Source: Anaerolineales bacterium (lineage in GTDB: Bacteria; Chloroflexota; Anaerolineae; Anaerolineales; E44-bin32). From it: 64,000 nt of DNA. The stretch is taken from assembly GCA_035455265.1 (NCBI GenBank), contig DATIFK010000012.1, positions 6,035 to 70,034 on the forward strand, written 5' to 3'. The notes under the pieces were generated by a model. That model saw only the letters and a program-made list of their open reading frames with translations, was not told the origin of the DNA and did no database searches. A program made the translations under genes and the position numbers. Positions 1 through 64,000 of this stretch are shown piece after piece. How positions within the stretch are numbered: position 1 is the first letter of the stretch; every line of letters starts with the position of its first letter.

Positions 1-89
1 GTCCGTCATCAGTCTGAGACCCTCTTTCCGGCAGATTTGCCTGGGATATGAGCGGAGACTGACAGCTGATGACGAAGGACGGATGACTG
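1..89. repeat. heptad-type (CAGT-core) inverted repeat pair
   Basis: gtccgtcatcagtctgag ... gagactgacagctgatgacgaaggacggatgactg; the arms are partially complementary. Confidence 0.5.
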
Positions 90-217
90 CACTTGAGAGG
101 CGGGCGTAAGGTCTTTCGGCTTCCCCTGATATAGACTTAAGGGTGACCAGTTTCGCCTGGCCGGCCGTGGCCGGAGGATGAGGCGCGGCCCGGCGATCCC
201 GGAAGGAGACACTGCCC

Positions 218-520
218 ATGGTGACGTACACCTATCCCGTTTGGCTGTTCTTTGCTGCGTTCTTCTTCTACAACGCCTACGCCCACTGGCGCGAAGGGGA
301 AGTCTCCATCCGCCCGTTTGTCATGCGCGATCGACCGGGCGGAGAGAAGGGCGCCGCTAAGCTCACGGAGGCGAACCAGGACTTCGTTCGCGAGTTCAAC
401 GCCTACCTGACCTCGGTCAACAAGGTCGGACGCGGCCGGCATCGTGCCACCGCCGTCGGTTACTCCCTATCGGGCGTCATTGCGCTCCTGTCGATGTTCC
501 TCATCCTGGTCGGCCAATAG
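218..520 (+). CDS. hypothetical small membrane protein (100 aa)
   Basis: Hydrophobic N- and C-terminal segments (VWLFFAAFFFYNAY; LSGVIALLSMFLILV). GGAAGGAG Shine-Dalgarno-like block about 9 nt upstream of the ATG. No family recognised. Confidence 0.45.
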   Translation: MVTYTYPVWLFFAAFFFYNAYAHWREGEVSIRPFVMRDRPGGEKGAAKLTEANQDFVREFNAYLTSVNKVGRGRHRATAVGYSLSGVIALLSMFLILVGQ

Positions 521-655
521 CAACAGTCATCAGTGGTCAGTCGTCAGTCATCCGTTCCTTGCCGGTGGCTGGGCCATGGGCCCAGTGATCCTCTGCGCTT
601 TCGAAGGATGACTGAACCGACAACGGATGACCGATAACCGATAACTCAGGACTCA
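521..655. repeat. heptad-type (TCAGTNN) inverted repeat pair between convergent genes
   Basis: Left arm caacagtcatcagtggtcagtcgtcagtcatccgtt. Right arm ggatgactgaaccgacaacggatgaccgataaccgataactcagg. Imperfect hairpin. Confidence 0.6.
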
Positions 656-1309
656 CCCGACCAGCCGCCGCGCCAGGTCCACCGCCCCGTTGGCATCCTC
701 GGCGTAGCCGTCAGCGCCGATCTCCTGCGCCCAGGCGGCTTTCACCGGCGCGCCGCCGACGATCACACGGACGGCCGAGCGCAGGCCGGCGCGGTCGAGC
801 GCTTCGATGACCCGACGCTGAACCACCATCGTCGTCGTCAGCAGCGCCGACAGGCCCACCAACTGGGCGCCCGTTTCCTTGACCTTGGCCACGAAGGACT
901 CGACCGGCACGTCGACGCCCAGGTCGTGCACCTCGAACCCGCTGGCCGTCAGCATGATGCCGACCAGGCTCTTCCCGATCTCATGGATGTCGCCCTTGAC
1001 GGTGCCGATCACGGCCGTCCCCGCCCGCCGGGCGGTCTCGCGGCGCCGCTTGAGCTCCGGCTCGAGCAGCCCCATGGCGCCCTTCATCGCGCGGCCGGCG
1101 AGCACCAGATGCGGGATGAAGTAGTCGCCGCAGGCGAACTTGTCGCCGACGATGCGCATCCCCGGCGTCAGGCCGTTGTCGATGATCACCAAAGGCTCCA
1201 GCCCCGCCGCCAGGGCCTGACGCGTCAGGTCGAGAGCCTCCTGTTGCTGGGCCTGCACCACCGACTCGGTCAACCGGGCGAGAAGATCTTGCGTCATGTG
1301 GCTCTCCAT
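653..1309 (-). CDS. cobalamin-binding corrinoid protein (methyltransferase cognate, MttC/MtgC-like)
   Basis: B12-binding signature GDIHEIGK (DxHxxG), plus SALLTTT and GGAP motifs and an N-terminal helical cap. Lies 69 nt downstream of an MttB-family gene on the same strand. Confidence 0.85.
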   Translation of the reverse strand: MESHMTQDLLARLTESVVQAQQQEALDLTRQALAAGLEPLVIIDNGLTPGMRIVGDKFACGDYFIPHLVLAGRAMKGAMGLLEPELKRRRETARRAGTAVIGTVKGDIHEIGKSLVGIMLTASGFEVHDLGVDVPVESFVAKVKETGAQLVGLSALLTTTMVVQRRVIEALDRAGLRSAVRVIVGGAPVKAAWAQEIGADGYAEDANGAVDLARRLVG

Positions 1310-1378
1310 TCGGCCGTCTCAAGCTCTCGGGTTGCCAGGCACCAGTCCCCAGTCTCCAGTCAGCCCACCGACCACTGC

Positions 1379-2845
1379 TCACTGGCTTTTCGGCAGATCC
1401 GGCAGCTTGTCCATGCCGAACCGCTGTGCCGCCGACGAGGCCAGACGCCTCAGTTCGGACTTCAGTTCCTCCGCCCGTGCCGGCGGACGGTACTCCGCCA
1501 ACAATAGCTCGACGCGCGCGTGGGCCCGCTCGAACGCCGACGGGGCGCCGCGCGCCTGCCAGGCGTCAAAGGCGCCGCGGTCGATGACCTCCGACGGCAG
1601 ATAGAACTCCTTCGGGAACCACCGCAAGGTGTGTTCCTGCCCCAGGTAGTCGGCCTGGTGCCGCAGCTGCCGCATCAACGTGAGAGCGATCGGATCCTCG
1701 CGTGCCTCCAGGCCGGCGATCAACCGCTTAGCCATGCCGATGATCTCGGCGTCGACCACCAGTTTCTCGAGCGACTGGCACGACTCGAAATCCAGCATGC
1801 CGGCGCCGGAGACCATGTTGACCCCCGCCAGGGCCGCCAGGATCGTACCGCCGGCCGATTCGAGGCCGGCCTGCGCGTCGACGATCTTGGAGTCGCTCAT
1901 GCCGAGGTAGGCATGGGTGGGCAGGCCGAGGGTCTTGCCGATCTGCACGTAGGCCAGGTCGATCATCCAGGTGGCGACGTCGCCCATGGGCGTGGTGCCG
2001 TGGCGCATGTCGAATACCGCCGGCGAGCCTCCCCAGACGATCGGCGATCCCGCCGCCGCCAACTGGCCGATCGTCACACCGCTCAGGCTCTCGGCGGTGT
2101 GTTGTACCACGGCGCCGGCCAGCGTCACCGGGGCCGTCGCCCCCGCCAGAGGCATCGATACCAGCTCGGCGGGTATGCCGGCGCGCGCGCAGTCGATCAG
2201 GTTCTGGCACGTCAGGTCGGACCACAGCAGCGGGGGCGACGGGCACACATCGAAGACCGCCGTCGGCCGCTGGGCCAAAGCCTGTTCGCCTCCGGCCACC
2301 GCCGCCAGCATGTCCTTCATCGTCCACCAGGTATCCTTGCGGAAGGCGCCGGTCACGATCGGCTTGCGCATGTAGAGCAAGGCCAGGTACAGGCGGTACA
2401 GGTCGCCGATCTCCTCGACCACGTCGGCGCAGACCATGGCCGTGCTCTGGGCGTCGATCGTCGGCAGCTGTTCGACCAGTTGGACGAAACGCACGAAGTC
2501 GGCCGTCTGGGGCGGCCGCTGCCTCAGCGTGTCCGGATCGAGCAGGGAGATCGCCGCCGAGCCCGGGTCGAACTGAACGCGATCGCCCCCGTAGTGCACA
2601 GCGGGGCGGCCGTCGAGGTCATACAGGTCGAAGGCATGAGGCGCCGTCGCCAGCGCCTGGCGCACGACGCGCTCCGGAATGGAGGCCACCTGCGTTGGAC
2701 GGTCGACCGTCGCGCCGGCGGAGGCCAGCAGGTCGAGGGCTTCGGCGTTGTGAATGCGGACGCCGGGGTCGACGAGCAGTTGGAAACCCTCGTCGAGGAT
2801 CCGTCGGACGAGGTCGTCGTTCAACAGATGCAGCTCCGGCCGCAT
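1379..2845 (-). CDS. MttB-superfamily (trimethylamine methyltransferase family, non-pyrrolysine) substrate:corrinoid methyltransferase
   Basis: Full-length resemblance to MttB/MtgB-type proteins (LLNDDLVRRILDEGFQLL, MPLAGATAPVTLAGA, SGAGMLD). The frame is uninterrupted with no in-frame TAG. Start placed at MRPELH (GGGAG 6 nt upstream); the ORF extends to 2908. Confidence 0.85.
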   Translation of the reverse strand: MRPELHLLNDDLVRRILDEGFQLLVDPGVRIHNAEALDLLASAGATVDRPTQVASIPERVVRQALATAPHAFDLYDLDGRPAVHYGGDRVQFDPGSAAISLLDPDTLRQRPPQTADFVRFVQLVEQLPTIDAQSTAMVCADVVEEIGDLYRLYLALLYMRKPIVTGAFRKDTWWTMKDMLAAVAGGEQALAQRPTAVFDVCPSPPLLWSDLTCQNLIDCARAGIPAELVSMPLAGATAPVTLAGAVVQHTAESLSGVTIGQLAAAGSPIVWGGSPAVFDMRHGTTPMGDVATWMIDLAYVQIGKTLGLPTHAYLGMSDSKIVDAQAGLESAGGTILAALAGVNMVSGAGMLDFESCQSLEKLVVDAEIIGMAKRLIAGLEAREDPIALTLMRQLRHQADYLGQEHTLRWFPKEFYLPSEVIDRGAFDAWQARGAPSAFERAHARVELLLAEYRPPARAEELKSELRRLASSAAQRFGMDKLPDLPKSQ

Positions 2846-3207
2846 GGGGCGCTCCCAGGATGGAGAGCCGGATTGGCTCCCGGCCATTGTCGCACGCCGC
2901 CCAGGCACGAACCTGCGCGCCTCCTCCAGGATTCGGGGGAGGTTCGTCCCTGGTCGGCGCGTCCGCCCGAGGTCTCCCGCAAGGCAAGCGCGAGGGCTCT
3001 ACCCAGGCCGCGGGAGAAGACGGCCCCGGCGGCATGGCATGAAAGTCGAAAGGCCGCCCTGCCGGGAGGATCTGCTGCTGGGCGGAAGGTCAGACCCCCG
3101 AAGGTGAGATTCGAAACTGGGCGAGCGGGCGGCGAAGTCCTATGCTCGGATGACCGTCCACCTGCGCCGCGCGCGAGTGCGCTCGGCCTGGGGGACCCAC
3201 ACCGCCG

Positions 3208-4077
3208 ATGGATCCGGTTCTCACCTCCCAAGCCCGCTCGACGACGCGTGCCGCCAGCCTGCACACCTACCTCGTCCTTCGCTGGCTGGTCGACCGAGAT
3301 CTGAGCGACGTCGCCTTCCAGGCCTACGCCTACTTCCGCTGGCTGGACGACGAGCTCGATCGCCCGGGGGCGCCGCGCGCCGCCCGGCTGGGATTCCTGC
3401 GCAGCCAGCAGCAGCTGCTCGAGCAGGCACGGGGCGGCACGCGATGTCACCCGCAGCGGGCCGAGGAAGCCTGGCTGGTCGAGCTGGTCCGCGGTGACCG
3501 CCCGGACCACCCAGGCCTGCGCTCCTATGTCGACCGCATGATGGCGGTCATGCGCTTCGACGCCGAGCGGCGCGGCCGCACGATTCGGTCGGAGGAATTG
3601 TCCTGGTACAGTCGGAGCCTGAGCCAGGCAGTGATGGATGGGCTGTCCTACTTCGTCGGCCATCGGTTCCACTACCCGCAAACGGGCGCCCGATGGCTGG
3701 CAGCTTTCGGGGCACACGTTGTCCACATGCTGCGAGACGCAGCCGAGGATGTGAGCCTCGGCTACTTCAACGTCCCGCGGGAATACCTCACAGCTCATCG
3801 ACTGGATCCGTACGACGTCTCCGGCGCTCCCTATCGCGCCTGGGTCCGCCACCGGCTGGCGCTGGCGCGTCGCTGTTTCGAGGTGGGGCGGCAGTACATC
3901 GCCGGGCTGACTCACCGGCGCGTGCGGTGGGCCGGCTATGCCTACTGTGCGCGCTTCGAGAAGACGCTGGTCCGTATCGAGAACGACCTGCGGCTGCCGG
4001 CGCCATCTCTCGCCGAAATCACCCCCGCGGCGATGCGGTCGAGTGAGGCCATGACGAGTCCTCGCTGGCCGCGCTGA
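3208..4077 (+). CDS. squalene/phytoene synthase family protein
   Basis: Two Asp-rich motifs typical of the family (YFRWLDDELD; MLRDAAEDV). Immediately upstream of a CrtI-family desaturase. Confidence 0.65.
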   Translation: MDPVLTSQARSTTRAASLHTYLVLRWLVDRDLSDVAFQAYAYFRWLDDELDRPGAPRAARLGFLRSQQQLLEQARGGTRCHPQRAEEAWLVELVRGDRPDHPGLRSYVDRMMAVMRFDAERRGRTIRSEELSWYSRSLSQAVMDGLSYFVGHRFHYPQTGARWLAAFGAHVVHMLRDAAEDVSLGYFNVPREYLTAHRLDPYDVSGAPYRAWVRHRLALARRCFEVGRQYIAGLTHRRVRWAGYAYCARFEKTLVRIENDLRLPAPSLAEITPAAMRSSEAMTSPRWPR

Positions 4078-4100
4078 CCTGCCGGCAAGCCCGCCTGACC

Positions 4101-5615
4101 GTGCCGGCTCACCCGATTCCGTCTGCGCGCTCTCCATTCCACGTCCTCGTCCTGGGGGCCGGCGTCGGCGGCCTCTCGGCCGCGGCCCACCTGGCGCGCC
4201 GCGGGGTGCGTGTCACCGTGGTTGAGAAAGACAGCGGGCCGGGTGGTCGCTGCTCCCAAATCGAACGGGACGGGCATACCTTCGATACCGGGCCGACGCT
4301 GATGGTGCTCCCGTGGCTGTACGAGCAGGAGTTCGCTACCCTCGGGGAGAGCCTCCACGATCGGCTCGACTTGCGCCGCATCGATCCGTCCTATCGCGTC
4401 GTCTTCGATGACGGCGCCTCCCTCTGGTTGACGTCGGATCCGGACCGGATGCGTTCCCAGCTCGAGGCGATCGAGCCCGGCAGCTTCGAGGGCTTCGAGA
4501 AGTACCTCGACGAAGGACGCCGCCACTATGATCTGGCGGTCACCCATCTGGTGCGCCGCTCCTTCTCGGAAGCCCGAGCGTTCTTCCGGCCGGCGCTCAT
4601 CCATTGGGTCGTGGCGCTGAAGTTGCTGGTGCGGCACTACCCGCACATGCGGCGGTTCTTCCACCATCCACGGCTGAAAGCCGCCTTCACCTTCCAGGAC
4701 CTGTACATGGGGCTGAGCCCGTTCGAAGCCGCCGCCACCTACTCCATGATGCCCTACAGCGAGCTCGTCCACGGCGTGTGGTATCCGCGCCGAGGCATGT
4801 TTGCGGTGGTGCAGGCGCTGGAAGACATTGCCCGCGGCCTGGGCGTCGAGTTCGAGTACGGAGTCGCCGCGGATCGAATCCTGACCGGAGAAGGGCGCGC
4901 CACAGGAATCCGCCTCGCCGATGGCCGCCAGCTGGCGGCCGACGCCATCGTCGCCAACGCCGATCTGCCGTACGTCTACCAGGAACTGCTGCCTCCCGAC
5001 AGCGGCGCCGCTCGCTGGCAACGCATGGATTACTCCTGCTCGGCCCTTTCCTTCCTGTGGGGCATCGACCGGGCGTACCCCGAGCTGGAACCGCACACCC
5101 TGTTCCTGGCGGACGACTACCGCGGCACGTTCGAGGCGATCTTGAAGCGCAAGAGCCTGCCGGAGACACCCAGTGTCTACGTGCACGCGCCGGCGCGGGT
5201 GGATGCCTCGATGGCGCCGCCCGGCCAAGACACCCTCATCGCCATCCTGCCGGTCGGCTGTCTGGATTCGGGCGGAGGGCAGGACTGGCCGCGGCTTCAG
5301 GCGCGCGCCCGTCGGGCCGTCTTCGACCGTCTGGCGACGATCGGGCTGACCGATCTGGAGTCCCACATCAAGTTCGAGGTCACCTCCGGCCCGATGGACT
5401 GGCGGGAGCGCCTGCATCTGGTGAAGGGTTCGACGCACGGGCTGAGCCACAAGGTCACTCAGATGGCCTATCTGCGCCCTCACAACCGCCACGCCCGCTT
5501 CCGTAACCTGTACTTCGCCGGCGCCAGCACTCATCCCGGGACCGGTATCCCGACCGTGCTCGTCTCGGGCCGGCTGGCCGCGGAAAGGCTGGCGCAAGAT
5601 TGGGCACTTCCATAG
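4101..5615 (+). CDS. phytoene desaturase family FAD-dependent oxidoreductase (CrtI/CrtN-like)
   Basis: N-terminal Rossmann motif VLVLGAGVGGLSAAAHLARRG...VVEKDSGPGGR. C-terminal CrtI-type signature YFAGASTHPGTGIPTVLVSG. GTG start. Confidence 0.85.
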   Translation: MPAHPIPSARSPFHVLVLGAGVGGLSAAAHLARRGVRVTVVEKDSGPGGRCSQIERDGHTFDTGPTLMVLPWLYEQEFATLGESLHDRLDLRRIDPSYRVVFDDGASLWLTSDPDRMRSQLEAIEPGSFEGFEKYLDEGRRHYDLAVTHLVRRSFSEARAFFRPALIHWVVALKLLVRHYPHMRRFFHHPRLKAAFTFQDLYMGLSPFEAAATYSMMPYSELVHGVWYPRRGMFAVVQALEDIARGLGVEFEYGVAADRILTGEGRATGIRLADGRQLAADAIVANADLPYVYQELLPPDSGAARWQRMDYSCSALSFLWGIDRAYPELEPHTLFLADDYRGTFEAILKRKSLPETPSVYVHAPARVDASMAPPGQDTLIAILPVGCLDSGGGQDWPRLQARARRAVFDRLATIGLTDLESHIKFEVTSGPMDWRERLHLVKGSTHGLSHKVTQMAYLRPHNRHARFRNLYFAGASTHPGTGIPTVLVSGRLAAERLAQDWALP

Positions 5616-5617
5616 GA

Positions 5618-5684
5618 GTCATCAGTTATCAGTCGTCAGTCATCAGTAAGAGCTCCGGAGTCCTTACTGACGACTGATAACTGA
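5618..5684. repeat. heptad-type inverted repeat hairpin (terminator-like) after the crtI-like gene
   Basis: The left arm tcagttatcagtcgtcagtCATCAGTtaag pairs perfectly with the right arm cttactgacgactgataactga, except for one extra 7-nt unit. Confidence 0.8.
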
Positions 5685-5714
5685 ATGGCTCTTCTGCCGG
5701 TGCGTCTCTAGCGC

Positions 5715-5729
5715 TAGAATCTTCCTATG
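5715..5729 (+). promoter_or_regulatory. TAGAAT -10 box 6 nt upstream of the deacetylase ATG (possible leaderless mRNA)
   Basis: TAGAAT at 5715-5720, ATG at 5727, and no Shine-Dalgarno sequence between them. Confidence 0.3.
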
Positions 5730-6836
5730 CGGCGCGTCGTCGTCTTCGCCTCGCCGGCCATGTGGCGCCTCGGCCACGGCCCGGATCACCCCCTCAAGCC
5801 CGAACGGCTGCAGCGGACCTACGAACTGATGCAAGCCTCGGGGCTGTTCGACGCCCGCAACGTGCGCCGCGTCGAGCCGGCCCCCGCCAGTGTGGACGAG
5901 CTCGCCTCCTTCCACACCCGCGAGTACATCGAAGCCGTCCAGGCTTTGAGCGCCGGTCGCAGCGGCGTTCGCCCCTGGCGCTTCAACTTCGGCCCCGGCG
6001 ACAACCCGGTGTTCCCCGGCATGCATGATCTGTACGCGCTGGCCGTCGGCGCTGCCCTGGCCGGAGCGACGATGTTGACGCGCGGTGAGTGCGACATTGC
6101 CTTCAGTTTCGGCGGGGGCCTGCACCACGCCTGGCGCGATCACGCCTCGGGCTTCTGCGTCTACAACGATGCCGTGGTCGCCATCACCAGACTCCTTCAG
6201 CAACGCCTGCGGGTCGCCTATGTCGATGTCGACGTGCACCATGCCGATGGCGTACAGTACGCCTTCGACGACACGGACCGAGTCCTGACCATCTCCTTCC
6301 ATCAGGATGGACGGACGCTGTTTCCCGGCACCGGTGCGATCGAAGAGAACGGCCGCGGCCCAGGGCGTGGCTTCGCCGTCAACTTGCCGCTGCCGGCCGG
6401 AACCGACGATGAAACGTATCTGTGGGCTTTCGATGAATTGGTCCCGCCGTTGGTGAGCCGCTTCGATCCCGACATCCTGGTCACGCAATTGGGGGTGGAC
6501 ACGCACTTCAGCGACCCGCTGGCCGAACTGGCGCTGACCGTGCGCGCTCACGAAGCCATCGTGCGACGGCTGGCGGCCCTCCGCCCGCGCTGGTTGGCGC
6601 TGGGCGGAGGCGGATACAACGTGGACGTGGTGCCGCGCGCGTGGACCTTGGCGCTGGCGGTGATGGCCGAGGTCCGGCTCCCGCCCGAACTGCCCGAGGT
6701 CTACCGCCGCAGCTACGGTGGCCGGACTTACCAGGACGAGGACACGCCATCCATCGACGAGACGGTCCACCAGCATGTCCGGCGGATCGTCGAGGAGCGC
6801 GTCGCCCGGTTGAAGGAACTGGAGCGCCTGGGGTAA
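5727..6836 (+). CDS. histone deacetylase-family deacetylase (AcuC/acetoin utilisation-like)
   Basis: HDAC catalytic motifs FGGGLHHA, GFCVYND and DVDVHHADG. Confidence 0.85.
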   Translation: MRRVVVFASPAMWRLGHGPDHPLKPERLQRTYELMQASGLFDARNVRRVEPAPASVDELASFHTREYIEAVQALSAGRSGVRPWRFNFGPGDNPVFPGMHDLYALAVGAALAGATMLTRGECDIAFSFGGGLHHAWRDHASGFCVYNDAVVAITRLLQQRLRVAYVDVDVHHADGVQYAFDDTDRVLTISFHQDGRTLFPGTGAIEENGRGPGRGFAVNLPLPAGTDDETYLWAFDELVPPLVSRFDPDILVTQLGVDTHFSDPLAELALTVRAHEAIVRRLAALRPRWLALGGGGYNVDVVPRAWTLALAVMAEVRLPPELPEVYRRSYGGRTYQDEDTPSIDETVHQHVRRIVEERVARLKELERLG

Positions 6837-7116
6837 CTGGAGCCTCGGATTTCGGACGGTTCGACTGCGATTTTTCCTCTGCGCTCCCGGAGGGGGTTCT
6901 CGAATCGATTGTGAAGCCGCGCTCAAAGTTGACGCGGCCTCCGTGATGACCTAGAGTCAGGCGTGGAGTCGGATCCTGGCTGCGTCGCCGGGGCGGTCAG
7001 TCCAGCTTCTTTCGACCTCATCGCACCCACTCCACCCGCCCTCGCCTTCGAGACGTCGCAACGATGGGGCACTCCCAGGGTTTATCCCATGTGGACTTCC
7101 TCTTGGTCGTTTCCCC

Positions 7117-7542
7117 GTGAGTGAGGCAATGCCGAAGCCGCTGTTGGTCGATATCTTGGCGTACGCGCCGACGGCCTTTTACCATTGCACGCACTGCGAA
7201 ATCGTCTGGCAGGAGACCGGCTTCAGCCGGCACCTGCGCTCGGAGCAGGCCAGGTCGGGTCTGCCGGAGGACCTGGCGCGCGACTACCAGGCCGTGTCCG
7301 ATTGGGTGCGGGCGATCTTCACCCGCTACGGTGAGGCGTTGGTGGTCCGCGTGATTGACGCGGCCTCCATCGAAGGGTTCCTCATGACCGCCCGCCACCG
7401 CATCCGTACGTTCCCGGCCGTGATCATCGACGGCCGGGAACGTTTTTCCGGCCCGGACTTCACTCCGGCCGAGCAGGCGCTCGCCCGCCGACTGGGTGAC
7501 GGGTCAAGGAGGTGGACCAAGCCAGAAGCCGTCAGTATGTAG
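7117..7542 (+). CDS. hypothetical protein (141 aa)
   Basis: ORF with non-repetitive composition and a CxxC pair (YHCTHCE), directly upstream of cstA. GTG start, with an alternative ATG at 7129. No family recognised. Confidence 0.4.
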   Translation: MSEAMPKPLLVDILAYAPTAFYHCTHCEIVWQETGFSRHLRSEQARSGLPEDLARDYQAVSDWVRAIFTRYGEALVVRVIDAASIEGFLMTARHRIRTFPAVIIDGRERFSGPDFTPAEQALARRLGDGSRRWTKPEAVSM

Positions 7543-7574
7543 GCAACCTGGACGACACGTATCGGAGGGAGTCG

Positions 7575-9497
7575 ATGAATACCCTGTATGTTGTCGTGAT
7601 CGCGGCCATCGCCATCTACGTCGCCTACAACTTCTACGCCAAGCGCATCGATCGGAACGTCATCCAATCGGATGCCAAACGCGCCACCCCGGCGAAGATG
7701 TACATGGACGGCGTGGATTTCATGCCCACCAATCGGAACGTGCTGTACGGCTATCACTTCAAGTCGATCGCCGCCGCCGGTCCGATCGTGGGCGTGATCA
7801 CGGCCGCCAACCTGTGGGGCTGGCTGCCCGCCATCCTGTGGCTGGTGCTGGGCGTCAGCTTCATCGGCTGGGCAAGCGACTACTCGGCCATCATGTTGTC
7901 AGTCCGCAATGAGGGCAACAGCCTGAGCGCCATCTCGCACAAGCTGATCGCCCCGCGCACCCGCACCATCCTGTTCGTGTTCATCTTCTTCTACCTGCTG
8001 CTGATCGCCGGCGCCTTCGTCGGGATCCTGGCCGCCATCCTGTCGGCGCGACCGGATGTGCCCTTCGGCATCCTCGTGCTCGCCCTGATGGGCCTGCTGG
8101 CCGGCCAGATGCTCTACCGGTGGAAGATGGATCTGATCGTCGTGACCGCCATCGTCGTCGTCGTGACCCTGGCGGCGATGATCTTCGGGCCCTTCGGCCG
8201 GCACACGGATGCCGACGGCAAGCTTGTCCAAGGCCCCGTCGGTCAGTTGATCGTGAGCGTCAACAACGTCTTCGACAACCTCACCGGCAAGAAGCCGATT
8301 GAGGCGCTGAGCACTGTCGATCCGACGCTGGCCGATCCGCGCATCCCGGCGCCCAACGCCGAGGGCGTGCGCCCAACGACGGCCACCTTCGATGCCGCCT
8401 CGGGCTCGATCAAGACCTTGCCCAACTACCTCTTCTGGGCGCTGTTCTTGTTCGTGTTCTCGTATCTGGGGGCCAACCTGCCGATCTGGAGGTTCGCTCA
8501 GCCGGTCAACTACATCGGCTTCTGGATCACCCTGCTGACCATCGGCTTCAGCGCCATCGGCGCCGTCCTGGCGCCCCTGACCGGCGCGCTGGACTCGACC
8601 GGCGCCGCCATCGGGACCTTCGCCCTGCCGGCGATCAAGGACCCGGGCCTCGGCTTCGCCCTCGTGGCCGGCAAGGCCTGGCAACCGCTGTGGCCGATGC
8701 TGTTCGTCACCATCGCCTGCGGCGCCATCTCCGGGTGGCACGCGCTCTTCGGCTCGATCGGCACGGCGCGCCAGCTGGAGTATGAAACCGACGGTCTGCC
8801 GGTGGGCGGCGGAGCGATGTTCACCGAGAACACGCTCGCTCTGCTGTCGCTGGTGGCGGTCTCGATCGCCGGTGCCGGCGGCGGCGGCGGCCGCTTCGCG
8901 GCGGGCGTCGGCAAACTCCTGAGCGCGGTCTTCGGCGTGGGCTTCGAGCCCTTCGGCACGGCGCTGGGCTTCGGCGCCTTCGTGGTCATCGTCCTGACGG
9001 TCACGCAGCTCGTCTTCCGCGTGATGCGGGTGACCCTGACCGAGTGGGTCGGCGAGACCGTGCCGGTCGCCCGGGATCCTAACGTCTCGACCATCTTCTC
9101 GATGATCCTGACGCTGGCCCTCGTGCTGACCGGGACCTGGGTCTACCTGTGGCAGATGTTCGGCGCCGCCAACCAACTGATGGCGGCGTTGAGCCTGCTG
9201 GTCGTCACGGTCTGGCTCAAGTCGCAGAAGCGCAATCCGTCGTACGCCTTGTGGCCGACGCTGTTCATGTACATCACCACCCTGGCGGCGACGGCCGTGA
9301 CGGCGCGCAACCTGTACGTGACCATTGCCACCAAGCCCGAGCTCGGCGCCCTGCCGGTCGCCGGTGCCTGGGCGATGATCATCGTGGCGGTGCTGCTGAT
9401 CGTCGCAGCCCTGCTCATCGGGTGGGATGGGTACAACGCTTACCAGCGCTACGCGCGAGGCAAGATGGCGGCGGCCGGCGCGCCGGCGGCGCGCTAG
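7575..9497 (+). CDS. cstA: carbon starvation protein A (peptide/pyruvate transporter family)
   Basis: About 640-aa polytopic membrane protein with a CstA-like N-terminus (AIYVAYNFYAKRIDRNV) and conserved blocks throughout. Start placed at the internal ATG at 7575, preceded by GGAGGGAG. Confidence 0.9.
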   Translation: MNTLYVVVIAAIAIYVAYNFYAKRIDRNVIQSDAKRATPAKMYMDGVDFMPTNRNVLYGYHFKSIAAAGPIVGVITAANLWGWLPAILWLVLGVSFIGWASDYSAIMLSVRNEGNSLSAISHKLIAPRTRTILFVFIFFYLLLIAGAFVGILAAILSARPDVPFGILVLALMGLLAGQMLYRWKMDLIVVTAIVVVVTLAAMIFGPFGRHTDADGKLVQGPVGQLIVSVNNVFDNLTGKKPIEALSTVDPTLADPRIPAPNAEGVRPTTATFDAASGSIKTLPNYLFWALFLFVFSYLGANLPIWRFAQPVNYIGFWITLLTIGFSAIGAVLAPLTGALDSTGAAIGTFALPAIKDPGLGFALVAGKAWQPLWPMLFVTIACGAISGWHALFGSIGTARQLEYETDGLPVGGGAMFTENTLALLSLVAVSIAGAGGGGGRFAAGVGKLLSAVFGVGFEPFGTALGFGAFVVIVLTVTQLVFRVMRVTLTEWVGETVPVARDPNVSTIFSMILTLALVLTGTWVYLWQMFGAANQLMAALSLLVVTVWLKSQKRNPSYALWPTLFMYITTLAATAVTARNLYVTIATKPELGALPVAGAWAMIIVAVLLIVAALLIGWDGYNAYQRYARGKMAAAGAPAAR

Positions 9498-9540
9498 GGC
9501 TTGTTGGTAGGCGAGGCTGGTTCTGCCGATCGGTGAACGC

Positions 9541-9580
9541 GAAGGCCCGCCGGGGCGGTCTCCCGTCTCGGCGGGCCTTC
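9541..9580. terminator. GC-rich hairpin between convergent genes (bidirectional terminator candidate)
   Basis: GAAGGCCCGCCG-N16-CGGCGGGCCTTC, a 12-bp perfect stem. Confidence 0.5.
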
Positions 9581-9590
9581 GACGAACGCG

Positions 9591-10244
9591 TCAGGCTGCG
9601 GCCGCCCGCTGGGCCAAGCCGCGAATGGCGTCGATGTACTCGGCTGCCCGATCGCCCTTCAAGCTCGGCAGCGGTACGTGCAATTCAAACTGGGGCGACT
9701 CGCGTCGAACGCCCAACCGCCAGACCTCCGCGAACGAAGCGCGGGCGTCGTTCAGGAGCGACAGGGCGCCCGGTCGAGAGACCGGCAGGCTCGCTTTCGG
9801 TGCCAGGAAGAGGTGATCGCCGGCGGCCTCTTCTTCCCAGCGCTGCTGGCGAGCGACGGCGATGGCCCGCTGGCCCGTCCAGCTCTGCGGCGAGGCGACT
9901 TCGTACTCGAGCCGCGGCGCCGCCTGCAGTTGTCCGCGAACGATGAGCGTGTCGCGCCGGCCGCGCCCGGCGGCGAGCAGCCACAGCCACGGGACGTCGC
10001 GCGGCGCCAGGACGAGCAAGACCTGGGCCTGGCGGAAGGGTGGCTTGGCCCGGTTGATGGTCAGTTCCACCACCGACGTGCCGAGCCAGCGCAGGGTGGT
10101 CCTTTCGCCCAGATGGGGAAGACCGCCCTGGAGCCAGCGCAGAACGGCGTTGCCGCGGCGTATGTTCCAGATCACGCCGGCAGCGAACCAGCCCATCACC
10201 AGGGCCAGGGCCAGGATCAACCAGGGCTGATAACGAGGGTCCAC
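9591..10244 (-). CDS. hypothetical N-terminally membrane-anchored protein (217 aa)
   Basis: Single N-terminal TM segment (WLILALALVMGWFAAGVIW). Divergent from the ArsA-like cassette. No family recognised. Confidence 0.5.
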   Translation of the reverse strand: MDPRYQPWLILALALVMGWFAAGVIWNIRRGNAVLRWLQGGLPHLGERTTLRWLGTSVVELTINRAKPPFRQAQVLLVLAPRDVPWLWLLAAGRGRRDTLIVRGQLQAAPRLEYEVASPQSWTGQRAIAVARQQRWEEEAAGDHLFLAPKASLPVSRPGALSLLNDARASFAEVWRLGVRRESPQFELHVPLPSLKGDRAAEYIDAIRGLAQRAAAA

Positions 10245-10324
10245 GGCGGCTCCTCCGGTGGATGGATTCTAGCGGCAGGCCGCTCGACCGTCAAAGCGCT
10301 TTGTGGGAGAATCAGCCAGCGCGC

Positions 10325-10645
10325 ATGTCTACCTCCGACCAGCCAACCACCGTGGCGAGCGCCCTTCGCCGCAACTTCGACTCGTTTCGCCACGGCCTGC
10401 GCGACTTCCTGTACGGTATGCTCGGCTACGAGTTGGCCCAGCATGCCCTGGAGATGCGCGCCACCACCGAGGCGCTGTTCCTGTTGGCCACCTTCGGCGA
10501 CATGATCGGCGTGCCCATCCTGCCGCCCTACTACAACCTGCGGCTGCTGCCGTTCGCCGTTCCGAACATCACCTCCTGGAAACGACGCCTGCTGCGCGAG
10601 CGCGAGTTCACCGACGAGCACGACTACGACCTGCACGGTCTTTGA
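10325..10645 (+). CDS. small conserved protein, paralog 1 of 3 (PILPPYYxLRLLP motif), 106 aa
   Basis: Aligns with the ORFs at 10681 and 13062: LYGM...EALFLLATFGDMIGVPILPPYYNLRLLPFAVPNITSWKRRLLRERE. Start chosen at ATG 10325 by paralog length; the ORF extends to 10262. Confidence 0.7.
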   Translation: MSTSDQPTTVASALRRNFDSFRHGLRDFLYGMLGYELAQHALEMRATTEALFLLATFGDMIGVPILPPYYNLRLLPFAVPNITSWKRRLLREREFTDEHDYDLHGL

Positions 10646-10680
10646 GCCGGCGCCATCCCCGGCCGGCGGAAGGAGCTTCC

Positions 10681-10950
10681 ATGACCACCACCACTCCCAA
10701 GAAGTCGATCTGGCAGAATCTCAGGGAGATCATGTACGGCATGGCGACCCACGACATGAGCCGCTATGCCGTTCGCACCCGCGCCAGCATGGAGCACCTG
10801 TTCATCCTGATCACGATGGGTGATCTGATCGGCGTGCCCATCCTGCCGCCTTACTACAGCCTGCGGCTCCTGCCCTACGTCGTCCCTCAAATCTCGACCT
10901 GGAAACGCCGCCTGCTGCGCGAGAAGGACATCTCGGACGCGATGTTCTGA
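10681..10950 (+). CDS. small conserved protein, paralog 2 of 3 (PILPPYYxLRLLP motif), 89 aa
   Basis: GGAAGGAG Shine-Dalgarno block upstream of the ATG. Sequence MYGM...EHLFILITMGDLIGVPILPPYYSLRLLPYVVPQISTWKRRLLREKD. Embedded in the longer track ORF 10303..10950. Confidence 0.75.
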   Translation: MTTTTPKKSIWQNLREIMYGMATHDMSRYAVRTRASMEHLFILITMGDLIGVPILPPYYSLRLLPYVVPQISTWKRRLLREKDISDAMF

Positions 10951-10951
10951 G

Positions 10952-11038
10952 CCCAGCCCCCGGCTGCCCGCTCCCAGCCGCCAGCCGAGAACGGTTGCGG
11001 TCTGGCTGGAGGCTGGCGGCTGGAAGCTGGGAGCCGGG
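10952..11038. repeat. heptad-type (GCTGGNN / CCAGCNN) inverted repeat, intercistronic in the ArsA-like cassette
   Basis: cccagcccccggctgcccgctcccagccgccagccgag ... ctggctggaggctggcggctggaagctgggagccggg. Confidence 0.7.
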
Positions 11039-11073
11039 AAGATGACGACGAGCATTCCGCGAAAGGATCATCG

Positions 11074-12075
11074 ATGAGCCTCCGCGACTCCATCCTGGAA
11101 CACCCTGAACGGCGCTATTTGATGTTCGGCGGCAAGGGCGGCCTGGGGAAGACCACCTTCTCGGCCGCCACCGCCTATTGGCTCGCCTCGCGCGGCAAGC
11201 GCGTGCTGGTCTTCTCCGTCGACCCTCAGGCCAGCCTGTCGGATATCTTCGAGAAGGACATCTTCGGTAAGGGCCCGGTCAAGATGATGGACAACTTGTG
11301 GGCGCAGGAGGTCGATGCCGACCGGCACATCCGCGCCTACCAGGAAGAGATCCGCGCCAAGATCCGCGATATGTACGGGTTCGACTCGGTCCCGGACGAG
11401 ATCGAGCAATACATCCAGGCCGCCAGCGCCGAGCCGGCCATGGAGGAGAGCGCCATCTTCGACGCCGTCGTCGACATCGTCGTGACCGGCGACTATGACT
11501 ACTACATCTATGACCTCGTCCCGTTGGGCCATGCCCTGTACTACTTGAGTATGGCCAAGGTCTACGATGAGTGGATCAACAAGATCACGAAACTGCGCGA
11601 GGAGATGCGCGAGTACGAGGAGATGGTCTCGCGCCTCAAGCGTGAGAAGGACACCGAAGAGGACCACATCCTCTCGGAGCTGCAGTACATTCGCACCCGC
11701 ATCAACGCTTCAAGCCAGATCCTGACCGACAAGGAGAAGACCGCCTTCTACTTCGTGGTGGTCCCCGAGAAGATGATCATCCTCGACACCCAGAAGGCGG
11801 CGGTGCTGTTCTCGCAATTCGACGTCCCGATCGCCGGGTACGTCGTCAACCGGGTGGTGCCCGAGGAGCTGCTGGGCAAGAACATCCCGGCCTATCTCAA
11901 GCATCGCATCGAAATGCAAAAGACCTACATGGAGGAGATACGCCAGGTTTTCGGCGACCAGGTCAGCGCGTACGTCCCCGAACTGGAACGCGACGTGACG
12001 GGCCTGCCGATGATCGAGCGGCTGGCGGAGATCATGTACGGCGACGGAAACCACAAGGCGGGGAGGCCGCGGTGA
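11074..12075 (+). CDS. ArsA/Get3 (TRC40)-family P-loop ATPase, subunit 1 (333 aa, Cys-free)
   Basis: Deviant Walker A FGGKGGLGKTT, switch I-like SVDPQASLSDIF, EESAIFD block, and a degenerate switch II YDLVPLGHALYYL (canonical is DTAPTGH). Contains no cysteine. Confidence 0.85.
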   Translation: MSLRDSILEHPERRYLMFGGKGGLGKTTFSAATAYWLASRGKRVLVFSVDPQASLSDIFEKDIFGKGPVKMMDNLWAQEVDADRHIRAYQEEIRAKIRDMYGFDSVPDEIEQYIQAASAEPAMEESAIFDAVVDIVVTGDYDYYIYDLVPLGHALYYLSMAKVYDEWINKITKLREEMREYEEMVSRLKREKDTEEDHILSELQYIRTRINASSQILTDKEKTAFYFVVVPEKMIILDTQKAAVLFSQFDVPIAGYVVNRVVPEELLGKNIPAYLKHRIEMQKTYMEEIRQVFGDQVSAYVPELERDVTGLPMIERLAEIMYGDGNHKAGRPR

Positions 12076-13052
12076 GCCACAGCGACGTATCCATGAAGCA
12101 GTACATCGCCGACCATCCCGGCTTGCGCTACATCTTCTTCGGCGGCAAAGGCGGGGTTGGAAAGACCGTCATGGCCGGCAGCACGGCCCTTTGGCTGGCG
12201 TCGCAAGGCCGCAAGGTGATTCTGGCCTCGACCAATCCGGTCCACAGCCTGAGCGGCCTGCTGGGACAGAACGTCTTCGGCCAGCCGACCCAGGTCGACG
12301 GCGCGCCCAACCTGTGGGGTTATGAGATCGACACCAAGGAGACCATCGAGCGCTCCAAGAATGAGATTCGAGAGAAGATCCAGTGGTTCTTGAAATTCGC
12401 CGACATCTCGACCAAAGCGGATGACTTCGTCGAGTCGGCGACGATGAACCCGGCCTTCGAGGAGTCGGCCATGTTCGAGAACATGGTCGACCTGATGATC
12501 GGCGACGCCTACCAGGTCTACGTCTTCGACACCGCGCCGACGGCCAACGCCCGGCGCCTGCTGGGGATGTCGCAGGTCTACTCGCTGTGGGTCAACAAGA
12601 TGCTCAAGAGCCGCGAGGAGGCCCGCTCGCTGCGGGAGCTGCTGTCGTTCACCAAGAAGAAGGAATCCGACCCCCTGCTCGACTATCTGGTGGCCTTCCG
12701 CGAGCGCATGGGGCGCGCCCGGGAGATGCTGACCGATCCCGAGCGCACGGCCTTCTTTTTCGTGACGCTGGCCGAGGCCTTGCCCATCGCCGTCATCACC
12801 CGCTTCATCGGCTGGTTCCACGAGTTCGGCATCCCGGTGGGCGGAGTCATCGTCAACATGCTGATCGACCGCAAACAGGTGAACGATGCCTCCCCGGACT
12901 TCGTCCGCAACCGCCTGGCCATGCAGGATCGCTACATGGTCGAGATCGGGCAGAAGTTCGAGGGGCTGGTGCGTGCCCAGACGCCGCTGTACGAAGACGA
13001 GGTCCGCCAGGTGGCGAGTTTGCGCCAGCTGGGCGACTCGCTGTTCGTCTAG
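12072..13052 (+). CDS. ArsA/Get3 (TRC40)-family P-loop ATPase, subunit 2 (326 aa, Cys-free)
   Basis: GTG start overlaps the upstream stop (GTGA), with GGGGAGG upstream. Walker A FGGKGGVGKTV, altered switch I STNPVHSLSGLL, EESAMFE block, and switch II FDTAPTANARRLL. Contains no cysteine. Confidence 0.85.
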   Translation: MSHSDVSMKQYIADHPGLRYIFFGGKGGVGKTVMAGSTALWLASQGRKVILASTNPVHSLSGLLGQNVFGQPTQVDGAPNLWGYEIDTKETIERSKNEIREKIQWFLKFADISTKADDFVESATMNPAFEESAMFENMVDLMIGDAYQVYVFDTAPTANARRLLGMSQVYSLWVNKMLKSREEARSLRELLSFTKKKESDPLLDYLVAFRERMGRAREMLTDPERTAFFFVTLAEALPIAVITRFIGWFHEFGIPVGGVIVNMLIDRKQVNDASPDFVRNRLAMQDRYMVEIGQKFEGLVRAQTPLYEDEVRQVASLRQLGDSLFV

Positions 13053-13061
13053 GGCGCGCGA

Positions 13062-13322
13062 ATGAACCTGGGCGACATCCGCCGAACGCTCGGCCAGATC
13101 CTGTACGGGATGGCCCTGCACGACAGCGTCCGGATGTTCGCCCGCCAGCGAAGCGGCCTCGAGCACCTCTTCGTCCTGACGAGCTTCGGGGACCTGCTGG
13201 GCCTCCCGATCCTGCCGCCCTACTACAGCCTTCGGTTGCTCCCGTTCGTCGTGCCGCTCATCGGCAACTGGCGCCGCCGCATGCTGCGCGAACGGGACCT
13301 GATGGACAGCATCTTCGGGTGA
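13062..13322 (+). CDS. small conserved protein, paralog 3 of 3 (PILPPYYxLRLLP motif), 86 aa
   Basis: Starts 9 nt after the stop of ATPase 2. Sequence LYGM...EHLFVLTSFGDLLGLPILPPYYSLRLLPFVVPLIGNWRRRMLRERD. Confidence 0.75.
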   Translation: MNLGDIRRTLGQILYGMALHDSVRMFARQRSGLEHLFVLTSFGDLLGLPILPPYYSLRLLPFVVPLIGNWRRRMLRERDLMDSIFG

Positions 13323-13436
13323 AGGAGCGGAGAGGCTCAGCACGGCCAACAGTGGAGCTGCGTCCTCTACACGGGGGTCACGAGCAACCTGGTTCGTAGA
13401 ATGGAGAACCATCGGTCGACACCCAGGAGAATCCCA

Positions 13437-14225
13437 ATGGACCTCGGACTGAAAGGCAAGATCGCCCTCGTCACCGCGGCCTCGAAGGGCCTGGGAAAGG
13501 CGGCCGCCCTGGCGCTGGCGCGGGAAGGCGCGGCGGTGGCGATTTCGGCGCGCAGCGAGTTGATCGACAGCACCGCCGAGGAGATCCGCCGCGAAACGGG
13601 CGCGCGGGTCTTGCCTCTGCGCGGCGACCTGACGCAGGCCGCCTCCGTCCTGGACATCGTCGACCGGACGCTGAAGGAGCTGGGGCCCATCGACATCTTG
13701 ATCGTCAACGCCGGCGGCCCGCCCACCGGGGGCTTCCTCGCCCTGAAGCCGGAGGACTGGGAATCGGCTTTCCAGCTGACGGTCATGAGCGCCGTGCGGT
13801 TGTGTTACGCCGTCGTCCCCCACATGATCGAGCACGGCTCGGGTAGCATCGTCGCCACCCAGTCGTACACCGTCAAGCAGCCCATGCCGAACCTGATTCT
13901 GTCGAACGCGCTGCGGATGGCCGTCATCGGCCTGATGAAGACGCTGGCCGACGAACTCGGGCCGAAAGGTATCCGCGTCAACACGATCAACCCGGCCTGG
14001 ACCTCCACCGAGCGGGTCGATCACCTGATGGCCGACCGCGCCCGCCGGGCGGGCACTACACCCGAGGCCGAGGCGGCCAAGGCCGTCGCGGAGCTCCCCT
14101 TGGGCCGCATGGGCACCGTTGAAGAATACGGGCGGACCGTCGCCTGGCTGGCCTCTCCGGCGGCGTCCTTCATCCACGGCCATGCCCTCATCTTCGATGG
14201 AGGCGCGGTCAGGTCAGCCCTCTAG
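13437..14225 (+). CDS. SDR-family oxidoreductase (FabG-like)
   Basis: Cofactor motif KIALVTAASKGLGKA and a VNAGGP block. Start placed at the internal ATG (MDLGLKGK); the ORF extends to 13401. Confidence 0.8.
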   Translation: MDLGLKGKIALVTAASKGLGKAAALALAREGAAVAISARSELIDSTAEEIRRETGARVLPLRGDLTQAASVLDIVDRTLKELGPIDILIVNAGGPPTGGFLALKPEDWESAFQLTVMSAVRLCYAVVPHMIEHGSGSIVATQSYTVKQPMPNLILSNALRMAVIGLMKTLADELGPKGIRVNTINPAWTSTERVDHLMADRARRAGTTPEAEAAKAVAELPLGRMGTVEEYGRTVAWLASPAASFIHGHALIFDGGAVRSAL

Positions 14226-14295
14226 GCGCTTCCCGAAGACAACTCGGCGGCACAGGCCCGATAGAAACCCCCCGGCAGGGCGCCGTCGACCGTTT

Positions 14296-14320
14296 ACTGA
14301 CAACTGAAGGCTGAAGACTG
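14296..14320. repeat. short heptad-type repeat (single arm)
   Basis: ctgacaactgaaggctgaagactg. Confidence 0.4.
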
Positions 14321-14339
14321 TTCGCGGAGGTCTTGACCG

Positions 14340-15266
14340 ATGAAGATCGCAATCGCCGGTGCGGGCGGCGTTGGAGGATACTTCGGCGGACTCTTGGCGC
14401 TCGCCGGCCACGAGGTAACGTTTCTTGCCCGGGGCGAACACCTGCAGGCCATCCGTCAGCGCGGATTGCGGGTGATCAGCAGCACCCACGGCGAATTCGT
14501 GATTTCGCCGGCGCGAGCCGAGGAAGATCCGGCACGCGTCGGCCCGGTGGATTACGTTGTGGTGGCAGTCAAGACCTATCACCTCGAAGCGCTGGCGCCG
14601 CGCCTGGCGCCGCTGGTGGCCCCCGACACCGCCGTGGTTCCCTTGCTGAACGGCGTCACCGCGCACGAAGTCTTGCGCCGGCATCTTCCCGGGCCGGCCG
14701 TCGTGGGCGGGCTGTGCGCGATCTTCACCCAGATCGAATCGCCGGGCGTGATACGAATGGGCGGCAAGACCAAGACCGTCGTCGTCGGCGAGCTCGACGG
14801 ACCACCGTCGGAACGTCTCAACCGCCTCATCGAAGTGTGGAAGGGTCAAGGGCTCGACGCTTCCCAATCGAACGACATCCTGGCCGCCCTGTGGAACAAG
14901 TTCGTGTTCATCGCCTCCGCCGGCGGGCTGACCTCACTCGCCCGCCTCCCCATCGGCGCTGTGCGCAGTCTCCCCCCTACGAGGGAGTTGTTGACCGAGG
15001 CGTTGGGCGAAGTCGAAGCCGTGGCGCGGAGCCTTGGCGTCCGCCTGGCGCCCGACGTCGTCGAGAAGGCCCTGGCGACGGTCGATCGGTTCGAACCGGA
15101 GGTGACGACGTCGATGCAGCGCGACGTCGCCGCCGGTCGGCTGTTCGAGTTGGAGGCGTTCAGTGGGACCATCGTTCGACTCGGCCAGGAGCACGGGGTT
15201 CCGACCCCGGTCCACCGAGCGATCTATGCGCTGCTCTTGCCCCAGTTGAAAGCCGTTGGGGGGTGA
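14340..15266 (+). CDS. panE: 2-dehydropantoate 2-reductase (ketopantoate reductase)
   Basis: N-terminal MKIAIAGAGGVGGYFGGLLALAGHEVTFLAR with ApbA/PanE-like length and C-terminal domain. GGAGG upstream. Confidence 0.8.
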   Translation: MKIAIAGAGGVGGYFGGLLALAGHEVTFLARGEHLQAIRQRGLRVISSTHGEFVISPARAEEDPARVGPVDYVVVAVKTYHLEALAPRLAPLVAPDTAVVPLLNGVTAHEVLRRHLPGPAVVGGLCAIFTQIESPGVIRMGGKTKTVVVGELDGPPSERLNRLIEVWKGQGLDASQSNDILAALWNKFVFIASAGGLTSLARLPIGAVRSLPPTRELLTEALGEVEAVARSLGVRLAPDVVEKALATVDRFEPEVTTSMQRDVAAGRLFELEAFSGTIVRLGQEHGVPTPVHRAIYALLLPQLKAVGG

Positions 15267-15293
15267 CCCCACGCGCCCGGCGCTGTCGGCGCA

Positions 15294-15340
15294 AGACTGA
15301 GACTGGCTGGAAGCTGGCGGCTGGGAGCCGGCAGCTGACA
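15294..15340. repeat. heptad-type repeat (GCTGGNN units), single arm
   Basis: agactgagactggctggaagctggcggctgggagccggcagctgaca. The core is nearly identical to 11002-11038. Confidence 0.6.
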
Positions 15341-15347
15341 CAAGCCT

Positions 15348-15992
15348 CTAGCCTTCGCTCTGCTCGTGCCGCCGCTCGCCCAGCTTGGCTTCGACGATCC
15401 GTCGAATATCCGCGTGCACCTCGTCGGCGGGTCGAGCGGCGTCGACCTTGACCCAGCGCTGTGGGTCGGCGGCCGCCAGAGCCAGGAACCCCTGGCGCAC
15501 GCGCTCGTGGAACGCCAGGTCATACGCGTCGAGGCGGTTCCATTCACCGTGTTTCTTGCGGCGCATCAGGCCGTCCTGCGCCGCCAGGTCGAGCAGCAGA
15601 GTCAGGTCGGGCACCAGCCCGCCGGTGGCGAAGGTCGTGATGTGGCGCAACGCCTCCAGATCGAGGCGGTGGCCGTAGCCCTGGTAGGCAAAGGTCGAGT
15701 CGTAGAAACGATCGGACACGACCGTACCTCCGGCCTGAAGATGCGGCCGGATGACTTCGTGGCACAACTGCGCGCGCGAGGCGGAGAAGAGCAGCAGCTC
15801 GGTCCGCGGGTGCATCGGCGTGTTGCCCAGGTCGGTCAGCACCCGTCGGATCTGGTCGCCGATGGCCGTGCCGCCGGGCTCGCGCGTCATCAGGACGTCG
15901 AGTCCCTGGCCGCGTAGCGACTCGACCAGGCGTAGCGCCTGGGTCGACTTGCCGCCCCCGTCGGGGCCCTCGAGGGTGATGAAGAGAGACAT
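15348..15992 (-). CDS. tmk: dTMP (thymidylate) kinase
   Basis: P-loop FITLEGPDGGGKSTQ, REPGGT motif, typical length of about 210 aa. Confidence 0.9.
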   Translation of the reverse strand: MSLFITLEGPDGGGKSTQALRLVESLRGQGLDVLMTREPGGTAIGDQIRRVLTDLGNTPMHPRTELLLFSASRAQLCHEVIRPHLQAGGTVVSDRFYDSTFAYQGYGHRLDLEALRHITTFATGGLVPDLTLLLDLAAQDGLMRRKKHGEWNRLDAYDLAFHERVRQGFLALAAADPQRWVKVDAARPADEVHADIRRIVEAKLGERRHEQSEG

Positions 15993-16005
15993 GGCGCCTC
16001 AGCGA

Positions 16006-16066
16006 GTGGCCAGTGGTCAGTGGTCAGTGGAGTCTGATCTTCCTGGCCACTGACCACTCACCACTG
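16006..16066. repeat. heptad-type inverted repeat hairpin (CAGTGGT units)
   Basis: gtggccagtggtcagtggtcagtgg ... ccactgaccactcaccactg; about 20 bp of complementarity with one mismatch. Confidence 0.8.
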
Positions 16067-16083
16067 TTCACTTCCCATGAGCC

Positions 16084-17682
16084 TCATTCCCTGAAGATCC
16101 TCACACGCCGGTTCGGTTCCTTGCCGTACGAATGGGAAACCAGGTTGGCCTGGCGGGCGAGCTGATGCTGGAGCCGACGAATGTACGATGAAGCCGGTGG
16201 AAGGTCAAACGAGCGCGCCCCGTTGAGGACCGTGTCGATGGCCTGCTGTGCCTCCGTCAGGGCGACGTCCAGCGATGACTCCTCCGGCTCGGCCGGCTGG
16301 AGGTTGTACAGGTCGCTCAGGAACCCCTCCATCTGGCCGACCGAATTGGAGCGCAGCACGTATACCGGGATGCGGCGCGATTCTGCCTCGCTGATGAACT
16401 TCTGGCGTCGCCGGTAATAGGCGCGTAAGGTGACGATGACGTCGCACTGAGCGGCATCGTCGGCCAGGATGACCGGCAGGTGCAAGCGCTTGGCGGCGGT
16501 GCGCAGGCGGTTGCGGGCGACCCCGTAGGGGTAGATGCGCAGCGTGGTCAGCGCTTCGCCCGGCATATGAGGCGGCGTTGGGGAAAAAGGCAAGCTGCCG
16601 TTGTCGGACGGCGGCGTCGACGGCAGCGCCGCCGCCGAGCGGCGGTAGCCGGCTTCGGCCGGGGCGCGCGCCGGTCGGGCCATCGGCACCGTCTCGATGT
16701 GGATTTGGCCCGTCTCGTCCCGCCGGCGCAGCTCGGGCGGCAGCGGGCGGCCGCGCAGCATGGCGTCGACGGCGGCAGCGACATCGTGGTGGACCGCCAG
16801 GCGCTCGCGATCCTGGATTTCGATCAGGACATCGAAGGTCGGCGCGGCGCGCCGCTCCAGCACGGTCTTCTGCGTGCCGCGGCGGCGGGCCTCCTCGTCC
16901 GACAGCGTCACCGACTCGATACCGCCGATCAGGTCCGACAAAGTAGGGTTGAGCAGCAAGTTCTCCAGGGTGTTGCCGTGGGCGGTCCCGATCAGCTGCA
17001 CGCCGCGCTCGGCGATCGTGCGGGCGGCGGCGGCCTCCAACTCACGCCCGATCTCGTCGATGACGATGACCTCGGGGTTGTGGTTCTCGACGGCTTCGAT
17101 CATGACTTCGTGCTGCAGGCTCGGCTCGCGCACCTGCATCCGCCGGGCACGGCCGATGGCTGGATGGGCGACGTCGCCGTCGCCGGCGATCTCGTTGGAG
17201 GTATCGACGATGACGACGCGCCGCTCCTCGGCCAGGATGCGGGCCGCCTCGCGCAGCATGGTGGTCTTGCCCACGCCCGGGCGCCCGAGCAGCAGCAGGC
17301 TCTGGCCGCTCGAGATGATGTCCTGGATGATCTCGATGGTGCCGTAGACCGCTCGCCCGACGCGGCAGGTCAGGCCGACGATGTGGCCGCGCCGATTGCG
17401 CAGCGCCGAAATGCGGTGGAGGGTGCGCTCGAGACCGGCGCGGTTGTCGGCGTCGAACTCGCCGACGCGCGTGACGACGAATTCGATGTCGCCGCGCGCG
17501 ATCTCGCGGTCGGCCAGGGTGACCTCGCGGTCGACGAAACGCGCCGTCGGCACGCGCCCGAGATCGAGGATGACCTCCAGCAGGAAGTCCTGGCGGTCGA
17601 CCTGCACCAGGCTGTGAACCAGATCGGGCGGCAGCACGCCCAGCAGGGCGTCGAGGTCGTCGGTGATTCGTTGCTGGGTCAT
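16084..17682 (-). CDS. AAA-type ATPase with C-terminal R3H domain (Ycf45/SpoIIIAA-like)
   Basis: Walker A LLLGRPGVGKTT, Walker B VIVIDEIG, and a C-terminal R3H-like segment (LVSHSYGKEPNRRVRIF). Confidence 0.8.
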   Translation of the reverse strand: MTQQRITDDLDALLGVLPPDLVHSLVQVDRQDFLLEVILDLGRVPTARFVDREVTLADREIARGDIEFVVTRVGEFDADNRAGLERTLHRISALRNRRGHIVGLTCRVGRAVYGTIEIIQDIISSGQSLLLLGRPGVGKTTMLREAARILAEERRVVIVDTSNEIAGDGDVAHPAIGRARRMQVREPSLQHEVMIEAVENHNPEVIVIDEIGRELEAAAARTIAERGVQLIGTAHGNTLENLLLNPTLSDLIGGIESVTLSDEEARRRGTQKTVLERRAAPTFDVLIEIQDRERLAVHHDVAAAVDAMLRGRPLPPELRRRDETGQIHIETVPMARPARAPAEAGYRRSAAALPSTPPSDNGSLPFSPTPPHMPGEALTTLRIYPYGVARNRLRTAAKRLHLPVILADDAAQCDVIVTLRAYYRRRQKFISEAESRRIPVYVLRSNSVGQMEGFLSDLYNLQPAEPEESSLDVALTEAQQAIDTVLNGARSFDLPPASSYIRRLQHQLARQANLVSHSYGKEPNRRVRIFRE

Positions 17683-17706
17683 GAGATCAGCTGTCAGCCT
17701 TCCGTC

Positions 17707-17804
17707 TCAGTTTCCAGTTGCCAGTTGCCAGTTGCCAGTTTCCAGTGCCAATCTCTAGTCTCTAGTCCCCCATCCCCAACCCCCAATCCCCAATCCCCAA
17801 TCCC
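17707..17804. repeat. 14-unit phase-perfect heptanucleotide tandem array
   Basis: TCAGTTT CCAGTTG x3 CCAGTTT CCAGTGC CAATCTC TAGTCTC TAGTCCC CCATCCC CAACCCC CAATCCC x3; the 7-nt phase is unbroken over 98 bp. Confidence 0.9.
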
Positions 17805-17829
17805 GTGCCCCAGGCTTCCCGGGCACTCG

Positions 17830-18783
17830 TCATTGCTTGCTTTCCGCGCGCGCGATGGGCGCCGTCGGTTCCGGATGAGGCTCCAGCGCCGGATGGACGA
17901 CGCGATCGGCGGCGCGTTCGACGGCTGCCAGGCGCCGGACCATGACCGCCTGATCATCGCAGACCTCGAAACCGAAACGCGTCAGGGGTCCGCTCATCCA
18001 GCCCTGGTAGGAGCGCACGCAGACGTACATCGGGCGGGTCGAGCGGTTTTCGCCTTCGTGCAACATACCTGCGAACAGAGGCTCGATCGTCTCGACCGCC
18101 GGGTGAACGTAGGGCTGCAGCCAGATCCCCAGCGGGCCGCGTTCGACCTCCAGGTAACCCCGCAGCTCGTCCTCGTCCCAGTAGACAAAGCCTCGCCGGG
18201 CGCGCGAAGGGCCGGTCTCGACCTGCTGCACCAGTCCCGGCACGAGATTCGCCAGAAGCGATTGCAGCGCCGGCCCGTCGGAAGACAGCTCGGGGCGCCA
18301 CAGGCTGGCGGCGGCCCGGGGGCTCGTCCCCACCTGAGGCTCGCGCCGCCAGATGCGCTGCCGGGCGTAGATGGCGAAGCCGGCCAGGCGCAGGCACTCG
18401 AAGGCCGGGCTGTGCTCGTCGACGTCGGCGATCAGATTGCGCGCGCCGCGAAGCGCGGCGGCTTGGCTCAAGGCATCGAGCAGGCGCAGGCCGCTGGCGT
18501 GTGTCAGGGCTTCCGCCGGCCCGAGGAACACCAGTCGCGCCGGCCCGGACGGTTCGCGCTGAAGGATCTGGCCGATGGCCGTCGGTTCGCCGCCGTTCGA
18601 GCCCGGCGCCACCAGCGTGTGGGTCGGGCGTCCGGGTGTCAGCATGTCGAGCAGGGCGGTCTGGAGGGTTTGCGGGCCGCGTGTGAAGGCGACCTCGGCG
18701 TGCAGGCACAAGCCGAGGGCGCGCACGCGATGGAGGGCGGGCAGGTCGAGCCAGTCGAGAGGGCGAACGCCGGGCTCAGCCAT
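17830..18783 (-). CDS. hypothetical protein, possibly tandem GNAT-like folds (317 aa)
   Basis: Non-repetitive ORF whose ATG overlaps the pdxT stop by 8 nt. The segment [27 protein letters not shown] resembles an acetyltransferase core. Family not firmly recognised. Confidence 0.5.
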
Positions 18784-19360
18784 CGGCCCAGCGCAGGAAA
18801 TAGCGATGGAAACGCAAGTCGTCCGTCAACTCCGGGTGGAACGACGTCGCCAGCCAGTGGCCCTGGCGGGCGGCAACAACTCGCTGATCGGGCAGGGAGG
18901 CCAGCACCTCGACGCCAGGACCGACGCGCTCGATCAACGGGGCGCGAATGAACACGGCGTGGAAGGGTCGCTCGGGTTGGTCCAGGGCCGGCACCGACAG
19001 GTCGGCTTCGAAGGAGTCGACCTGTCGGCCAAAGGCGTTGCGCTCGACGGCGATGTCCATCAGGCCCAACAGCGGCTGGGAGCGGCGGGCGTCGCGCGAC
19101 AGGAAGATCGCTCCGGCGCAGGTGCCCCACACCGGTTGTTTCTCGGCGAAGGTGCGCAGCGGCTCGATCAGGCGGAAGGTCGTGGCCAGCTTGCCGATGG
19201 TCGTCGATTCCCCGCCCGGGATGATCAGCCCGGCCAATCCCTCCAGATGCTCGGGCAATCGGACCTCGCGTCCGGCCACTCCCAGGCGATGGAGGACGGA
19301 TAGATGTTCGGCGAAATCTCCCTGGAGGGCGAGGACTCCGATGGTAGGGGATGGTGTCAT
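18776..19360 (-). CDS. pdxT: pyridoxal 5'-phosphate synthase, glutaminase subunit
   Basis: [13 protein letters not shown] and IIPGGESTT motifs. Immediately downstream of pdxS. Confidence 0.92.
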
Positions 19361-19373
19361 GGAGAAAAGTTGG

Positions 19374-19446
19374 TTCTCAAGTCATCAGTTCTCGGTCGTC
19401 CGCCAAGGCCCTTGACTGAAGACTGAGAACTGATGACTGACGACTG
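19374..19446. repeat. heptad-type inverted repeat between pdxS and pdxT
   Basis: ttctcaagtcatcagttctcggtcgtc ... gactgaagactgagaactgatgactgacgactg. Confidence 0.7.
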
Positions 19447-19449
19447 CGC

Positions 19450-20352
19450 TTACCACCCGCGGCTGGCCAGGCGCTCCCCCGCCTCGAGGGACGTGACGCC
19501 AATGCCGACCATCGGTTCGCCCAGGCCGCGACTGATCTCGGCCAGGATCTTCGGGTCGTTGTAGTGGGTCGTCGCCTCGACGATGGCTTTGGCCCGGCGC
19601 GCCGGGTCGCCCGACTTGAAGATGCCCGAGCCGACGAAGACGCCGTCGACACCCAGCTGCATCATCAAGGCGGCATCGGCGGGAGTGGCGAGGCCGCCGG
19701 CGGCGAAGTTGACCACGGGCAGACGCCCGGCGTTGCGCGTTTCGACCACCAGTTCGTACGGCGCAGCGAGATCCTTGCTGTAGGCCATCAGCTCGTCGTC
19801 GGGCATGGTCTGCAGGCGGCGGATCTCGCCCAGCACGGAACGGGCATGGCGCACCGCTTCGACCACGTCGCCGGTGCCGGCCTCGCCCTTGGTGCGAATC
19901 ATGGCGGCGCCTTCGCCGATGCGGCGCAGCGCTTCGCCCAGGTCTCGGCAGCCGCACACGAACGGCACCTTGAAGGCGTGCTTCTCGATATGGTGTCGTT
20001 CGTCGGCGGGGGTCAGGACTTCCGATTCGTCGATGTAGTCGACGCCCAGGGCTTCCAGGATTTGCGCCTCGACGAAGTGCCCGATGCGGCACTTGGCCAT
20101 GACCGGGATGGTCACGGCCTCCATGATCTGGACGATCAACTCCGGATCACTCATCCGCGCTACGCCGCCGTGGGCGCGGATGTCGGCCGGGACGCGCTCC
20201 AGCGCCATCACCGCCACCGCGCCGGCGTCCTCGGCGATGCGCGCGTGCTCGGCCGTGACGACGTCCATGATGACGCCGCCCTTGAGCATTTGGGCCAGGC
20301 CCTTCTTGACGGCGAAGGTGCCGACATCCTTGGTCACCGCAACCTCCCGCAC
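19450..20352 (-). CDS. pdxS: pyridoxal 5'-phosphate synthase, lyase subunit
   Basis: Highly conserved PdxS blocks: [38 protein letters not shown]. Confidence 0.95.
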
Positions 20353-20611
20353 ACCTTCGAGGGGATTCTACCACTCAGCCATCGGCCACACCTGCGCTGG
20401 CGCCGGCGCGGCGCTCCGGCTCCGTGCAGGCGCAAGTGTCGGCACTCCGCCGTCAGCCAGCCTGTGTCGGTCGTCAGCTGAGCGACGGCGAGGGAGCCGG
20501 CTCCAGGCACACGCTCCTCGGAGGGGCCGATCGTCGCGGGCCCTTGACACATGTGATACAATCCATCAAAGAGACAATGCGACAATAATACAAGCAGACA
20601 ATGGGTGGGAG

Positions 20612-21022
20612 ATGACGGACCTACGCATCCAGGTTGACTTGCGCAGCAAGACCCCCGCCTACCTGCAGATCCTCGAGCACGTACGCGGGTTGGTGGCCTC
20701 GGGCGCCCTGCATCCCGGGGATCAACTGCCCACGGTGCGGCAGCTGGCGGCCGATCTGCGCATCAACTTCAACACGGTCGCCCGGGCCTACCGCCTGCTG
20801 GACGAGGCCGGGGTGATCTCGACCCAGCAGGGCCGCGGCACATACGTGGTGGAGGCGCCCCCGCCGGCCCGAGCGCGCAAGCTGCGGCAATCCGCGCTCG
20901 ACAGCCTCACCCGCGAGTTCGCCGGCGGCGCGGCGCGGCTCGGCTTCTCGTCCGAGGAGATCCGCCGAGCCGTCGACGAAGCGCTCGAACGCATTTCGAC
21001 GGATCCTCGAAAAGGAGACTGA
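20612..21022 (+). CDS. GntR-family transcriptional regulator, short YtrA-like (136 aa)
   Basis: Winged-HTH LPTVRQLAADLRINFNTVARAYRLLDEAGVISTQQGRGTYV with a short C-terminal domain. The track ORF 20084..21022 has a spurious N-terminal extension antisense to pdxS. Confidence 0.85.
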   Translation: MTDLRIQVDLRSKTPAYLQILEHVRGLVASGALHPGDQLPTVRQLAADLRINFNTVARAYRLLDEAGVISTQQGRGTYVVEAPPPARARKLRQSALDSLTREFAGGAARLGFSSEEIRRAVDEALERISTDPRKGD

Positions 21023-21023
21023 C

Positions 21024-21965
21024 ATGGAAGCGTTGATATCGAAGCGTGTCAAAGCGGCCATCGGCTCGGGGAGGTCCGCCACCTGGGTTCGCGTCCCTCC
21101 CATCGCCATTGGGGCCTGGATCCTGATCTTCAGCCTGTCGATCCTGGCCATCCCCGTGATGGACGCCGCCGGGGTCGCCGATGACGCCATGGCGGCGGTT
21201 GTCGTGGTGGCCAACCTGGTGGGGCTGTATGTTCTCTTCGCCATCAAGGTGGCCGATCAATGGGAGAAGGGTGTTGTGCTGCGGCTGGGGCGTTTCCGCG
21301 GGCTGCGCGGCCCCGGCCTGTTCTGGATCATCCCGGTCTTCGATCGCGTCTCCACCTGGATCGACCACCGCGTGATGGTCACGCCCTTCAGTGCCGAGAA
21401 GACCCTCACCAAGGACACCGTCCCGGTGGATGTCGACGCGGTGCTGTTCTGGTTGGTGTGGGATGCGGAGAAGGCCGCGCTGGAAGTCGAGGACTACCGC
21501 ATGGCGATCGCCTGGGCGGCACAGACGGCGCTGCGCGAGGTCATCGGGCAGATGGACCTGGCCTCGATCCTGGTCGGCCGGGCGAAGATGGACAAGGACC
21601 TGCAAGCCATCATCGACGAGCGCACCACCCCGTGGGGAATCACGGTGCAGTCGGTCGAGATCCGAGACATCGTGATCCCGCAGGATCTTGAGGATGCGAT
21701 GAGCCGCCAGGCTCAGGCCGAGCGCGAACGCCAGGCGCGCGTCATCCTGGGTGAGTCCGAGAAACAAATCGCCCAATCCTTCGCCGACGCCTCGCTGGCG
21801 TACCGGGACAACCCGACGGCGCTCCATCTGCGGGCGATGAACATGCTCTTCGAAGGATTGAAGGAGAAGGGCGCATTGGTGATCGTGCCTTCCAGCGCCG
21901 TCGACACGATGAACCTGGGCGGCATGACAGGCGTCGTGGCGCTGGCGAAATCGGCCAAGGAGTGA
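21024..21965 (+). CDS. SPFH/band-7 (stomatin/slipin-like) membrane protein
   Basis: N-terminal TM segments followed by an SPFH core (VVLRLGRFRGLRGPGLFWIIPVFD..., ERERQARVILGESE). Starts 1 nt after the GntR stop. Confidence 0.88.
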   Translation: MEALISKRVKAAIGSGRSATWVRVPPIAIGAWILIFSLSILAIPVMDAAGVADDAMAAVVVVANLVGLYVLFAIKVADQWEKGVVLRLGRFRGLRGPGLFWIIPVFDRVSTWIDHRVMVTPFSAEKTLTKDTVPVDVDAVLFWLVWDAEKAALEVEDYRMAIAWAAQTALREVIGQMDLASILVGRAKMDKDLQAIIDERTTPWGITVQSVEIRDIVIPQDLEDAMSRQAQAERERQARVILGESEKQIAQSFADASLAYRDNPTALHLRAMNMLFEGLKEKGALVIVPSSAVDTMNLGGMTGVVALAKSAKE

Positions 21966-21968
21966 CCC

Positions 21969-22193
21969 GTGGACGAGGCGCCGTGGGAGTATCGGGTCGA
22001 GACGCTGGGGTCGATGCTTCGCTCTCCCAAAGATGACCAACTGGCGGAATTGCTGAACGCCTGGGGGGAGGAAGGCTGGGAGTTCGCCTCGGCGCTGCTG
22101 CGCAGGCCCAGCCAGGCCGTGACCCTGATCGCCCGCCGCCGGCTCACGCGCCAGGAGCGCCGCCGGAGAACACGGCCGGGCGAGGCTTGGTGA
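21969..22193 (+). CDS. DUF4177-like small protein
   Basis: WEYRVETLG...LNAWGEEGWEF pattern. GTG start 3 nt after the SPFH stop. Confidence 0.55.
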   Translation: MDEAPWEYRVETLGSMLRSPKDDQLAELLNAWGEEGWEFASALLRRPSQAVTLIARRRLTRQERRRRTRPGEAW

Positions 22194-22217
22194 GCTCGAG
22201 GCGCGCAGGAGGCTGCC

Positions 22218-22856
22218 ATGTCGCTGCTGTCGAGCGCCGTCGATATCGTCCGTCGCCACCGCCGCGCCTATCTGGCGTGCAATGTCGGCTACTATGGACT
22301 GATCCTGGTAGGTCTCGCCTGGGCCCAGCTCGCGACGAAGACGGCCGAGGGGCTGCGGTCCGCCGTCGAGTCGTCGCTCGAAAGCGGCGCGCTGGCTCCG
22401 GTTGCCGGCGTGTACGATCGCGGAGACGTCCTGGCCGCCATCGGATTGACCTTGGCCGTCAACCTGATCATCGGCAGCCTGGCCTCCATCACCCTCCCGT
22501 CGCTTGTCCTACCCTTCAGCGGGCTGGCGGTCGCAGGCTTTCGGGCCCTGGTCTGGGGCCTGCTCTTCTCGCCCGCGCCAGCGGCCATCACATGGGGCAA
22601 CGTGCCCGAAGGGGCGGTCATTGCCGGGGTGCTGATCCTGGAGGGTCAGGGTTACGTGCTGACCATGCTGGCCGCCTGGATTCAAGGCTATGGATGGACA
22701 CAGCCAGCGAAGTCGGGGGCGACCACCCGCGGACAAGGCTACCGCCTCGGCCTGGGGGTGACGACACGTCTCTACGGCTTGGTGGCGGTCACCCTGGCCG
22801 TGGCCGCCGTGTGTGAGGTCGTGGCGGCAACGGCCATCCTGCCCGGGGTCCGGTGA
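22218..22856 (+). CDS. integral membrane protein (possibly SpoIIM/DUF95-like)
   Basis: Several predicted TM segments. Last gene of the GntR-SPFH string. Family assignment is tentative. Confidence 0.5.
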   Translation: MSLLSSAVDIVRRHRRAYLACNVGYYGLILVGLAWAQLATKTAEGLRSAVESSLESGALAPVAGVYDRGDVLAAIGLTLAVNLIIGSLASITLPSLVLPFSGLAVAGFRALVWGLLFSPAPAAITWGNVPEGAVIAGVLILEGQGYVLTMLAAWIQGYGWTQPAKSGATTRGQGYRLGLGVTTRLYGLVAVTLAVAAVCEVVAATAILPGVR

Positions 22857-22868
22857 CAGGCGGCCTCC

Positions 22869-22882
22869 GTTTCACGTGAAAC
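22869..22882. promoter_or_regulatory. perfect 14-bp palindrome GTTTCACGTGAAAC (candidate operator), copy 1
   Basis: Exact palindrome 29 nt upstream of a CACAAT box (22912-22917) and 73 nt upstream of ATG 22955. Confidence 0.5.
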
Positions 22883-22954
22883 AAGGGACTGCGGGCGCCG
22901 GGCGTCCCGGTCCACAATCGACGGGTGGCCGGGCCAGCCCGGCGTGGAGTAGGC

Positions 22955-23851
22955 ATGGACGTCCTTCTGCGAGGCTTATCGGCGTTCTTGATGATCGCGC
23001 TGCCCCTGGCGCTGGGGGTCTATTTCACCCGCCGCTGGCACCTGGGCTGGGGACTGGCGCTGGTGGGGGCCGTCACCTTCCTGCTTTCGCAGGTCGGGCA
23101 CATCCCCTTCAACGGCCAGGTGCTCAATCCGCTGCTGGTCCGCCTCGGATTCGGGACAGGGTCCGGGACACCGGCGGTGGGGCCGCTGGCCGTGGCTGCC
23201 GTCCTGCTGGGGTTGTCGGCGGGGGTCTTTGAGGAGGGAGCGCGCTTCCTGGCCTACCGCTTCTGGATCCGGCGCGCTCGCACCTACCGCGACGGGGTTC
23301 TCTTCGGGTTGGGGCATGGCGGTGCCGAAGCCATCGCCATCGGTGTGCTGGCCATTCTTCAACACGCTCAGGCCTACGCCCTGCGCGGTCAAGATCTTTC
23401 GACCGTCGTCCCTCCCGACCAGCTGGCTGCGGCCGAGGCCTCCCTGGCGCAGTACTGGGCAACGCCGGCCCCGATCTTCCTTTTGGGCGCGGTGGAACGC
23501 GCCTCGGCCTTGGCCGTCCAAATCACCCTGGCGGTGCTCGTCCTGCAGACGTTCACCCGGCGCGGTGGAGCTCTCTGGCTCCTGGGGGCTATCCTGTGGC
23601 ATGCCGCCGTCGATGCTGCCGCGGTGTTCGCCGGAGTCCTTTGGGGCGCGAATCAGGGCTCGGTCTCCGGCGCCATCGCCACCGAGATCCTGGTGGCCGC
23701 CTTCGCCGTCACCAGTCTGGTCATCCTGTTGCGGCTGAGGCCAGCCACCGTGGAGTCGCCTGCCGCTCCGCCTTTGGCGCCGCCGATCGAGCTGCCGAAG
23801 GACGCGCCCGTCCGGCCCGAGCGACTGGACGACACGCGCTACTCTCGGTAG
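22955..23851 (+). CDS. YhfC-family (DUF2324) putative intramembrane metalloprotease
   Basis: Polytopic protein with VFEEGARFLAYRF and FGLGHGGAEAI motifs. Start placed at ATG 22955 (GGAG upstream); the ORF extends to 22925. Confidence 0.55.
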   Translation: MDVLLRGLSAFLMIALPLALGVYFTRRWHLGWGLALVGAVTFLLSQVGHIPFNGQVLNPLLVRLGFGTGSGTPAVGPLAVAAVLLGLSAGVFEEGARFLAYRFWIRRARTYRDGVLFGLGHGGAEAIAIGVLAILQHAQAYALRGQDLSTVVPPDQLAAAEASLAQYWATPAPIFLLGAVERASALAVQITLAVLVLQTFTRRGGALWLLGAILWHAAVDAAAVFAGVLWGANQGSVSGAIATEILVAAFAVTSLVILLRLRPATVESPAAPPLAPPIELPKDAPVRPERLDDTRYSR

Positions 23852-23860
23852 AGAGCAGCC

Positions 23861-24781
23861 ATGATCGAGACCGAGAACCTGACCCGCCGATTCGGAGACA
23901 TCCTGGCCGTCGACCGGCTGACGCTGTCGGTCGCCCCTGGCGAGATCTTCGGCTTCCTGGGGCCGAACGGCGCGGGCAAGACCACCACCATTCGCATGTT
24001 GGCCGGCCTGATCGCGCCGAGCGACGGCCAGGCGACCGTCGCCGGCTGCCGCGTCGGCCGCGAGGATTCCACGCTGCGGCGGCGCATCGGCGTCCTCACC
24101 GAGACCCCCGGCCTGTACGACGGCTTGAGCGCGCAGGCGAACCTGGCGTTCTTTGCCGAGTTGTACGGTGTCGCCGACGCCGGGGCGGCCGTGGAGCACT
24201 ACCTGCAATGGCTGGGCCTGTGGGAGCGCCGCTTCGAGCCCGCCGGCACTTTCTCCAAGGGGATGCGTCAGAAGTTGGCCATCGCCCGCGCCCTGCTCCA
24301 TGAACCCCAAGTGCTCTTCCTGGATGAACCCACCAGCGGCCTCGACCCGGAGGCCGCTCACCTGGTGCGGGATTTCATTGCCGAGCTGCGCCGCGAAGGG
24401 CGAACCATCTTCCTGTGCACCCACAACCTGGATGAGGCCGATCGGCTGTGTGACCGCATCGGCGTCTTCCGCCAGCGGCTGCTGGCGCTGGACTCCCCGG
24501 CCGCCCTCAGGCGCCAGCTGTTCGGGCGAACGGTCGTCGTTCACTTGCGGGCATTGGCTCCGGCCTACGCCGAAGCCGCGGCCCGGCTGCCCTTCGTCCA
24601 TCAGGTGCGTGAGGCGGACGGCCGCATGCTGGTCACTCTCGACGATCCGGAAACACACAACCCGGACCTGATTCGAGCCCTGGTCGGCGCTGGAGCCGAT
24701 CTCCAATTCATCGGGGAGTTGCGCCAATCGCTCGAGGACGTCTACCTGCATCTGGTGAACACCCAGGAGAAAAGCAAATGA
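23861..24781 (+). CDS. ABC transporter ATP-binding protein (ABC-2 type)
   Basis: Walker A GPNGAGKTT, signature FSKGMRQKL, Walker B LFLDEPTSGLD. Confidence 0.9.
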   Translation: MIETENLTRRFGDILAVDRLTLSVAPGEIFGFLGPNGAGKTTTIRMLAGLIAPSDGQATVAGCRVGREDSTLRRRIGVLTETPGLYDGLSAQANLAFFAELYGVADAGAAVEHYLQWLGLWERRFEPAGTFSKGMRQKLAIARALLHEPQVLFLDEPTSGLDPEAAHLVRDFIAELRREGRTIFLCTHNLDEADRLCDRIGVFRQRLLALDSPAALRRQLFGRTVVVHLRALAPAYAEAAARLPFVHQVREADGRMLVTLDDPETHNPDLIRALVGAGADLQFIGELRQSLEDVYLHLVNTQEKSK

Positions 24782-25569
24782 GGGCGGTGTGGGTCATCGT
24801 CCGCAAGGAATGGCGGGAAGTCTTCCGCAACCGGATGGTCATCTTCACCGTGGCCTTCCTGCCGCTGGTGATGACCGGCTTGCCCATCGGCGTGCTGGCG
24901 GCCACCCGTGGCACCGGAGGCGCCGGCAACCTGGGAACCATGGACCTGCCGCCGGGCTACGAGGCCCTGTGCGGTGGACTGACCGGCGCCGCTTGCGCGC
25001 AGTACGCTCTGGTCAGCCAGTTCATGTTGCTGTTCATGATGATCCCGCTGGCCATCCCGGTAACGATCGCTTCCTACAGCATCGTCGGCGAGAAGATCAC
25101 ACGCACCCTCGAACCGTTGCTGGCAACCCCCGTCAGCACGTTGCAACTGCTGGCCGGAAAGGGGCTGGCCGCCATCCTGCCGGCGGTGGCCGCCACCTGG
25201 GGAGGGTTCATCATCTTCGCGCTGGCGGCGCGGTGGGTCGTCATCAGTCCGGAGGTGACGGCCCGCCTGGCCGACCCGATGTGGCTGCTGGCCATCTTCC
25301 TGGTCGGCCCGCTCCTGGCGCTGGCGTCGGTGTCGGCGGCGGTCATGGTGTCGTCGCGCAGCACGGATCCCCGCGCCGCCGAACAGCTCGCCATGGTCGT
25401 CATCGTCCCGCTGCTCGGGCTGTTCTTCGGCCAGATCGCCGGCCTGATCTACCTGAACGCCCGGCTGGTGGCCTGGCTGGCGGCCGGCTTGGCCGTCGCG
25501 GACGCCGGGCTGATTGCGTTCGCCGTCAGCTTGTTCCAGCGCGAGACGATCCTGACGCGCTGGCGGTAG
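24778..25569 (+). CDS. ABC-2 family transporter permease
   Basis: ATGA overlap with the ATPase gene. Six-TM-like hydrophobic profile. Confidence 0.8.
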   Translation: MRAVWVIVRKEWREVFRNRMVIFTVAFLPLVMTGLPIGVLAATRGTGGAGNLGTMDLPPGYEALCGGLTGAACAQYALVSQFMLLFMMIPLAIPVTIASYSIVGEKITRTLEPLLATPVSTLQLLAGKGLAAILPAVAATWGGFIIFALAARWVVISPEVTARLADPMWLLAIFLVGPLLALASVSAAVMVSSRSTDPRAAEQLAMVVIVPLLGLFFGQIAGLIYLNARLVAWLAAGLAVADAGLIAFAVSLFQRETILTRWR

Positions 25570-26364
25570 ATGGTCATGGGCAAACCCGTCGAGGCGATCC
25601 CCAACCCACTCGGCAGGAGGGCAGGCTCGACCAGGTCGAAGGCCCGCCTCCTGGCTCTCGTCCTCCTGCTATTCGCATATGGTTCCCCGGCGCGTGCTCA
25701 GGCGGCGCTTGAGCTCGACCTCGATCGCAACTTCGGCTTCGCGTGGGGAAATCAGATTCAAGGAAGCTTCACGCTGCGGGCGGAGGGGCCGGGGGATCTG
25801 GTCCGCGTGGTGTTCCTCTTGGATGGCCAGATTCTGGGCGAGGCCTCGAAAGCCCCGTTCGAGATACCCCTCCACACCGGAGACTTTCCCCTTGGCAGCC
25901 ATACCCTGACCGCGCAAGGCGAGACCGCGAGTGGAGACCGACTGACCACCGAGCCTCTGGTCGCAGAATTCGTCTCGGCCGACGTCGGCCCTCAGTTTGT
26001 CCTGCGGATGGTCGGTCCGTTGCTGGCCCTGTTGGCCGTCGGCGTGGCGGTGGCGACGGTTGGGCCGATGCTGTTCGGCCGTGGGACCTTCCACCTCGGC
26101 CAGTATGGGGCTGCCGGCGGCGCCGTCTGCCCGCGCTGCCACCTGCCCTTCGGTCGTCATATGCTTTCGCCGAATCTCATATTCGGCAAGCTGGAACGCT
26201 GCCCACACTGCGGAAGGATCGGGATTGTCCCCCGGGCCGCGCCGGAGGCCCTGGTCGCCGCCGAGGCCCGCTGGGCGGAGGAGGGCCCCTCGTCGCCAGC
26301 GGTTCCGCCGGATGAGCAGCTCCACCGCCAGATCGAAGACTCGCGCTACGAAGACCAGCGCTAG
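25570..26364 (+). CDS. hypothetical secreted/membrane protein with Ig-like ectodomain, TM segment and cytoplasmic zinc ribbon
   Basis: Signal peptide (LLALVLLLFAYGSPARA), beta-rich ectodomain, TM segment (LLALLAVGVAVATV), and CPRC...CPHC zinc-ribbon pairs. The ATG immediately follows the permease stop codon. Confidence 0.6.
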   Translation: MVMGKPVEAIPNPLGRRAGSTRSKARLLALVLLLFAYGSPARAQAALELDLDRNFGFAWGNQIQGSFTLRAEGPGDLVRVVFLLDGQILGEASKAPFEIPLHTGDFPLGSHTLTAQGETASGDRLTTEPLVAEFVSADVGPQFVLRMVGPLLALLAVGVAVATVGPMLFGRGTFHLGQYGAAGGAVCPRCHLPFGRHMLSPNLIFGKLERCPHCGRIGIVPRAAPEALVAAEARWAEEGPSSPAVPPDEQLHRQIEDSRYEDQR

Positions 26365-26396
26365 GGGACATGGCTGACCGCTGACCGCCCGCCGGC

Positions 26397-26410
26397 GTTT
26401 CACGTGAAAC
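26397..26410. promoter_or_regulatory. perfect 14-bp palindrome GTTTCACGTGAAAC (candidate operator), copy 2
   Basis: Identical 14-mer 24 nt upstream of a TACAAT box (26435-26440), ahead of the methyltransferase gene. Confidence 0.5.
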
Positions 26411-27387
26411 CAGCCCGCACGGGACCGCCGCCGGTACAATCAGGCGGCGAGGCGGGTGTGGGCGATCCCTATCCAGCCGTTTGCGACTACGAGGGCTCGG
26501 ACTACCAGGAGTCGTTCTGGGGCCGAGGCGGCCGCGCCTACGAGGACCGGGCCGAGGCGCTGGCGTTGGCGCGCCTGCTCCCGCCGGGCGGCCGGCATCT
26601 TTTGGAGGTCGGCGCCGGCGCCGGCCGCCATACCCCGCGCTACCAGGGGTTCGACGAAGTCACCCTGCTGGACTACTCCCGCTCCCAATTGGAGCAGGCC
26701 CGTAAGCGCCTCGGCGATGCGCCACGCTGCCGCTACGTCGTCGCGGATGTCTACCGGATGCCCTTCGCGCCCGGCGCCTTCGATGCTGCCACGATGATCC
26801 GCACGCTGCACCATATGGCCGATCCGGCTGCTGCTCTGGCGAGCGTCCGCGCCGCCCTTTCGCCCGGGGCGGTCTTCCTGCTTGAATACGCCAACAAGCG
26901 CAACCTGAAAGCGATCCTGCGCTGGATGGTGCGTCGACAAGACTGGAACCCCTTTCGCCTGGACAGCGTCGAGTTCGCCCGCCTCAACTACGATTTCCAC
27001 CCTGACGCGGTACGAGGTTGGCTCCAGACCGCCGGATTTGACCTGGAACGTGAGGTCCCCGTCTCGTTCCTGCGCCTGGGCGCGCTCAAACGCGCCGTGC
27101 CGCTGTCGCTGCTCATGGCTGCGGAAGCGGTGTTGCAGCGGCTGGGCCGGTGGGCGTTGGTCACGCCGAGCATTTTCGTTCGCTCACGCGCCGTCGGAGG
27201 CGCGAGTCCCGCTGCAGGTCACCTGTGGCGTTGCCCGGCCTGCGGCTCGCTCGACCTGGCCGAAACGGAGGCGGGAGTCGACTGCCGGGGCTGCGGCCGT
27301 CATTGGCCGCGGCGCGACGGGATCTACGAATTCCGACTCCCTCCACCGATGCCTTCCGATCCGACAACCGGTCCTGGCACTCCCTAG
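26404..27387 (+). CDS. class I SAM-dependent methyltransferase with C-terminal zinc-ribbon (Trm112-like) tail
   Basis: SAM motif LLEVGAGAGRHT plus C-terminal WRCPACGS...CRGCGRHW. Coordinates give the maximal ORF (GTG 26404). An alternative GTG at 26458 lies downstream of a TACAAT box at 26435. Confidence 0.75.
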   Translation: MKPARTGPPPVQSGGEAGVGDPYPAVCDYEGSDYQESFWGRGGRAYEDRAEALALARLLPPGGRHLLEVGAGAGRHTPRYQGFDEVTLLDYSRSQLEQARKRLGDAPRCRYVVADVYRMPFAPGAFDAATMIRTLHHMADPAAALASVRAALSPGAVFLLEYANKRNLKAILRWMVRRQDWNPFRLDSVEFARLNYDFHPDAVRGWLQTAGFDLEREVPVSFLRLGALKRAVPLSLLMAAEAVLQRLGRWALVTPSIFVRSRAVGGASPAAGHLWRCPACGSLDLAETEAGVDCRGCGRHWPRRDGIYEFRLPPPMPSDPTTGPGTP

Positions 27388-27475
27388 GCGCTTGCCGTCG
27401 GGTCTAGAATGGAGGCGGACCGGCGCAGCGGTCCGTTGATGGGAGGAAGCCGCCATAGCCCGTCGAACCGTTGCC

Positions 27476-28000
27476 GTGGACATCTTCACCGCGACGCACC
27501 GGGTGGCCGGTCAGGTGCAGGCCGGCGCGCAGGGGCTCTTCGGATTCTTCAATCTGCCCACCGAATCGGGCGTAGACGTCGAAGAGGCAACGCTCTGCCC
27601 GCTGTACGTGCCGTGGGATCAAGCGGAGAAGGTCGGCGGGTTGTGGATGGTGAAAAGTGAGATCGCCCTGGTGGCGATCGGAAACCGCACCGAATTGGGG
27701 ATCGTGGGAACCGCACGGGGCGGATATACCAAGCCCTTCCCCTATCGGATCCGCATTCTTCTCGGAGGCTTCGAGGTCCACGGGCTGGTGGAATGGCCCG
27801 GGAAGCTGGATTTCAGCGGCCTGATCCTGGAAGCCAACCGGCCCTTTGTCGCCGCCTACGAGGCCCGTATCCAGGCGCTGCTGTTCCCGCAAGTGGTTCT
27901 GGATTCCGCGGCCGTCCTGTTCAATGGAAAGATGGTCATGGGGATTTCCCAGCTGCACCGCAAGGAGACCCAACCGCTCGGTCCTCCGCCCGAGGGGTGA
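27476..28000 (+). CDS. hypothetical protein (174 aa)
   Basis: Non-repetitive ORF with a GTG start. No family recognised. Confidence 0.45.
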   Translation: MDIFTATHRVAGQVQAGAQGLFGFFNLPTESGVDVEEATLCPLYVPWDQAEKVGGLWMVKSEIALVAIGNRTELGIVGTARGGYTKPFPYRIRILLGGFEVHGLVEWPGKLDFSGLILEANRPFVAAYEARIQALLFPQVVLDSAAVLFNGKMVMGISQLHRKETQPLGPPPEG

Positions 28001-28036
28001 CGGCGTCGTGCCGCACGGCGCGCCGTCTGGGCGCCC

Positions 28037-28621
28037 CTAGTTCGTCGCCCCGGCGTTCCCCACCCGCCAATACTGCCCCGCCTGGCGCTGCAGCAGCCCC
28101 TCTCCGACCATTTCCCTTCGCAACGTCGCCGTGTCCGGGTGGAATCGCTTCAGGATCCGGTTGACCTCGCCCTCGCGGTAACGGCGGCCGAGGCGGAAGA
28201 AGGTTGCCAGGTGTCGCAGCACGACGGCGCGTTTGCGCCGTTGGGCGGGGATGGTCTTCAACCGTCCATCGCTGCGCAAGAAGTCGTGCAGGACTTTGCG
28301 ATCGTAGGCGCCCAGGTCGAGGGCAGCGGCGCGGGCGCGCAAGGCGCGGCGCGCCAGCAGGCGGCGCGCCCGCGTTTCGATGGCGCCGGGCGCCAGAGCG
28401 TATACACTATAATAGCTTTCGGCCCGCGCTTCGACCAACTCGGCCTCGGTCAGTCGACCGAGATGGTGGGACACCGTCGACGGACGCAGGTGCAGGATGC
28501 CCGCCAGTTCCTCGACGCTGTGCGGCGCCAGCGCCAGCAGGCCGAGCAGGCGCAGGCGGTTGACGTCGGCCAGCGCCTGGAAGAACCGCAGCGCCTCGTC
28601 GTCCGGGGGTCCCGCCTTCAT
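28037..28621 (-). CDS. ArsR-family transcriptional regulator with DUF2087-like C-terminal domain
   Basis: HTH ALADVNRLRLLGLLALAPHSVEELAGILHLRPSTVSHHLGRL, plus C-terminal KTIPAQRRKR...EVNRILKRFHPDTATLRR. Confidence 0.8.
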   Translation of the reverse strand: MKAGPPDDEALRFFQALADVNRLRLLGLLALAPHSVEELAGILHLRPSTVSHHLGRLTEAELVEARAESYYSVYALAPGAIETRARRLLARRALRARAAALDLGAYDRKVLHDFLRSDGRLKTIPAQRRKRAVVLRHLATFFRLGRRYREGEVNRILKRFHPDTATLRREMVGEGLLQRQAGQYWRVGNAGATN

Positions 28622-28703
28622 TCGATCCTCGTCTAATTGATTCGATGAGTATCGAAATAAGGATACCTCCGGCCGCCGCGGCCGTCAAGACCGGGAGGAC
28701 GGC

Positions 28704-29261
28704 ATGCCCCCGCAACGTCAGACCTACCGCGTAGACATCGCCGGGCTGCGCCGCGAGCTGCCCCTGTTCGAGGTGGCGCCGGGCGTGCGCATCGCCGTGC
28801 TCAACATCCTGGGCGATGTGGAGCTGGTCGAGGCGTGCGCCCGAGAGCTGGCGAAACGCCTGCAGGGATTGACGTTCGATCTGATCGTCACGCCGGAGGC
28901 CAAGAGCATCCCGCTGGCCCACGCCCTGGCGGGTGTGCTGCGCAAGGGCTACGTCGTGCTGCGCAAGGCCTACAAGGTCTACATGGGCGAGACGCTGCAG
29001 TCGGAGACGGTGTCGATCACCACCGGCCGGCCGCAGACGCTGTACCTCGACGAAAAGGACCGCCAGCTTGTCGCCGGCCAACGCGTCGTGCTGGTCGACG
29101 ACGTCATCAGCACCGGCTCGACCATCGAGGGCATGCGCAGCCTGATGAAGCTGGCGGGGGCCCACGTCGTCGCCGAGGCGGCCGTGTTCACCGAGGGGGA
29201 CCCCGACCAATGGAAGGGGATCCTGGCTCTCGGCCACCTGCCGGTGTTCACGGACCGCTGA
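28704..29261 (+). CDS. phosphoribosyltransferase (adenine/purine PRTase-like)
   Basis: PRPP-binding loop VVLVDDVISTGSTI. Confidence 0.8.
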   Translation: MPPQRQTYRVDIAGLRRELPLFEVAPGVRIAVLNILGDVELVEACARELAKRLQGLTFDLIVTPEAKSIPLAHALAGVLRKGYVVLRKAYKVYMGETLQSETVSITTGRPQTLYLDEKDRQLVAGQRVVLVDDVISTGSTIEGMRSLMKLAGAHVVAEAAVFTEGDPDQWKGILALGHLPVFTDR

Positions 29262-29264
29262 CGA

Positions 29265-30113
29265 ATGGCCGGCCGGCTCGTTCCCATCGGCGACACGCGC
29301 CTGTACGTCGAAGAGCGCGGCACGGGCGCGCCGCTGATCATCCTCCACGGCGGACCCGGCCTCGACCACCGCATGTATGGCGACTACCTCGATCCGCTGG
29401 CCGACCGCCTGCGGCTGATCTTCGTCGACCAGCGCTCGCAGGGCCGCTCCGACCGGACCTCGCCCGACACCTGGTCGATCGGGCAGATGGCGGCCGACGT
29501 GGGGGCGCTCGCCGAAGCGATGGGCCTGGATCGCTTTGCCGTGCTGGGCCATTCCTACGGCGCGTTCGTGGCGCTGCAGCACGCCGTGGACTTCCCCGGT
29601 GAGGCGGCGCGCACCATCGTCTCCTCGGGCGTCCCCTCGGCGCGCTACCTCGAGCACGTCGACGCCAACCTAGCGGCGTTCGAGCCCGAGTCGCTGCGAG
29701 CGCAGGTGAAATCGTCGTGGGAGCGCGAGGCCTCGGCCCAAACCGAAGCCGATGTCGCGGCGCTGTTGCACGACCAGATGCCATTCCACTTCGCCGACCC
29801 GCTCGACCCGCGCCTGCCCGACTTCGAGCAGCGCACCTCCGGGGGAATCCATTCTCCGGACGTCCTGCGCCATTTCGCCCAGCAGGACTACGGAGGCATC
29901 GAGGTCGAAGACCGTTTGGGCCGCGTGCGTCAGCCGGTGTTGGTGCTGGCGGGCGCGCACGACCGCGTCTGTTCGCGGCCGGCGGCCGAGGCCATCGTGG
30001 CCGGCGTGCCGGACGGACGCCTGGTGGTCTTCGAGCATAGCGGGCACATGACCTTCGTCGAAGAGACCGGGCGCTACCTCGAGGTCGTCGCCGAGTTCCT
30101 GGCGTCGTTGTGA
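29265..30113 (+). CDS. alpha/beta hydrolase (proline iminopeptidase-like)
   Basis: HGGPG oxyanion motif, nucleophile elbow LGHSYGA, C-terminal His (EHSGHM). Confidence 0.8.
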   Translation: MAGRLVPIGDTRLYVEERGTGAPLIILHGGPGLDHRMYGDYLDPLADRLRLIFVDQRSQGRSDRTSPDTWSIGQMAADVGALAEAMGLDRFAVLGHSYGAFVALQHAVDFPGEAARTIVSSGVPSARYLEHVDANLAAFEPESLRAQVKSSWEREASAQTEADVAALLHDQMPFHFADPLDPRLPDFEQRTSGGIHSPDVLRHFAQQDYGGIEVEDRLGRVRQPVLVLAGAHDRVCSRPAAEAIVAGVPDGRLVVFEHSGHMTFVEETGRYLEVVAEFLASL

Positions 30114-30757
30114 CCGCTCGCCGGCGTTCCCCTTTGGCCCTGCACTTTCGTCCGGTCACGCGGGAACGGTGGGGTGATCTGGCGCGCCTGTTTGGCCCGC
30201 GCGGCGCCTGCGGCGGGTGTTGGTGCATGTGGTGGCGCGTGCCGCGCAAGATCTACAACCGCGGCGCGGGGGCGGGCAACCGTCGCCGACTGCGGAGACT
30301 CGTCAGCGAGGGACCGCCGCCCGGGCTGCTCGCTTACGATGGAGACCTTCCTGTGGGCTGGGTGTCCTTTGGGCCCCGGACCGATTTCCCCGTGCTGGAG
30401 AACTCGCGTGTGCTGAAGCGCGTCGATGAACGGCCGGTGTGGTCGGTGGTGTGCCTGTTTGTGGATCGCCGCTACCGACACCAGGGAGTCACCGTTGGGT
30501 TGCTGGGGGCGGCGGTGGAGCACGCCCGCCGGCGCGGGGCGCGCTGGATCGAGGGATACCCGATCGATCCCGCCGCCGGTCCGATCCCGGCCGCCTTCGC
30601 CTTCACCGGGCTGGCGGCGGCCTTCCTCCAGGCCGGGTTCCGCGAGGTCGCGCGTCGTTCGCCGACGCGGCCGATCATGCGCCGGACGCTGCGGCCGCGG
30701 CGGCGTGCCCTCACCCCCGACCCCTCACCCGCCAGGCGGGAGAGGGGCAAGGGGTGA
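30110..30757 (+). CDS. GNAT-family N-acetyltransferase
   Basis: GTGA overlap with the upstream gene. Acetyl-CoA motif VDRRYRHQGVTVGLLGAAVEHARRRGA. The last ~16 codons lie inside a palindromic repeat element. Confidence 0.75.
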   Translation: MTARRRSPLALHFRPVTRERWGDLARLFGPRGACGGCWCMWWRVPRKIYNRGAGAGNRRRLRRLVSEGPPPGLLAYDGDLPVGWVSFGPRTDFPVLENSRVLKRVDERPVWSVVCLFVDRRYRHQGVTVGLLGAAVEHARRRGARWIEGYPIDPAAGPIPAAFAFTGLAAAFLQAGFREVARRSPTRPIMRRTLRPRRRALTPDPSPARRERGKG

Positions 30758-30759
30758 GG
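30708..30759. repeat. palindromic element, family CCCTCACCCC...CCCGC-N-GCGGGAGAGGG...GGGGTGAGG
   Basis: ccctcacccccgacccctcacccgccaggcgggagaggggcaaggggtgagg. Overlaps the last codons and the stop of the GNAT gene. Confidence 0.75.
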
Positions 30760-30764
30760 CCGGG

Positions 30765-31022
30765 ATGCCCGATGAACAAGAAATCACACTCCAGGACCTG
30801 AGGCGCCACAACGGCGAGCGCGGCGCGCGCTGCTTCGTGGCCTACGCCGGCGTCGTTTACGACGTCACCGACTGCCCGAAGTGGCGCACCGGCTTCCACG
30901 AGCAGCTGCATTTTGCCGGCCAGGATCTGACGAGCGAGCTCCCCGACGCGCCCCACACCGTCGACGTGTTTCAACGGCCGTGCGTCAAACGCGTGGGCAT
31001 CCTTGTGGGAGGGTCTCCATAG
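30765..31022 (+). CDS. cytochrome b5-like heme/steroid-binding domain protein (85 aa)
   Basis: ITLQDLRRHNGERG...FVAYAGVVYDVT...W..G.H pattern. Start placed at an internal ATG of track ORF 30426..31022. Confidence 0.6.
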   Translation: MPDEQEITLQDLRRHNGERGARCFVAYAGVVYDVTDCPKWRTGFHEQLHFAGQDLTSELPDAPHTVDVFQRPCVKRVGILVGGSP

Positions 31023-31023
31023 G

Positions 31024-31093
31024 TTTCCAGTCACCAGTTCCCAGTGCCCAGTCTGGCGCTTGACTGGAAACTGGAAACTGGAGACCGGGAACC
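31024..31093. repeat. heptad-type inverted repeat between convergent genes
   Basis: tttccagtcaccagttcccagtgcccagtc ... gactggaaactggaaactggagaccgggaacc. Confidence 0.75.
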
Positions 31094-31098
31094 GTACT

Positions 31099-32592
31099 CT
31101 ACGGCCAGCTGTACCGCACCGTGTAGCTCACCTGCGTTTCGCCGTTGGCGGGAATGTGAACGCGGAACTCGATCGTCGACGAGTCCATCTTGGTGTAGTC
31201 GCCGGTGGATTCCAGGATGCGCCATTCGCTCCAGCGGAACAGGTGCTCGACGACGCGCACCTCCACCGCTTCATCCTTGTGGTTGCGCAACGTGATCTGG
31301 TAGGTCTCCTCGAGGCTTTTTTCACTCGGGCGGCGGAAGTCGGTCTGGATGCGCTCGCCGACGATGTCGAAGGCATCCCCGACGTACAGACGCAGCTGCT
31401 CGCCCTTGGGGGTGTGGTCGATCTGGTCTTCGCCGATGAGAAGGGCGGCGCCGTCGACGTCCTCCTGGTACAGGCGCACCCGGCCGCGCGGCAGATCGGC
31501 ATCGACGTTGTCGGTGTCGAACTCGACCATGACCATGACCTTGGGGTTGGAGGCCACGCCGTAGGACGGCTCGGTCTGCGGGTAGCCGCTGTAGGCGCAG
31601 TACCAGTAGTACGACTGGCACTGCAAGCCGTCGTAGACGAAGAACTTGGCGGCGGCGACGTCGGCGGCGCTGACGAACTCAATCTGCTTGGTTTCGTTGT
31701 CGGCGACGGTCACCGGCCGCGGGATCTCGTACAGGTGGTATTCGAAGAACTCTCGCTGCTCGACGGCCGTGGGCGCCTGAGTCGGCGTGGCACGGTACAT
31801 GTCTTCGGCGACGGCGAAGCCGGGCTCGGGCAGGCGGTTGAGGTCGCCGGCGATCAGCTTGAGCAGGGCGTCTTGGAAGGTGGCGCCGCTGGTGTTCCCG
31901 AGAGTGATCCAGCCGTCGAGGTCGATCGAACGCTCATCGGCTCCAAGCAGCAAGACATAGTCGGCCTGCCACGTCACGCCGCCGGTGAGATACGTGATCT
32001 CGACGTCCTGGGCCCCGGCGCGGGGCGAGAGCAGGCGCCACACCAGGGTCGGCCGCGTGATCAAGCCTTGCGGCAGATCGGGGAAGGAGAACTCCTGGAT
32101 GTCATCGCCGCCGACGACGGTGACGCGGCCGTCGTCATCCTGCAGGATGACATCGCCGCGGCCGCTCAACAAGCGGCCGGTGTACAGCGTGCCGTCTTGC
32201 GTGACGACCGTGATGGGTTGATCGAGGTACTTCTCCAGCAGCGCGGCCGAGCCCACCAAGTCGTATTCATAGTTCTGCTCGAGCACCGACGTGCCGGACG
32301 GATCGGTCAGCGAGCGGAACAGAACGCTGGTGGGGTCGATCGCTGCGGCCACGTCGCCGAAGCGCAGCTCGTTGATGCCTTCGCGGAGCTGGATCTGGCG
32401 GCGATCGCGCACGAGGGCGGTGCCCTGGTTGTAGACGGTCAGGGACAGGCCCGACTCGGCGGCTTCGGCGGTGGGTGTGCGGGAGCCAGGGCCGGGTTCG
32501 GCGGTCAATCCGCCGCAGGCGAGCGCCAGGGCGGCCAGGCCGGCAGCTGCGAGCAACGGGCGCACGGGACGGGCGGTCATCGTCGCCTCCAT
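31099..32592 (-). CDS. DUF4139-domain lipoprotein
   Basis: Lipobox-like signal (LAALALACGG) followed by a DUF4139-like body (SLTVYNQGTALVRDRR...ITYLTGGVTWQADYVLLL). The N-terminal part of the track ORF (to 33663) is rejected because it is antisense to a genuine gene. Confidence 0.75.
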   Translation of the reverse strand: MEATMTARPVRPLLAAAGLAALALACGGLTAEPGPGSRTPTAEAAESGLSLTVYNQGTALVRDRRQIQLREGINELRFGDVAAAIDPTSVLFRSLTDPSGTSVLEQNYEYDLVGSAALLEKYLDQPITVVTQDGTLYTGRLLSGRGDVILQDDDGRVTVVGGDDIQEFSFPDLPQGLITRPTLVWRLLSPRAGAQDVEITYLTGGVTWQADYVLLLGADERSIDLDGWITLGNTSGATFQDALLKLIAGDLNRLPEPGFAVAEDMYRATPTQAPTAVEQREFFEYHLYEIPRPVTVADNETKQIEFVSAADVAAAKFFVYDGLQCQSYYWYCAYSGYPQTEPSYGVASNPKVMVMVEFDTDNVDADLPRGRVRLYQEDVDGAALLIGEDQIDHTPKGEQLRLYVGDAFDIVGERIQTDFRRPSEKSLEETYQITLRNHKDEAVEVRVVEHLFRWSEWRILESTGDYTKMDSSTIEFRVHIPANGETQVSYTVRYSWP

Positions 32593-32703
32593 CGATCGGT
32601 CTGGCGTGTAGACGCCGGCCGGGGAGGCAACGTTCCCACGCGTTCGCTCGAAAAACTCGAGCAAACCCGTCTGATATAATCCCGCTTCCGACGGAGAACA
32701 TTC

Positions 32704-33348
32704 ATGTTCCAGGGGCAGGAACGCCGCCAACTCGAAGATCAGGTGCGCAAGGAAGGACGCCTGCCGCCGGGTCAGTCGCTCACCTTGAAGTTCCCCGTCC
32801 TGCACTACGGACCGGTGCCCCCGTTCAATCCCGCCACCTGGGATTTCCGCGTCTGGGGCGAGGTCGAGGAAGAGAAGCGCTGGTCGTGGTCGGAGTTCAT
32901 GGCCCTGCCGCGGCGCAAGGTGAAGATGGACATTCACTGCGTGACGCGTTGGAGCAAGTTCGACACCGAGTGGGAAGGCGTCTCGTTGAAGGACCTGATC
33001 GACCGCGGCCTGCTCAAGCTCAAGCCGACGGCGCACTTCGTGATGCAACATTGCGAGTACGGCTTCACCGTCAACGTCCCGCTGGAGGTCGCCTTGGGAG
33101 ACAACTTTCTGCTGGCGACCCATTTCGACGGCGAGCCCATCAGCCCGGACCACGGCTACCCCGTGCGCGGCATTGTGGGCTTCATCCCAGGCCGGGAGGA
33201 CATCAAGACTCCCTACTTCTGGAAGGGCGGCAAGTGGGTGCGGGCGATTGAGTTCATGGCTCAGGACCGGCTGGGTTTCTGGGAGCAGGCGGGCTATCAC
33301 AACGAGGCCGACATCTGGAAGGAGCAGCGCGTCGTGCGCGGCTGGTAG
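32704..33348 (+). CDS. sulfite-oxidase-family molybdopterin-binding oxidoreductase subunit
   Basis: Conserved HCVTRWS (Mo-ligand Cys context) and GYPVR blocks. GGAGAA upstream. Confidence 0.8.
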   Translation: MFQGQERRQLEDQVRKEGRLPPGQSLTLKFPVLHYGPVPPFNPATWDFRVWGEVEEEKRWSWSEFMALPRRKVKMDIHCVTRWSKFDTEWEGVSLKDLIDRGLLKLKPTAHFVMQHCEYGFTVNVPLEVALGDNFLLATHFDGEPISPDHGYPVRGIVGFIPGREDIKTPYFWKGGKWVRAIEFMAQDRLGFWEQAGYHNEADIWKEQRVVRGW

Positions 33349-33369
33349 CGGCGACAATCCAAACCTCAG

Positions 33370-33438
33370 CCCAAACCCGTTTTGGCCGTTGTCGATGCTC
33401 GGGCCACTCATCGGCTCCACGGCCAAAACGGGTTTGGG
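33370..33438. repeat. 19-bp perfect inverted repeat CCCAAACCCGTTTTGGCCG (31-nt loop)
   Basis: Left arm 33370-33388, right arm 33420-33438. Shares a 16-nt core with the element at 55744. Confidence 0.85.
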
Positions 33439-33474
33439 TTTGTCCCCCGCTCGTTCGCGGACCGAGAAACGTCG

Positions 33475-34368
33475 ATGCAGAACGCAGCCCTGTACGCTCT
33501 CACAACCCTGATTTGGGGATCCACGTGGCTGGCGATTACGTTCCAGTTGGGGGTGGTCGCCCCGGAGGCGTCCGTCGTCTACCGCTTCGGGCTGGCGTCG
33601 CTGATCCTGATGGCGTACGCCGGGTTGCGACGATTGCCGATGCGCTACCGCCTGCGAGACCACGTCTTCATCGCGCTCCAGGGGATATTCCTCTTCTGCC
33701 TCAACTACATCACGGTCTACCTGGCCGAGCAGCGCCTGGCGAGCGGTCTGGTGGCCATCGTCTTCGCGACGCTGACGCTGTGCAACGTCGTGCTGGCGGC
33801 TGTGTTCCTGCGCAATGCCATCAAGCCGAGGGTCGTGCTGGGTGGCCTGCTGGGCCTCGTCGGGCTGACGTTGGTTTTCTGGCGCGAACTGGCCGGGCTT
33901 TCGTTTGCGGGCGAGTGGCGCCTGGGACTCGGGCTTTCGCTCGCCGCCGTGCTCTCGGCCTCCATCGGCAACATCGTGGCGGCGCGGAACCAGCGCGCCG
34001 GTTTGCCGGTGGTGCAGACGAACGCCTACGGGATGGCCTACGGCGCGCTGGCCACGTTCGGCATTGCCCTGGTGCGGGGTGTCCCGTTCGCCTTCGACCC
34101 CTCGCCCGGCTACATCGCCTCGCTGCTGTACCTTGCGATCTTCGGTTCGGTGGTGGCCTTCGGTGCCTACCTGACCCTGGTGGGCCGTATCGGCGTCGCG
34201 CGGGCCGGCTATGTCGCCGTCATCTTCCCCCTGGTGGCGCTGGGGCTGTCCTGGCTCTTCGAGGGCCTGCAGCTGAACCTGCAGGTGCTGTTGGGCGTGC
34301 TGCTCGTCGCCGGTGGAAACGTGCTAGTGCTCAGCCGCCGGTCAGCCGCGGCTCCCGACTCGCACTAG
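33475..34368 (+). CDS. DMT-superfamily (EamA-like) transporter
   Basis: Ten-TM-like profile with two EamA halves. Start placed at the internal ATG ([18 protein letters not shown]). Confidence 0.8.
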
Positions 34369-34439
34369 CCCCGGCCGCGGCCTCGCGCCACCCTGGCGTA
34401 TCCGCCCGACGGGTGGGCCTATAATCGAACCGGGGATCG

Positions 34440-35123
34440 ATGGACGATTCGCCCGAACGGCGGGCCCAGCGCGCCCGGATGGTGGACTATCAGCTGCGGG
34501 GACGGGACATCACCGACCCTGGCGTGTTGGAAGTGATGGGGCGGGTCCCTCGTCACCTGTTCGTCCCGCAGGACTCATCTCACCTGGCCTACAGCGACAT
34601 GCCGCTGCCCATCGGGCAGCGGCAGACCATTTCCCAGCCCTACATCGTCGCCCTGATGACACAGTGCCTGGAGTTGAAGGGGGGAGAAACGGTACTGGAG
34701 GTCGGCACCGGCTCCGGCTACCAGGCGGCGGTGTTGGCCGGCCTGGCGCGCAAGGTGTACACCCTGGAGCGCTTGCCGGAGTTGGCCGACCGCGCCCGCA
34801 AGCTTCTTCAGCATCTCGGTCTGAGCAACGTCGAGGTGCGTCAGGTCGACGGCTCCGGCGGGTTGCCGGAACATGCGCCTTACGATGCCATCATCGTGAC
34901 CGCCGCGGCGCCGCGGCCGCCGCAACCGCTCCTCGATCAACTGGCCGATGGCGGACGGCTATTGATTCCTGTAGGGGGCGTGGACGGCCAGATGCTGGAA
35001 CGCTGGCGCCGCCACAGCGGCCGCGTCGATGGCGAACGGATCGTCCCCGTGGCGTTCGTGCCGCTCGTCGGCGAATTCGGCTGGCGGGCGGACCTGCGGC
35101 CGATGCCGGAAGAGGAGTGCTGA
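34440..35123 (+). CDS. pcm: protein-L-isoaspartate O-methyltransferase
   Basis: TISQPYIVALM and VLEVGTGSGYQAAVLA motifs. Confidence 0.9.
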   Translation: MDDSPERRAQRARMVDYQLRGRDITDPGVLEVMGRVPRHLFVPQDSSHLAYSDMPLPIGQRQTISQPYIVALMTQCLELKGGETVLEVGTGSGYQAAVLAGLARKVYTLERLPELADRARKLLQHLGLSNVEVRQVDGSGGLPEHAPYDAIIVTAAAPRPPQPLLDQLADGGRLLIPVGGVDGQMLERWRRHSGRVDGERIVPVAFVPLVGEFGWRADLRPMPEEEC

Positions 35124-35130
35124 AGAAAGC

Positions 35131-35268
35131 TGTCAGTGGTCAGCGGTCAGCGAGCGGTCTTTCAGTTCCCAGTTTCCAGTTCCCAGTTTCCAGTCCCCAG
35201 TCTCCAATCCCTAATCCCCAACCTACCTTCCTCCCCCTCTGACGGCTGACCACTCATCACTCACCACC
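35131..35268. repeat. about 13-unit heptanucleotide array enclosed by complementary outer arms
   Basis: TGTCAGT GGTCAGC GGTCAGC ... TTCCCAG TTTCCAG TTCCCAG TTTCCAG TCCCCAG TCTCCAA TCCCTAA TCCCCAA, followed by ctgacggctgaccactcatcactcaccacc, which is complementary to the first units. Confidence 0.85.
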
Positions 35269-37578
35269 GGTCTTGTAGTGCGCCACCGCGATGCCGGCTT
35301 CTCCATCCATCACCAGCTCTAGAGTCGGTCTCGATGGAAGATCCTGCAGGTCGACGACGATGAGGCCGCTGGACCAGCCGGCCTCCTCGGGCACCAAGCG
35401 GGCCAGCTGGTTGGGGGCGCTGAGCAGCGCCTCGGGGTTGAACACCGTCTGCGGGTCGTCGAGCTCCAGGGCGAGCGGGTAGATGTGCGCCTCGACGAGG
35501 TCCTGGAAGAAGTGCGTTCCGTAGGACGGTTGCGAGGGCTCCTCGCCGGAGTGGATTTCGACCAGCGCTCGAGCGTTGTAGATGTCGCCGTACGTGACCG
35601 GCACACCCAACTCCGGGTTGGTGCTGCCCCAGCGACCCGGGCCGAGCAGCACGAAGCGCTCCTTGGCCAGGCGCTGGTTGACGCGCCCGACGGCTCGCGC
35701 CAGGGCCTTGCGCTGCTCGACACGCCCCAGGCCGGCGTAGGCCTCGCCCGGGAGGTAGACGACGTAGCGCACGCCGGACACGCGTCCGTCGGGGACAAGG
35801 CGGTGGGCGCGGAACAGGACGCTCTCGGCCGGTAGCGACTCGGGAGCGCGGGCGGCTTCCGCCTCGACGCGGCTGGTGGGTCTGCACTGCAGCAGGCACA
35901 CCTGCAAGTCGGCCTCCCCCGTGTCGTCGAGTTCGAGCAGCAAAGCAAACTCGACGTCGACCGGGGAGTTGTAGGCCGATTCCAACTGCTGTAGAAGTCG
36001 TCGGATCCGATCGACGAAGGGTGTCCGGCGTAGCAATCCTTCCAGCGTGACAATCAGTTCTTGCGCGTCCACCTTGAGGGGCCGGCTGACGAGGTCCTCG
36101 ACCAGGCCCTCCCGGTACATCTGTGCGATCCAGCGCAGTCTCGGGCCGTGCAGGGGCAACACAGCGGAGACGTCGACCGTCTGGAAGGCGTTGGCCTCCA
36201 GGTCGATCAGATCCACGTAGCGCTGGGAGACGTGACGGATGCGCCGCGGGTCGGGCCCCGGGCGCAGATCGGGGTGACTCAATGCGATCAGCCGCGGGTA
36301 GTCGCCGGCGTGCTGCTCGACGGCGCGCGTGCCCAGCCCCCAGACCATGCGCACCAGGCCGGCATGCCGGTCGATGCGCGGGCTCCAACGAAACGGGTTG
36401 CGCGAAAAGGCCACGCCGGCGGCGTCCGGCATGAACATCGCCCCGGTCCGTCTCCCCTCCACCTCCTGAATCAGGACCGCCATGCGCTCGTCGTAGTCGA
36501 GCAGGCCCATCTGGCGCCGGTAGAGCAGGACGTCCGGGCTGTACACGCTGGCGTAGACGCGGGCGACGGCGCCCAGCAGGGACCGCAGGTTCTCCTGGTC
36601 GGAACTCTGGTTCGGGCAGAAACGGCTCTCATACTTGCCGGCGAACGAGAAGCCGAACGAGTCCTCCAGCAGGCTCGACGAGCGGACGATCAACGGGACG
36701 CCGTTGGCCTCGCGCACGACGGTGCGAAGCCCTTCGACAACCTCGTCGGGGAAGCTGCCTTCCGAGAAGCGTTGGCGCGCCGCCGGGAAGGCGGCGCGGA
36801 TTTCGGGTTCCTGGCGGTACTTCTGGTTGCTCAGATCCAGCAGGGCGTTGAGTTGGATGAACTGATAGAAGACGTCCGCGCCCAGAAACCAGGAGCGGGG
36901 AACGCGCAGGTGGGAGGTCAGGTCGGGGTCGCCGGTCTTGCGCAGGATGCACGCCGCCAGCACCAGTCCGGCGGCCTTGCCTCCGATCTTGCCCCGGCCG
37001 ATGCGGCGAGCGCGCACCGACTGCAGGTCGGCCATGTCGAACCAGTCGCGCGCGACGCCGACATAGCCGAGGTGGTCGCTGATCATCGCCTTGGTCAGGA
37101 CGACCTTGATCTCCTTGAGGTGGTGTTCGATCCGCTGGCGGGCCGGCGCGTCGAGGGCCTCGTACGCTTCGCCCTGCGCGAAGAGCATGTCCCACGGCGC
37201 CAACTCGGGGTGGAAGGTGAGGACGACGTCCTCGGCTGGCAGGCGTTCCGCCAGGGTCTGCCGGACGAGATCCTCGAAGTCCTCGTGCGGGAGGTTGTAG
37301 GCGAAGTAGAAGTCGGTCAGGTGGTCGCGGATGATCGCCAGCCGGGAAGACCAGACCTCGGGGGGCTCCTGGGTGAGCGGATCGGCCAGCCCCTCGCGCT
37401 GTTGCGACTCGACGGCCTTCTCCTGAACCTCGGCCTCGAGCGCTTCGGCGGTGACGACACGTCGGCGAATCAGCTCCTGCCGCATTCGCTCTCGGATCCG
37501 CGAGGCGAGGATCGGGTAACGCTGCAGCTCCAGGTAGATCATCAAGGCGCGAGGGTACTGGCGAGAGTCGAGGGTCAT
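35257..37578 (-). CDS. PEP/pyruvate-binding domain protein (PPDK/PEP synthase N-terminal-like), 773 aa
   Basis: GGKAAGL and VRSSSLLEDS motifs of the PPDK_N ATP-grasp domain. The long N- and C-terminal regions have no recognised domains. Confidence 0.7.
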   Translation of the reverse strand: MTLDSRQYPRALMIYLELQRYPILASRIRERMRQELIRRRVVTAEALEAEVQEKAVESQQREGLADPLTQEPPEVWSSRLAIIRDHLTDFYFAYNLPHEDFEDLVRQTLAERLPAEDVVLTFHPELAPWDMLFAQGEAYEALDAPARQRIEHHLKEIKVVLTKAMISDHLGYVGVARDWFDMADLQSVRARRIGRGKIGGKAAGLVLAACILRKTGDPDLTSHLRVPRSWFLGADVFYQFIQLNALLDLSNQKYRQEPEIRAAFPAARQRFSEGSFPDEVVEGLRTVVREANGVPLIVRSSSLLEDSFGFSFAGKYESRFCPNQSSDQENLRSLLGAVARVYASVYSPDVLLYRRQMGLLDYDERMAVLIQEVEGRRTGAMFMPDAAGVAFSRNPFRWSPRIDRHAGLVRMVWGLGTRAVEQHAGDYPRLIALSHPDLRPGPDPRRIRHVSQRYVDLIDLEANAFQTVDVSAVLPLHGPRLRWIAQMYREGLVEDLVSRPLKVDAQELIVTLEGLLRRTPFVDRIRRLLQQLESAYNSPVDVEFALLLELDDTGEADLQVCLLQCRPTSRVEAEAARAPESLPAESVLFRAHRLVPDGRVSGVRYVVYLPGEAYAGLGRVEQRKALARAVGRVNQRLAKERFVLLGPGRWGSTNPELGVPVTYGDIYNARALVEIHSGEEPSQPSYGTHFFQDLVEAHIYPLALELDDPQTVFNPEALLSAPNQLARLVPEEAGWSSGLIVVDLQDLPSRPTLELVMDGEAGIAVAHYKTGGE

Positions 37579-37583
37579 AAGAG

Positions 37584-37680
37584 CAGTCTTCAGTTGTCAG
37601 TCCTCAGTTATCAGTCAAACCCAGGTCGCCCTCGGTGGTCTTAACTGACAACTGATGACTGACGACTGACGACTCCTGAG
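37584..37680. repeat. heptad-type inverted repeat pair
   Basis: cagtcttcagttgtcagtcctcagttatcagtcaaac ... ttaactgacaactgatgactgacgactgacgactcctgag. Confidence 0.8.
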
Positions 37681-37682
37681 GG

Positions 37683-39197
37683 TCACGCGTAGCTGACGCT
37701 GCTTTCCACGGTCGGCAGGAACGTCGGCGATCTGCGAATCCGAGTCGCTTGCTCGAAGGCGTAGCCGAGTCGTATCAACAAGGGTTCCTTCCAGGCCCGG
37801 GCGATGAACGACAACCCGATGGGAAGTCCGGCGACGAAGCCAGCCGGAACGGTCAGGTGCGGGTATCCCGCCACGGCCGGCGGCGACGTGCTCTCCATGT
37901 CCCAGCTGCGAGGATCGCCATTGACGAGATCGACGGCCCAGGCCGGACCGCCGGAAATGCAGACCAGCGCGTCGAGGTGGTGCTTTCGGAGCACGGCGTC
38001 GAGGCCGTCGCGGCGGGTCAGACGGTGGTTGCGGGCCAGCGCCTGGCGGTAGGTCTTGCTCGAGAGCGGACCCTTGGCCTCGGCGTCGGTCATGCGTTCC
38101 TGGCCGAAGAACGGCATGACCTGTTGGCGATGATCCTCGTTGAAGCGGATGACGTCCTTGAGCGAGTGCACGCGCGCCTTGCGCCCGCGCCCGGCGAGGT
38201 AGCGATTGAGGTCGGCCTTGAACTCGAACAACAAGACGTCGATCTCGCTCGGGCCGAAGCGGTCGTAGTTCGGGACGTTGGCCGGGTCGACCAGAACCGC
38301 CCCCATGCGCTGGAGGACGTCCAGGCTGGCTTCGAGGATGCGAACCAGGCGCGAGTCCGAGCCGAGCATGTTGCGGGCGACGCCGATGCGCGCTCCCTGA
38401 AGGCCGCGCGGGTCGAGGAAGGCCGTGTAGTCGCGAGGAGCGCGCCTGGAGGAAGACCGCGTCGCGGGATCGCCTGCGTCGGCCCCGGTGAGGGCCCCGA
38501 GCAGGAGGGCCAGGTCTTCGACCGTGCGGGCCATCGGTCCGGGGGTGTCCTGGCTGTGGGCGATCGGAATGACGCCGCTCCGGCTGAGCAGGCCCAAGGT
38601 GGGCTTGAGCCCGACGATGCCGTTGGTCTGCGACGGGCAGATGATCGAGCCGTCGGTTTCCGTGCCGACGGCCGCGGCGCACAGGTCGGCGGCGACCGCC
38701 ACGGCGGAGCCGGACGAGGAGCCGCAGGCCGAGCGGTCGAGAGCGTAGGGATTGCGTGTCAGACCGCCGCGCGTCGACCAGCCGCTGACGGAGCGCTTGC
38801 CGCGGAAGTTGGCCCACTCGCTGAGGTTGGCCTTCCCCAGAAGGAGCGCCCCGGCGGCGCGCAGGCGGCGGACGATGTGGGCGTCGCGCCTGGGTGTCGA
38901 GCCCTCCAGCGCCGGCGAACCGGCGGTGGTCTGCATGCGGTCGTGCGTGTCGATGTTGTCTTTGATCAGGATGGGGATGCCGTGCAGCCGCCCGCGCACC
39001 CGCCCCTGCAGGCGCTCGCGGTCGAGGGTTTCGGCGATGGCCATTGCATCAGGATTGACCTCCATGACGGCGTGCAAGGCCGGGCCGCCGCGATCGAGGG
39101 CCTCGATCCGCTCGAGGTAGCGCTGAGTCAGGCCAACCGCGGTGAGCTCGCCGGCGGCCATCTTGTCCTGCAGTTCGCGGATCCCGAGTTCGGCCAT
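37683..39197 (-). CDS. amidase (amidase-signature family)
   Basis: AS signature GSSSGSAVAVAA and GIPILIKDNI blocks. Confidence 0.88.
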   Translation of the reverse strand: MAELGIRELQDKMAAGELTAVGLTQRYLERIEALDRGGPALHAVMEVNPDAMAIAETLDRERLQGRVRGRLHGIPILIKDNIDTHDRMQTTAGSPALEGSTPRRDAHIVRRLRAAGALLLGKANLSEWANFRGKRSVSGWSTRGGLTRNPYALDRSACGSSSGSAVAVAADLCAAAVGTETDGSIICPSQTNGIVGLKPTLGLLSRSGVIPIAHSQDTPGPMARTVEDLALLLGALTGADAGDPATRSSSRRAPRDYTAFLDPRGLQGARIGVARNMLGSDSRLVRILEASLDVLQRMGAVLVDPANVPNYDRFGPSEIDVLLFEFKADLNRYLAGRGRKARVHSLKDVIRFNEDHRQQVMPFFGQERMTDAEAKGPLSSKTYRQALARNHRLTRRDGLDAVLRKHHLDALVCISGGPAWAVDLVNGDPRSWDMESTSPPAVAGYPHLTVPAGFVAGLPIGLSFIARAWKEPLLIRLGYAFEQATRIRRSPTFLPTVESSVSYA

Positions 39198-39210
39198 GAC
39201 GTACCTCGAG

Positions 39211-39293
39211 GAGTCGTCAGTCGTCAGTCTTCAGTTCTCAGTAAGACCAATTCGATACCCGACAACTGACAACTGATGACTGACAACTGATGG
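39211..39293. repeat. heptad-type inverted repeat pair
   Basis: gagtcgtcagtcgtcagtcttcagttctcagtaag ... gacaactgacaactgatgactgacaactgatgg. Confidence 0.8.
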
Positions 39294-39623
39294 CTACTTA
39301 GGAGGGAGGGTCCGGGCGAAGCCCACGCCAAGATCGACCCATTTCTTCAACGCGGCCGGACTGCGGGTACCGCCGGGCCCGACCAGCACCCAACCCTTCG
39401 ACGGCCGCCCGGTCAGGGCGAACGGGCGCGCGTGGGGAGCTTTGACGGCGGCTTCGTGGCCGTCTGGCCCGACACGCACCAGGAGGTCTTCCCCCAACAC
39501 GCCCACGGCCATGTTGCCGCCAATCAGGAAACCGACGCCGCCAAACTGCTCCCTCTCGGTCAGGCTGGATTGACGGGCCAGAGCCTTCCGGACGCGCCCG
39601 GCCAGCTTTGCATCAAAAGGCAT
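39294..39623 (-). CDS. TfoX/Sxy N-terminal domain protein
   Basis: Pattern EREQFGGVGFLIGGNMAVGV...LLVRV. GGAGG about 8 nt upstream of the ATG. Confidence 0.65.
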   Translation of the reverse strand: MPFDAKLAGRVRKALARQSSLTEREQFGGVGFLIGGNMAVGVLGEDLLVRVGPDGHEAAVKAPHARPFALTGRPSKGWVLVGPGGTRSPAALKKWVDLGVGFARTLPPK

Positions 39624-39639
39624 GGCCTCGCCTCCGCGG

Positions 39640-40035
39640 CTAGCCGTCGGCGTCTTTGCCGCCGACGCGCCGGATGGTCACCGAAGGTTCACCTTCCTTG
39701 CGGAACTGCAGAACGTCCGGGTGGGAATCGGCGTAGGACGCCAGGCCCTTGCTGTCCCACGATTGCCGTCCTTTGTTCCACACCGCTTGGAAGACGGCGC
39801 CGCGCACACTTTCCCCCTGGCTGAGAACTTCGGCCTTGATCTCCTTCTCAAGCGCTTCGATCGATGCCTGGGCCGCCTCGCCCTTCTGACTGAACTCCGC
39901 CTCGATCTCGTCCAGCCGGGCTTTGACCTCGGGAGGCAGAACCTGGTCGATCAGCTTCTGCTTGTCTTTCTGCAACGCCTCCATTTGACGATGGAGCTCG
40001 GCAAGTTGGTCCAACTTCTGGCCGACGGCGAGCAT
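39640..40035 (-). CDS. hypothetical coiled-coil protein (131 aa)
   Basis: Strong AAGGAGGG Shine-Dalgarno block 8 nt upstream. Heptad-rich N-terminal half. No family recognised. Confidence 0.55.
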   Translation of the reverse strand: MLAVGQKLDQLAELHRQMEALQKDKQKLIDQVLPPEVKARLDEIEAEFSQKGEAAQASIEALEKEIKAEVLSQGESVRGAVFQAVWNKGRQSWDSKGLASYADSHPDVLQFRKEGEPSVTIRRVGGKDADG

Positions 40036-40222
40036 ACCGGTACCCTCCTTTGGCGATCTCGAGCGCAGTCCTTACACTCTAGGCGAACTTGGAGGGCATG
40101 GCAAGGGTGGAAGTCGCCGCCAGATGTAGGGGCGAAGGCACACCCGTCTCGAGCGCAGAGAGGGATGCTTCGCCCCTACTGTCCACTTTGGACCGCTGCG
40201 GTGCCTGCGAGGGGATCGCTCG

Positions 40223-40450
40223 TTATGCGCCTCCCCGAATCCGCGGTCCGCTCAGCGGGGCACCGAACAACGGGGCGAACAGGCACACATCCACCAGCCC
40301 GGCGATAAGGGGCACGGCACCCACCACGCCGACGACCACGGACGCGGCGCCGTGGAGCCCGAGGACGGCCCAGGCGATCAACGCGATCCCCGCGGCGATT
40401 CGCACGATCCGTCCCGTTCCCGAAGCCATGAAAGCCACGAAACTGTTCAT
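40223..40450 (-). CDS. DUF2892 (YgaP-like) small membrane protein
   Basis: Two TM helices ending in PLIAGLVDVCLFAPLFG. AAGGAGAG Shine-Dalgarno block upstream of the internal ATG (MNSF). Confidence 0.65.
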   Translation of the reverse strand: MNSFVAFMASGTGRIVRIAAGIALIAWAVLGLHGAASVVVGVVGAVPLIAGLVDVCLFAPLFGAPLSGPRIRGGA

Positions 40451-40526
40451 CCGACTCTCTCCTTGGTGATCCACACCATCTTGATCGACAGTGTAGGGGA
40501 AAGCCGGTGCGATGTCCGTGACAAAG

Positions 40527-41201
40527 TCACGCTCGGGAGCGAGCCGCCAGCTTGTCTGGATCGACGACCTCGATCAGGCCGCGGGAGACGCGGATCAGGC
40601 CCTGAGCGGCGAAGTCCTCCAGAATCCGGCTGACGACCTCGCGTGCGCTGCCGAGCTCAGCGGCGACCTCCTGGTGCGTCAAGCGCAGCGGTCCGGCGAG
40701 ACGGCTTCGCTCGAGCAGGAACGCCGCCAGGCGGGCGTCCATGCGCCGAAAGGCCACCTCCTCCACGACGGCCATCACGCTCACCAGCCGTTGCGACAGC
40801 AGGTCGAAAAGGAACGAGCGCCACAGATCGTAGCGGCGAACCCATTCGCGAAAGGCGTCGGCCGGGACCATGACGGCCTCGGCGTCCTGCTCGACCGTGG
40901 CGATCGCCGGGAAGGTCTGATGGTTGAGGATGGCATTGGCCGTGAGGATGCATGACTGCCCCAGGCCGAAACGGTAGAGTGTGATCTCTCGCCCGGTTTC
41001 GCCGATCTGGTAGACCCGGACGACCCCGGAGACCAGCAAGGCGATGGCGTGGACCCGGTCGCCCTCGACGAAGACGTCTTTCCCCGCCGGGATGCGGGCC
41101 AGATAGGCCGTCTGCTGGAAATCCTGCAGGAGGTGCGGGTCTGCCCCGCGCAGGAACGGCAGGGCGGGCAGGACCCGCGGTAGGTCGGCGGAGTCAATCA
41201 T
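40527..41201 (-). CDS. Crp/Fnr-family transcriptional regulator
   Basis: N-terminal cNMP-binding fold and C-terminal HTH LTHQEVAAELGSAREVVSRILEDFAAQGLI. Confidence 0.88.
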   Translation of the reverse strand: MIDSADLPRVLPALPFLRGADPHLLQDFQQTAYLARIPAGKDVFVEGDRVHAIALLVSGVVRVYQIGETGREITLYRFGLGQSCILTANAILNHQTFPAIATVEQDAEAVMVPADAFREWVRRYDLWRSFLFDLLSQRLVSVMAVVEEVAFRRMDARLAAFLLERSRLAGPLRLTHQEVAAELGSAREVVSRILEDFAAQGLIRVSRGLIEVVDPDKLAARSRA

Positions 41202-41269
41202 GTGTCTGCCGCGCCCAAGATGGTCGGGTCGATGGGCCTTTCCTCGACGCGCTGGCCACCGCGTTCACC

Positions 41270-41989
41270 TCACCGTGTGGACCGAGCCAGGCGTGGAAGC
41301 CAGGCCTGCGTCGCCTCCCCGATCTCGCGCAGGACGTCGTCGTCGGTGCGCCCGGAGGACTTGAGCACATGGAGACCGTGGTCGGCCGCCTCGAGCCAGT
41401 GCATCGTCCAATCGGCGGTCACCGTTTGCAGCGTTTGTTCCATCAGATCGCGACGGCAAAGGCTGTCGCGTGTGCCGTTGAAACACAACACGGGGAGGCG
41501 AAGCTTCGGAAGGTGAGCGTCCCGTAGGCGCTCGGGCCGGCCGGCTGGGTGGAGCGGGTAAGCGAGGAGAAGCAGTCCGTCGCAGGCGAAGCCGGTGGCC
41601 GCCAGCATCGACGCGGCGCGCCCGCCCATCGATCGCCCACCGAGAATCAGGCAGGAGGGATGCAGCTCCTGGCGCACGAAAGCAACGACCGAAGCCAAGC
41701 AGGCCTGGAGCTGCGGCATGGGATCGGGCCGGCGCGAGCCTCGCTCGCGGTAGAGGAAGTTGAACCGGACGATCGACACTCCGCAGCGCTGAAAGACCGG
41801 GACCAGGCTGACCATGCCGCGGTCGTCCATATGGCCGCCGGCGCCGTGTGCGCAAATGAAGACGAGGCCCTTCGATCCCGAATCAGGCGCCGGGTCGAAG
41901 ATCGCCGAAACTGAGTCTCCGCTCTCGAGAGGGACTCGCAATTCCTGAGTCATCAGGTATCCGTCAACAGTCCTCCGTCGCCGGGTCAT
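41270..41989 (-). CDS. alpha/beta hydrolase (KANL3/Tex30-like, dienelactone hydrolase fold)
   Basis: AHGAGG, GGRSMGG nucleophile elbow and LAYPLHP blocks. Alternative start at 41953. Confidence 0.7.
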   Translation of the reverse strand: MTRRRRTVDGYLMTQELRVPLESGDSVSAIFDPAPDSGSKGLVFICAHGAGGHMDDRGMVSLVPVFQRCGVSIVRFNFLYRERGSRRPDPMPQLQACLASVVAFVRQELHPSCLILGGRSMGGRAASMLAATGFACDGLLLLAYPLHPAGRPERLRDAHLPKLRLPVLCFNGTRDSLCRRDLMEQTLQTVTADWTMHWLEAADHGLHVLKSSGRTDDDVLREIGEATQAWLPRLARSTR

Positions 41990-42019
41990 CCGGTCGGCGG
42001 CCCGAAACCTTCGACATCC

Positions 42020-42052
42020 GACTGAGGACTGACAACTGACAACTGGCGACTG
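42020..42052. repeat. heptad-type repeat (single arm) downstream of dnaN
   Basis: gactgaggactgacaactgacaactggcgactg. Confidence 0.6.
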
Positions 42053-42055
42053 TTC

Positions 42056-43189
42056 TCAGCGCCCCAGGTGCATGGGCATCACGACGTGTAGGAAGTCCTC
42101 GCGCCCCACCGGACGCAGTACGCCCGGGGACGAAGCCGTGTTCGTCTCGAGGGCGACGTTGGGGGTGTCGATGATACCCAGGACGTCGACGAGGAAGCGG
42201 ACGTTGAAGGCGATCTCAATGGGGCCGCCCTCGACGGTGGCGTCGACGATGGTTTCGTTCGACCCCGTCTCGGCCGAGGTGGCGGAGACGAGGACGCGGC
42301 CGGGCTCGAGGTCGCTGCCGGGGGTGATGCGCAGCCGGGCCGAGTGGGCCGCCTCGCGAGCGAAGATGTCGGCCGCCTTGCACGCTTTGAGAAAGGAGGA
42401 CGTTGGCAGGACGGTGCGTGTGGCCGAGGTCGCCGGGATGATGCCCTGGTAGTCGGGGAAATTGCCCTCGATGAGCTGCGACACCAGCTCGACGTTCTTC
42501 GACCGGAACAGAACCTGGCCGCGTGCCGGCGGCAGGATCATGGTGACGGTCTCATCACCGTCGCTGAGGATGCGCCCGAGTTCGGCCAAGGCGCGGGCGG
42601 GCACGATGGCGCGCAGTTTGCCCGCCCCCGGGGAAGACAGATGGGCTTTGCGCACCGACAGCCGGAAGCCGTCGGCCGCCGCCAGGGTCAGTTGGCCGTT
42701 GTCGATCTCCAGCAGGACCCCGGTCAGCACCGGTCGGGCGTCGTCGGTGGAGGCGGCGAAGGCCACCTGGTTGATCATCTCCTTCAGATCTTCGACGTTG
42801 AGGGTGACCCCCTCCTCCTCGGTGGCCTGGGGGAGAGGCGGGAACTCCTGGGCGTCGATGCCTTTCAGGTCGTTGTTGAAGGAGCCGCAGCGCACCTTGA
42901 GCGTCTGCGTGCGCACGACCAGCTCCATTTCCACCCGGTCGTTGGGCAGAGTGTTCACCAGGTCGACCAGAGTGCGGGCGGGCGCGGTCGTGGAGCCTTC
43001 CTCATCGATCTTGGCCCCGATCCAGCAGCTGATCCCGAGTTCCAGGTTGGTGGCCGTCAGCCGCAGGCGACCGTTGTCGGTGGCCAGCAAGACGTTGGCT
43101 AGAACCGGCAAGGTGCTGCGGGTGGCGACGGCGCGGGCAACGGTGCTCAGGCCGCGGGCGAGGTTCTCTTGCAGGCATGAGACTTTCAT
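42056..43189 (-). CDS. dnaN: DNA polymerase III beta sliding clamp
   Basis: MKVSCLQENLARGLSTVARAVATRSTLPVLANVLL with three-domain length (377 aa). Start placed at an internal ATG of the track ORF. Confidence 0.92.
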   Translation of the reverse strand: MKVSCLQENLARGLSTVARAVATRSTLPVLANVLLATDNGRLRLTATNLELGISCWIGAKIDEEGSTTAPARTLVDLVNTLPNDRVEMELVVRTQTLKVRCGSFNNDLKGIDAQEFPPLPQATEEEGVTLNVEDLKEMINQVAFAASTDDARPVLTGVLLEIDNGQLTLAAADGFRLSVRKAHLSSPGAGKLRAIVPARALAELGRILSDGDETVTMILPPARGQVLFRSKNVELVSQLIEGNFPDYQGIIPATSATRTVLPTSSFLKACKAADIFAREAAHSARLRITPGSDLEPGRVLVSATSAETGSNETIVDATVEGGPIEIAFNVRFLVDVLGIIDTPNVALETNTASSPGVLRPVGREDFLHVVMPMHLGR

Positions 43190-43293
43190 GCGGAGTCCAC
43201 CCCAGGGGTCGGCGTCGCGAGGAAGTATACAACGGAGCACCGCGACCGCGCGGCGACATCTGGCGGGTCGGCCCCGGAGGGTTTCCGAGGTTA

Positions 43294-43356
43294 TTCAGTT
43301 CCCAGTCTCCCGTGGGCCCCTGGGTGACCCTGACTGGAAACTGGCGACTGGCAACC
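43294..43356. repeat. heptad-type inverted repeat in the dnaN / histidine kinase divergent region
   Basis: ttcagttcccagtctcc ... ctgactggaaactggcgactggcaacc. Confidence 0.65.
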
Positions 43357-43412
43357 AGGCCTGCGGCCTGAGCTGGTGGACAGCCTCCACCATCGGGTAT
43401 AGATTAAGCCCC

Positions 43413-44672
43413 ATGCCCGAGCGGGACCTGGCCACCGAGGTCGACGACCTGCGCCGGTTGGTGGTGCGGCTGGCGCGGCTGGTGGAGGTCAGCGTGACGC
43501 TGAACTCCACCCTCGAGCCGCAGCGACTGCTCGAGTTCCTGATCCGTTCGGCCGCTGACCTGCTCGAGAGCGAGGCCGCCTCGATCCTGCTTGTCGACGA
43601 GAAGTCGCAACAGTTGTACTTCGCCGCTGCCACCGGGGCGGATCCGGCCGAGCTGCGCAAGATCCCCGTCCCGCTCGAGGGTTCGATCGCCGGAACCGTC
43701 TTTCGCGAGGACCGCCCGCTGATCATCAACGAGGTCGCCGGCGACCCCCGGCACTACCGCCAGGTGGGTGAGCGCATCCACTTCGAAACGCGCACGCTGA
43801 TCGGCGTGCCGATGCGGATGCGCGAGCGGCGCATCGGCGTCATCGAAGCGGTCAACAAACGCCAGGGGGCCTTCGACGAGAACGACCTGCAGACCCTGTC
43901 GATCATCGCCTCGCAGGCGGCGGTCGCCATCCACAACGCCAATCTGATCGACGCCCTGCAGCGGGCCTACGACGAGCTGGGCAAGCTCGACAAGATGAAG
44001 AGCGACTTCATCGCCATCGCCTCGCACGAGCTGCGCACGCCGCTGGGCGTCATCCTGGGCTACGCCGCCCTGCTCAAGGAGGACGCCGACCAGGCCACCT
44101 CCGAACATGCCGCCGCCGTGTTGAACTCGGCCCTGCGGATGCGGGCGCTCATCGAAGCGATGACGAACATGAACATGCTGCGCGTCGGCTCGGCCGAGAT
44201 GGCCATGACGGTGCAGCCGCTGAGCCCCATTGTGGACGCCGCCGGCGACGAACTGGGGATGCTGATCCGGGCCAAGGGGCAAACGTTGCAGCGTCATACC
44301 CCGCCGGAGCCGCTGCGGGCGATGACGGACGGCCCGAAGCTGACGATGGCTCTGACCAACTTGCTGAACAATGCCATGCGGTTCACGCCGGCCGGAGGCT
44401 CGATCGACCTGGGGTTGGAGCGTCATGGTTCGGAGGCCTGGCTGCGCGTGCGCGACAGCGGTGTCGGCATCCCCGCCGACCAGTTGGAGCGAGTCTTCGA
44501 CCAGTTCTACCAGGTGGAGAACCACATGACGCGGCGGCACGAGGGGATCGGGCTGGGCCTGGCCATCGTGCGGGCCATCGCCCAGGCCCATGGCGGCCGC
44601 GTCTGGGCGGAGAGTCAGGGCGTCGGCCAGGGCTCGACGTTCACGATTGCGCTGCCGCTGGTGTCGTCCTAG
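43413..44672 (+). CDS. GAF-domain sensor histidine kinase
   Basis: GAF region, H-box IASHELRTPL, N-box LLNNAMRFTP, G-box GIGLGLAIV. The first 317 aa of track ORF 42462..44672 are antisense to dnaN and are rejected. Confidence 0.88.
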   Translation: MPERDLATEVDDLRRLVVRLARLVEVSVTLNSTLEPQRLLEFLIRSAADLLESEAASILLVDEKSQQLYFAAATGADPAELRKIPVPLEGSIAGTVFREDRPLIINEVAGDPRHYRQVGERIHFETRTLIGVPMRMRERRIGVIEAVNKRQGAFDENDLQTLSIIASQAAVAIHNANLIDALQRAYDELGKLDKMKSDFIAIASHELRTPLGVILGYAALLKEDADQATSEHAAAVLNSALRMRALIEAMTNMNMLRVGSAEMAMTVQPLSPIVDAAGDELGMLIRAKGQTLQRHTPPEPLRAMTDGPKLTMALTNLLNNAMRFTPAGGSIDLGLERHGSEAWLRVRDSGVGIPADQLERVFDQFYQVENHMTRRHEGIGLGLAIVRAIAQAHGGRVWAESQGVGQGSTFTIALPLVSS

Positions 44673-44751
44673 CCCTCACCCCGACCCTCCCTTCCGCTTC
44701 GCTTCAGGGACCAAGGTCTCCCGCTCAGCGGGAGAGGGCATGGGGTGAGGG
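44673..44751. repeat. palindromic element of the same family, between convergent genes
   Basis: ccctcaccccgaccctccc...ctcccgctcagcgggagagggcatggggtgaggg. Confidence 0.75.
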
Positions 44752-45006
44752 TCATCCCGTCTCGAACACCTCGTCGCCGCGTCGGACCTTCTGGGCGACC
44801 TTCACCGCCACTTCGGTGCCGCCGGAGGCCTGAGCGACCGCCTTGTGTTCGACCTGGAGCGAGTCCAGCACTTGCTCGAAGTCGGTGTGGGCGCCGTGGA
44901 AGTGCACCAGCTGGCCTTGCTTGATGCCTCGGGCCAGCCGCAGCACGGCGACCTGGATGTGATCGTAGTAGTGGATGATTTCTCCTACTCGGTCTCCCTC
45001 CGCCAT
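44752..45006 (-). CDS. translation elongation factor-like (EF-Tu domain 2-like beta-barrel) small protein, 84 aa
   Basis: GEIIHYYDHIQVAVLRL...GDEV pattern. Start placed at an internal ATG; the upstream part of the track ORF lies in a repeat region. Confidence 0.55.
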   Translation of the reverse strand: MAEGDRVGEIIHYYDHIQVAVLRLARGIKQGQLVHFHGAHTDFEQVLDSLQVEHKAVAQASGGTEVAVKVAQKVRRGDEVFETG

Positions 45007-45087
45007 GGCCGCCTCCTTGTCTGCTGGCCCGGGCCCAAGCCGCCGGGCGCGCCTCAAACCTGCCCCCATTCTCGCGCCGCTTGTACC

Positions 45088-45178
45088 GGTTCCCAGTTCC
45101 CAGTCACCAGTTTCCAGTCTCACTGTTCCGGGCCGTGCGGGAAACTGGAAACCGGAAACTGGGAACTGGAGACTGGCG
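45088..45178. repeat. heptad-type inverted repeat pair
   Basis: ggttcccagttcccagtcaccagtttccagtctcactg ... gggaaactggaaaccggaaactgggaactggagactggcg. Confidence 0.8.
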
Positions 45179-45184
45179 TGCCGG

Positions 45185-45811
45185 CTATCCCTCTTCCCCC
45201 AGATACCTCCCGGCGGCGGACCCGGGACGGTGCGGGTGTTCCTGGCGCTCCTGGCGCCAGGCATCGATGCGGGCTGTGAGCTGGTTGCTGAAGGCCATCC
45301 AGTCGTCGACCACGATGAGCAACCCCGTCAGGTCGGGTGCGAAGAAGGGCCGGCTGAAGAACAGGCGCAGCAGGCCGAGCGGCAGAGGCATCTCCTTCAG
45401 GTCGACGCCGACGGCGGTGCGGCCGTAGAACGGCGCCACGAGATCCCGGTCGCCGGAACGCAGCGACGAGGCAGGGAACGTCCGCGCCAGATCGACCGGC
45501 CGCGTGGCCTGGATCCGGCGGTACGAGATCTTGAGACGGTAGATGGGAGTCTGCAGGCGGAGGTGGTCCTGCCGGGCCTGGGCGTAGGCGAACGCCGGGG
45601 CGATCAGGGTGAAGAGGCCGTAGCCCAGGGCGACCACGCCGCCCGAAAAGGCCCACGCGTCGGCCGGCGGGCGTGGCCAATCGACAACGCCTCGGGCGAC
45701 CAATACCCACAGCGATAGGAGGAGAATGGCCAGCACCAGGGCCGTGCTTCGATGGCGGGTAACAGCCCTCCGGTAGAGCAGGAGAGGAAAGCGGTCACCG
45801 CTGTCCGTCAT
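45185..45811 (-). CDS. hypothetical membrane protein (208 aa)
   Basis: Two TM segments near the N-terminus. Overlaps the nth 3' end by 17 nt. No family recognised. Confidence 0.5.
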   Translation of the reverse strand: MTDSGDRFPLLLYRRAVTRHRSTALVLAILLLSLWVLVARGVVDWPRPPADAWAFSGGVVALGYGLFTLIAPAFAYAQARQDHLRLQTPIYRLKISYRRIQATRPVDLARTFPASSLRSGDRDLVAPFYGRTAVGVDLKEMPLPLGLLRLFFSRPFFAPDLTGLLIVVDDWMAFSNQLTARIDAWRQERQEHPHRPGSAAGRYLGEEG

Positions 45812-46499
45812 GGGCTCTCCTTCGGCGCGCCGGGCGCTTCTGGCGGGCGTAGTACTCGCACAAGTCGTTCAGCGGACACCCAGGGCAGTCCGGGCGGCGC
45901 GGGTGGCAGATCTCGCGCCCGAGCCGGATGAGATTCAAATGGGCGTCCTTGTACATCGCGGGCAGGAACAGCTTCGCCAGCCGTTCATGGGCGCGTTCGG
46001 CGGTCATTGTCGGCGGGCGCAAGCCCAGGCGCCCACTGACACGGTAGATGTGAGTGTCGACGGGGAAGGCAGGCATGTCCAGGGAGAACAGCATCACGAT
46101 GGCAGCCGTCTTGGGTCCGATGCCGGGGAAGCGCCGGAGCCAGGCCCGTGCTTCCTCCGGCGGCCAGCCGCGTAGGAATTCCAGATCGAGGGCGCCGTGC
46201 TCGGCCGTCAGCGCGCGCAGGAACCCCTGGATGCGCGGGGCCTTCTGCTGGGCCAAACCACCGTTGCGGATGGCGGCGATCACGGACCGACGAGGCGCGT
46301 CGCGCACGCCTTCCCAGGTCGGGAAGCGAGCGCGCAGGGAGGTGAAGGACCGATCACGGTTTACGTCGTTCGTGTTCTGAGACAGGATGGTCGAGATGAC
46401 CTCGTCGAGCGGCGGGAGAGGGTGGCGCCAGACCGCCGGCCCGTAGTGGGCCATCAGGCGGCGGTTCACGGTGCGTGCTCTGCGGGCGGCGGAGTCCAC
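45795..46499 (-). CDS. nth: endonuclease III (DNA-(apurinic/apyrimidinic site) lyase / glycosylase)
   Basis: HhH-GPD motif FPGIGPKTAAIV and Fe-S cluster loop CHPRRPDCPGCPLNDLC. Confidence 0.88.
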   Translation of the reverse strand: MDSAARRARTVNRRLMAHYGPAVWRHPLPPLDEVISTILSQNTNDVNRDRSFTSLRARFPTWEGVRDAPRRSVIAAIRNGGLAQQKAPRIQGFLRALTAEHGALDLEFLRGWPPEEARAWLRRFPGIGPKTAAIVMLFSLDMPAFPVDTHIYRVSGRLGLRPPTMTAERAHERLAKLFLPAMYKDAHLNLIRLGREICHPRRPDCPGCPLNDLCEYYARQKRPARRRRAHDGQR

Positions 46500-46534
46500 G
46501 AGGGCATTCTAGCATTCAGCTGTCCACCGTCAGT

Positions 46535-46573
46535 CCCTCACCCCAACCCCTCTCCCGCGCAGCGGGAGAGGGG
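46535..46573. repeat. palindromic element of the same family (partial)
   Basis: ccctcaccccaacccctctcccgcgcagcgggagagggg. Confidence 0.7.
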
Positions 46574-46638
46574 CCTCTCGAAGGAACACCCGCTGCACCC
46601 GTCAGGTCCCGGAAGGGCTCCCTTCGCTCTCGGGACAC

Positions 46639-46668
46639 GGAAGGCTGAAGGCTGACAGCTGACAGCTC
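46639..46668. repeat. heptad-type repeat (GCTGANN units), single arm
   Basis: ggaaggctgaaggctgacagctgacagctcc. Confidence 0.55.
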
Positions 46669-46791
46669 CTTCCCCCGTTGACCGCGCCTGAAACCTTGCT
46701 ATACTGTCCCCGGACGGTCCGGTTGGCCGTCCCACCCCACCAACCCACAACACCCCGCGCCCACGGCCTCCCCTTCCCCCAGGAGCCCACG

Positions 46792-47736
46792 TTGATTCGC
46801 CTGTTCTTCGCCACCGACGTCCACGGCTCCGACATTTGCTGGAAGAAGTTCCTCAACGCGGCCAAGTTCTACGAAGCCCAGGTATTGGTGCTGGGCGGCG
46901 ACATGACCGGCAAGGCCCTCGTGCCGATCTCGCGCCAGGCCGACGGTCGCTGGAAGGCGACCCTGCTGCAGCAGGATTTCGTGCTGAGCGACGAGGGCGA
47001 GGTCGCCGACATGGAGCGGCGGGTGGCCAGCCGAGGCTACTATCCGTTCCGCACCGATCCCGATCAGCTGGCCGAGTTTGAGGCGGCCCCGGCGAAGGTG
47101 GACGACCTGTTCCGGCACCACATGCTCGACACGCTGCAGCGCTGGATGGATCTGGCGGACCAGAAGCTCGACGGGTCCGGCGTGCGATGCTACGTCTGCC
47201 CCGGCAACGACGACCAGGTCGATACCGACGAGATCGTCCGGCGGGCCCGCCGGGTGGAGCTGGCCGAGGGCCGGGCGATCGACCTGGGCGACGGATTCAC
47301 CATGATCAGCACCGGGTGGGCCAACATCACCCCGTGGAAGACGTTTCGTGAGCTGCCGGAAGCGGAGCTGGCCGAAAAGCTCGAGGCGATGACGTCGCTC
47401 GTGCCGGAGATGGGCCGGGCAGTGTTCAACTTCCATTGCCCGCCCTTCGGCACGAACCTGGATGAAGCCCCGGAAGTCGATGAGGATCTCAACGTGCGCG
47501 ACGCCGGCCGGGCTTTGATTCACGTCGGCAGTACGGCCGTGCGTGAGTCGATCCTCAAGCACCAGCCGCTGCTTTCGTTGCACGGACACATCCATGAGGC
47601 CAAAGGATTGGACCGCCTCGGCAAGACATTGGCCATCAACCCCGGCAGCCTGTATGAGCAGGGCGTGTTGCAGGGCGTCGTCCTTGAGCTTGACGCCCGC
47701 CGCGGCATTCGCAACTACGCCCTGACGACGGGGTGA
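46792..47736 (+). CDS. metallophosphoesterase
   Basis: Motifs FATDVHGS, LGGDMTGK, PGNDD, LHGHIH. Start placed at TTG 46792 (CAGGAG 7 nt upstream); the maximal ORF begins at 46678. Confidence 0.75.
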   Translation: MIRLFFATDVHGSDICWKKFLNAAKFYEAQVLVLGGDMTGKALVPISRQADGRWKATLLQQDFVLSDEGEVADMERRVASRGYYPFRTDPDQLAEFEAAPAKVDDLFRHHMLDTLQRWMDLADQKLDGSGVRCYVCPGNDDQVDTDEIVRRARRVELAEGRAIDLGDGFTMISTGWANITPWKTFRELPEAELAEKLEAMTSLVPEMGRAVFNFHCPPFGTNLDEAPEVDEDLNVRDAGRALIHVGSTAVRESILKHQPLLSLHGHIHEAKGLDRLGKTLAINPGSLYEQGVLQGVVLELDARRGIRNYALTTG

Positions 47737-47814
47737 AGGGAAGGAGGTGCCGCCGCTCCTGAGTCTGTCGCCGGCTCTGCCGGCCCCATTCCGAATCTGT
47801 CGGAGGAGGCAACC

Positions 47815-49479
47815 GTGACTGAGGCTACGCTGTTCCTGCGCAAGGCGACCGGCCTGGTCCGTTCGTGGGCCGTCTTCGACGCCTTCATCTACGCGTTCTT
47901 CTCGATCAACCTGGTCACCCTGGGGCTGTACATCATCAGTCAGATGTACTACTTCGAGGGCGGGCTGATCCCGGCCATGCTCATCAGCGGGCTCATCATC
48001 CTGGCCGAGTGTGTCGTCTATGCCGGGCTGATCGCCGTCATGCCGCGGGCCGGCGGCGACTACGTCTGGCAGAGCCGCATCCTGGGCGGTTTCCTTGGAT
48101 TCGTGCTGGCCGTGACCGGCTGGTGGTTCATCCTGTGGCTGTGGACCCCGCTGTATGCCGACATGCTGCGGCACATCTTCTTCGTGCCGCTGCTGGGCGT
48201 GCTGGGCTTCAAGGAACTGGCGCTCGATGTCGCCTGGAATCCCAACTGGTGGATGGCGGTGGTCGTCATCACCTTGATCTTCGTCACCGTCGTCATCGCG
48301 CTGGGGATGAAGACCTACGCCCGGATCCAGAAGTTCTGCTTCTGGGTCGGCAATGCCGGGCTGGCGGCGGTCTGCCTGATGCTGCTGTTCACCAACAACG
48401 CCCAGTTCCAGGCCGGCCTGGAGGCCAACGCCACGAAGCTCTTCGGAGCGGCACCCGGGGTGTATCAGGCGACCCTGGCCGCCGGCGAGGCGGCCGGGGG
48501 AATCACGCCGCTGTTCGGCGGGACGCTGCTGGCCATCTTCCTGGTCATGCCTTACCTGGTGTTCTTCAACCTGTGGCCCAACTGGGGCGCGACCCTGTAC
48601 GGCGAAGTCAAAGGGGCGGATGACTTCCGCAAGAACCTGAAGGGCATGGCCTACGCCCTGATCCTGACCACCGTCCTGGGGATCGTGTTCTTCGTGCTCA
48701 TCAACCGCACCATGACCTGGGAGTTCATGCGCAGCGCCAACGCGGCGTACTGGAATTACCGCTGGGGCTATACCACCGAGGCGCCGCCGCTGAACTTCTG
48801 GCCCTATCCGGCTCTGCTGGCCGTGTTCACCACCACCAGCCCGGTGCTTCAGGCGATCGTCCTGCTGGCGATGAGCATGTGGTTCTTCGGCTGGGCCGGC
48901 ACGGTCTTCCTGTCCTCGACGCGGGTGATCTTCGCCGCCGCGTTCGACCGCATCCTTCCGGAGGCGGTGGCGTCGCTTGAGCCGCGCACCCGCACACCCA
49001 TCTGGGCGATCGTCCTGATGGTCGTGCCCGGCCTGATCGTGTCGTACCTGTACGTGTACAACGTGTCGCTGGGCGGCTCGGGCTTCGCCTCCATCACTCT
49101 GGCGTCGACCCTGGTGATCGCCGTGACCTACCTGGGGTCGACCATCGCCGCCATCCTGCTGCCGTACGTAAAGCCCGATCTGTACCAGGCCTCGCCGATC
49201 GCCAAGTACAAGGTGCTCGGCCTGCCGCTGATCAGCGTCGCCGGCGTGATCTTCGGCGCCTTCCTGGTCTTCCTGTTGTACGAGTGGCTGCTCGACCCGA
49301 ACGCCCTGTACGGCATCGGCTACTCGGTCAACGAGGCCGGCCTCAAGAACGGCGCCTCGCTGATCTTCATGGGCGCCATGTACCTGTTGGCGATCATCAT
49401 CTACATCGTGGCCAAGATGATGCGCAGGAGCCAGGGCATCGACGTCGACAAGATCTACAAGGAGATCCCGGTCGAGTAG
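47815..49479 (+). CDS. APC-superfamily amino acid/polyamine permease
   Basis: About 12-TM profile, 554 aa. GGAGGAGG upstream of the GTG start. Confidence 0.8.
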   Translation: MTEATLFLRKATGLVRSWAVFDAFIYAFFSINLVTLGLYIISQMYYFEGGLIPAMLISGLIILAECVVYAGLIAVMPRAGGDYVWQSRILGGFLGFVLAVTGWWFILWLWTPLYADMLRHIFFVPLLGVLGFKELALDVAWNPNWWMAVVVITLIFVTVVIALGMKTYARIQKFCFWVGNAGLAAVCLMLLFTNNAQFQAGLEANATKLFGAAPGVYQATLAAGEAAGGITPLFGGTLLAIFLVMPYLVFFNLWPNWGATLYGEVKGADDFRKNLKGMAYALILTTVLGIVFFVLINRTMTWEFMRSANAAYWNYRWGYTTEAPPLNFWPYPALLAVFTTTSPVLQAIVLLAMSMWFFGWAGTVFLSSTRVIFAAAFDRILPEAVASLEPRTRTPIWAIVLMVVPGLIVSYLYVYNVSLGGSGFASITLASTLVIAVTYLGSTIAAILLPYVKPDLYQASPIAKYKVLGLPLISVAGVIFGAFLVFLLYEWLLDPNALYGIGYSVNEAGLKNGASLIFMGAMYLLAIIIYIVAKMMRRSQGIDVDKIYKEIPVE

Positions 49480-49522
49480 CGCTCGAGGAGGAGTTCCAAG
49501 CGGTTCTGGAGAGTTCCCTCGG

Positions 49523-49597
49523 CCTCACCCCCTTGCCCCCTCTCCGCTGAGGGACGTGACCCAGCCTGAGCCAGGGTCTGGCGGAGAGGGGGAGAGG
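49523..49597. repeat. palindromic element of the same family (split arms)
   Basis: cctcacccccttgccccctctccgc ... gcggagagggggagagg. Confidence 0.6.
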
Positions 49598-49601
49598 TCT
49601 T

Positions 49602-49634
49602 AGGAGGCGGGGGCCGAAGGCCCCCGCCTCCTTT
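49602..49634 (+). terminator. intrinsic terminator-like hairpin downstream of the APC permease
   Basis: AGGAGGCGGGGGCC-GAA-GGCCCCCGCCTCCT followed by TT; 14-bp perfect stem. Confidence 0.6.
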
Positions 49635-49676
49635 GGAAACCAGTTCCCCTCCCGGCTGGGAGGCGGACAGGCAGGC

Positions 49677-50429
49677 ATGGCAACGCTGGCAGACGGACGT
49701 GACGAAGCGCGGCGGATCATTGCCGAGGCCGAAGGGCGCGGGTTGGTGCTGCGCCTGTTCGGAGGCCTGGCGGTAGCGGTGCATTCCCCGAGCGCGGGGC
49801 ACCGCGGCCTGGAGCGGAGCTATCTCGATCTGGATTTCCTTTCGAGCGAACGGCGGGGCTTCCGCCTGGAGCCGTTCTTCGCCGAGCTCGGCTACGAGGC
49901 CAACCGCGGCTTCAACCTCTACAACGGAGACCGCCGGCTGTTGTTCTACGACGGCGCGCAGCAGCGCCAGGTCGACGTGTTCCTGGGCACGTTCACGATG
50001 TGTCACACCATCCCCCTCGCCGATCGCCTGGCCGTCGAAGGGATCACGCTCCCGCTGGCCGAACTGCTCCTGACCAAACTGCAGATTGTCGAGATGAACG
50101 AGAAGGACACCCGGGATGTCGCCGCGCTTCTGTTGGACCATCCCCTGGGCCCGACGGACGGTGAGGCGGTCAATCTGCCTCGACTCGAAGCCCTGTGCAG
50201 CGACGACTGGGGGTTGTGGAAGACGGTCAGCCTGAGTTTGGACAAAGTCGAACAATCGGTCGCGGCGTTGGACCTGGAACCGCAGGCCCGCACGACGGTC
50301 CTGGATCGGGTGGGGGAGCTGCGGCGCGCCCTGGAGGGAGCCCCCAAGACCCTGCGCTGGCGCCTGCGGGCGCGAGTCGGTGAGCGGGTGCGGTGGTATG
50401 AACTTCCGGAGGAAGTCCGCCGGGGATAG
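49677..50429 (+). CDS. hypothetical protein, nucleotidyltransferase-like
   Basis: Non-repetitive 250-aa ORF. The VLRLFGGLAV...LDLDFL pattern resembles uncharacterised nucleotidyltransferase families. Assignment is tentative. Confidence 0.45.
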   Translation: MATLADGRDEARRIIAEAEGRGLVLRLFGGLAVAVHSPSAGHRGLERSYLDLDFLSSERRGFRLEPFFAELGYEANRGFNLYNGDRRLLFYDGAQQRQVDVFLGTFTMCHTIPLADRLAVEGITLPLAELLLTKLQIVEMNEKDTRDVAALLLDHPLGPTDGEAVNLPRLEALCSDDWGLWKTVSLSLDKVEQSVAALDLEPQARTTVLDRVGELRRALEGAPKTLRWRLRARVGERVRWYELPEEVRRG

Positions 50430-50444
50430 CTCGGGGGTTGGGAA

Positions 50445-50472
50445 TTGACAGCCCGGCGAGAGATGTTATAGT
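50445..50472 (+). promoter_or_regulatory. sigma-70-type promoter (TTGACA-N16-TATAGT, TGT-extended -10)
   Basis: TTGACA at 50445-50450 and TATAGT at 50467-50472, preceded by TGT. Lies about 225 nt upstream of the SBP gene. Confidence 0.55.
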
Positions 50473-50531
50473 TGCGGGACCAGATCGATCCCACGGACCG
50501 TTTCCAACAAACCATGCGCCATTTCTGGTCG

Positions 50532-50560
50532 CCCCGCGGATGTCCGCGGGGTCCATCTTT
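50532..50560 (+). other. terminator-like hairpin inside the long 5' leader of the ABC operon
   Basis: CCCCGCGG-ATGT-CCGCGGGG followed by TCCATCTTT. Confidence 0.35.
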
Positions 50561-50696
50561 GGGGGTACGTGTGGGAGGTGACTGGATCTAAACCCCTTCG
50601 CGTGAGTCTCCCGTCCGTCGCCCTGGCTGGGGAGGGGGCGGACTCTCCAGACGGCCCCGTCGAATCCGAGAACGTCCTTTCTAAGGAGGATGAGAG

Positions 50697-51869
50697 ATGA
50701 GAGTTCGATTTGCACGGAGCTTGCCGGTGCTGTTGGTGGTGGCGCTGTTGGCGGCCTGTGGGGCGCCGACGGCCGCCCCGACGTCGCCTCCGGCGGCTGA
50801 ACCGACCAGCCCGCCGGCAGCCGAGCCGACCAGTGCGCCGGAGATGAGCGCCATGGACGCCCTCATCGCCGCCGCCCAGGCCGAAGGCACGCTCACCACG
50901 ATCGCCCTGCCCGACGACTGGTGCAACTACCGCGAGGTCATCGACACCTTCAAGGCCAAGTACGGGTTGGATGTCACCGAGCTCAACCCGGACGCCGGCT
51001 CGGGTGACGAGATCGAGGCCATCAAGGCCAACATGAACAACCCCGGGCCTCAGGCGCCGGACGTGGTCGACGTCGGCTTCTCGTTCGGCGAGGAGAACGT
51101 CGATCTGTTTGAGCCGTACAAGGTCTCGACCTGGGACTCGATCCCGGCGTCGGCCAAGGACCCGGACGGCTACTGGTACGGTGACTACTACGGCGTCATG
51201 GCCTTCCTGGTCAACACCGATGTTCAGCCGAACGTCCCGCACGACTGGGCCGATCTGCTGGACCCGATGTACAGAGGCCAGGTGGCGCTCTCGGGTGATC
51301 CGCGCACGTCCAACCAGGCGATCCAGGCGGTCTATGCCGCCGGCCTGGCCAACGGCGGATCGCTGGACAACGCCCAGCCGGGGCTGGATTTCTTCGCCCA
51401 GTTGAACGCCGGCGGGAACGGCAACTTCGTTCCGGTGATCGCCAACAACGGCTTGGTGGCCAAGGGCGAGACGCCGGTTCGCCTCACCTGGGACTACAAC
51501 GGCCTGGCGGCCATCGACTCGTTTGCCGGGAATCCGAAGGCGGAGCTGGTCATCCCCGCCTCGGGTCGCTTCGGCGGCGTTTACGTTCAGGCGATCAGCA
51601 AATACGCTCCACATCCGAATGCGGCCAAGCTGTGGATGGAGTTCCTGTATTCGGATGAGGGCCAGACCCTCTGGATGAAGGGATACTGCCACCCGATTCG
51701 GGAGGAAGACATGCGGGCCCGGGGCGTCATCCCCGCCGACCTGCTGGCCAAGCTCCCGGACGTGTCGGGCGCGCTGTTCCCCACGCCGGCCCAGTTGGCG
51801 GCGGCCAAGGTCCTGATCACCACGCAGTGGGATACGGTGGTCGGCGCCAACGTCCAGGCGGCCCCGTAA
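50697..51869 (+). CDS. ABC transporter periplasmic substrate-binding protein (family 1, PotD/AfuA-like)
   Basis: Lipoprotein-type signal (LLVVALLAACG), Pro/Ala/Glu-rich linker, SBP fold blocks. AAGGAGG upstream. Confidence 0.85.
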   Translation: MRVRFARSLPVLLVVALLAACGAPTAAPTSPPAAEPTSPPAAEPTSAPEMSAMDALIAAAQAEGTLTTIALPDDWCNYREVIDTFKAKYGLDVTELNPDAGSGDEIEAIKANMNNPGPQAPDVVDVGFSFGEENVDLFEPYKVSTWDSIPASAKDPDGYWYGDYYGVMAFLVNTDVQPNVPHDWADLLDPMYRGQVALSGDPRTSNQAIQAVYAAGLANGGSLDNAQPGLDFFAQLNAGGNGNFVPVIANNGLVAKGETPVRLTWDYNGLAAIDSFAGNPKAELVIPASGRFGGVYVQAISKYAPHPNAAKLWMEFLYSDEGQTLWMKGYCHPIREEDMRARGVIPADLLAKLPDVSGALFPTPAQLAAAKVLITTQWDTVVGANVQAAP

Positions 51870-51889
51870 TCTGAGCCAAGACGACACGG

Positions 51890-51930
51890 GCGAGACCCCG
51901 CCCTGAGCTAGTCGAAGGGCGGGGTCTCGC
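51890..51930 (+). other. intercistronic stem-loop between the SBP and permease genes
   Basis: GCGAGACCCCGCCC-N13-GGGCGGGGTCTCGC, a 14-bp perfect stem. Confidence 0.6.
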
Positions 51931-51957
51931 TCCCTCAACCCGGAGGAACCCCCAGGC

Positions 51958-52854
51958 ATGACCTCCCCTGCCCCTGCCCCCGCCTCCGCCAGGGTCACGA
52001 GGCCGCCCTCCAGCCTGGGAGCCTGGCTCGGCGTCGCACCGTTCTTCCTCTTCGCCGTCCTTTTCCTGTTCTTCCCTTCCTTGCGTCTGTTCATTGGCAG
52101 CTTCACAACCGAAGACGGCCGCTTCACGCTGGAAAACGTCCTGAAGCTCTTCACCGAACCGAGCATCCTGAATGCCTACTGGTTGAGCATCCGCATCAGT
52201 GCCGTCACGGCGGTGGGGGGCGGAATCTTCGGCTTCCTGCTGGCCTATTCGGTCACGATCGGAGGCCTCCCCAAGGCGATGCGATCCCTGTTGATCACCT
52301 TCTCCGGGGTGGCCTCCAACTTTGCCGGTGTGCCGTTGGCGTTCGCCTTTGTGGCGACACTCGGCCGCACCGGGTTCGTCACGGCCCTGCTCAAGAACGT
52401 CTTTCACCTCTCGATCTACGATCACGGTTTCAACCTCTACAGCTTCGCCGGCCTCAGCTTCACCTATATGTACTTTCAGTTCCCGTTGATGGTCTTGGTC
52501 ATGGCACCTGCCCTGGACGGGCTCAAGCGTGAGTGGCGCGAGGCCGCCGAGAACCTGGGCGCCAGCCGCACGCAATACTGGCTGCGGGTGGCGCTGCCGG
52601 TGCTGCTGCCCTCCATCCTGGGGTCGATGATCCTGCTTTTCGGCAACGCCTTCGGCGCCTACGCCACCGCCTATGCGCTCACCGGCGGCGCCCTGCCCAT
52701 CGTCACGATCCAGATCGGAGCCCAGATCCGCGGCGATGTCTTGCACAACGTGGGCCTGGGGTATGCCATGGCGATGGGGATGGTGTTCATCATGGCCGTC
52801 TCGTTGGCGGGCTATTCGTGGCTGCAGGGCCGCACGGAGAGGTGGCTGCGGTGA
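51958..52854 (+). CDS. ABC transporter permease
   Basis: BPD_transp_1 EAA loop EAAENLGASRTQYWLRVALP. Confidence 0.88.
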   Translation: MTSPAPAPASARVTRPPSSLGAWLGVAPFFLFAVLFLFFPSLRLFIGSFTTEDGRFTLENVLKLFTEPSILNAYWLSIRISAVTAVGGGIFGFLLAYSVTIGGLPKAMRSLLITFSGVASNFAGVPLAFAFVATLGRTGFVTALLKNVFHLSIYDHGFNLYSFAGLSFTYMYFQFPLMVLVMAPALDGLKREWREAAENLGASRTQYWLRVALPVLLPSILGSMILLFGNAFGAYATAYALTGGALPIVTIQIGAQIRGDVLHNVGLGYAMAMGMVFIMAVSLAGYSWLQGRTERWLR

Positions 52855-53732
52855 GCGCCCAGGCCCCCGCCGGCGCGCCCCCGGAGACGCGCGGGTCGGT
52901 CTCCCCACGCTTTCGCTTGCGCATCTTCCCTGTGTGGAGCTGGCTGTGGTACTTCCTGGGAGCGCTGTACTTCATCTTGCCCCTCTACGCCACATTGGAC
53001 TTCTCCTTGAGAATGGAACGGGGCGTGCTGGGCCTGAAGGCCTACGGCGTGGCCTTCGCCGACCGCGGGTTTCTTCAATCGTTCGGCTATTCCGTCTGGC
53101 TGGCGGTCGTCACGATCATCGTCAGCATCCTGCTGGTGGTCCCAACGGCCTACTGGATACGCCTGCGGCTACCTCAGGCACGGCGGATCGTTGAGTTCAT
53201 CACCCTGCTTCCCTTTGTGATCCCGGCCATCATTCTGGTCTTCGGCTTCATCCGCATCTACAGCTCTCCGATCGGCATCCCCTTCACCGATGTCCAGCTT
53301 CTGGCTCCGTTGACAACCTCCAAGCTGGGGACGAACGCCTTGATCGTCGCCGGCTACGTCGTCCTGGGGTTACCGTACATGTATCGCTCGGTCGATACAG
53401 GCATGCGCACGGTGGATGTGCGCACACTGACGGAGGCGGCGCAGAGTCTGGGGGCCAATTGGGCGACGATCATGACCCGCGTCATCCTACCGAACGTCCG
53501 CACGGCCCTGCTGAGCGGCGCACTGCTCACGTTCGCCATCGTCGTCGGCGAAGTGGTGCTCGCCTCCTACCTGGGCCTCCCGACGTTCGGGCCGTACCTC
53601 TTCCTGCTCGGGCAGCATCGAGCCTATGAACCAGCGGCGCTTACCTTCACCACCTTCCTGTTGACCTGGGCCGCCATGGGGATCATCCAACTGGTGACGG
53701 GCGGCCAGGGTCAGGTTGCCGGCGCCCACTAG
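52851..53732 (+). CDS. ABC transporter permease
   Basis: GTGA overlap with the upstream permease. EAA loop TEAAQSLGANWATIMTRVILP. The N-terminal part of track ORF 52533..53732 is rejected. Confidence 0.85.
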   Translation: MSAQAPAGAPPETRGSVSPRFRLRIFPVWSWLWYFLGALYFILPLYATLDFSLRMERGVLGLKAYGVAFADRGFLQSFGYSVWLAVVTIIVSILLVVPTAYWIRLRLPQARRIVEFITLLPFVIPAIILVFGFIRIYSSPIGIPFTDVQLLAPLTTSKLGTNALIVAGYVVLGLPYMYRSVDTGMRTVDVRTLTEAAQSLGANWATIMTRVILPNVRTALLSGALLTFAIVVGEVVLASYLGLPTFGPYLFLLGQHRAYEPAALTFTTFLLTWAAMGIIQLVTGGQGQVAGAH

Positions 53733-53744
53733 GGGATTGGGGAC

Positions 53745-54803
53745 ATGGCCTTCTTGTCGATCCAGCACGCATCGAAGAACTACGGGTCCGCCGTCGCCGT
53801 CGAGGATTTCAACCTCGAGATCGAGAAGGGGGAGCTCGTTTCCTTCCTGGGGCCGAGCGGCTGCGGCAAGACGACGACGCTGCGCATGGTGGCGGGTTTC
53901 GAAGTCCCTAGCAGCGGCAAGATCGAGCTGAGCGGCGTGGACATCACCAGCCGCCCTCCCAATCAACGCAATGTCGGGATGGTCTTCCAGGCCTATGCTC
54001 TCTTTCCCAACATGACCGTCGCCGACAACGTCGGTTTCGGCCTGAAGGTCGCCAACAAGCCGACGGCCGACATCCGCCGGCGAACCGACGAGATGCTGAC
54101 GCTCATCCGCATGCCGCAGCTCGGCGACCGCTATCCCTATCAGCTGTCGGGCGGGCAGCAGCAGCGCGTGGCGCTGGCGCGCGCCTTGGCCATTCAGCCG
54201 AGCGTCTTGCTGCTCGACGAGCCGCTCTCGGCCCTGGATGCCAAGATCCGCGTCGAGCTGCGCAGCGAGATCCGGCGCATCCAGCAGCAGCTGGGCATCA
54301 CGACCATCTACGTTACCCATGATCAAGAAGAGGCTCTCTCGATCTCCGACCGCATCGTGGTCATGAGCGCCGGGCGGATGGAACAGGTGGGCACCCCTTT
54401 CGAGATCTACAACTTCCCCAAGACCGCCTTTGCCGCTTCGTTCGTCGGCACGCTCAATCAACTGCGCTGCACGGTCGTCGACGCCGATCAGGCCAAGCTG
54501 GCCTTCGACGGCCAGACCTTCACCGCCGCGGCGCCCATCCGCGCCGCCAAGGGTGCTTCGGTCGTCGCCGCACTGCGGCCGGAAGAACTGCACATCGGGC
54601 GCTTCGACGGGGAGAACCAGCTGACTGGGACGGTCGAAGCGGTGACCTTTTTGGGCGGGATCGTACGCATCCGCCTGGCCCTGGGCGAATCGCGGATCAC
54701 CCTCGACGCTCTCAACGAGCGGCGCCTCACGCTGCCGAAGGTCGGGGAGACGCAGACGGTTTCCTTCCCGCCGCATGCCTGTTGGGTGATGGTGGAGAGC
54801 TGA
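53745..54803 (+). CDS. ABC transporter ATP-binding protein (PotA/MalK-like with C-terminal TOBE-type domain)
   Basis: Walker A GPSGCGKTT, signature LSGGQQQRVALARAL, Walker B LLLDEPLSALD. Confidence 0.92.
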   Translation: MAFLSIQHASKNYGSAVAVEDFNLEIEKGELVSFLGPSGCGKTTTLRMVAGFEVPSSGKIELSGVDITSRPPNQRNVGMVFQAYALFPNMTVADNVGFGLKVANKPTADIRRRTDEMLTLIRMPQLGDRYPYQLSGGQQQRVALARALAIQPSVLLLDEPLSALDAKIRVELRSEIRRIQQQLGITTIYVTHDQEEALSISDRIVVMSAGRMEQVGTPFEIYNFPKTAFAASFVGTLNQLRCTVVDADQAKLAFDGQTFTAAAPIRAAKGASVVAALRPEELHIGRFDGENQLTGTVEAVTFLGGIVRIRLALGESRITLDALNERRLTLPKVGETQTVSFPPHACWVMVES

Positions 54804-54833
54804 AAGGCCTCGGTTTTCCGACGTCCTGGCCGG

Positions 54834-55730
54834 TTGGCTAGCCCGCACGTGACAACCTCGGAACGCTCCACGAACCGCGCCTCGGCCCTGGGTGAGTTCG
54901 TCCTGATGACGATCGGGGCGGCCCTGCTTGTCCTGAGCGTCGACATCTTCCTGGCTCCTGGGGACATCGCCCCGGGCGGGGTCTCGGGCCTGTCGATCAT
55001 TCTCAATGACCGCCTGGGCTGGCCCATCGGCCTGACCATGCTGGCCTTCAATGTGCCGCTGCTGGCGCTCGGCTTCTACCATTTGGGGCGCTTCCGCTTC
55101 CTCACCCGAACGGTCTACCTGGTCCTGATCTACAGCCTGGGCGTCGACCTGCTGGCTCGCTACCTGCCTCCCGGCGGGATCAGCGACAATCTGCTGTTGA
55201 ACGCGCTCTACGGAGGTGTGGTCGGAGGCATCGGCACCGGTTTGGTCTACCGCGGCGGCGGAACCGTCGGCGGCACCGGCATCCTCGGCCGCGTGATCCA
55301 ACTGCGCACCGGCATGCCCATCAGCCAGGTTTACCTGTTCACCGACGGCGCCGTGATCCTTCTGGCGGGAGTCGTCTTCGGCTGGGAGCAGGGGCTGTAT
55401 GCGCTGCTGGCCCTGTTCGTCTGGGGCCTGGCCACCGATTACCTGCTCGAGGGGCCGAGCGTCGTGAGGACCGCCTTCATCGTGACCGATCATCCTCAGG
55501 CGGTGGCTCAAGCGATCGTCGACCATCTGGGCGTCGGTGTGACCACCTGGCCGGCAGAGGGACAATACACGCAGGAGAAGCACACCGTGCTCTTTTGCAC
55601 CATCAGCCGGCCGGACGTCGATGCCCTTCGCCGCGCCGTGACCGGCGCCGATGCGGAATCGTTCCTAGTCATCGGACACGGCCATCAGGCGACCGGCGGC
55701 ATGGTCCGCGCCGGCCGCCGCCGAGCCTAG
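54834..55730 (+). CDS. YitT-family membrane protein (DUF2179 C-terminal domain)
   Basis: Polytopic N-terminal part plus a C-terminal soluble domain (TAFIVTDHPQAVAQAIVDHLGVGVTTWPAEGQY). TTG start is uncertain. Confidence 0.7.
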   Translation: MASPHVTTSERSTNRASALGEFVLMTIGAALLVLSVDIFLAPGDIAPGGVSGLSIILNDRLGWPIGLTMLAFNVPLLALGFYHLGRFRFLTRTVYLVLIYSLGVDLLARYLPPGGISDNLLLNALYGGVVGGIGTGLVYRGGGTVGGTGILGRVIQLRTGMPISQVYLFTDGAVILLAGVVFGWEQGLYALLALFVWGLATDYLLEGPSVVRTAFIVTDHPQAVAQAIVDHLGVGVTTWPAEGQYTQEKHTVLFCTISRPDVDALRRAVTGADAESFLVIGHGHQATGGMVRAGRRRA

Positions 55731-55743
55731 GTTTCAGCGCACA

Positions 55744-55782
55744 CCCCAAACCCGTTTTGCCGATGGCAAAACGGGTTTGGGG
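55744..55782. repeat. 18-bp perfect hairpin CCCCAAACCCGTTTTGCC-GAT-GGCAAAACGGGTTTGGGG (terminator-like)
   Basis: Begins 14 nt after the YitT stop. Same core as the element at 33370. Confidence 0.85.
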
Positions 55783-55813
55783 TTCGGGTGCACTTCGACC
55801 CACAGGAGTCTTC

Positions 55814-56623
55814 ATGGGCAAGGTTGTCATGGTGGTTTCCGACGCCCTGCGCGACGACACCGCCCGGGCGCAGATGGGTTACCTGCAGCATCTGGTGGAA
55901 GCTGGACGAGCCACTCGCTACACCGTCGTGGCCGAGCTGCCGACGATGTCGCGGCCGCTGTATGAAACGCTGCACACCGGCGTGCCCGTCAGCGTCCACG
56001 GCGTCACCAACAACCTGATCGTGCGCCGCTCGACGATGCCGAACGTGTTCGAAGAAGCCGTGAAGCACGGACGAACGACGGGCGCCTCGGCCTACGGCTG
56101 GTTCTCCGAGCTCTACAATCGCGCCCCCTACGACCGGATCGCCGACCGGGAGGTCGACGACCCCGGCCTGGGGATCCAGCACGGTCGCTTCTATATGGAA
56201 GACAACATGCCGGACCGAGAGGTCTTCCTCGCCGGCGCCTCGGTGATCCTCAAATACCAGCCCGACTATGTCCTGATTCACCCGATGGGCATGGACCATC
56301 TGGGCGAGTCGTACGGTTCGGACTCGCCCGAGTATCGCAACAATGCTATCTTTCAAGATATGGCGCTGGCGAATCTGATCCCGGGCTGGCTGGAGCGCGG
56401 CTATACGGTGCTGGTCACCGCCGACCACGGGATCAACAACGATCGGCTCCACGGCGGCACCCTGCCCGACGTACGGCATGTGCCGCTGTATTGGATCCCG
56501 AAGGACGGGCGCGGCGGCGGGGACTCAGGCCGCCAGGTGCCTCAATTGAGCGTCGCGCCGACGCTGTGCTCCCTGCTGGGGATACCTATCCCCAAGACGA
56601 TGCAGGGATCCGCCATCGACTAG
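55814..56623 (+). CDS. alkaline-phosphatase-superfamily protein (type I phosphodiesterase/nucleotide pyrophosphatase-like)
   Basis: VVSDALRDD and VTADHG metal-site blocks. AGGAG upstream of the internal ATG. The N-terminal part of track ORF 55595..56623 is rejected. Confidence 0.7.
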   Translation: MGKVVMVVSDALRDDTARAQMGYLQHLVEAGRATRYTVVAELPTMSRPLYETLHTGVPVSVHGVTNNLIVRRSTMPNVFEEAVKHGRTTGASAYGWFSELYNRAPYDRIADREVDDPGLGIQHGRFYMEDNMPDREVFLAGASVILKYQPDYVLIHPMGMDHLGESYGSDSPEYRNNAIFQDMALANLIPGWLERGYTVLVTADHGINNDRLHGGTLPDVRHVPLYWIPKDGRGGGDSGRQVPQLSVAPTLCSLLGIPIPKTMQGSAID

Positions 56624-56706
56624 GACTCCATCCGCGCGAACGAAGGGCCATCGCCCCATCCCCGCCGCGGGCGTTCTTCGCCCCCGACATACCCAGGAGA
56701 TGCCCC

Positions 56707-57165
56707 ATGACCTTCACCTGTTCGATCCAAGAGGAAACGCCGCAACTCTCCCTCGTCGTACGGGTGCGCACGTCCGTGCAGGACCTGCCGCGCATGTTCG
56801 GGGAGTGCTTCGGCCGGGTCGCCGGCTACATGGCTTCTCTCGGCGAAGCGCCGGCCGGGCCGCCCTATGCCGCCTATCACAATGCCGACATGCAGAACCT
56901 CGACGTCGAGATCGGTTTCCCCGTGTCGAAGCCGCTGACGGGTGTGGAGGGCATCGAGGCGAGCCGAATCCCCGGCGGGCGCATGGCAAGCTGCATGTAC
57001 ACCGGGCCTTACAGCGGCGTGGGCAAGGCCTACGGGGAAATGCACGCCTGGATGGAGAAGCAAGGACACCAGGCCCAGGGCCCGTCGTATGAGATCTACC
57101 TGAACGATCCGGCCACCACTCCGCCCGAGGCGCTGCAGACGCTGATCCTGATGCCGCTCAAGTAG
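56707..57165 (+). CDS. GyrI-like small-molecule-binding domain protein
   Basis: Two-lobed GyrI-like pattern ending in EIYLNDP. Start placed at an internal ATG. Confidence 0.7.
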   Translation: MTFTCSIQEETPQLSLVVRVRTSVQDLPRMFGECFGRVAGYMASLGEAPAGPPYAAYHNADMQNLDVEIGFPVSKPLTGVEGIEASRIPGGRMASCMYTGPYSGVGKAYGEMHAWMEKQGHQAQGPSYEIYLNDPATTPPEALQTLILMPLK

Positions 57166-57254
57166 CCGTCGGCCGTCAGCGACCAGGTGGCGCGTCCGAG
57201 TCGTTTCCGCCCCCCTGGGCTCGGAGGGGCGAAGCCTGCTCCCGTCGTCCGGGA

Positions 57255-57283
57255 TTGACTTCGGAGCCAGCAGACCGTAGAAT
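57255..57283 (+). promoter_or_regulatory. sigma-70-type promoter (TTGACT-N17-TAGAAT) of the GntR/MttB operon
   Basis: TTGACT at 57255-57260, a 17-nt spacer, and TAGAAT at 57278-57283. Confidence 0.6.
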
Positions 57284-57291
57284 GGGGCCAT

Positions 57292-57311
57292 TGGTGTATA
57301 CCAATACACCA
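57292..57311. promoter_or_regulatory. candidate GntR/HutC operator TGGTGTAT-ACCA-ATACACCA
   Basis: 8-bp perfect inverted arms with a 4-nt spacer, 9 nt downstream of the -10 box and 16 nt upstream of the regulator start. Confidence 0.55.
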
Positions 57312-57326
57312 TAGGTCAACCAGCGC

Positions 57327-58106
57327 TTGGCTGCCATTTCTCAGGTCCGGCTCCTCCACCTCGACCCGCCAGTCGATCGTCTGATCGCCGGTGCGCCGCT
57401 GTACGCCCAGATCGCCGACGCGCTGCTCGGCCGCATCCAGAGGGGCGAGCTGGCGGTCGGCGATCGGTTGCCCCCGGAGCGCGAGTTGAGCGAGCACCTG
57501 GGGGTCAACCGGCTCACCCTGCGCCGTGCCCTGCGCGAATTGGAACACCGCGGCCTGTTGCGCCGTCGGCCCGGCCTGGGCACGTTCGTGGTCGAGCCCA
57601 AGGTCGAACGGCCCGCCGGTCGCCTCATTTCCTTCACTCGCGACGCGCAGCAGCTCGGATTTGCACCCGGTGCGAAGTTGCTGTCGCTGCAACCTCGCCT
57701 GGCCGACGCCGAACAGGCTGCCGACCTGCAGTTGCCGCTTTCGGCCGTGGTCTGGGACATCCTCCGCCTGCGGACGCTCAACACCGAACCGGTCCTGTTG
57801 GAGCACTACGCCCTGCCCCAACCGCGGTTCCCGAGCCTGGACCGGTTCGACCTGGAAGGCCGCTCCGTTTTCGAGGTCCTCGAGACGGAGTTCGGCGCCA
57901 CGATCGCGCGCGCCCGCCAGAGCCTGGAAGCCGTCGCCGCCGGCGTGCGCGAGGCTGAGTTGCTCGGTGTCTCGCCCGGCGCGCCCTTGATGCTCGAGCG
58001 CCGGCTGTCGTTCGACGCGCAGGATCGACCGGTGGAGCTCGGGCAAGACCTGTATCGAGGCGACCGTTTTCGTTTTGTGACCGAAAAGGCGCCGCGCGAA
58101 CGCTGA
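57327..58106 (+). CDS. GntR-family transcriptional regulator, HutC subfamily (UTRA effector domain)
   Basis: PLYAQIADALLGRIQRGEL.VGDRLPPERELSEHLGVNRLTLRRALRELEHRGLL followed by a UTRA-like C-terminal domain. TTG start (no in-frame ATG upstream of the HTH). Confidence 0.85.
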   Translation: MAAISQVRLLHLDPPVDRLIAGAPLYAQIADALLGRIQRGELAVGDRLPPERELSEHLGVNRLTLRRALRELEHRGLLRRRPGLGTFVVEPKVERPAGRLISFTRDAQQLGFAPGAKLLSLQPRLADAEQAADLQLPLSAVVWDILRLRTLNTEPVLLEHYALPQPRFPSLDRFDLEGRSVFEVLETEFGATIARARQSLEAVAAGVREAELLGVSPGAPLMLERRLSFDAQDRPVELGQDLYRGDRFRFVTEKAPRER

Positions 58107-58124
58107 GGCGCCGGGAGTCCCGCG

Positions 58125-59645
58125 ATGATCCATGACTATGCCAACCTGCTGACGGCGGACCAGGTCGAACGAGTGCATGCCGCTTCCCTGGAGATCCTGG
58201 CCGACGTCGGGCTCCTGGTGCGCAACGCCCGGGCCCGCGAGATCTTCGGCCGGCACGGCGCCCGCGTCGATGGCGAGTCCCAGGTTGTGCGGATTCCACC
58301 GGCCGTGGTCGAGGAATTTCGCCGTCAGATCCCGCCGACCTTCACCTTCTACGGCCGCGACCCGCGTTTCGACAAGACTATGCCGCAGGACACGCCGGTC
58401 ATCGTCACCGGTTCGTCGGCGCCGAACATCGTCGATCCGACCACCGGCCAGGAGCGGCGCGCCCGCTCCGACGACCTGGCCCGCATCGCCCACCTGGTCA
58501 ACGAGCTGCCGGGCTACGACGTCTTCTCGATTTCCACCTTGGCCGACGATGCGCCGCCCGGGCTGTTCACCCTGACGCGCCTGTACGCCTCGACCAAGTA
58601 CTGCCTCAAGCCGGTGCGCGCCAGCGGTCCCCCGGACGATGCCGCCAAGATTCTGGACTTCGCCTTCTTGGCGGCCGGTGGGGAAGATGCCTATCGCGCC
58701 CATCCGTTCATCACTCACCACTACTGCCCGGTCGTCTCGCCGCTGACGATGGACTTCGATTCGACCGAGATGTTGCTGTTCTTCAGCGGCGAAGGTTTGC
58801 CGTGCTACCCGACGATCGTCCCCAACGCCGGCCTGACATCTCCGCTGACTCTCCTGGCGACCCTGGCCCAGGGGAACGCCGAGTTCTTGGCCGCCGCCGT
58901 GCTCGAGCAAATGGTCCGCCCCGGCAAGCCGACGATCTACAGCAGCCTGCCGACGGTCGCCGACATGCGCACCGGAGCCTACGCGCCGGGCGCCATCGAG
59001 ACCGGCATCCTCTTCATCGGCACGGCGCAGATGGCGCGCTTCTACAACGTCCCCTGCGGCGGCTACATCGGGCTGACGAATGCCAAGGTCAACGACGCTC
59101 AGTCGGGGTACGAGACCGGGATGTCGGTCATCGCCGGGCTGCTGGGCGGGGTTCACATGTTCAACATGGCCGGCTTGCTCGACGCCCTGATGTCGTTCGA
59201 TTTCGCCAAGGCGATCATCGACGATGAAATCGCCCTGATGCTGAAGAAGACCGCCGCCGGCATACCCTTCTCCGATGACGAGTTCGCCCTGGACCTGATC
59301 GCCGAGGTGGGCCCCGGCGGGATGTTCGCCGACCACCTGCACACTGTCGAGCGGATGAAGACCACCGGGCTTCTGCCGGAGATCGCCGACCGCAACCCGC
59401 GCGGGCTGTGGCTCGAGCGGGGCGGCCTGGACGCGCACGCCCGCGCCCTGCAGCGGGCCCACGATATCCTGACGCGCGACAACAACGCCGGCTTCACGCC
59501 CGAGGTGGACGCGCAACTGCATGAGACGTTCACCGGCTTGCTGCCGACGGCGCTGCATCCGCCGCAGGGATGGACGCGGCCGCAAGGTCTCGACGGGCGC
59601 GGGCGGTCGGATCGGCGCCGGCGCCGAGCGGAGGCCGCCGCCTGA
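58125..59645 (+). CDS. MttB-superfamily (non-pyrrolysine) substrate:corrinoid methyltransferase
   Basis: 506-aa uninterrupted ORF with MttB-family blocks (LTADQVERVHAASLEILADVGLLV, SPLTLLATLAQGNAE, NMAGLLD). No in-frame TAG. Confidence 0.88.
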   Translation: MIHDYANLLTADQVERVHAASLEILADVGLLVRNARAREIFGRHGARVDGESQVVRIPPAVVEEFRRQIPPTFTFYGRDPRFDKTMPQDTPVIVTGSSAPNIVDPTTGQERRARSDDLARIAHLVNELPGYDVFSISTLADDAPPGLFTLTRLYASTKYCLKPVRASGPPDDAAKILDFAFLAAGGEDAYRAHPFITHHYCPVVSPLTMDFDSTEMLLFFSGEGLPCYPTIVPNAGLTSPLTLLATLAQGNAEFLAAAVLEQMVRPGKPTIYSSLPTVADMRTGAYAPGAIETGILFIGTAQMARFYNVPCGGYIGLTNAKVNDAQSGYETGMSVIAGLLGGVHMFNMAGLLDALMSFDFAKAIIDDEIALMLKKTAAGIPFSDDEFALDLIAEVGPGGMFADHLHTVERMKTTGLLPEIADRNPRGLWLERGGLDAHARALQRAHDILTRDNNAGFTPEVDAQLHETFTGLLPTALHPPQGWTRPQGLDGRGRSDRRRRRAEAAA

Positions 59646-59670
59646 GGTCTCATGCCGCGGCTGATAGCCT

Positions 59671-60537
59671 ATGACCCTCGCCAACCTGCTCCTCCTGCTG
59701 ACGGCGGCCGGCGTGCACGTCGTGACGCACATCGCCCTCAAGCGCAGCCGCGATCGGTCGGCTTTCGTCGGCTGGATGCTGCTGTGGTCGGCCATCCTCT
59801 TCTCGCCCATCGTCATTCTGACGCGCGCCTCGATTCCGCCGATCGGTTGGGCGCTGATGGCCTTCAGTTCGATCTTCGAGGCGGGTTACTTCATCGCCAT
59901 CGCCCTGGCGTATCGCGGCGCCGACCTCTCGGTGGTCTATCCGCTGGCGCGCGGCGTGGGGCCCGTGCTCTTGCTGGTATGGTCCGGCCTCATCCTGCGC
60001 GAGCCGCTGACCGCCGGCGGGGTCATCGGGGTGGGGTTGATCGCCCTGGGGCTGTACACCGTCAACCTGCCGCGGCCGGGCGCGTGGCGCGAGCCGCTCG
60101 CCGCCCTGCGCCAGAGCGGACCGCGCTGGGCGGTGGCGGCGGGAGTCTGCATCTCGGGCTACACCGCTATCGACAAGGTCGGGATCCGCTACGTGCCGCC
60201 GCTGCTCTATACCTATCTGGCGCTGTGGATTACCCTTCTGTGGGTGGCGCCGTGGACGGTGTGGTTTGTTGGTCGCAGCGGTCTGCGCGACGAGTGGCGC
60301 CTTTCGAAGTGGGGGATCATCCTGGCCGGGTTCACCACGTTGGCGGCCTACGGTCTGGTCCTGTTGGCGATGGCCGCGGGCACGCCGGCCAGCTACGCCG
60401 GGGCGATCCGCGAGGTGAGCGTGGTGTTGGGGGCCGCCTACGGCGTCTATGTGCTGAAGGAACAAGGCGGTCCGATGCGTCTGGTGGGCGCCGCTCTGGT
60501 CGCCTGCGGCGTGGTGGCGATCGGGTTGTTGGGGTGA
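59671..60537 (+). CDS. DMT-superfamily (EamA-like) transporter
   Basis: Ten-TM-like profile inside the corrinoid methyltransferase operon. Confidence 0.8.
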   Translation: MTLANLLLLLTAAGVHVVTHIALKRSRDRSAFVGWMLLWSAILFSPIVILTRASIPPIGWALMAFSSIFEAGYFIAIALAYRGADLSVVYPLARGVGPVLLLVWSGLILREPLTAGGVIGVGLIALGLYTVNLPRPGAWREPLAALRQSGPRWAVAAGVCISGYTAIDKVGIRYVPPLLYTYLALWITLLWVAPWTVWFVGRSGLRDEWRLSKWGIILAGFTTLAAYGLVLLAMAAGTPASYAGAIREVSVVLGAAYGVYVLKEQGGPMRLVGAALVACGVVAIGLLG

Positions 60538-60587
60538 GCGGTGGTTTGGTGATTGGAGATTCGTGACTTGTTCTCGCAGAAACGAAA

Positions 60588-60607
60588 CCGCAGGCTGAAG
60601 CCTGCGG
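60588..60607 (+). other. small stem-loop between the DMT transporter and activase genes
   Basis: CCGCAGGC-TGAA-GCCTGCGG; no T-tract follows. Confidence 0.3.
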
Positions 60608-60620
60608 CTACCGGCAACAC

Positions 60621-60647
60621 GGATGGCTGACGGCTGATGGCTGATCC
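60621..60647. repeat. heptad-type repeat (GGCTGAY units) running into the activase start codon
   Basis: ggatGGCTGACGGCTGATGGCTGATcc. The ATG at 60637 lies inside the third unit. Confidence 0.55.
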
Positions 60648-62676
60648 CGTAACCACATCCACCCATACGCTCATCCTGATGCCCTCCGGCCGGCGAGGTT
60701 CGGTCGCGCATAGCGCCAACTTGCTCGATGCCGCTCGTCAGCTCGGCGTCGAGATCGAGTCGATTTGCGGTGGGCGCCAGACCTGCGGCAAATGCCAGGT
60801 CGTCGTCGAGTCGGGAGCGTTCGCCAAGCACGGGATCACTTCCGATGACGGCCGCCTTTCCCCCGTTGGGCAGGTCGAGGCCGAGTACTGCGACGCCCAC
60901 GGGATTCGCGGCCGCCGGCTGGCCTGCGCCGCAAAGGTCGTCGGCGACGTTCTGATTGTCGTGCCGGAGGAAAGTCAGGCGCACAAGCAGGTCATCGCCA
61001 AGGCCGCCGTCGAACGGGCGGTCGAGGTCGATCCGGCCGTGCGCGCCGTGTACGTCGAAGTCGAGGCGGCGAATCTGGGATCGCACGGCGGCGACTGGGA
61101 GCGCCTGCAGGCGGCGCTTGCCGACCAGTGGAAGCTGCACGATCTGACGATCGATCCGCTGACCCTGCGGCAGCTGCAGCCGGCGTTGCAGGCGGGAGGC
61201 CATACGTTGACGGTCGGCCTGTGGCAGGACCGCGAGGTGATCCGCGTGCAGCCGGGCTACGCCGAAGGCGCCTGCGGCCTGGCGATCGACGTCGGAACAA
61301 CGACGATCGTCGCTCACCTGTGCGATCTGCGCACGGGCGCTCTGCTGGCGACCGAAGCGACGATGAATCCTCAGGTCCGCTACGGCGAGGACCTGATGAG
61401 CCGGGTCAGCTATGCCATGACGGAGCCGCAAGGTGTCGATCGCCTGCACCGGGCCGTCGTGCGCGCCCTGAACGAACTGGCCGAGCGCGCCGCGGCCTCG
61501 GCCGGGCGCTCGCTGGACGACATCCTCGACGCGGTCGTCGTGGGCAATCCGGTGATGCACCACCTGGTGCTGGGCCTCGATCCGAGCGGGCTGGGTGGGG
61601 CACCGTTCGCGTTGGCCGTCAGCGCGGCGGTGGACATCAAAGCCCGTGACCTCGGCTTTCACCTGAACCCGGCTGCTCGCGTGCACACCCTGCCGTGCAT
61701 CGCCGGTCATGTCGGCGCCGATCACGTCGCCGTCCTCTTGGCCGAGTCGCCGCAGACGTCGGAAGAAACGCTGCTGATCGTCGACGTCGGCACCAACGCC
61801 GAGATTTCCGTCGGGGACCGGAAGGGCCTGGCGTGCGCCTCGAGCCCCACCGGTCCGGCTTTCGAAGGCGCCCAGATCAGCCACGGCCAACGGGCCGCCG
61901 CCGGGGCGATCGAACGCGTGCGGATCGACCCGGCGACGCTCGAGCCCAGGCTGAAAGTCATCGGCCACGAGGGCTGGATCGACGGCCAGGCGGAACGCCC
62001 GCTTCCGTCTCCAGCCCGCGCCACGGGCATCTGCGGCAGCGGCATCATCGAGGCGGTGGCCGAGATGTTCCTGGCGGGCGTGATAGACTCCGGCGGCCGG
62101 TTCGCGGACGACGCGGCGGAACGTTCTGCCCGGGTGAGGCGGGAAGGGCGCAGCGCCGCGTATGTCTTGGTGACCGCCGCCGACAGCGCCACCGGCCACG
62201 ACATCGTCGTCAGCCAGAACGACGTTCGCGCCATCCAGCTGGCCAAGGCCGCTCTGTACACCGGAGCCAAGCTGCTGCTGCGCCATCGCCGCCAGCCGTC
62301 CGTCGATCGCGTGTTGCTGGCGGGCGCCTTCGGAAACACGATCGACCCGCGCTACGCCATGGTCCTGGGTCTCATTCCGGATGCGCCGCTGGACCGTGTC
62401 CTGGCCGTGGGCAACGCCGCCGGCGACGGAGCCCGCCTGGCCCTGTTGAATCGGGGGCTGCGGGCCGAAGCGGCGCGGCTGGCGGGTTGGGTGGAGCACG
62501 TTCAGATCGCCACCGACCCGGAGTTCCAGCCGGAATTCGTCGCCGCCATGGGTCTGCCGCATGCGACCGATCCGTTCCCTCACCTGGCCGATATCCTCCC
62601 GTCGCCGTCGCCGGACGCGGTCCGCCCCAGCCAGCGGCGGAAAGCGGTGGTCACGGGAGCTTCGAGGAGCGCATGA
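60637..62676 (+). CDS. corrinoid reductive activase (RamA/RACE-like): 2Fe-2S ferredoxin domain plus ASKHA ATPase domain
   Basis: N-terminal plant-type ferredoxin motif CGGRQTCGKCQV...C. ASKHA phosphate motifs AIDVGTTT and IVDVGTNAE. 679 aa. Confidence 0.85.
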   Translation: MADPVTTSTHTLILMPSGRRGSVAHSANLLDAARQLGVEIESICGGRQTCGKCQVVVESGAFAKHGITSDDGRLSPVGQVEAEYCDAHGIRGRRLACAAKVVGDVLIVVPEESQAHKQVIAKAAVERAVEVDPAVRAVYVEVEAANLGSHGGDWERLQAALADQWKLHDLTIDPLTLRQLQPALQAGGHTLTVGLWQDREVIRVQPGYAEGACGLAIDVGTTTIVAHLCDLRTGALLATEATMNPQVRYGEDLMSRVSYAMTEPQGVDRLHRAVVRALNELAERAAASAGRSLDDILDAVVVGNPVMHHLVLGLDPSGLGGAPFALAVSAAVDIKARDLGFHLNPAARVHTLPCIAGHVGADHVAVLLAESPQTSEETLLIVDVGTNAEISVGDRKGLACASSPTGPAFEGAQISHGQRAAAGAIERVRIDPATLEPRLKVIGHEGWIDGQAERPLPSPARATGICGSGIIEAVAEMFLAGVIDSGGRFADDAAERSARVRREGRSAAYVLVTAADSATGHDIVVSQNDVRAIQLAKAALYTGAKLLLRHRRQPSVDRVLLAGAFGNTIDPRYAMVLGLIPDAPLDRVLAVGNAAGDGARLALLNRGLRAEAARLAGWVEHVQIATDPEFQPEFVAAMGLPHATDPFPHLADILPSPSPDAVRPSQRRKAVVTGASRSA

Positions 62677-63365
62677 GCGAAGACGTTGATCTGACGAAGA
62701 TGGAAACCGAGCCTCTGGTCGAACGCATCCAGGACGACCTGTACGACGGCCTGGCGGAACCGGTCGTGGCCGGCGTGAAGGAGCTCCTGCGGCGCGGCTG
62801 GATGCCCTACGAGGTGTTGACCAAGGCGCTTGTGGCCGGCATGGATGTCGTCGGCGATGACTTCCGCGACGGGATCCTGTTCGTGCCGGAAGTGCTGATG
62901 GCCGCCAAATCGATGAAGGCCGGTATGGAGATCCTTCGCCCGCTGCTGGTCGAGACCGGCGCGCCGCAGATTGGGACGATGGTCATCGGCACGGTCAAGG
63001 GTGACATCCACGACATCGGCAAGAACCTGGTGGCGATGATGATGGAGGGGGCCGGTTTCAAGGTCGTCAATCTGGGGATCAACGTCGACGCCGACAAGTT
63101 CCTGGCTGCCATTCATGAGCACAAGCCCGACATTCTCGGCATGAGCGCCCTGCTGACGACGACCATGCCCTACATGGGTGTCGTGATCAAGACCCTCAAG
63201 GAAACCGGGATCCGTCCGGAGTTGATCGTGCTCGTCGGTGGAGCGCCGCTGAACGCCGCGTTCGCCGAAGAGATCGAGGCCGATGCCTACTGCCGCGACG
63301 CGGCCGTGGCTGTGCAAACCGCCAAGAAGCTGGTGGCGATCAAACGCGGCGAGGCGGTCGGATGA
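62673..63365 (+). CDS. cobalamin-binding corrinoid protein
   Basis: ATGA overlap with the activase gene. B12-binding motifs GDIHDIGK, SALLTTT and GGAPLN, with an N-terminal helical cap. Confidence 0.9.
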   Translation: MSEDVDLTKMETEPLVERIQDDLYDGLAEPVVAGVKELLRRGWMPYEVLTKALVAGMDVVGDDFRDGILFVPEVLMAAKSMKAGMEILRPLLVETGAPQIGTMVIGTVKGDIHDIGKNLVAMMMEGAGFKVVNLGINVDADKFLAAIHEHKPDILGMSALLTTTMPYMGVVIKTLKETGIRPELIVLVGGAPLNAAFAEEIEADAYCRDAAVAVQTAKKLVAIKRGEAVG

Positions 63366-63524
63366 CCCCAATGCTTTCCACGGTCCGCACAAGGGAGGCA
63401 TTGGGGTGACCCCATCCCTTTCACCAGCCCGCACACCGCCTCGGTGCACCGAAACGGGTGGAAAGGAGGCGTTGGGGTGACCCCAACGCTTTCACCAGCC
63501 CGCACAAAGGAGGCGTTGGGGTGA
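63366..63524 (+). repeat. three tandem copies of a 44-71-bp unit (CCCCAAYGC...AAGGAGGCRTTGGGGTGA), each carrying an SD, a start and a stop
   Basis: Units at 63366-63409, 63410-63480 (with a ~27-nt insertion) and 63481-63524. Units 1 and 3 contain a perfect 9-bp inverted repeat CCCCAAYGC/GCRTTGGGG; in unit 2 the left arm is degenerate (CCCCATCCC). The last unit supplies the RBS and GTG of the downstream gene. Confidence 0.9.
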
Positions 63525-64000
63525 CCCACGATCGCTGGGCGAAGCTTCTGGCACGCCCCGGCGTTGTGCTGGCCGACGGCGCCATGGGGACGATGCTCTT
63601 CGACGCCGGCCTGCAGTTCGGCGATCCGCCCGAGCGCTGGAATGTCGAGTATCCCGATCGGGTGCGCGCCATCCACCGCGGCTACCTGGAAGCCGGGGCG
63701 CGCCTGATCCTGACCAACACCTTCGGCGGGAACGGCTTCCGTCTCGGACTGCACGGGCTGGAAGGCCGCGTGGCCGAGCTCAGCATGGCCGGGGCGCTGA
63801 TCGCTCGCGCCGAAGTGGATGCCTCCGGAAACGGAGCGCTCGTCGCCGGCGACATCGGACCCAGCGGGACGATCCTCGCGCCGCTGGGGGAGACCTTGTT
63901 CGAGGACGCCGCCGCGGCGTTTGCCGAGCAAGCCAGGGCACTGGTCAAGGGCGGCGTCGATGTCCTGTGGATTGAGACGATGTCGGACTTGGAGGAAATG
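63521..64000 (+). CDS. homocysteine S-methyltransferase-domain protein (MetH N-terminal-like), 5' partial, runs off the window
   Basis: My own translation from GTG 63521: VTHDRWAKLLARPGVVLADGAMGTMLFDAGL...YLEAGARLILTNTFGGN...GDIGPSG, which are hallmark Hcy-binding domain blocks. Absent from the ORF track because there is no stop within the window. AAGGAGG lies 8 nt upstream. Confidence 0.8.
   Translation, partial: MTHDRWAKLLARPGVVLADGAMGTMLFDAGLQFGDPPERWNVEYPDRVRAIHRGYLEAGARLILTNTFGGNGFRLGLHGLEGRVAELSMAGALIARAEVDASGNGALVAGDIGPSGTILAPLGETLFEDAAAAFAEQARALVKGGVDVLWIETMSDLEEM

Follow-up and report, generated by a model that had tools for sequence, protein, structure and literature searches.

The MIRUs of mycobacteria, which include the intercistronic array of senX3-regX3 (Supply et al. 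1997; summaries in PMC12548453, PMC3184786 and PMC4213456), are units of 40-100 bp with internal ORFs that overlap the flanking genes and with direct repeats at filled sites (PMC3184786). In senX3-regX3, their copy number varies between strains (PMC4213456). Here we describe an array, located between a corrinoid protein gene and a methyltransferase gene, that resembles MIRUs in the following traits: (i). Units of tens of bases (44 here, 40-100 bp in MIRUs) stand in tandem within an operon. (ii). Each unit carries a short ORF that makes -4 nt overlaps with the neighbouring stop and start. (iii). A direct repeat of four nucleotides distinguishes filled from empty sites. (iv). Copy number varies between strains, as seen here in 20 related contigs.

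The likeness is architectural, and strict membership is not claimed. The host is a member of the Chloroflexota, represented by an Anaerolineales MAG. A single locus was found in the window (the whole stretch of DNA analysed, 64 kb long) plus 283 kb of scanned sequence, in contrast with about 40-50 loci per mycobacterial genome. The 44-nt unit is also smaller than the majority of MIRUs, its dominant element is an SD-masking hairpin of 14 bp that is supported by covariation, and mobility is unsupported for the Anaerolineales unit.

Coupling by RNA unfolding has been described in genes VII and IX of phage f1, in the coat and lysis genes of MS2, and in rpmI-rplT of E. coli (PMC12548453). As in these systems, the downstream ribosome binding site is predicted to lie in a helix whose other arm belongs to the upstream frame, so that upstream translation would be needed for exposure. 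However, the structure found here is a repeated module that varies in copy number and includes a dummy ORF of 15 codons, whereas each of those systems is one fixed junction between real genes. A further point of comparison is the -4 (ATGA) overlap, which is the geometry of the most efficient coupling by reinitiation (PMC10666635; PMC12548453). Overlaps of this kind, in the form RTGA, occur at 4/4 junctions of the window array, but three of the four coupled “genes” are fillers of 15-24 codons, and serial reinitiation would be required.

The bicistronic design (BCD), a class of synthetic translation initiation elements (ref. 78 in PMC12548453) reportedly described by Mutalik et al. in 2013, also has a short leader cistron that contains the downstream SD, a stop that overlaps the next start, and a ribosome that unfolds local structure. 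Unlike BCD, the Anaerolineales element is natural, occurs in tandem and lies between two genes instead of downstream of a promoter, and its hairpin is apparently conserved, not merely neutralised. It can be viewed as a natural counterpart of BCD, plus a conserved SD-masking hairpin. Small, GC-rich, palindromic intercistronic units, sometimes in tandem, are likewise typical of REP/BIME and MITE-type elements (PMC3184786). The unit studied here differs from them in that it is not dispersed in the available sequence, where copies were found at this junction only, in that it forms part of a ladder of reading frames that includes SD sites, and in that its pairing needs the G-U pairs of the mRNA strand. 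The locus is not a new principle, and its distinguishing trait with respect to known MIRU-like systems is a conserved SD-masking hairpin, in Chloroflexota. It suggests that a MIRU-like architecture, in which a repeat is made harmless by a dummy ORF that overlaps stop and start, can arise outside mycobacteria.

A repeat array between a corrinoid protein gene and a methyltransferase gene

The array lies in an operon whose members are listed in Table 1. The corrinoid protein is 100% identical to the NCBI entry “corrinoid protein [Anaerolineales bacterium]”, a MAG entry. The methyltransferase-family protein has 299 aa in relatives (according to gene calls in L002, L093 and other loci), and its N-terminus in the window aligns to the MTNDRW or MTHDRW of relatives that lack the unit.

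Three tandem units (44, 71 and 44 nt; 63362-63524) separate the two genes, and stop and start overlap at every step: the TGA of the corrinoid gene (63363-63365) overlaps the ATG at 63362, and the TGA of mini-ORF 3 overlaps the GTG of the methyltransferase gene at 63521. Each GTG is preceded by a GGAGG block whose end lies 7 nt away. The first ATG has a weaker GAGG (63351-63354), also 7 nt upstream, which is provided by the 3' end of the corrinoid gene together with the first ATGA junction. The three units, their coordinates, translations, four overlaps and SD blocks match the original prediction base for base, and the insertion of about 27 nt that it had noticed in the middle copy could be precisely located (Table 1). 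A search for a donor of the 27-nt insertion found none.

Table 1. Coordinates of the genes, repeat units, mini-ORFs and predicted hairpins in the window
Feature	Position	Strand	Remarks
GntR/UTRA regulator	57327-58106	+	operon member
MttB-family methyltransferase	58125-59645	+	operon member
EamA transporter	59671-60537	+	operon member
RACo corrinoid activase	60637-62676	+	operon member
Corrinoid (B12-binding) protein gene	62673-63365	+	Pfam PF02607 + PF02310
Unit 1, 44 nt	63362-63405	+	covariance-model match, 66.9 bits
Mini-ORF 1, 15 codons, MTPMLSTVRTREALG	63362-63409	+	translation
Hairpin 1 (predicted)	63365-63407; arms 63365-63379 / 63393-63407	+	15 bp, -26.1 kcal/mol; inverted repeat I1
Unit 2, 44 + 27 nt; left arm degenerate	63406-63476	+	partial covariance-model match, 15.8 bits
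Mini-ORF 2, 24 codons, VTPSLSPARTPPRCTETGGKEALG	63406-63480	+	translation
27-nt in-frame insertion in unit 2	63436-63462	+	stop-free; holds 12-nt palindrome TCGGTGCACCGA at 63441-63452 (inverted repeat I7)
SD of unit 2, AAGGAGG	63463-63469	+	
Unit 3, 44 nt	63477-63520	+	covariance-model match, 75.7 bits
Mini-ORF 3, 15 codons, VTPTLSPARTKEALG	63477-63524	+	translation
Hairpin 3 (predicted)	63480-63522; arms 63480-63493 / 63509-63522	+	14 bp, -23.9 kcal/mol
Homocysteine S-methyltransferase-family gene, GTG start	63521-64000, runs past window end	+	Pfam PF02574

A repeat search placed the direct-repeat families D1 and D2 and the inverted repeats I1, I4 and I6 at the array, and a perfect 21-nt palindrome is found at 63469-63489. 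The array is missing from the output of Tandem Repeats Finder. A covariance model of the unit gave 67-76 bits on units 1 and 3, and no more than 13 bits elsewhere in the 64-kb window. The repeat itself greatly exceeds what chance would produce, whereas three or more NTGA-linked short ORFs in a row were present in 96/100 shuffles of the window. A ladder of 3-4 such ORFs was therefore dropped as evidence, and significance rests on the repeat and on its conservation in relatives.

Copy number of the unit among close relatives

Orthologous junctions were gathered by means of protein homologues and a metagenome scan, and each junction was read directly. The clade compared contained 20 contigs, including the window, in which the corrinoid gene differs from that of the window by no more than about 17% at the DNA level and protein identity is at least 89%. 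As the original prediction had proposed to compare orthologous operons, the number of units was scored and found to be 0, 1, 2 or 3 among these close relatives. Ten contigs have no unit (L001, L093, L094, L096, L097, L101-L104 and L106), six have one (L002, L105 and L107-L110), three have two (L098, which belongs to GCA_040961345.1, L099 and L100), and only the window has three. At the empty sites (10/10), the ATG of the methyltransferase gene overlaps the TGA of the corrinoid gene, forming a bare ATGA. Orthologues at 83% identity or less have unrelated junctions, without the unit.

Differences in copy number are found at short evolutionary distance. L001 and the window are 97% identical in both flanks, yet L001 has no unit and the window has three. 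A single sample, ERZ27256953, contains L096 with no unit, L105 with one and L099 with two. The two units of L100 are identical to each other.

Two side observations were made on individual contigs. L105 and L103 are 100% identical upstream of the junction and 95.8% identical downstream; L105 may be a chimeric contig. Contig L095 stops one base past the TGA of the corrinoid gene.

Age of the unit and constraints on its sequence

When presence of the unit was plotted on the corrinoid-gene tree, 4/5 subclades were found to carry it, while it was absent from the basal L101 and from outgroups. The lineages that bear the unit are separated by a dS of 0.5-0.7 in the flanking genes. In most lineage comparisons the units differ by 9-27%, and the unit is better conserved than synonymous sites. 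An exception is L002, whose unit has diverged faster than synonymous sites (0.30 vs a pS of 0.17) and looks like a unit under relaxed constraint. Judging from these comparisons, the unit is old and predates lineage splits of dS 0.5-0.7, and it has been lost repeatedly, most simply by recombination between its repeated ends. Part of its conservation across lineages could be a consequence of recombination between co-occurring strains, and the contrast between L105 and L103 can be cited in this regard.

Leaving aside the 27-nt in-frame insertion of the window, 15/15 unit copies are exactly 44 nt long and keep RTGA at both ends, with 0 frame-breaking indels in the 15 copies. Alignment of 11 distinct 48-nt units revealed that the RTGA boundaries, GGAGG and CGCA are invariant. 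In a 14-pair helix, 92% of the cells of the alignment are paired, and sliding the partner columns by 1-3 positions lowers this value to 44-57%. Both members are changed in four of the pairs (C-G to U-A, A-U to G-C, C-G to U-A and G-C to U-G) and no shuffle reached the observed covariation score, but the aligned units are closely related and such counts therefore overstate the number of independent events.

These data bear upon the possibility, contemplated in the original prediction, that the array arose when the initiation region was recently duplicated in a neutral manner, or is an artefact of assembly, free of any constraint. The two identical copies of L100 might be invoked in its favour, as might the abrupt end of L095, which looks as if repeats or strain variants break assemblies, and the possibly chimeric nature of L105. 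However, homologous units are found at the same junction in ten contigs, nine of them other than the window, which come from several independent samples and were obtained with several assemblers. The age of the unit, the lack of frame-breaking indels and the compensatory changes are also contrary to this explanation. Furthermore, diverged copies that are shorter than a sequencing read make collapse or expansion during assembly unlikely. We consider this explanation very improbable and largely refuted, and the homologous units of the nine other contigs exclude an artefact of assembly. What survives of it is that expansion of the array can be recent, as exemplified by L100; it fails for the unit, which is shared across dS 0.5-0.7 and has kept its 44 nt.

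If selection keeps the unit, the encoded peptide is one candidate target. Second codon positions of the mini-ORFs are as variable as third positions. With no codon-position signature, the peptide is not what is conserved, and it is probably not selected. The pattern [MV]-x-P-x-x-[ST]-x-x-R-x-x-E-[AG]-x-G does recur among the 15-aa products, as expected of functional micropeptides, but the conserved residues coincide with nucleotides of the stem, the SD and RTGA. A related proposal is that the palindromes GCGTTGGGGTGACCCCAACGC are bound by a dimeric regulator, for instance the GntR/UTRA protein of the operon, and the perfect 21-nt palindrome mentioned above would suit an operator. Single-unit alleles lack inter-unit palindromes, however, and still keep the intra-unit helix, and G-U pairs are mismatches in DNA. 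The element is also absent from half of the relatives, and either proposal seems extremely improbable.

A predicted hairpin that would mask the SD

The original prediction described a perfect 9-bp inverted repeat that abuts the SD. The repeat is really a 14-15-bp RNA helix with G-U pairs, and the SD is part of it. Its 5' arm, ACCCCAAYGCUUUC, begins with the final A of the stop and covers codons 2-6 of the mini-ORF, and its 3' arm, GGAGGCRUUGGGGU, comprises the SD, all 7 nt of the spacer and the next start codon up to its second base. Because the CUUUC:GGAGG pairing uses G-U pairs, the helix is possible on the mRNA strand only. Both hairpins are predicted to bury a spacer and the GU of the start codon that follows it, which is the start at 63406 in hairpin 1 and that of the methyltransferase gene in hairpin 3. 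The SD block that they bury is GGGAGG (63393-63398) in hairpin 1 and GGAGG (63509-63513) in hairpin 3.

RNA folding yielded the helix in 9/12 unit variants, with -21 to -26 kcal/mol and z values of -3 to -5. The common helix is weak in the remaining three variants, with z = +0.5 in L002 and a z of about -1 in L107/L109. In the units of L107/L109, the SD is predicted to pair with an internal CUCC instead. The minimum-free-energy fold of the whole region uses the intra-unit hairpins, with z = -3.99 on the + strand and z = -2.24 on the - strand. The spacer that precedes the methyltransferase start in alleles with units is predicted to be fully paired (probability of being unpaired, 0.00-0.05), with the exception of L107 (0.45). 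The methyltransferase start is predicted to be mostly less accessible in these alleles than in empty ones, a contrast that is modest because every initiation region in a GC-rich mRNA is predicted to be largely paired. The predicted helix encloses the downstream SD and start and has its partner strand in the upstream ORF, which is the arrangement known from coupling by RNA unfolding.

Stable, GC-rich intercistronic hairpins with conserved pairing also admit a REP-like explanation: they might protect the upstream corrinoid mRNA from 3' exonucleases or mark a cleavage site, thus creating differential mRNA levels within the operon. Such a role would leave unexplained the RTGA boundaries, the 44-nt (3n-1) period, the in-frame nature of the insertion and the placement of GGAGG at 7 nt. 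In addition, the unit is not a dispersed family in the available sequence, and a terminator-like T run is lacking: neither an intrinsic terminator (GC-rich stem plus T run) nor a sigma-70-like -35/-10 promoter was detected in 62600-64000. A scan with Rfam 15 found no family at gathering score, and its only hits were microRNA-hairpin noise of 17.8 bits or less. We regard the REP-like explanation as distinctly improbable.

A proposed relay for translational coupling

The explanation that we favour, to which we assign a probability of roughly 0.6, is that the array is a MIRU-like intercistronic minisatellite and that each 44-nt unit acts as a self-contained translational-coupling relay at an ATGA overlap. 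Such a relay would consist of an RTGA, in which a start codon overlaps the stop before it, a spacer ORF of 15 codons that encodes a peptide presumably not itself under selection, a GGAGG SD located 7 nt ahead of the next RTGA, and a 14-bp hairpin that joins codons 2-6 of the mini-ORF to the SD, the spacer and the next start.

In an untranslated mRNA, all downstream initiation sites would be masked, including that of the methyltransferase gene. A ribosome terminating on the corrinoid gene would reinitiate at the overlapping start and enter the 5' arm of the hairpin. Entry would melt the hairpin and expose the next SD and start, where either the same ribosome (by termination-reinitiation) or a fresh 30S subunit would initiate. 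The relay would be repeated down the ladder until the methyltransferase gene is reached, and every unit would recreate a -4 coupled junction.

Because the -4 junction is recreated, the array might gain or lose units while the methyltransferase stays coupled to the corrinoid protein. The likely route for gain and loss of copies is slippage between the GGAGGCG.T.GGRTGA ends or their unequal recombination, and survival of coupling upon copy change would explain the persistence of alleles with 0, 1, 2 and 3 units. An inserted unit would be kept harmless by the constraints on its length, frame, SD and pairing. For coupling by reinitiation, genes must overlap or be separated by very short gaps (PMC10666635). 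With no ORF of this kind, a 44-nt insert would uncouple the genes, while an insert that recreates the -4 overlap would not. This difference may account for a length of exactly 3n-1 and for an insertion that stays in frame, and also for the invariance of the SD and the maintenance of pairing.

Whereas the anatomy, the variation in copy number, the age and the covariation are observed, we infer from sequence that the mini-ORFs would be translated and that the hairpin would gate initiation, and the same holds for any effect of copy number on expression. A hairpin-gated ladder of termination and reinitiation was already proposed in the original prediction. The architecture fits that proposal, as SD, spacer and start are masked in the predicted structure and pairing is kept by compensatory and G-U changes. 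Orthologues with 0-3 copies indicate that the ladder is dispensable. The same alleles, with 0-3 steps in near-identical backgrounds, provide a compact natural test bed for separating RNA unfolding from ribosome reinitiation.

An alternative explanation is that the array is an adaptive tuner or contingency locus, in which copy number is selected and each step alters the yield of methyltransferase per corrinoid protein. The yield might go down if reinitiation is imperfect or up if the stronger GGAGG prevails, and slippage would produce a range of stoichiometries. The existence of different copy numbers in very close relatives and their coexistence in one sample are in agreement with this view, and so is the fact that units upgrade the SD from GAGG to GGAGG in the lineage of the window, with the 7-nt spacing unchanged. 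However, half of the sampled alleles lack the unit, a 44-nt period slips slowly compared with classical contingency repeats, and a tolerated, nearly neutral minisatellite predicts the same pattern. We view selection of copy number as unlikely.

Search for additional copies and origin of the unit

A different scenario is a mobile element of MITE or MIRU type, which would have 14-bp terminal inverted repeats, target RTGA overlaps and duplicate the tetranucleotide, forming arrays by repeated insertion. The contrast between empty (ATGA) and filled (RTGA-unit-RTGA) sites is suggestive in this respect. Moreover, the arms of the hairpin look like terminal inverted repeats, the distribution of the unit on the tree is patchy, and MIRUs have been described as apparently mobile (PMC12548453; PMC3184786). 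Additional copies were sought, but searches of the window that allowed up to 3 mismatches returned local copies only, whether the query was the full unit, its palindrome or its loop. The covariance model, run with filters off on the 64-kb window and on 283 kb of other loci, found no further copy in either. The pattern CCGCANNNNGGAGGCNTNGGGRTGA had 10 matches in 185,579 species-representative genomes, a collection that contains neither the source genome nor any genome with the unit; all were unrelated, and their number was about the chance estimate. One chance match was found in viral contigs. Moreover, the adjacent RACo/corrinoid-gene junction in the same operon (62673-62676), which is also an ATGA with a -4 overlap, is empty, and G-U pairs favour selection at the RNA level over terminal repeats in DNA. 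Mobility is thus improbable in our opinion.

Equally improbable is the more ambitious view that the unit is a self-propagating “translational-coupling cassette”, the first outside mycobacteria, able to spread and expand at RTGA junctions, with copy number as a heritable dial of stoichiometry in a corrinoid methyl-transfer pathway. Spread at RTGA junctions is conceivable because the cassette is equipped with a start, an SD and a stop, and with a hairpin that masks the SD. If relatives of the cassette occupy other junctions in Chloroflexota, MIRU-type elements would be general in bacteria and not a mycobacterial curiosity. Two warnings for annotation can also be drawn: short intercistronic gaps in GC-rich operons may contain relay ORFs, and strain-variable minisatellites in such gaps may break metagenome assemblies.

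Concerning the origin of the unit, a test for a 44-nt duplication spanning the junction gave 23-25/44 identities, compared with 19.4 ± 2.3 under the null, a marginal result. The fraction of shuffles was 0.025-0.09 for six units and 0.73 for the unit of L002. The evidence that the unit arose by a simple 44-nt duplication across the junction is marginal, and a 29-nt core is left without a clear local source, which would suit a mobile element. The 3' 15 nt of the unit are, however, similar to the 3' end of the corrinoid gene itself (KEALG* vs GEAVG*), an observation that speaks against a mobile element.

Changes at the junction between the corrinoid protein and methyltransferase genes

Two close metagenomic relatives differ in the number of 44-nt units present between the corrinoid protein gene and the homocysteine methyltransferase-family gene: L105 carries one and L103 has none. 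Across the 640 nt upstream of the junction (L105 1341-1382) their identity is 100%; downstream, however, it is only 95.8%. It follows that recombination broke at this junction or that metagenome assembly created a chimera there. Another relative, the 5.7-kb JGI contig L095, terminates 1 base past the corrinoid TGA (2193-2194), exactly at the variable junction. Such an end is what strain-level variation in copy number would be expected to cause in the assembly graph.

In the lineage formed by L107-L110, whose contigs have one unit each (L107 2187-2234, for example), the common helix that masks the Shine-Dalgarno (SD) sequence is weakened, the left arm being CCCCCACTC and the right arm GGAGGGCGTTGG. 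These units have a new internal CUCC that is able to pair with GGAG in place of the common helix, and such predicted pairing may provide alternative masking of the same SD.

Unit 2 of the window, the middle copy, harbors an in-frame insertion of 27 nt (63436-63462) that includes a perfect 12-nt palindrome, TCGGTGCACCGA (63441-63452). Within the insertion, a 9-nt stretch is complementary to window 63350-63358 and an 8-nt stretch to 63374-63381. A search for a donor sequence for this insertion did not find one.

The boundary just upstream, between RACo and the corrinoid protein (window 62673-62676), is likewise an ATGA overlap; this junction has no unit in the window, and the same holds for every relative with both genes called.

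Operon content

The operon (window 57327-64000) encodes an MttB-family methyltransferase, an EamA transporter, the RACo activase, the corrinoid protein and a homocysteine S-methyltransferase-domain protein. This gene combination suggests a putative methyl route from methylated amine to corrinoid to homocysteine, that is, a split, MetH-like synthesis of methionine. In most relatives where the downstream gene was read (L002, L093, L094, L097, L099, L103 and L107-L109), the next gene encodes AhpC/peroxiredoxin; the exception is L101, with a DUF1638 gene in its place.

Heptanucleotide arrays

Tandem heptanucleotide arrays, with units such as CAGTTCC, CAGTTTC, CCCCAAT and AGTCGTC, are found at no fewer than 15 places in the window. 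Several form inverted pairs, and long hairpins built of heptamer repeats are predicted. In form, they are reminiscent of the STRR heptamer repeats of cyanobacteria; the window arrays, however, sit in an Anaerolineales MAG.

Coordinates of heptanucleotide arrays and of the L002 counterpart region
Feature	Sequence	Position
Arrays, ranges	window	524-645, 16005-16065, 17708-17804, 31023-31082, 35128-35267, 37584-37674, 39212-39292, 45089-45176
Arrays, single positions	window	1342, 5617, 11004, 15305, 19414, 42019, 46640
Inverted array pair	window	31023-31052 vs 31063-31082
Inverted array pair	window	45089-45118 vs 45140-45176
Counterpart of operon/downstream region	L002	2894-4494
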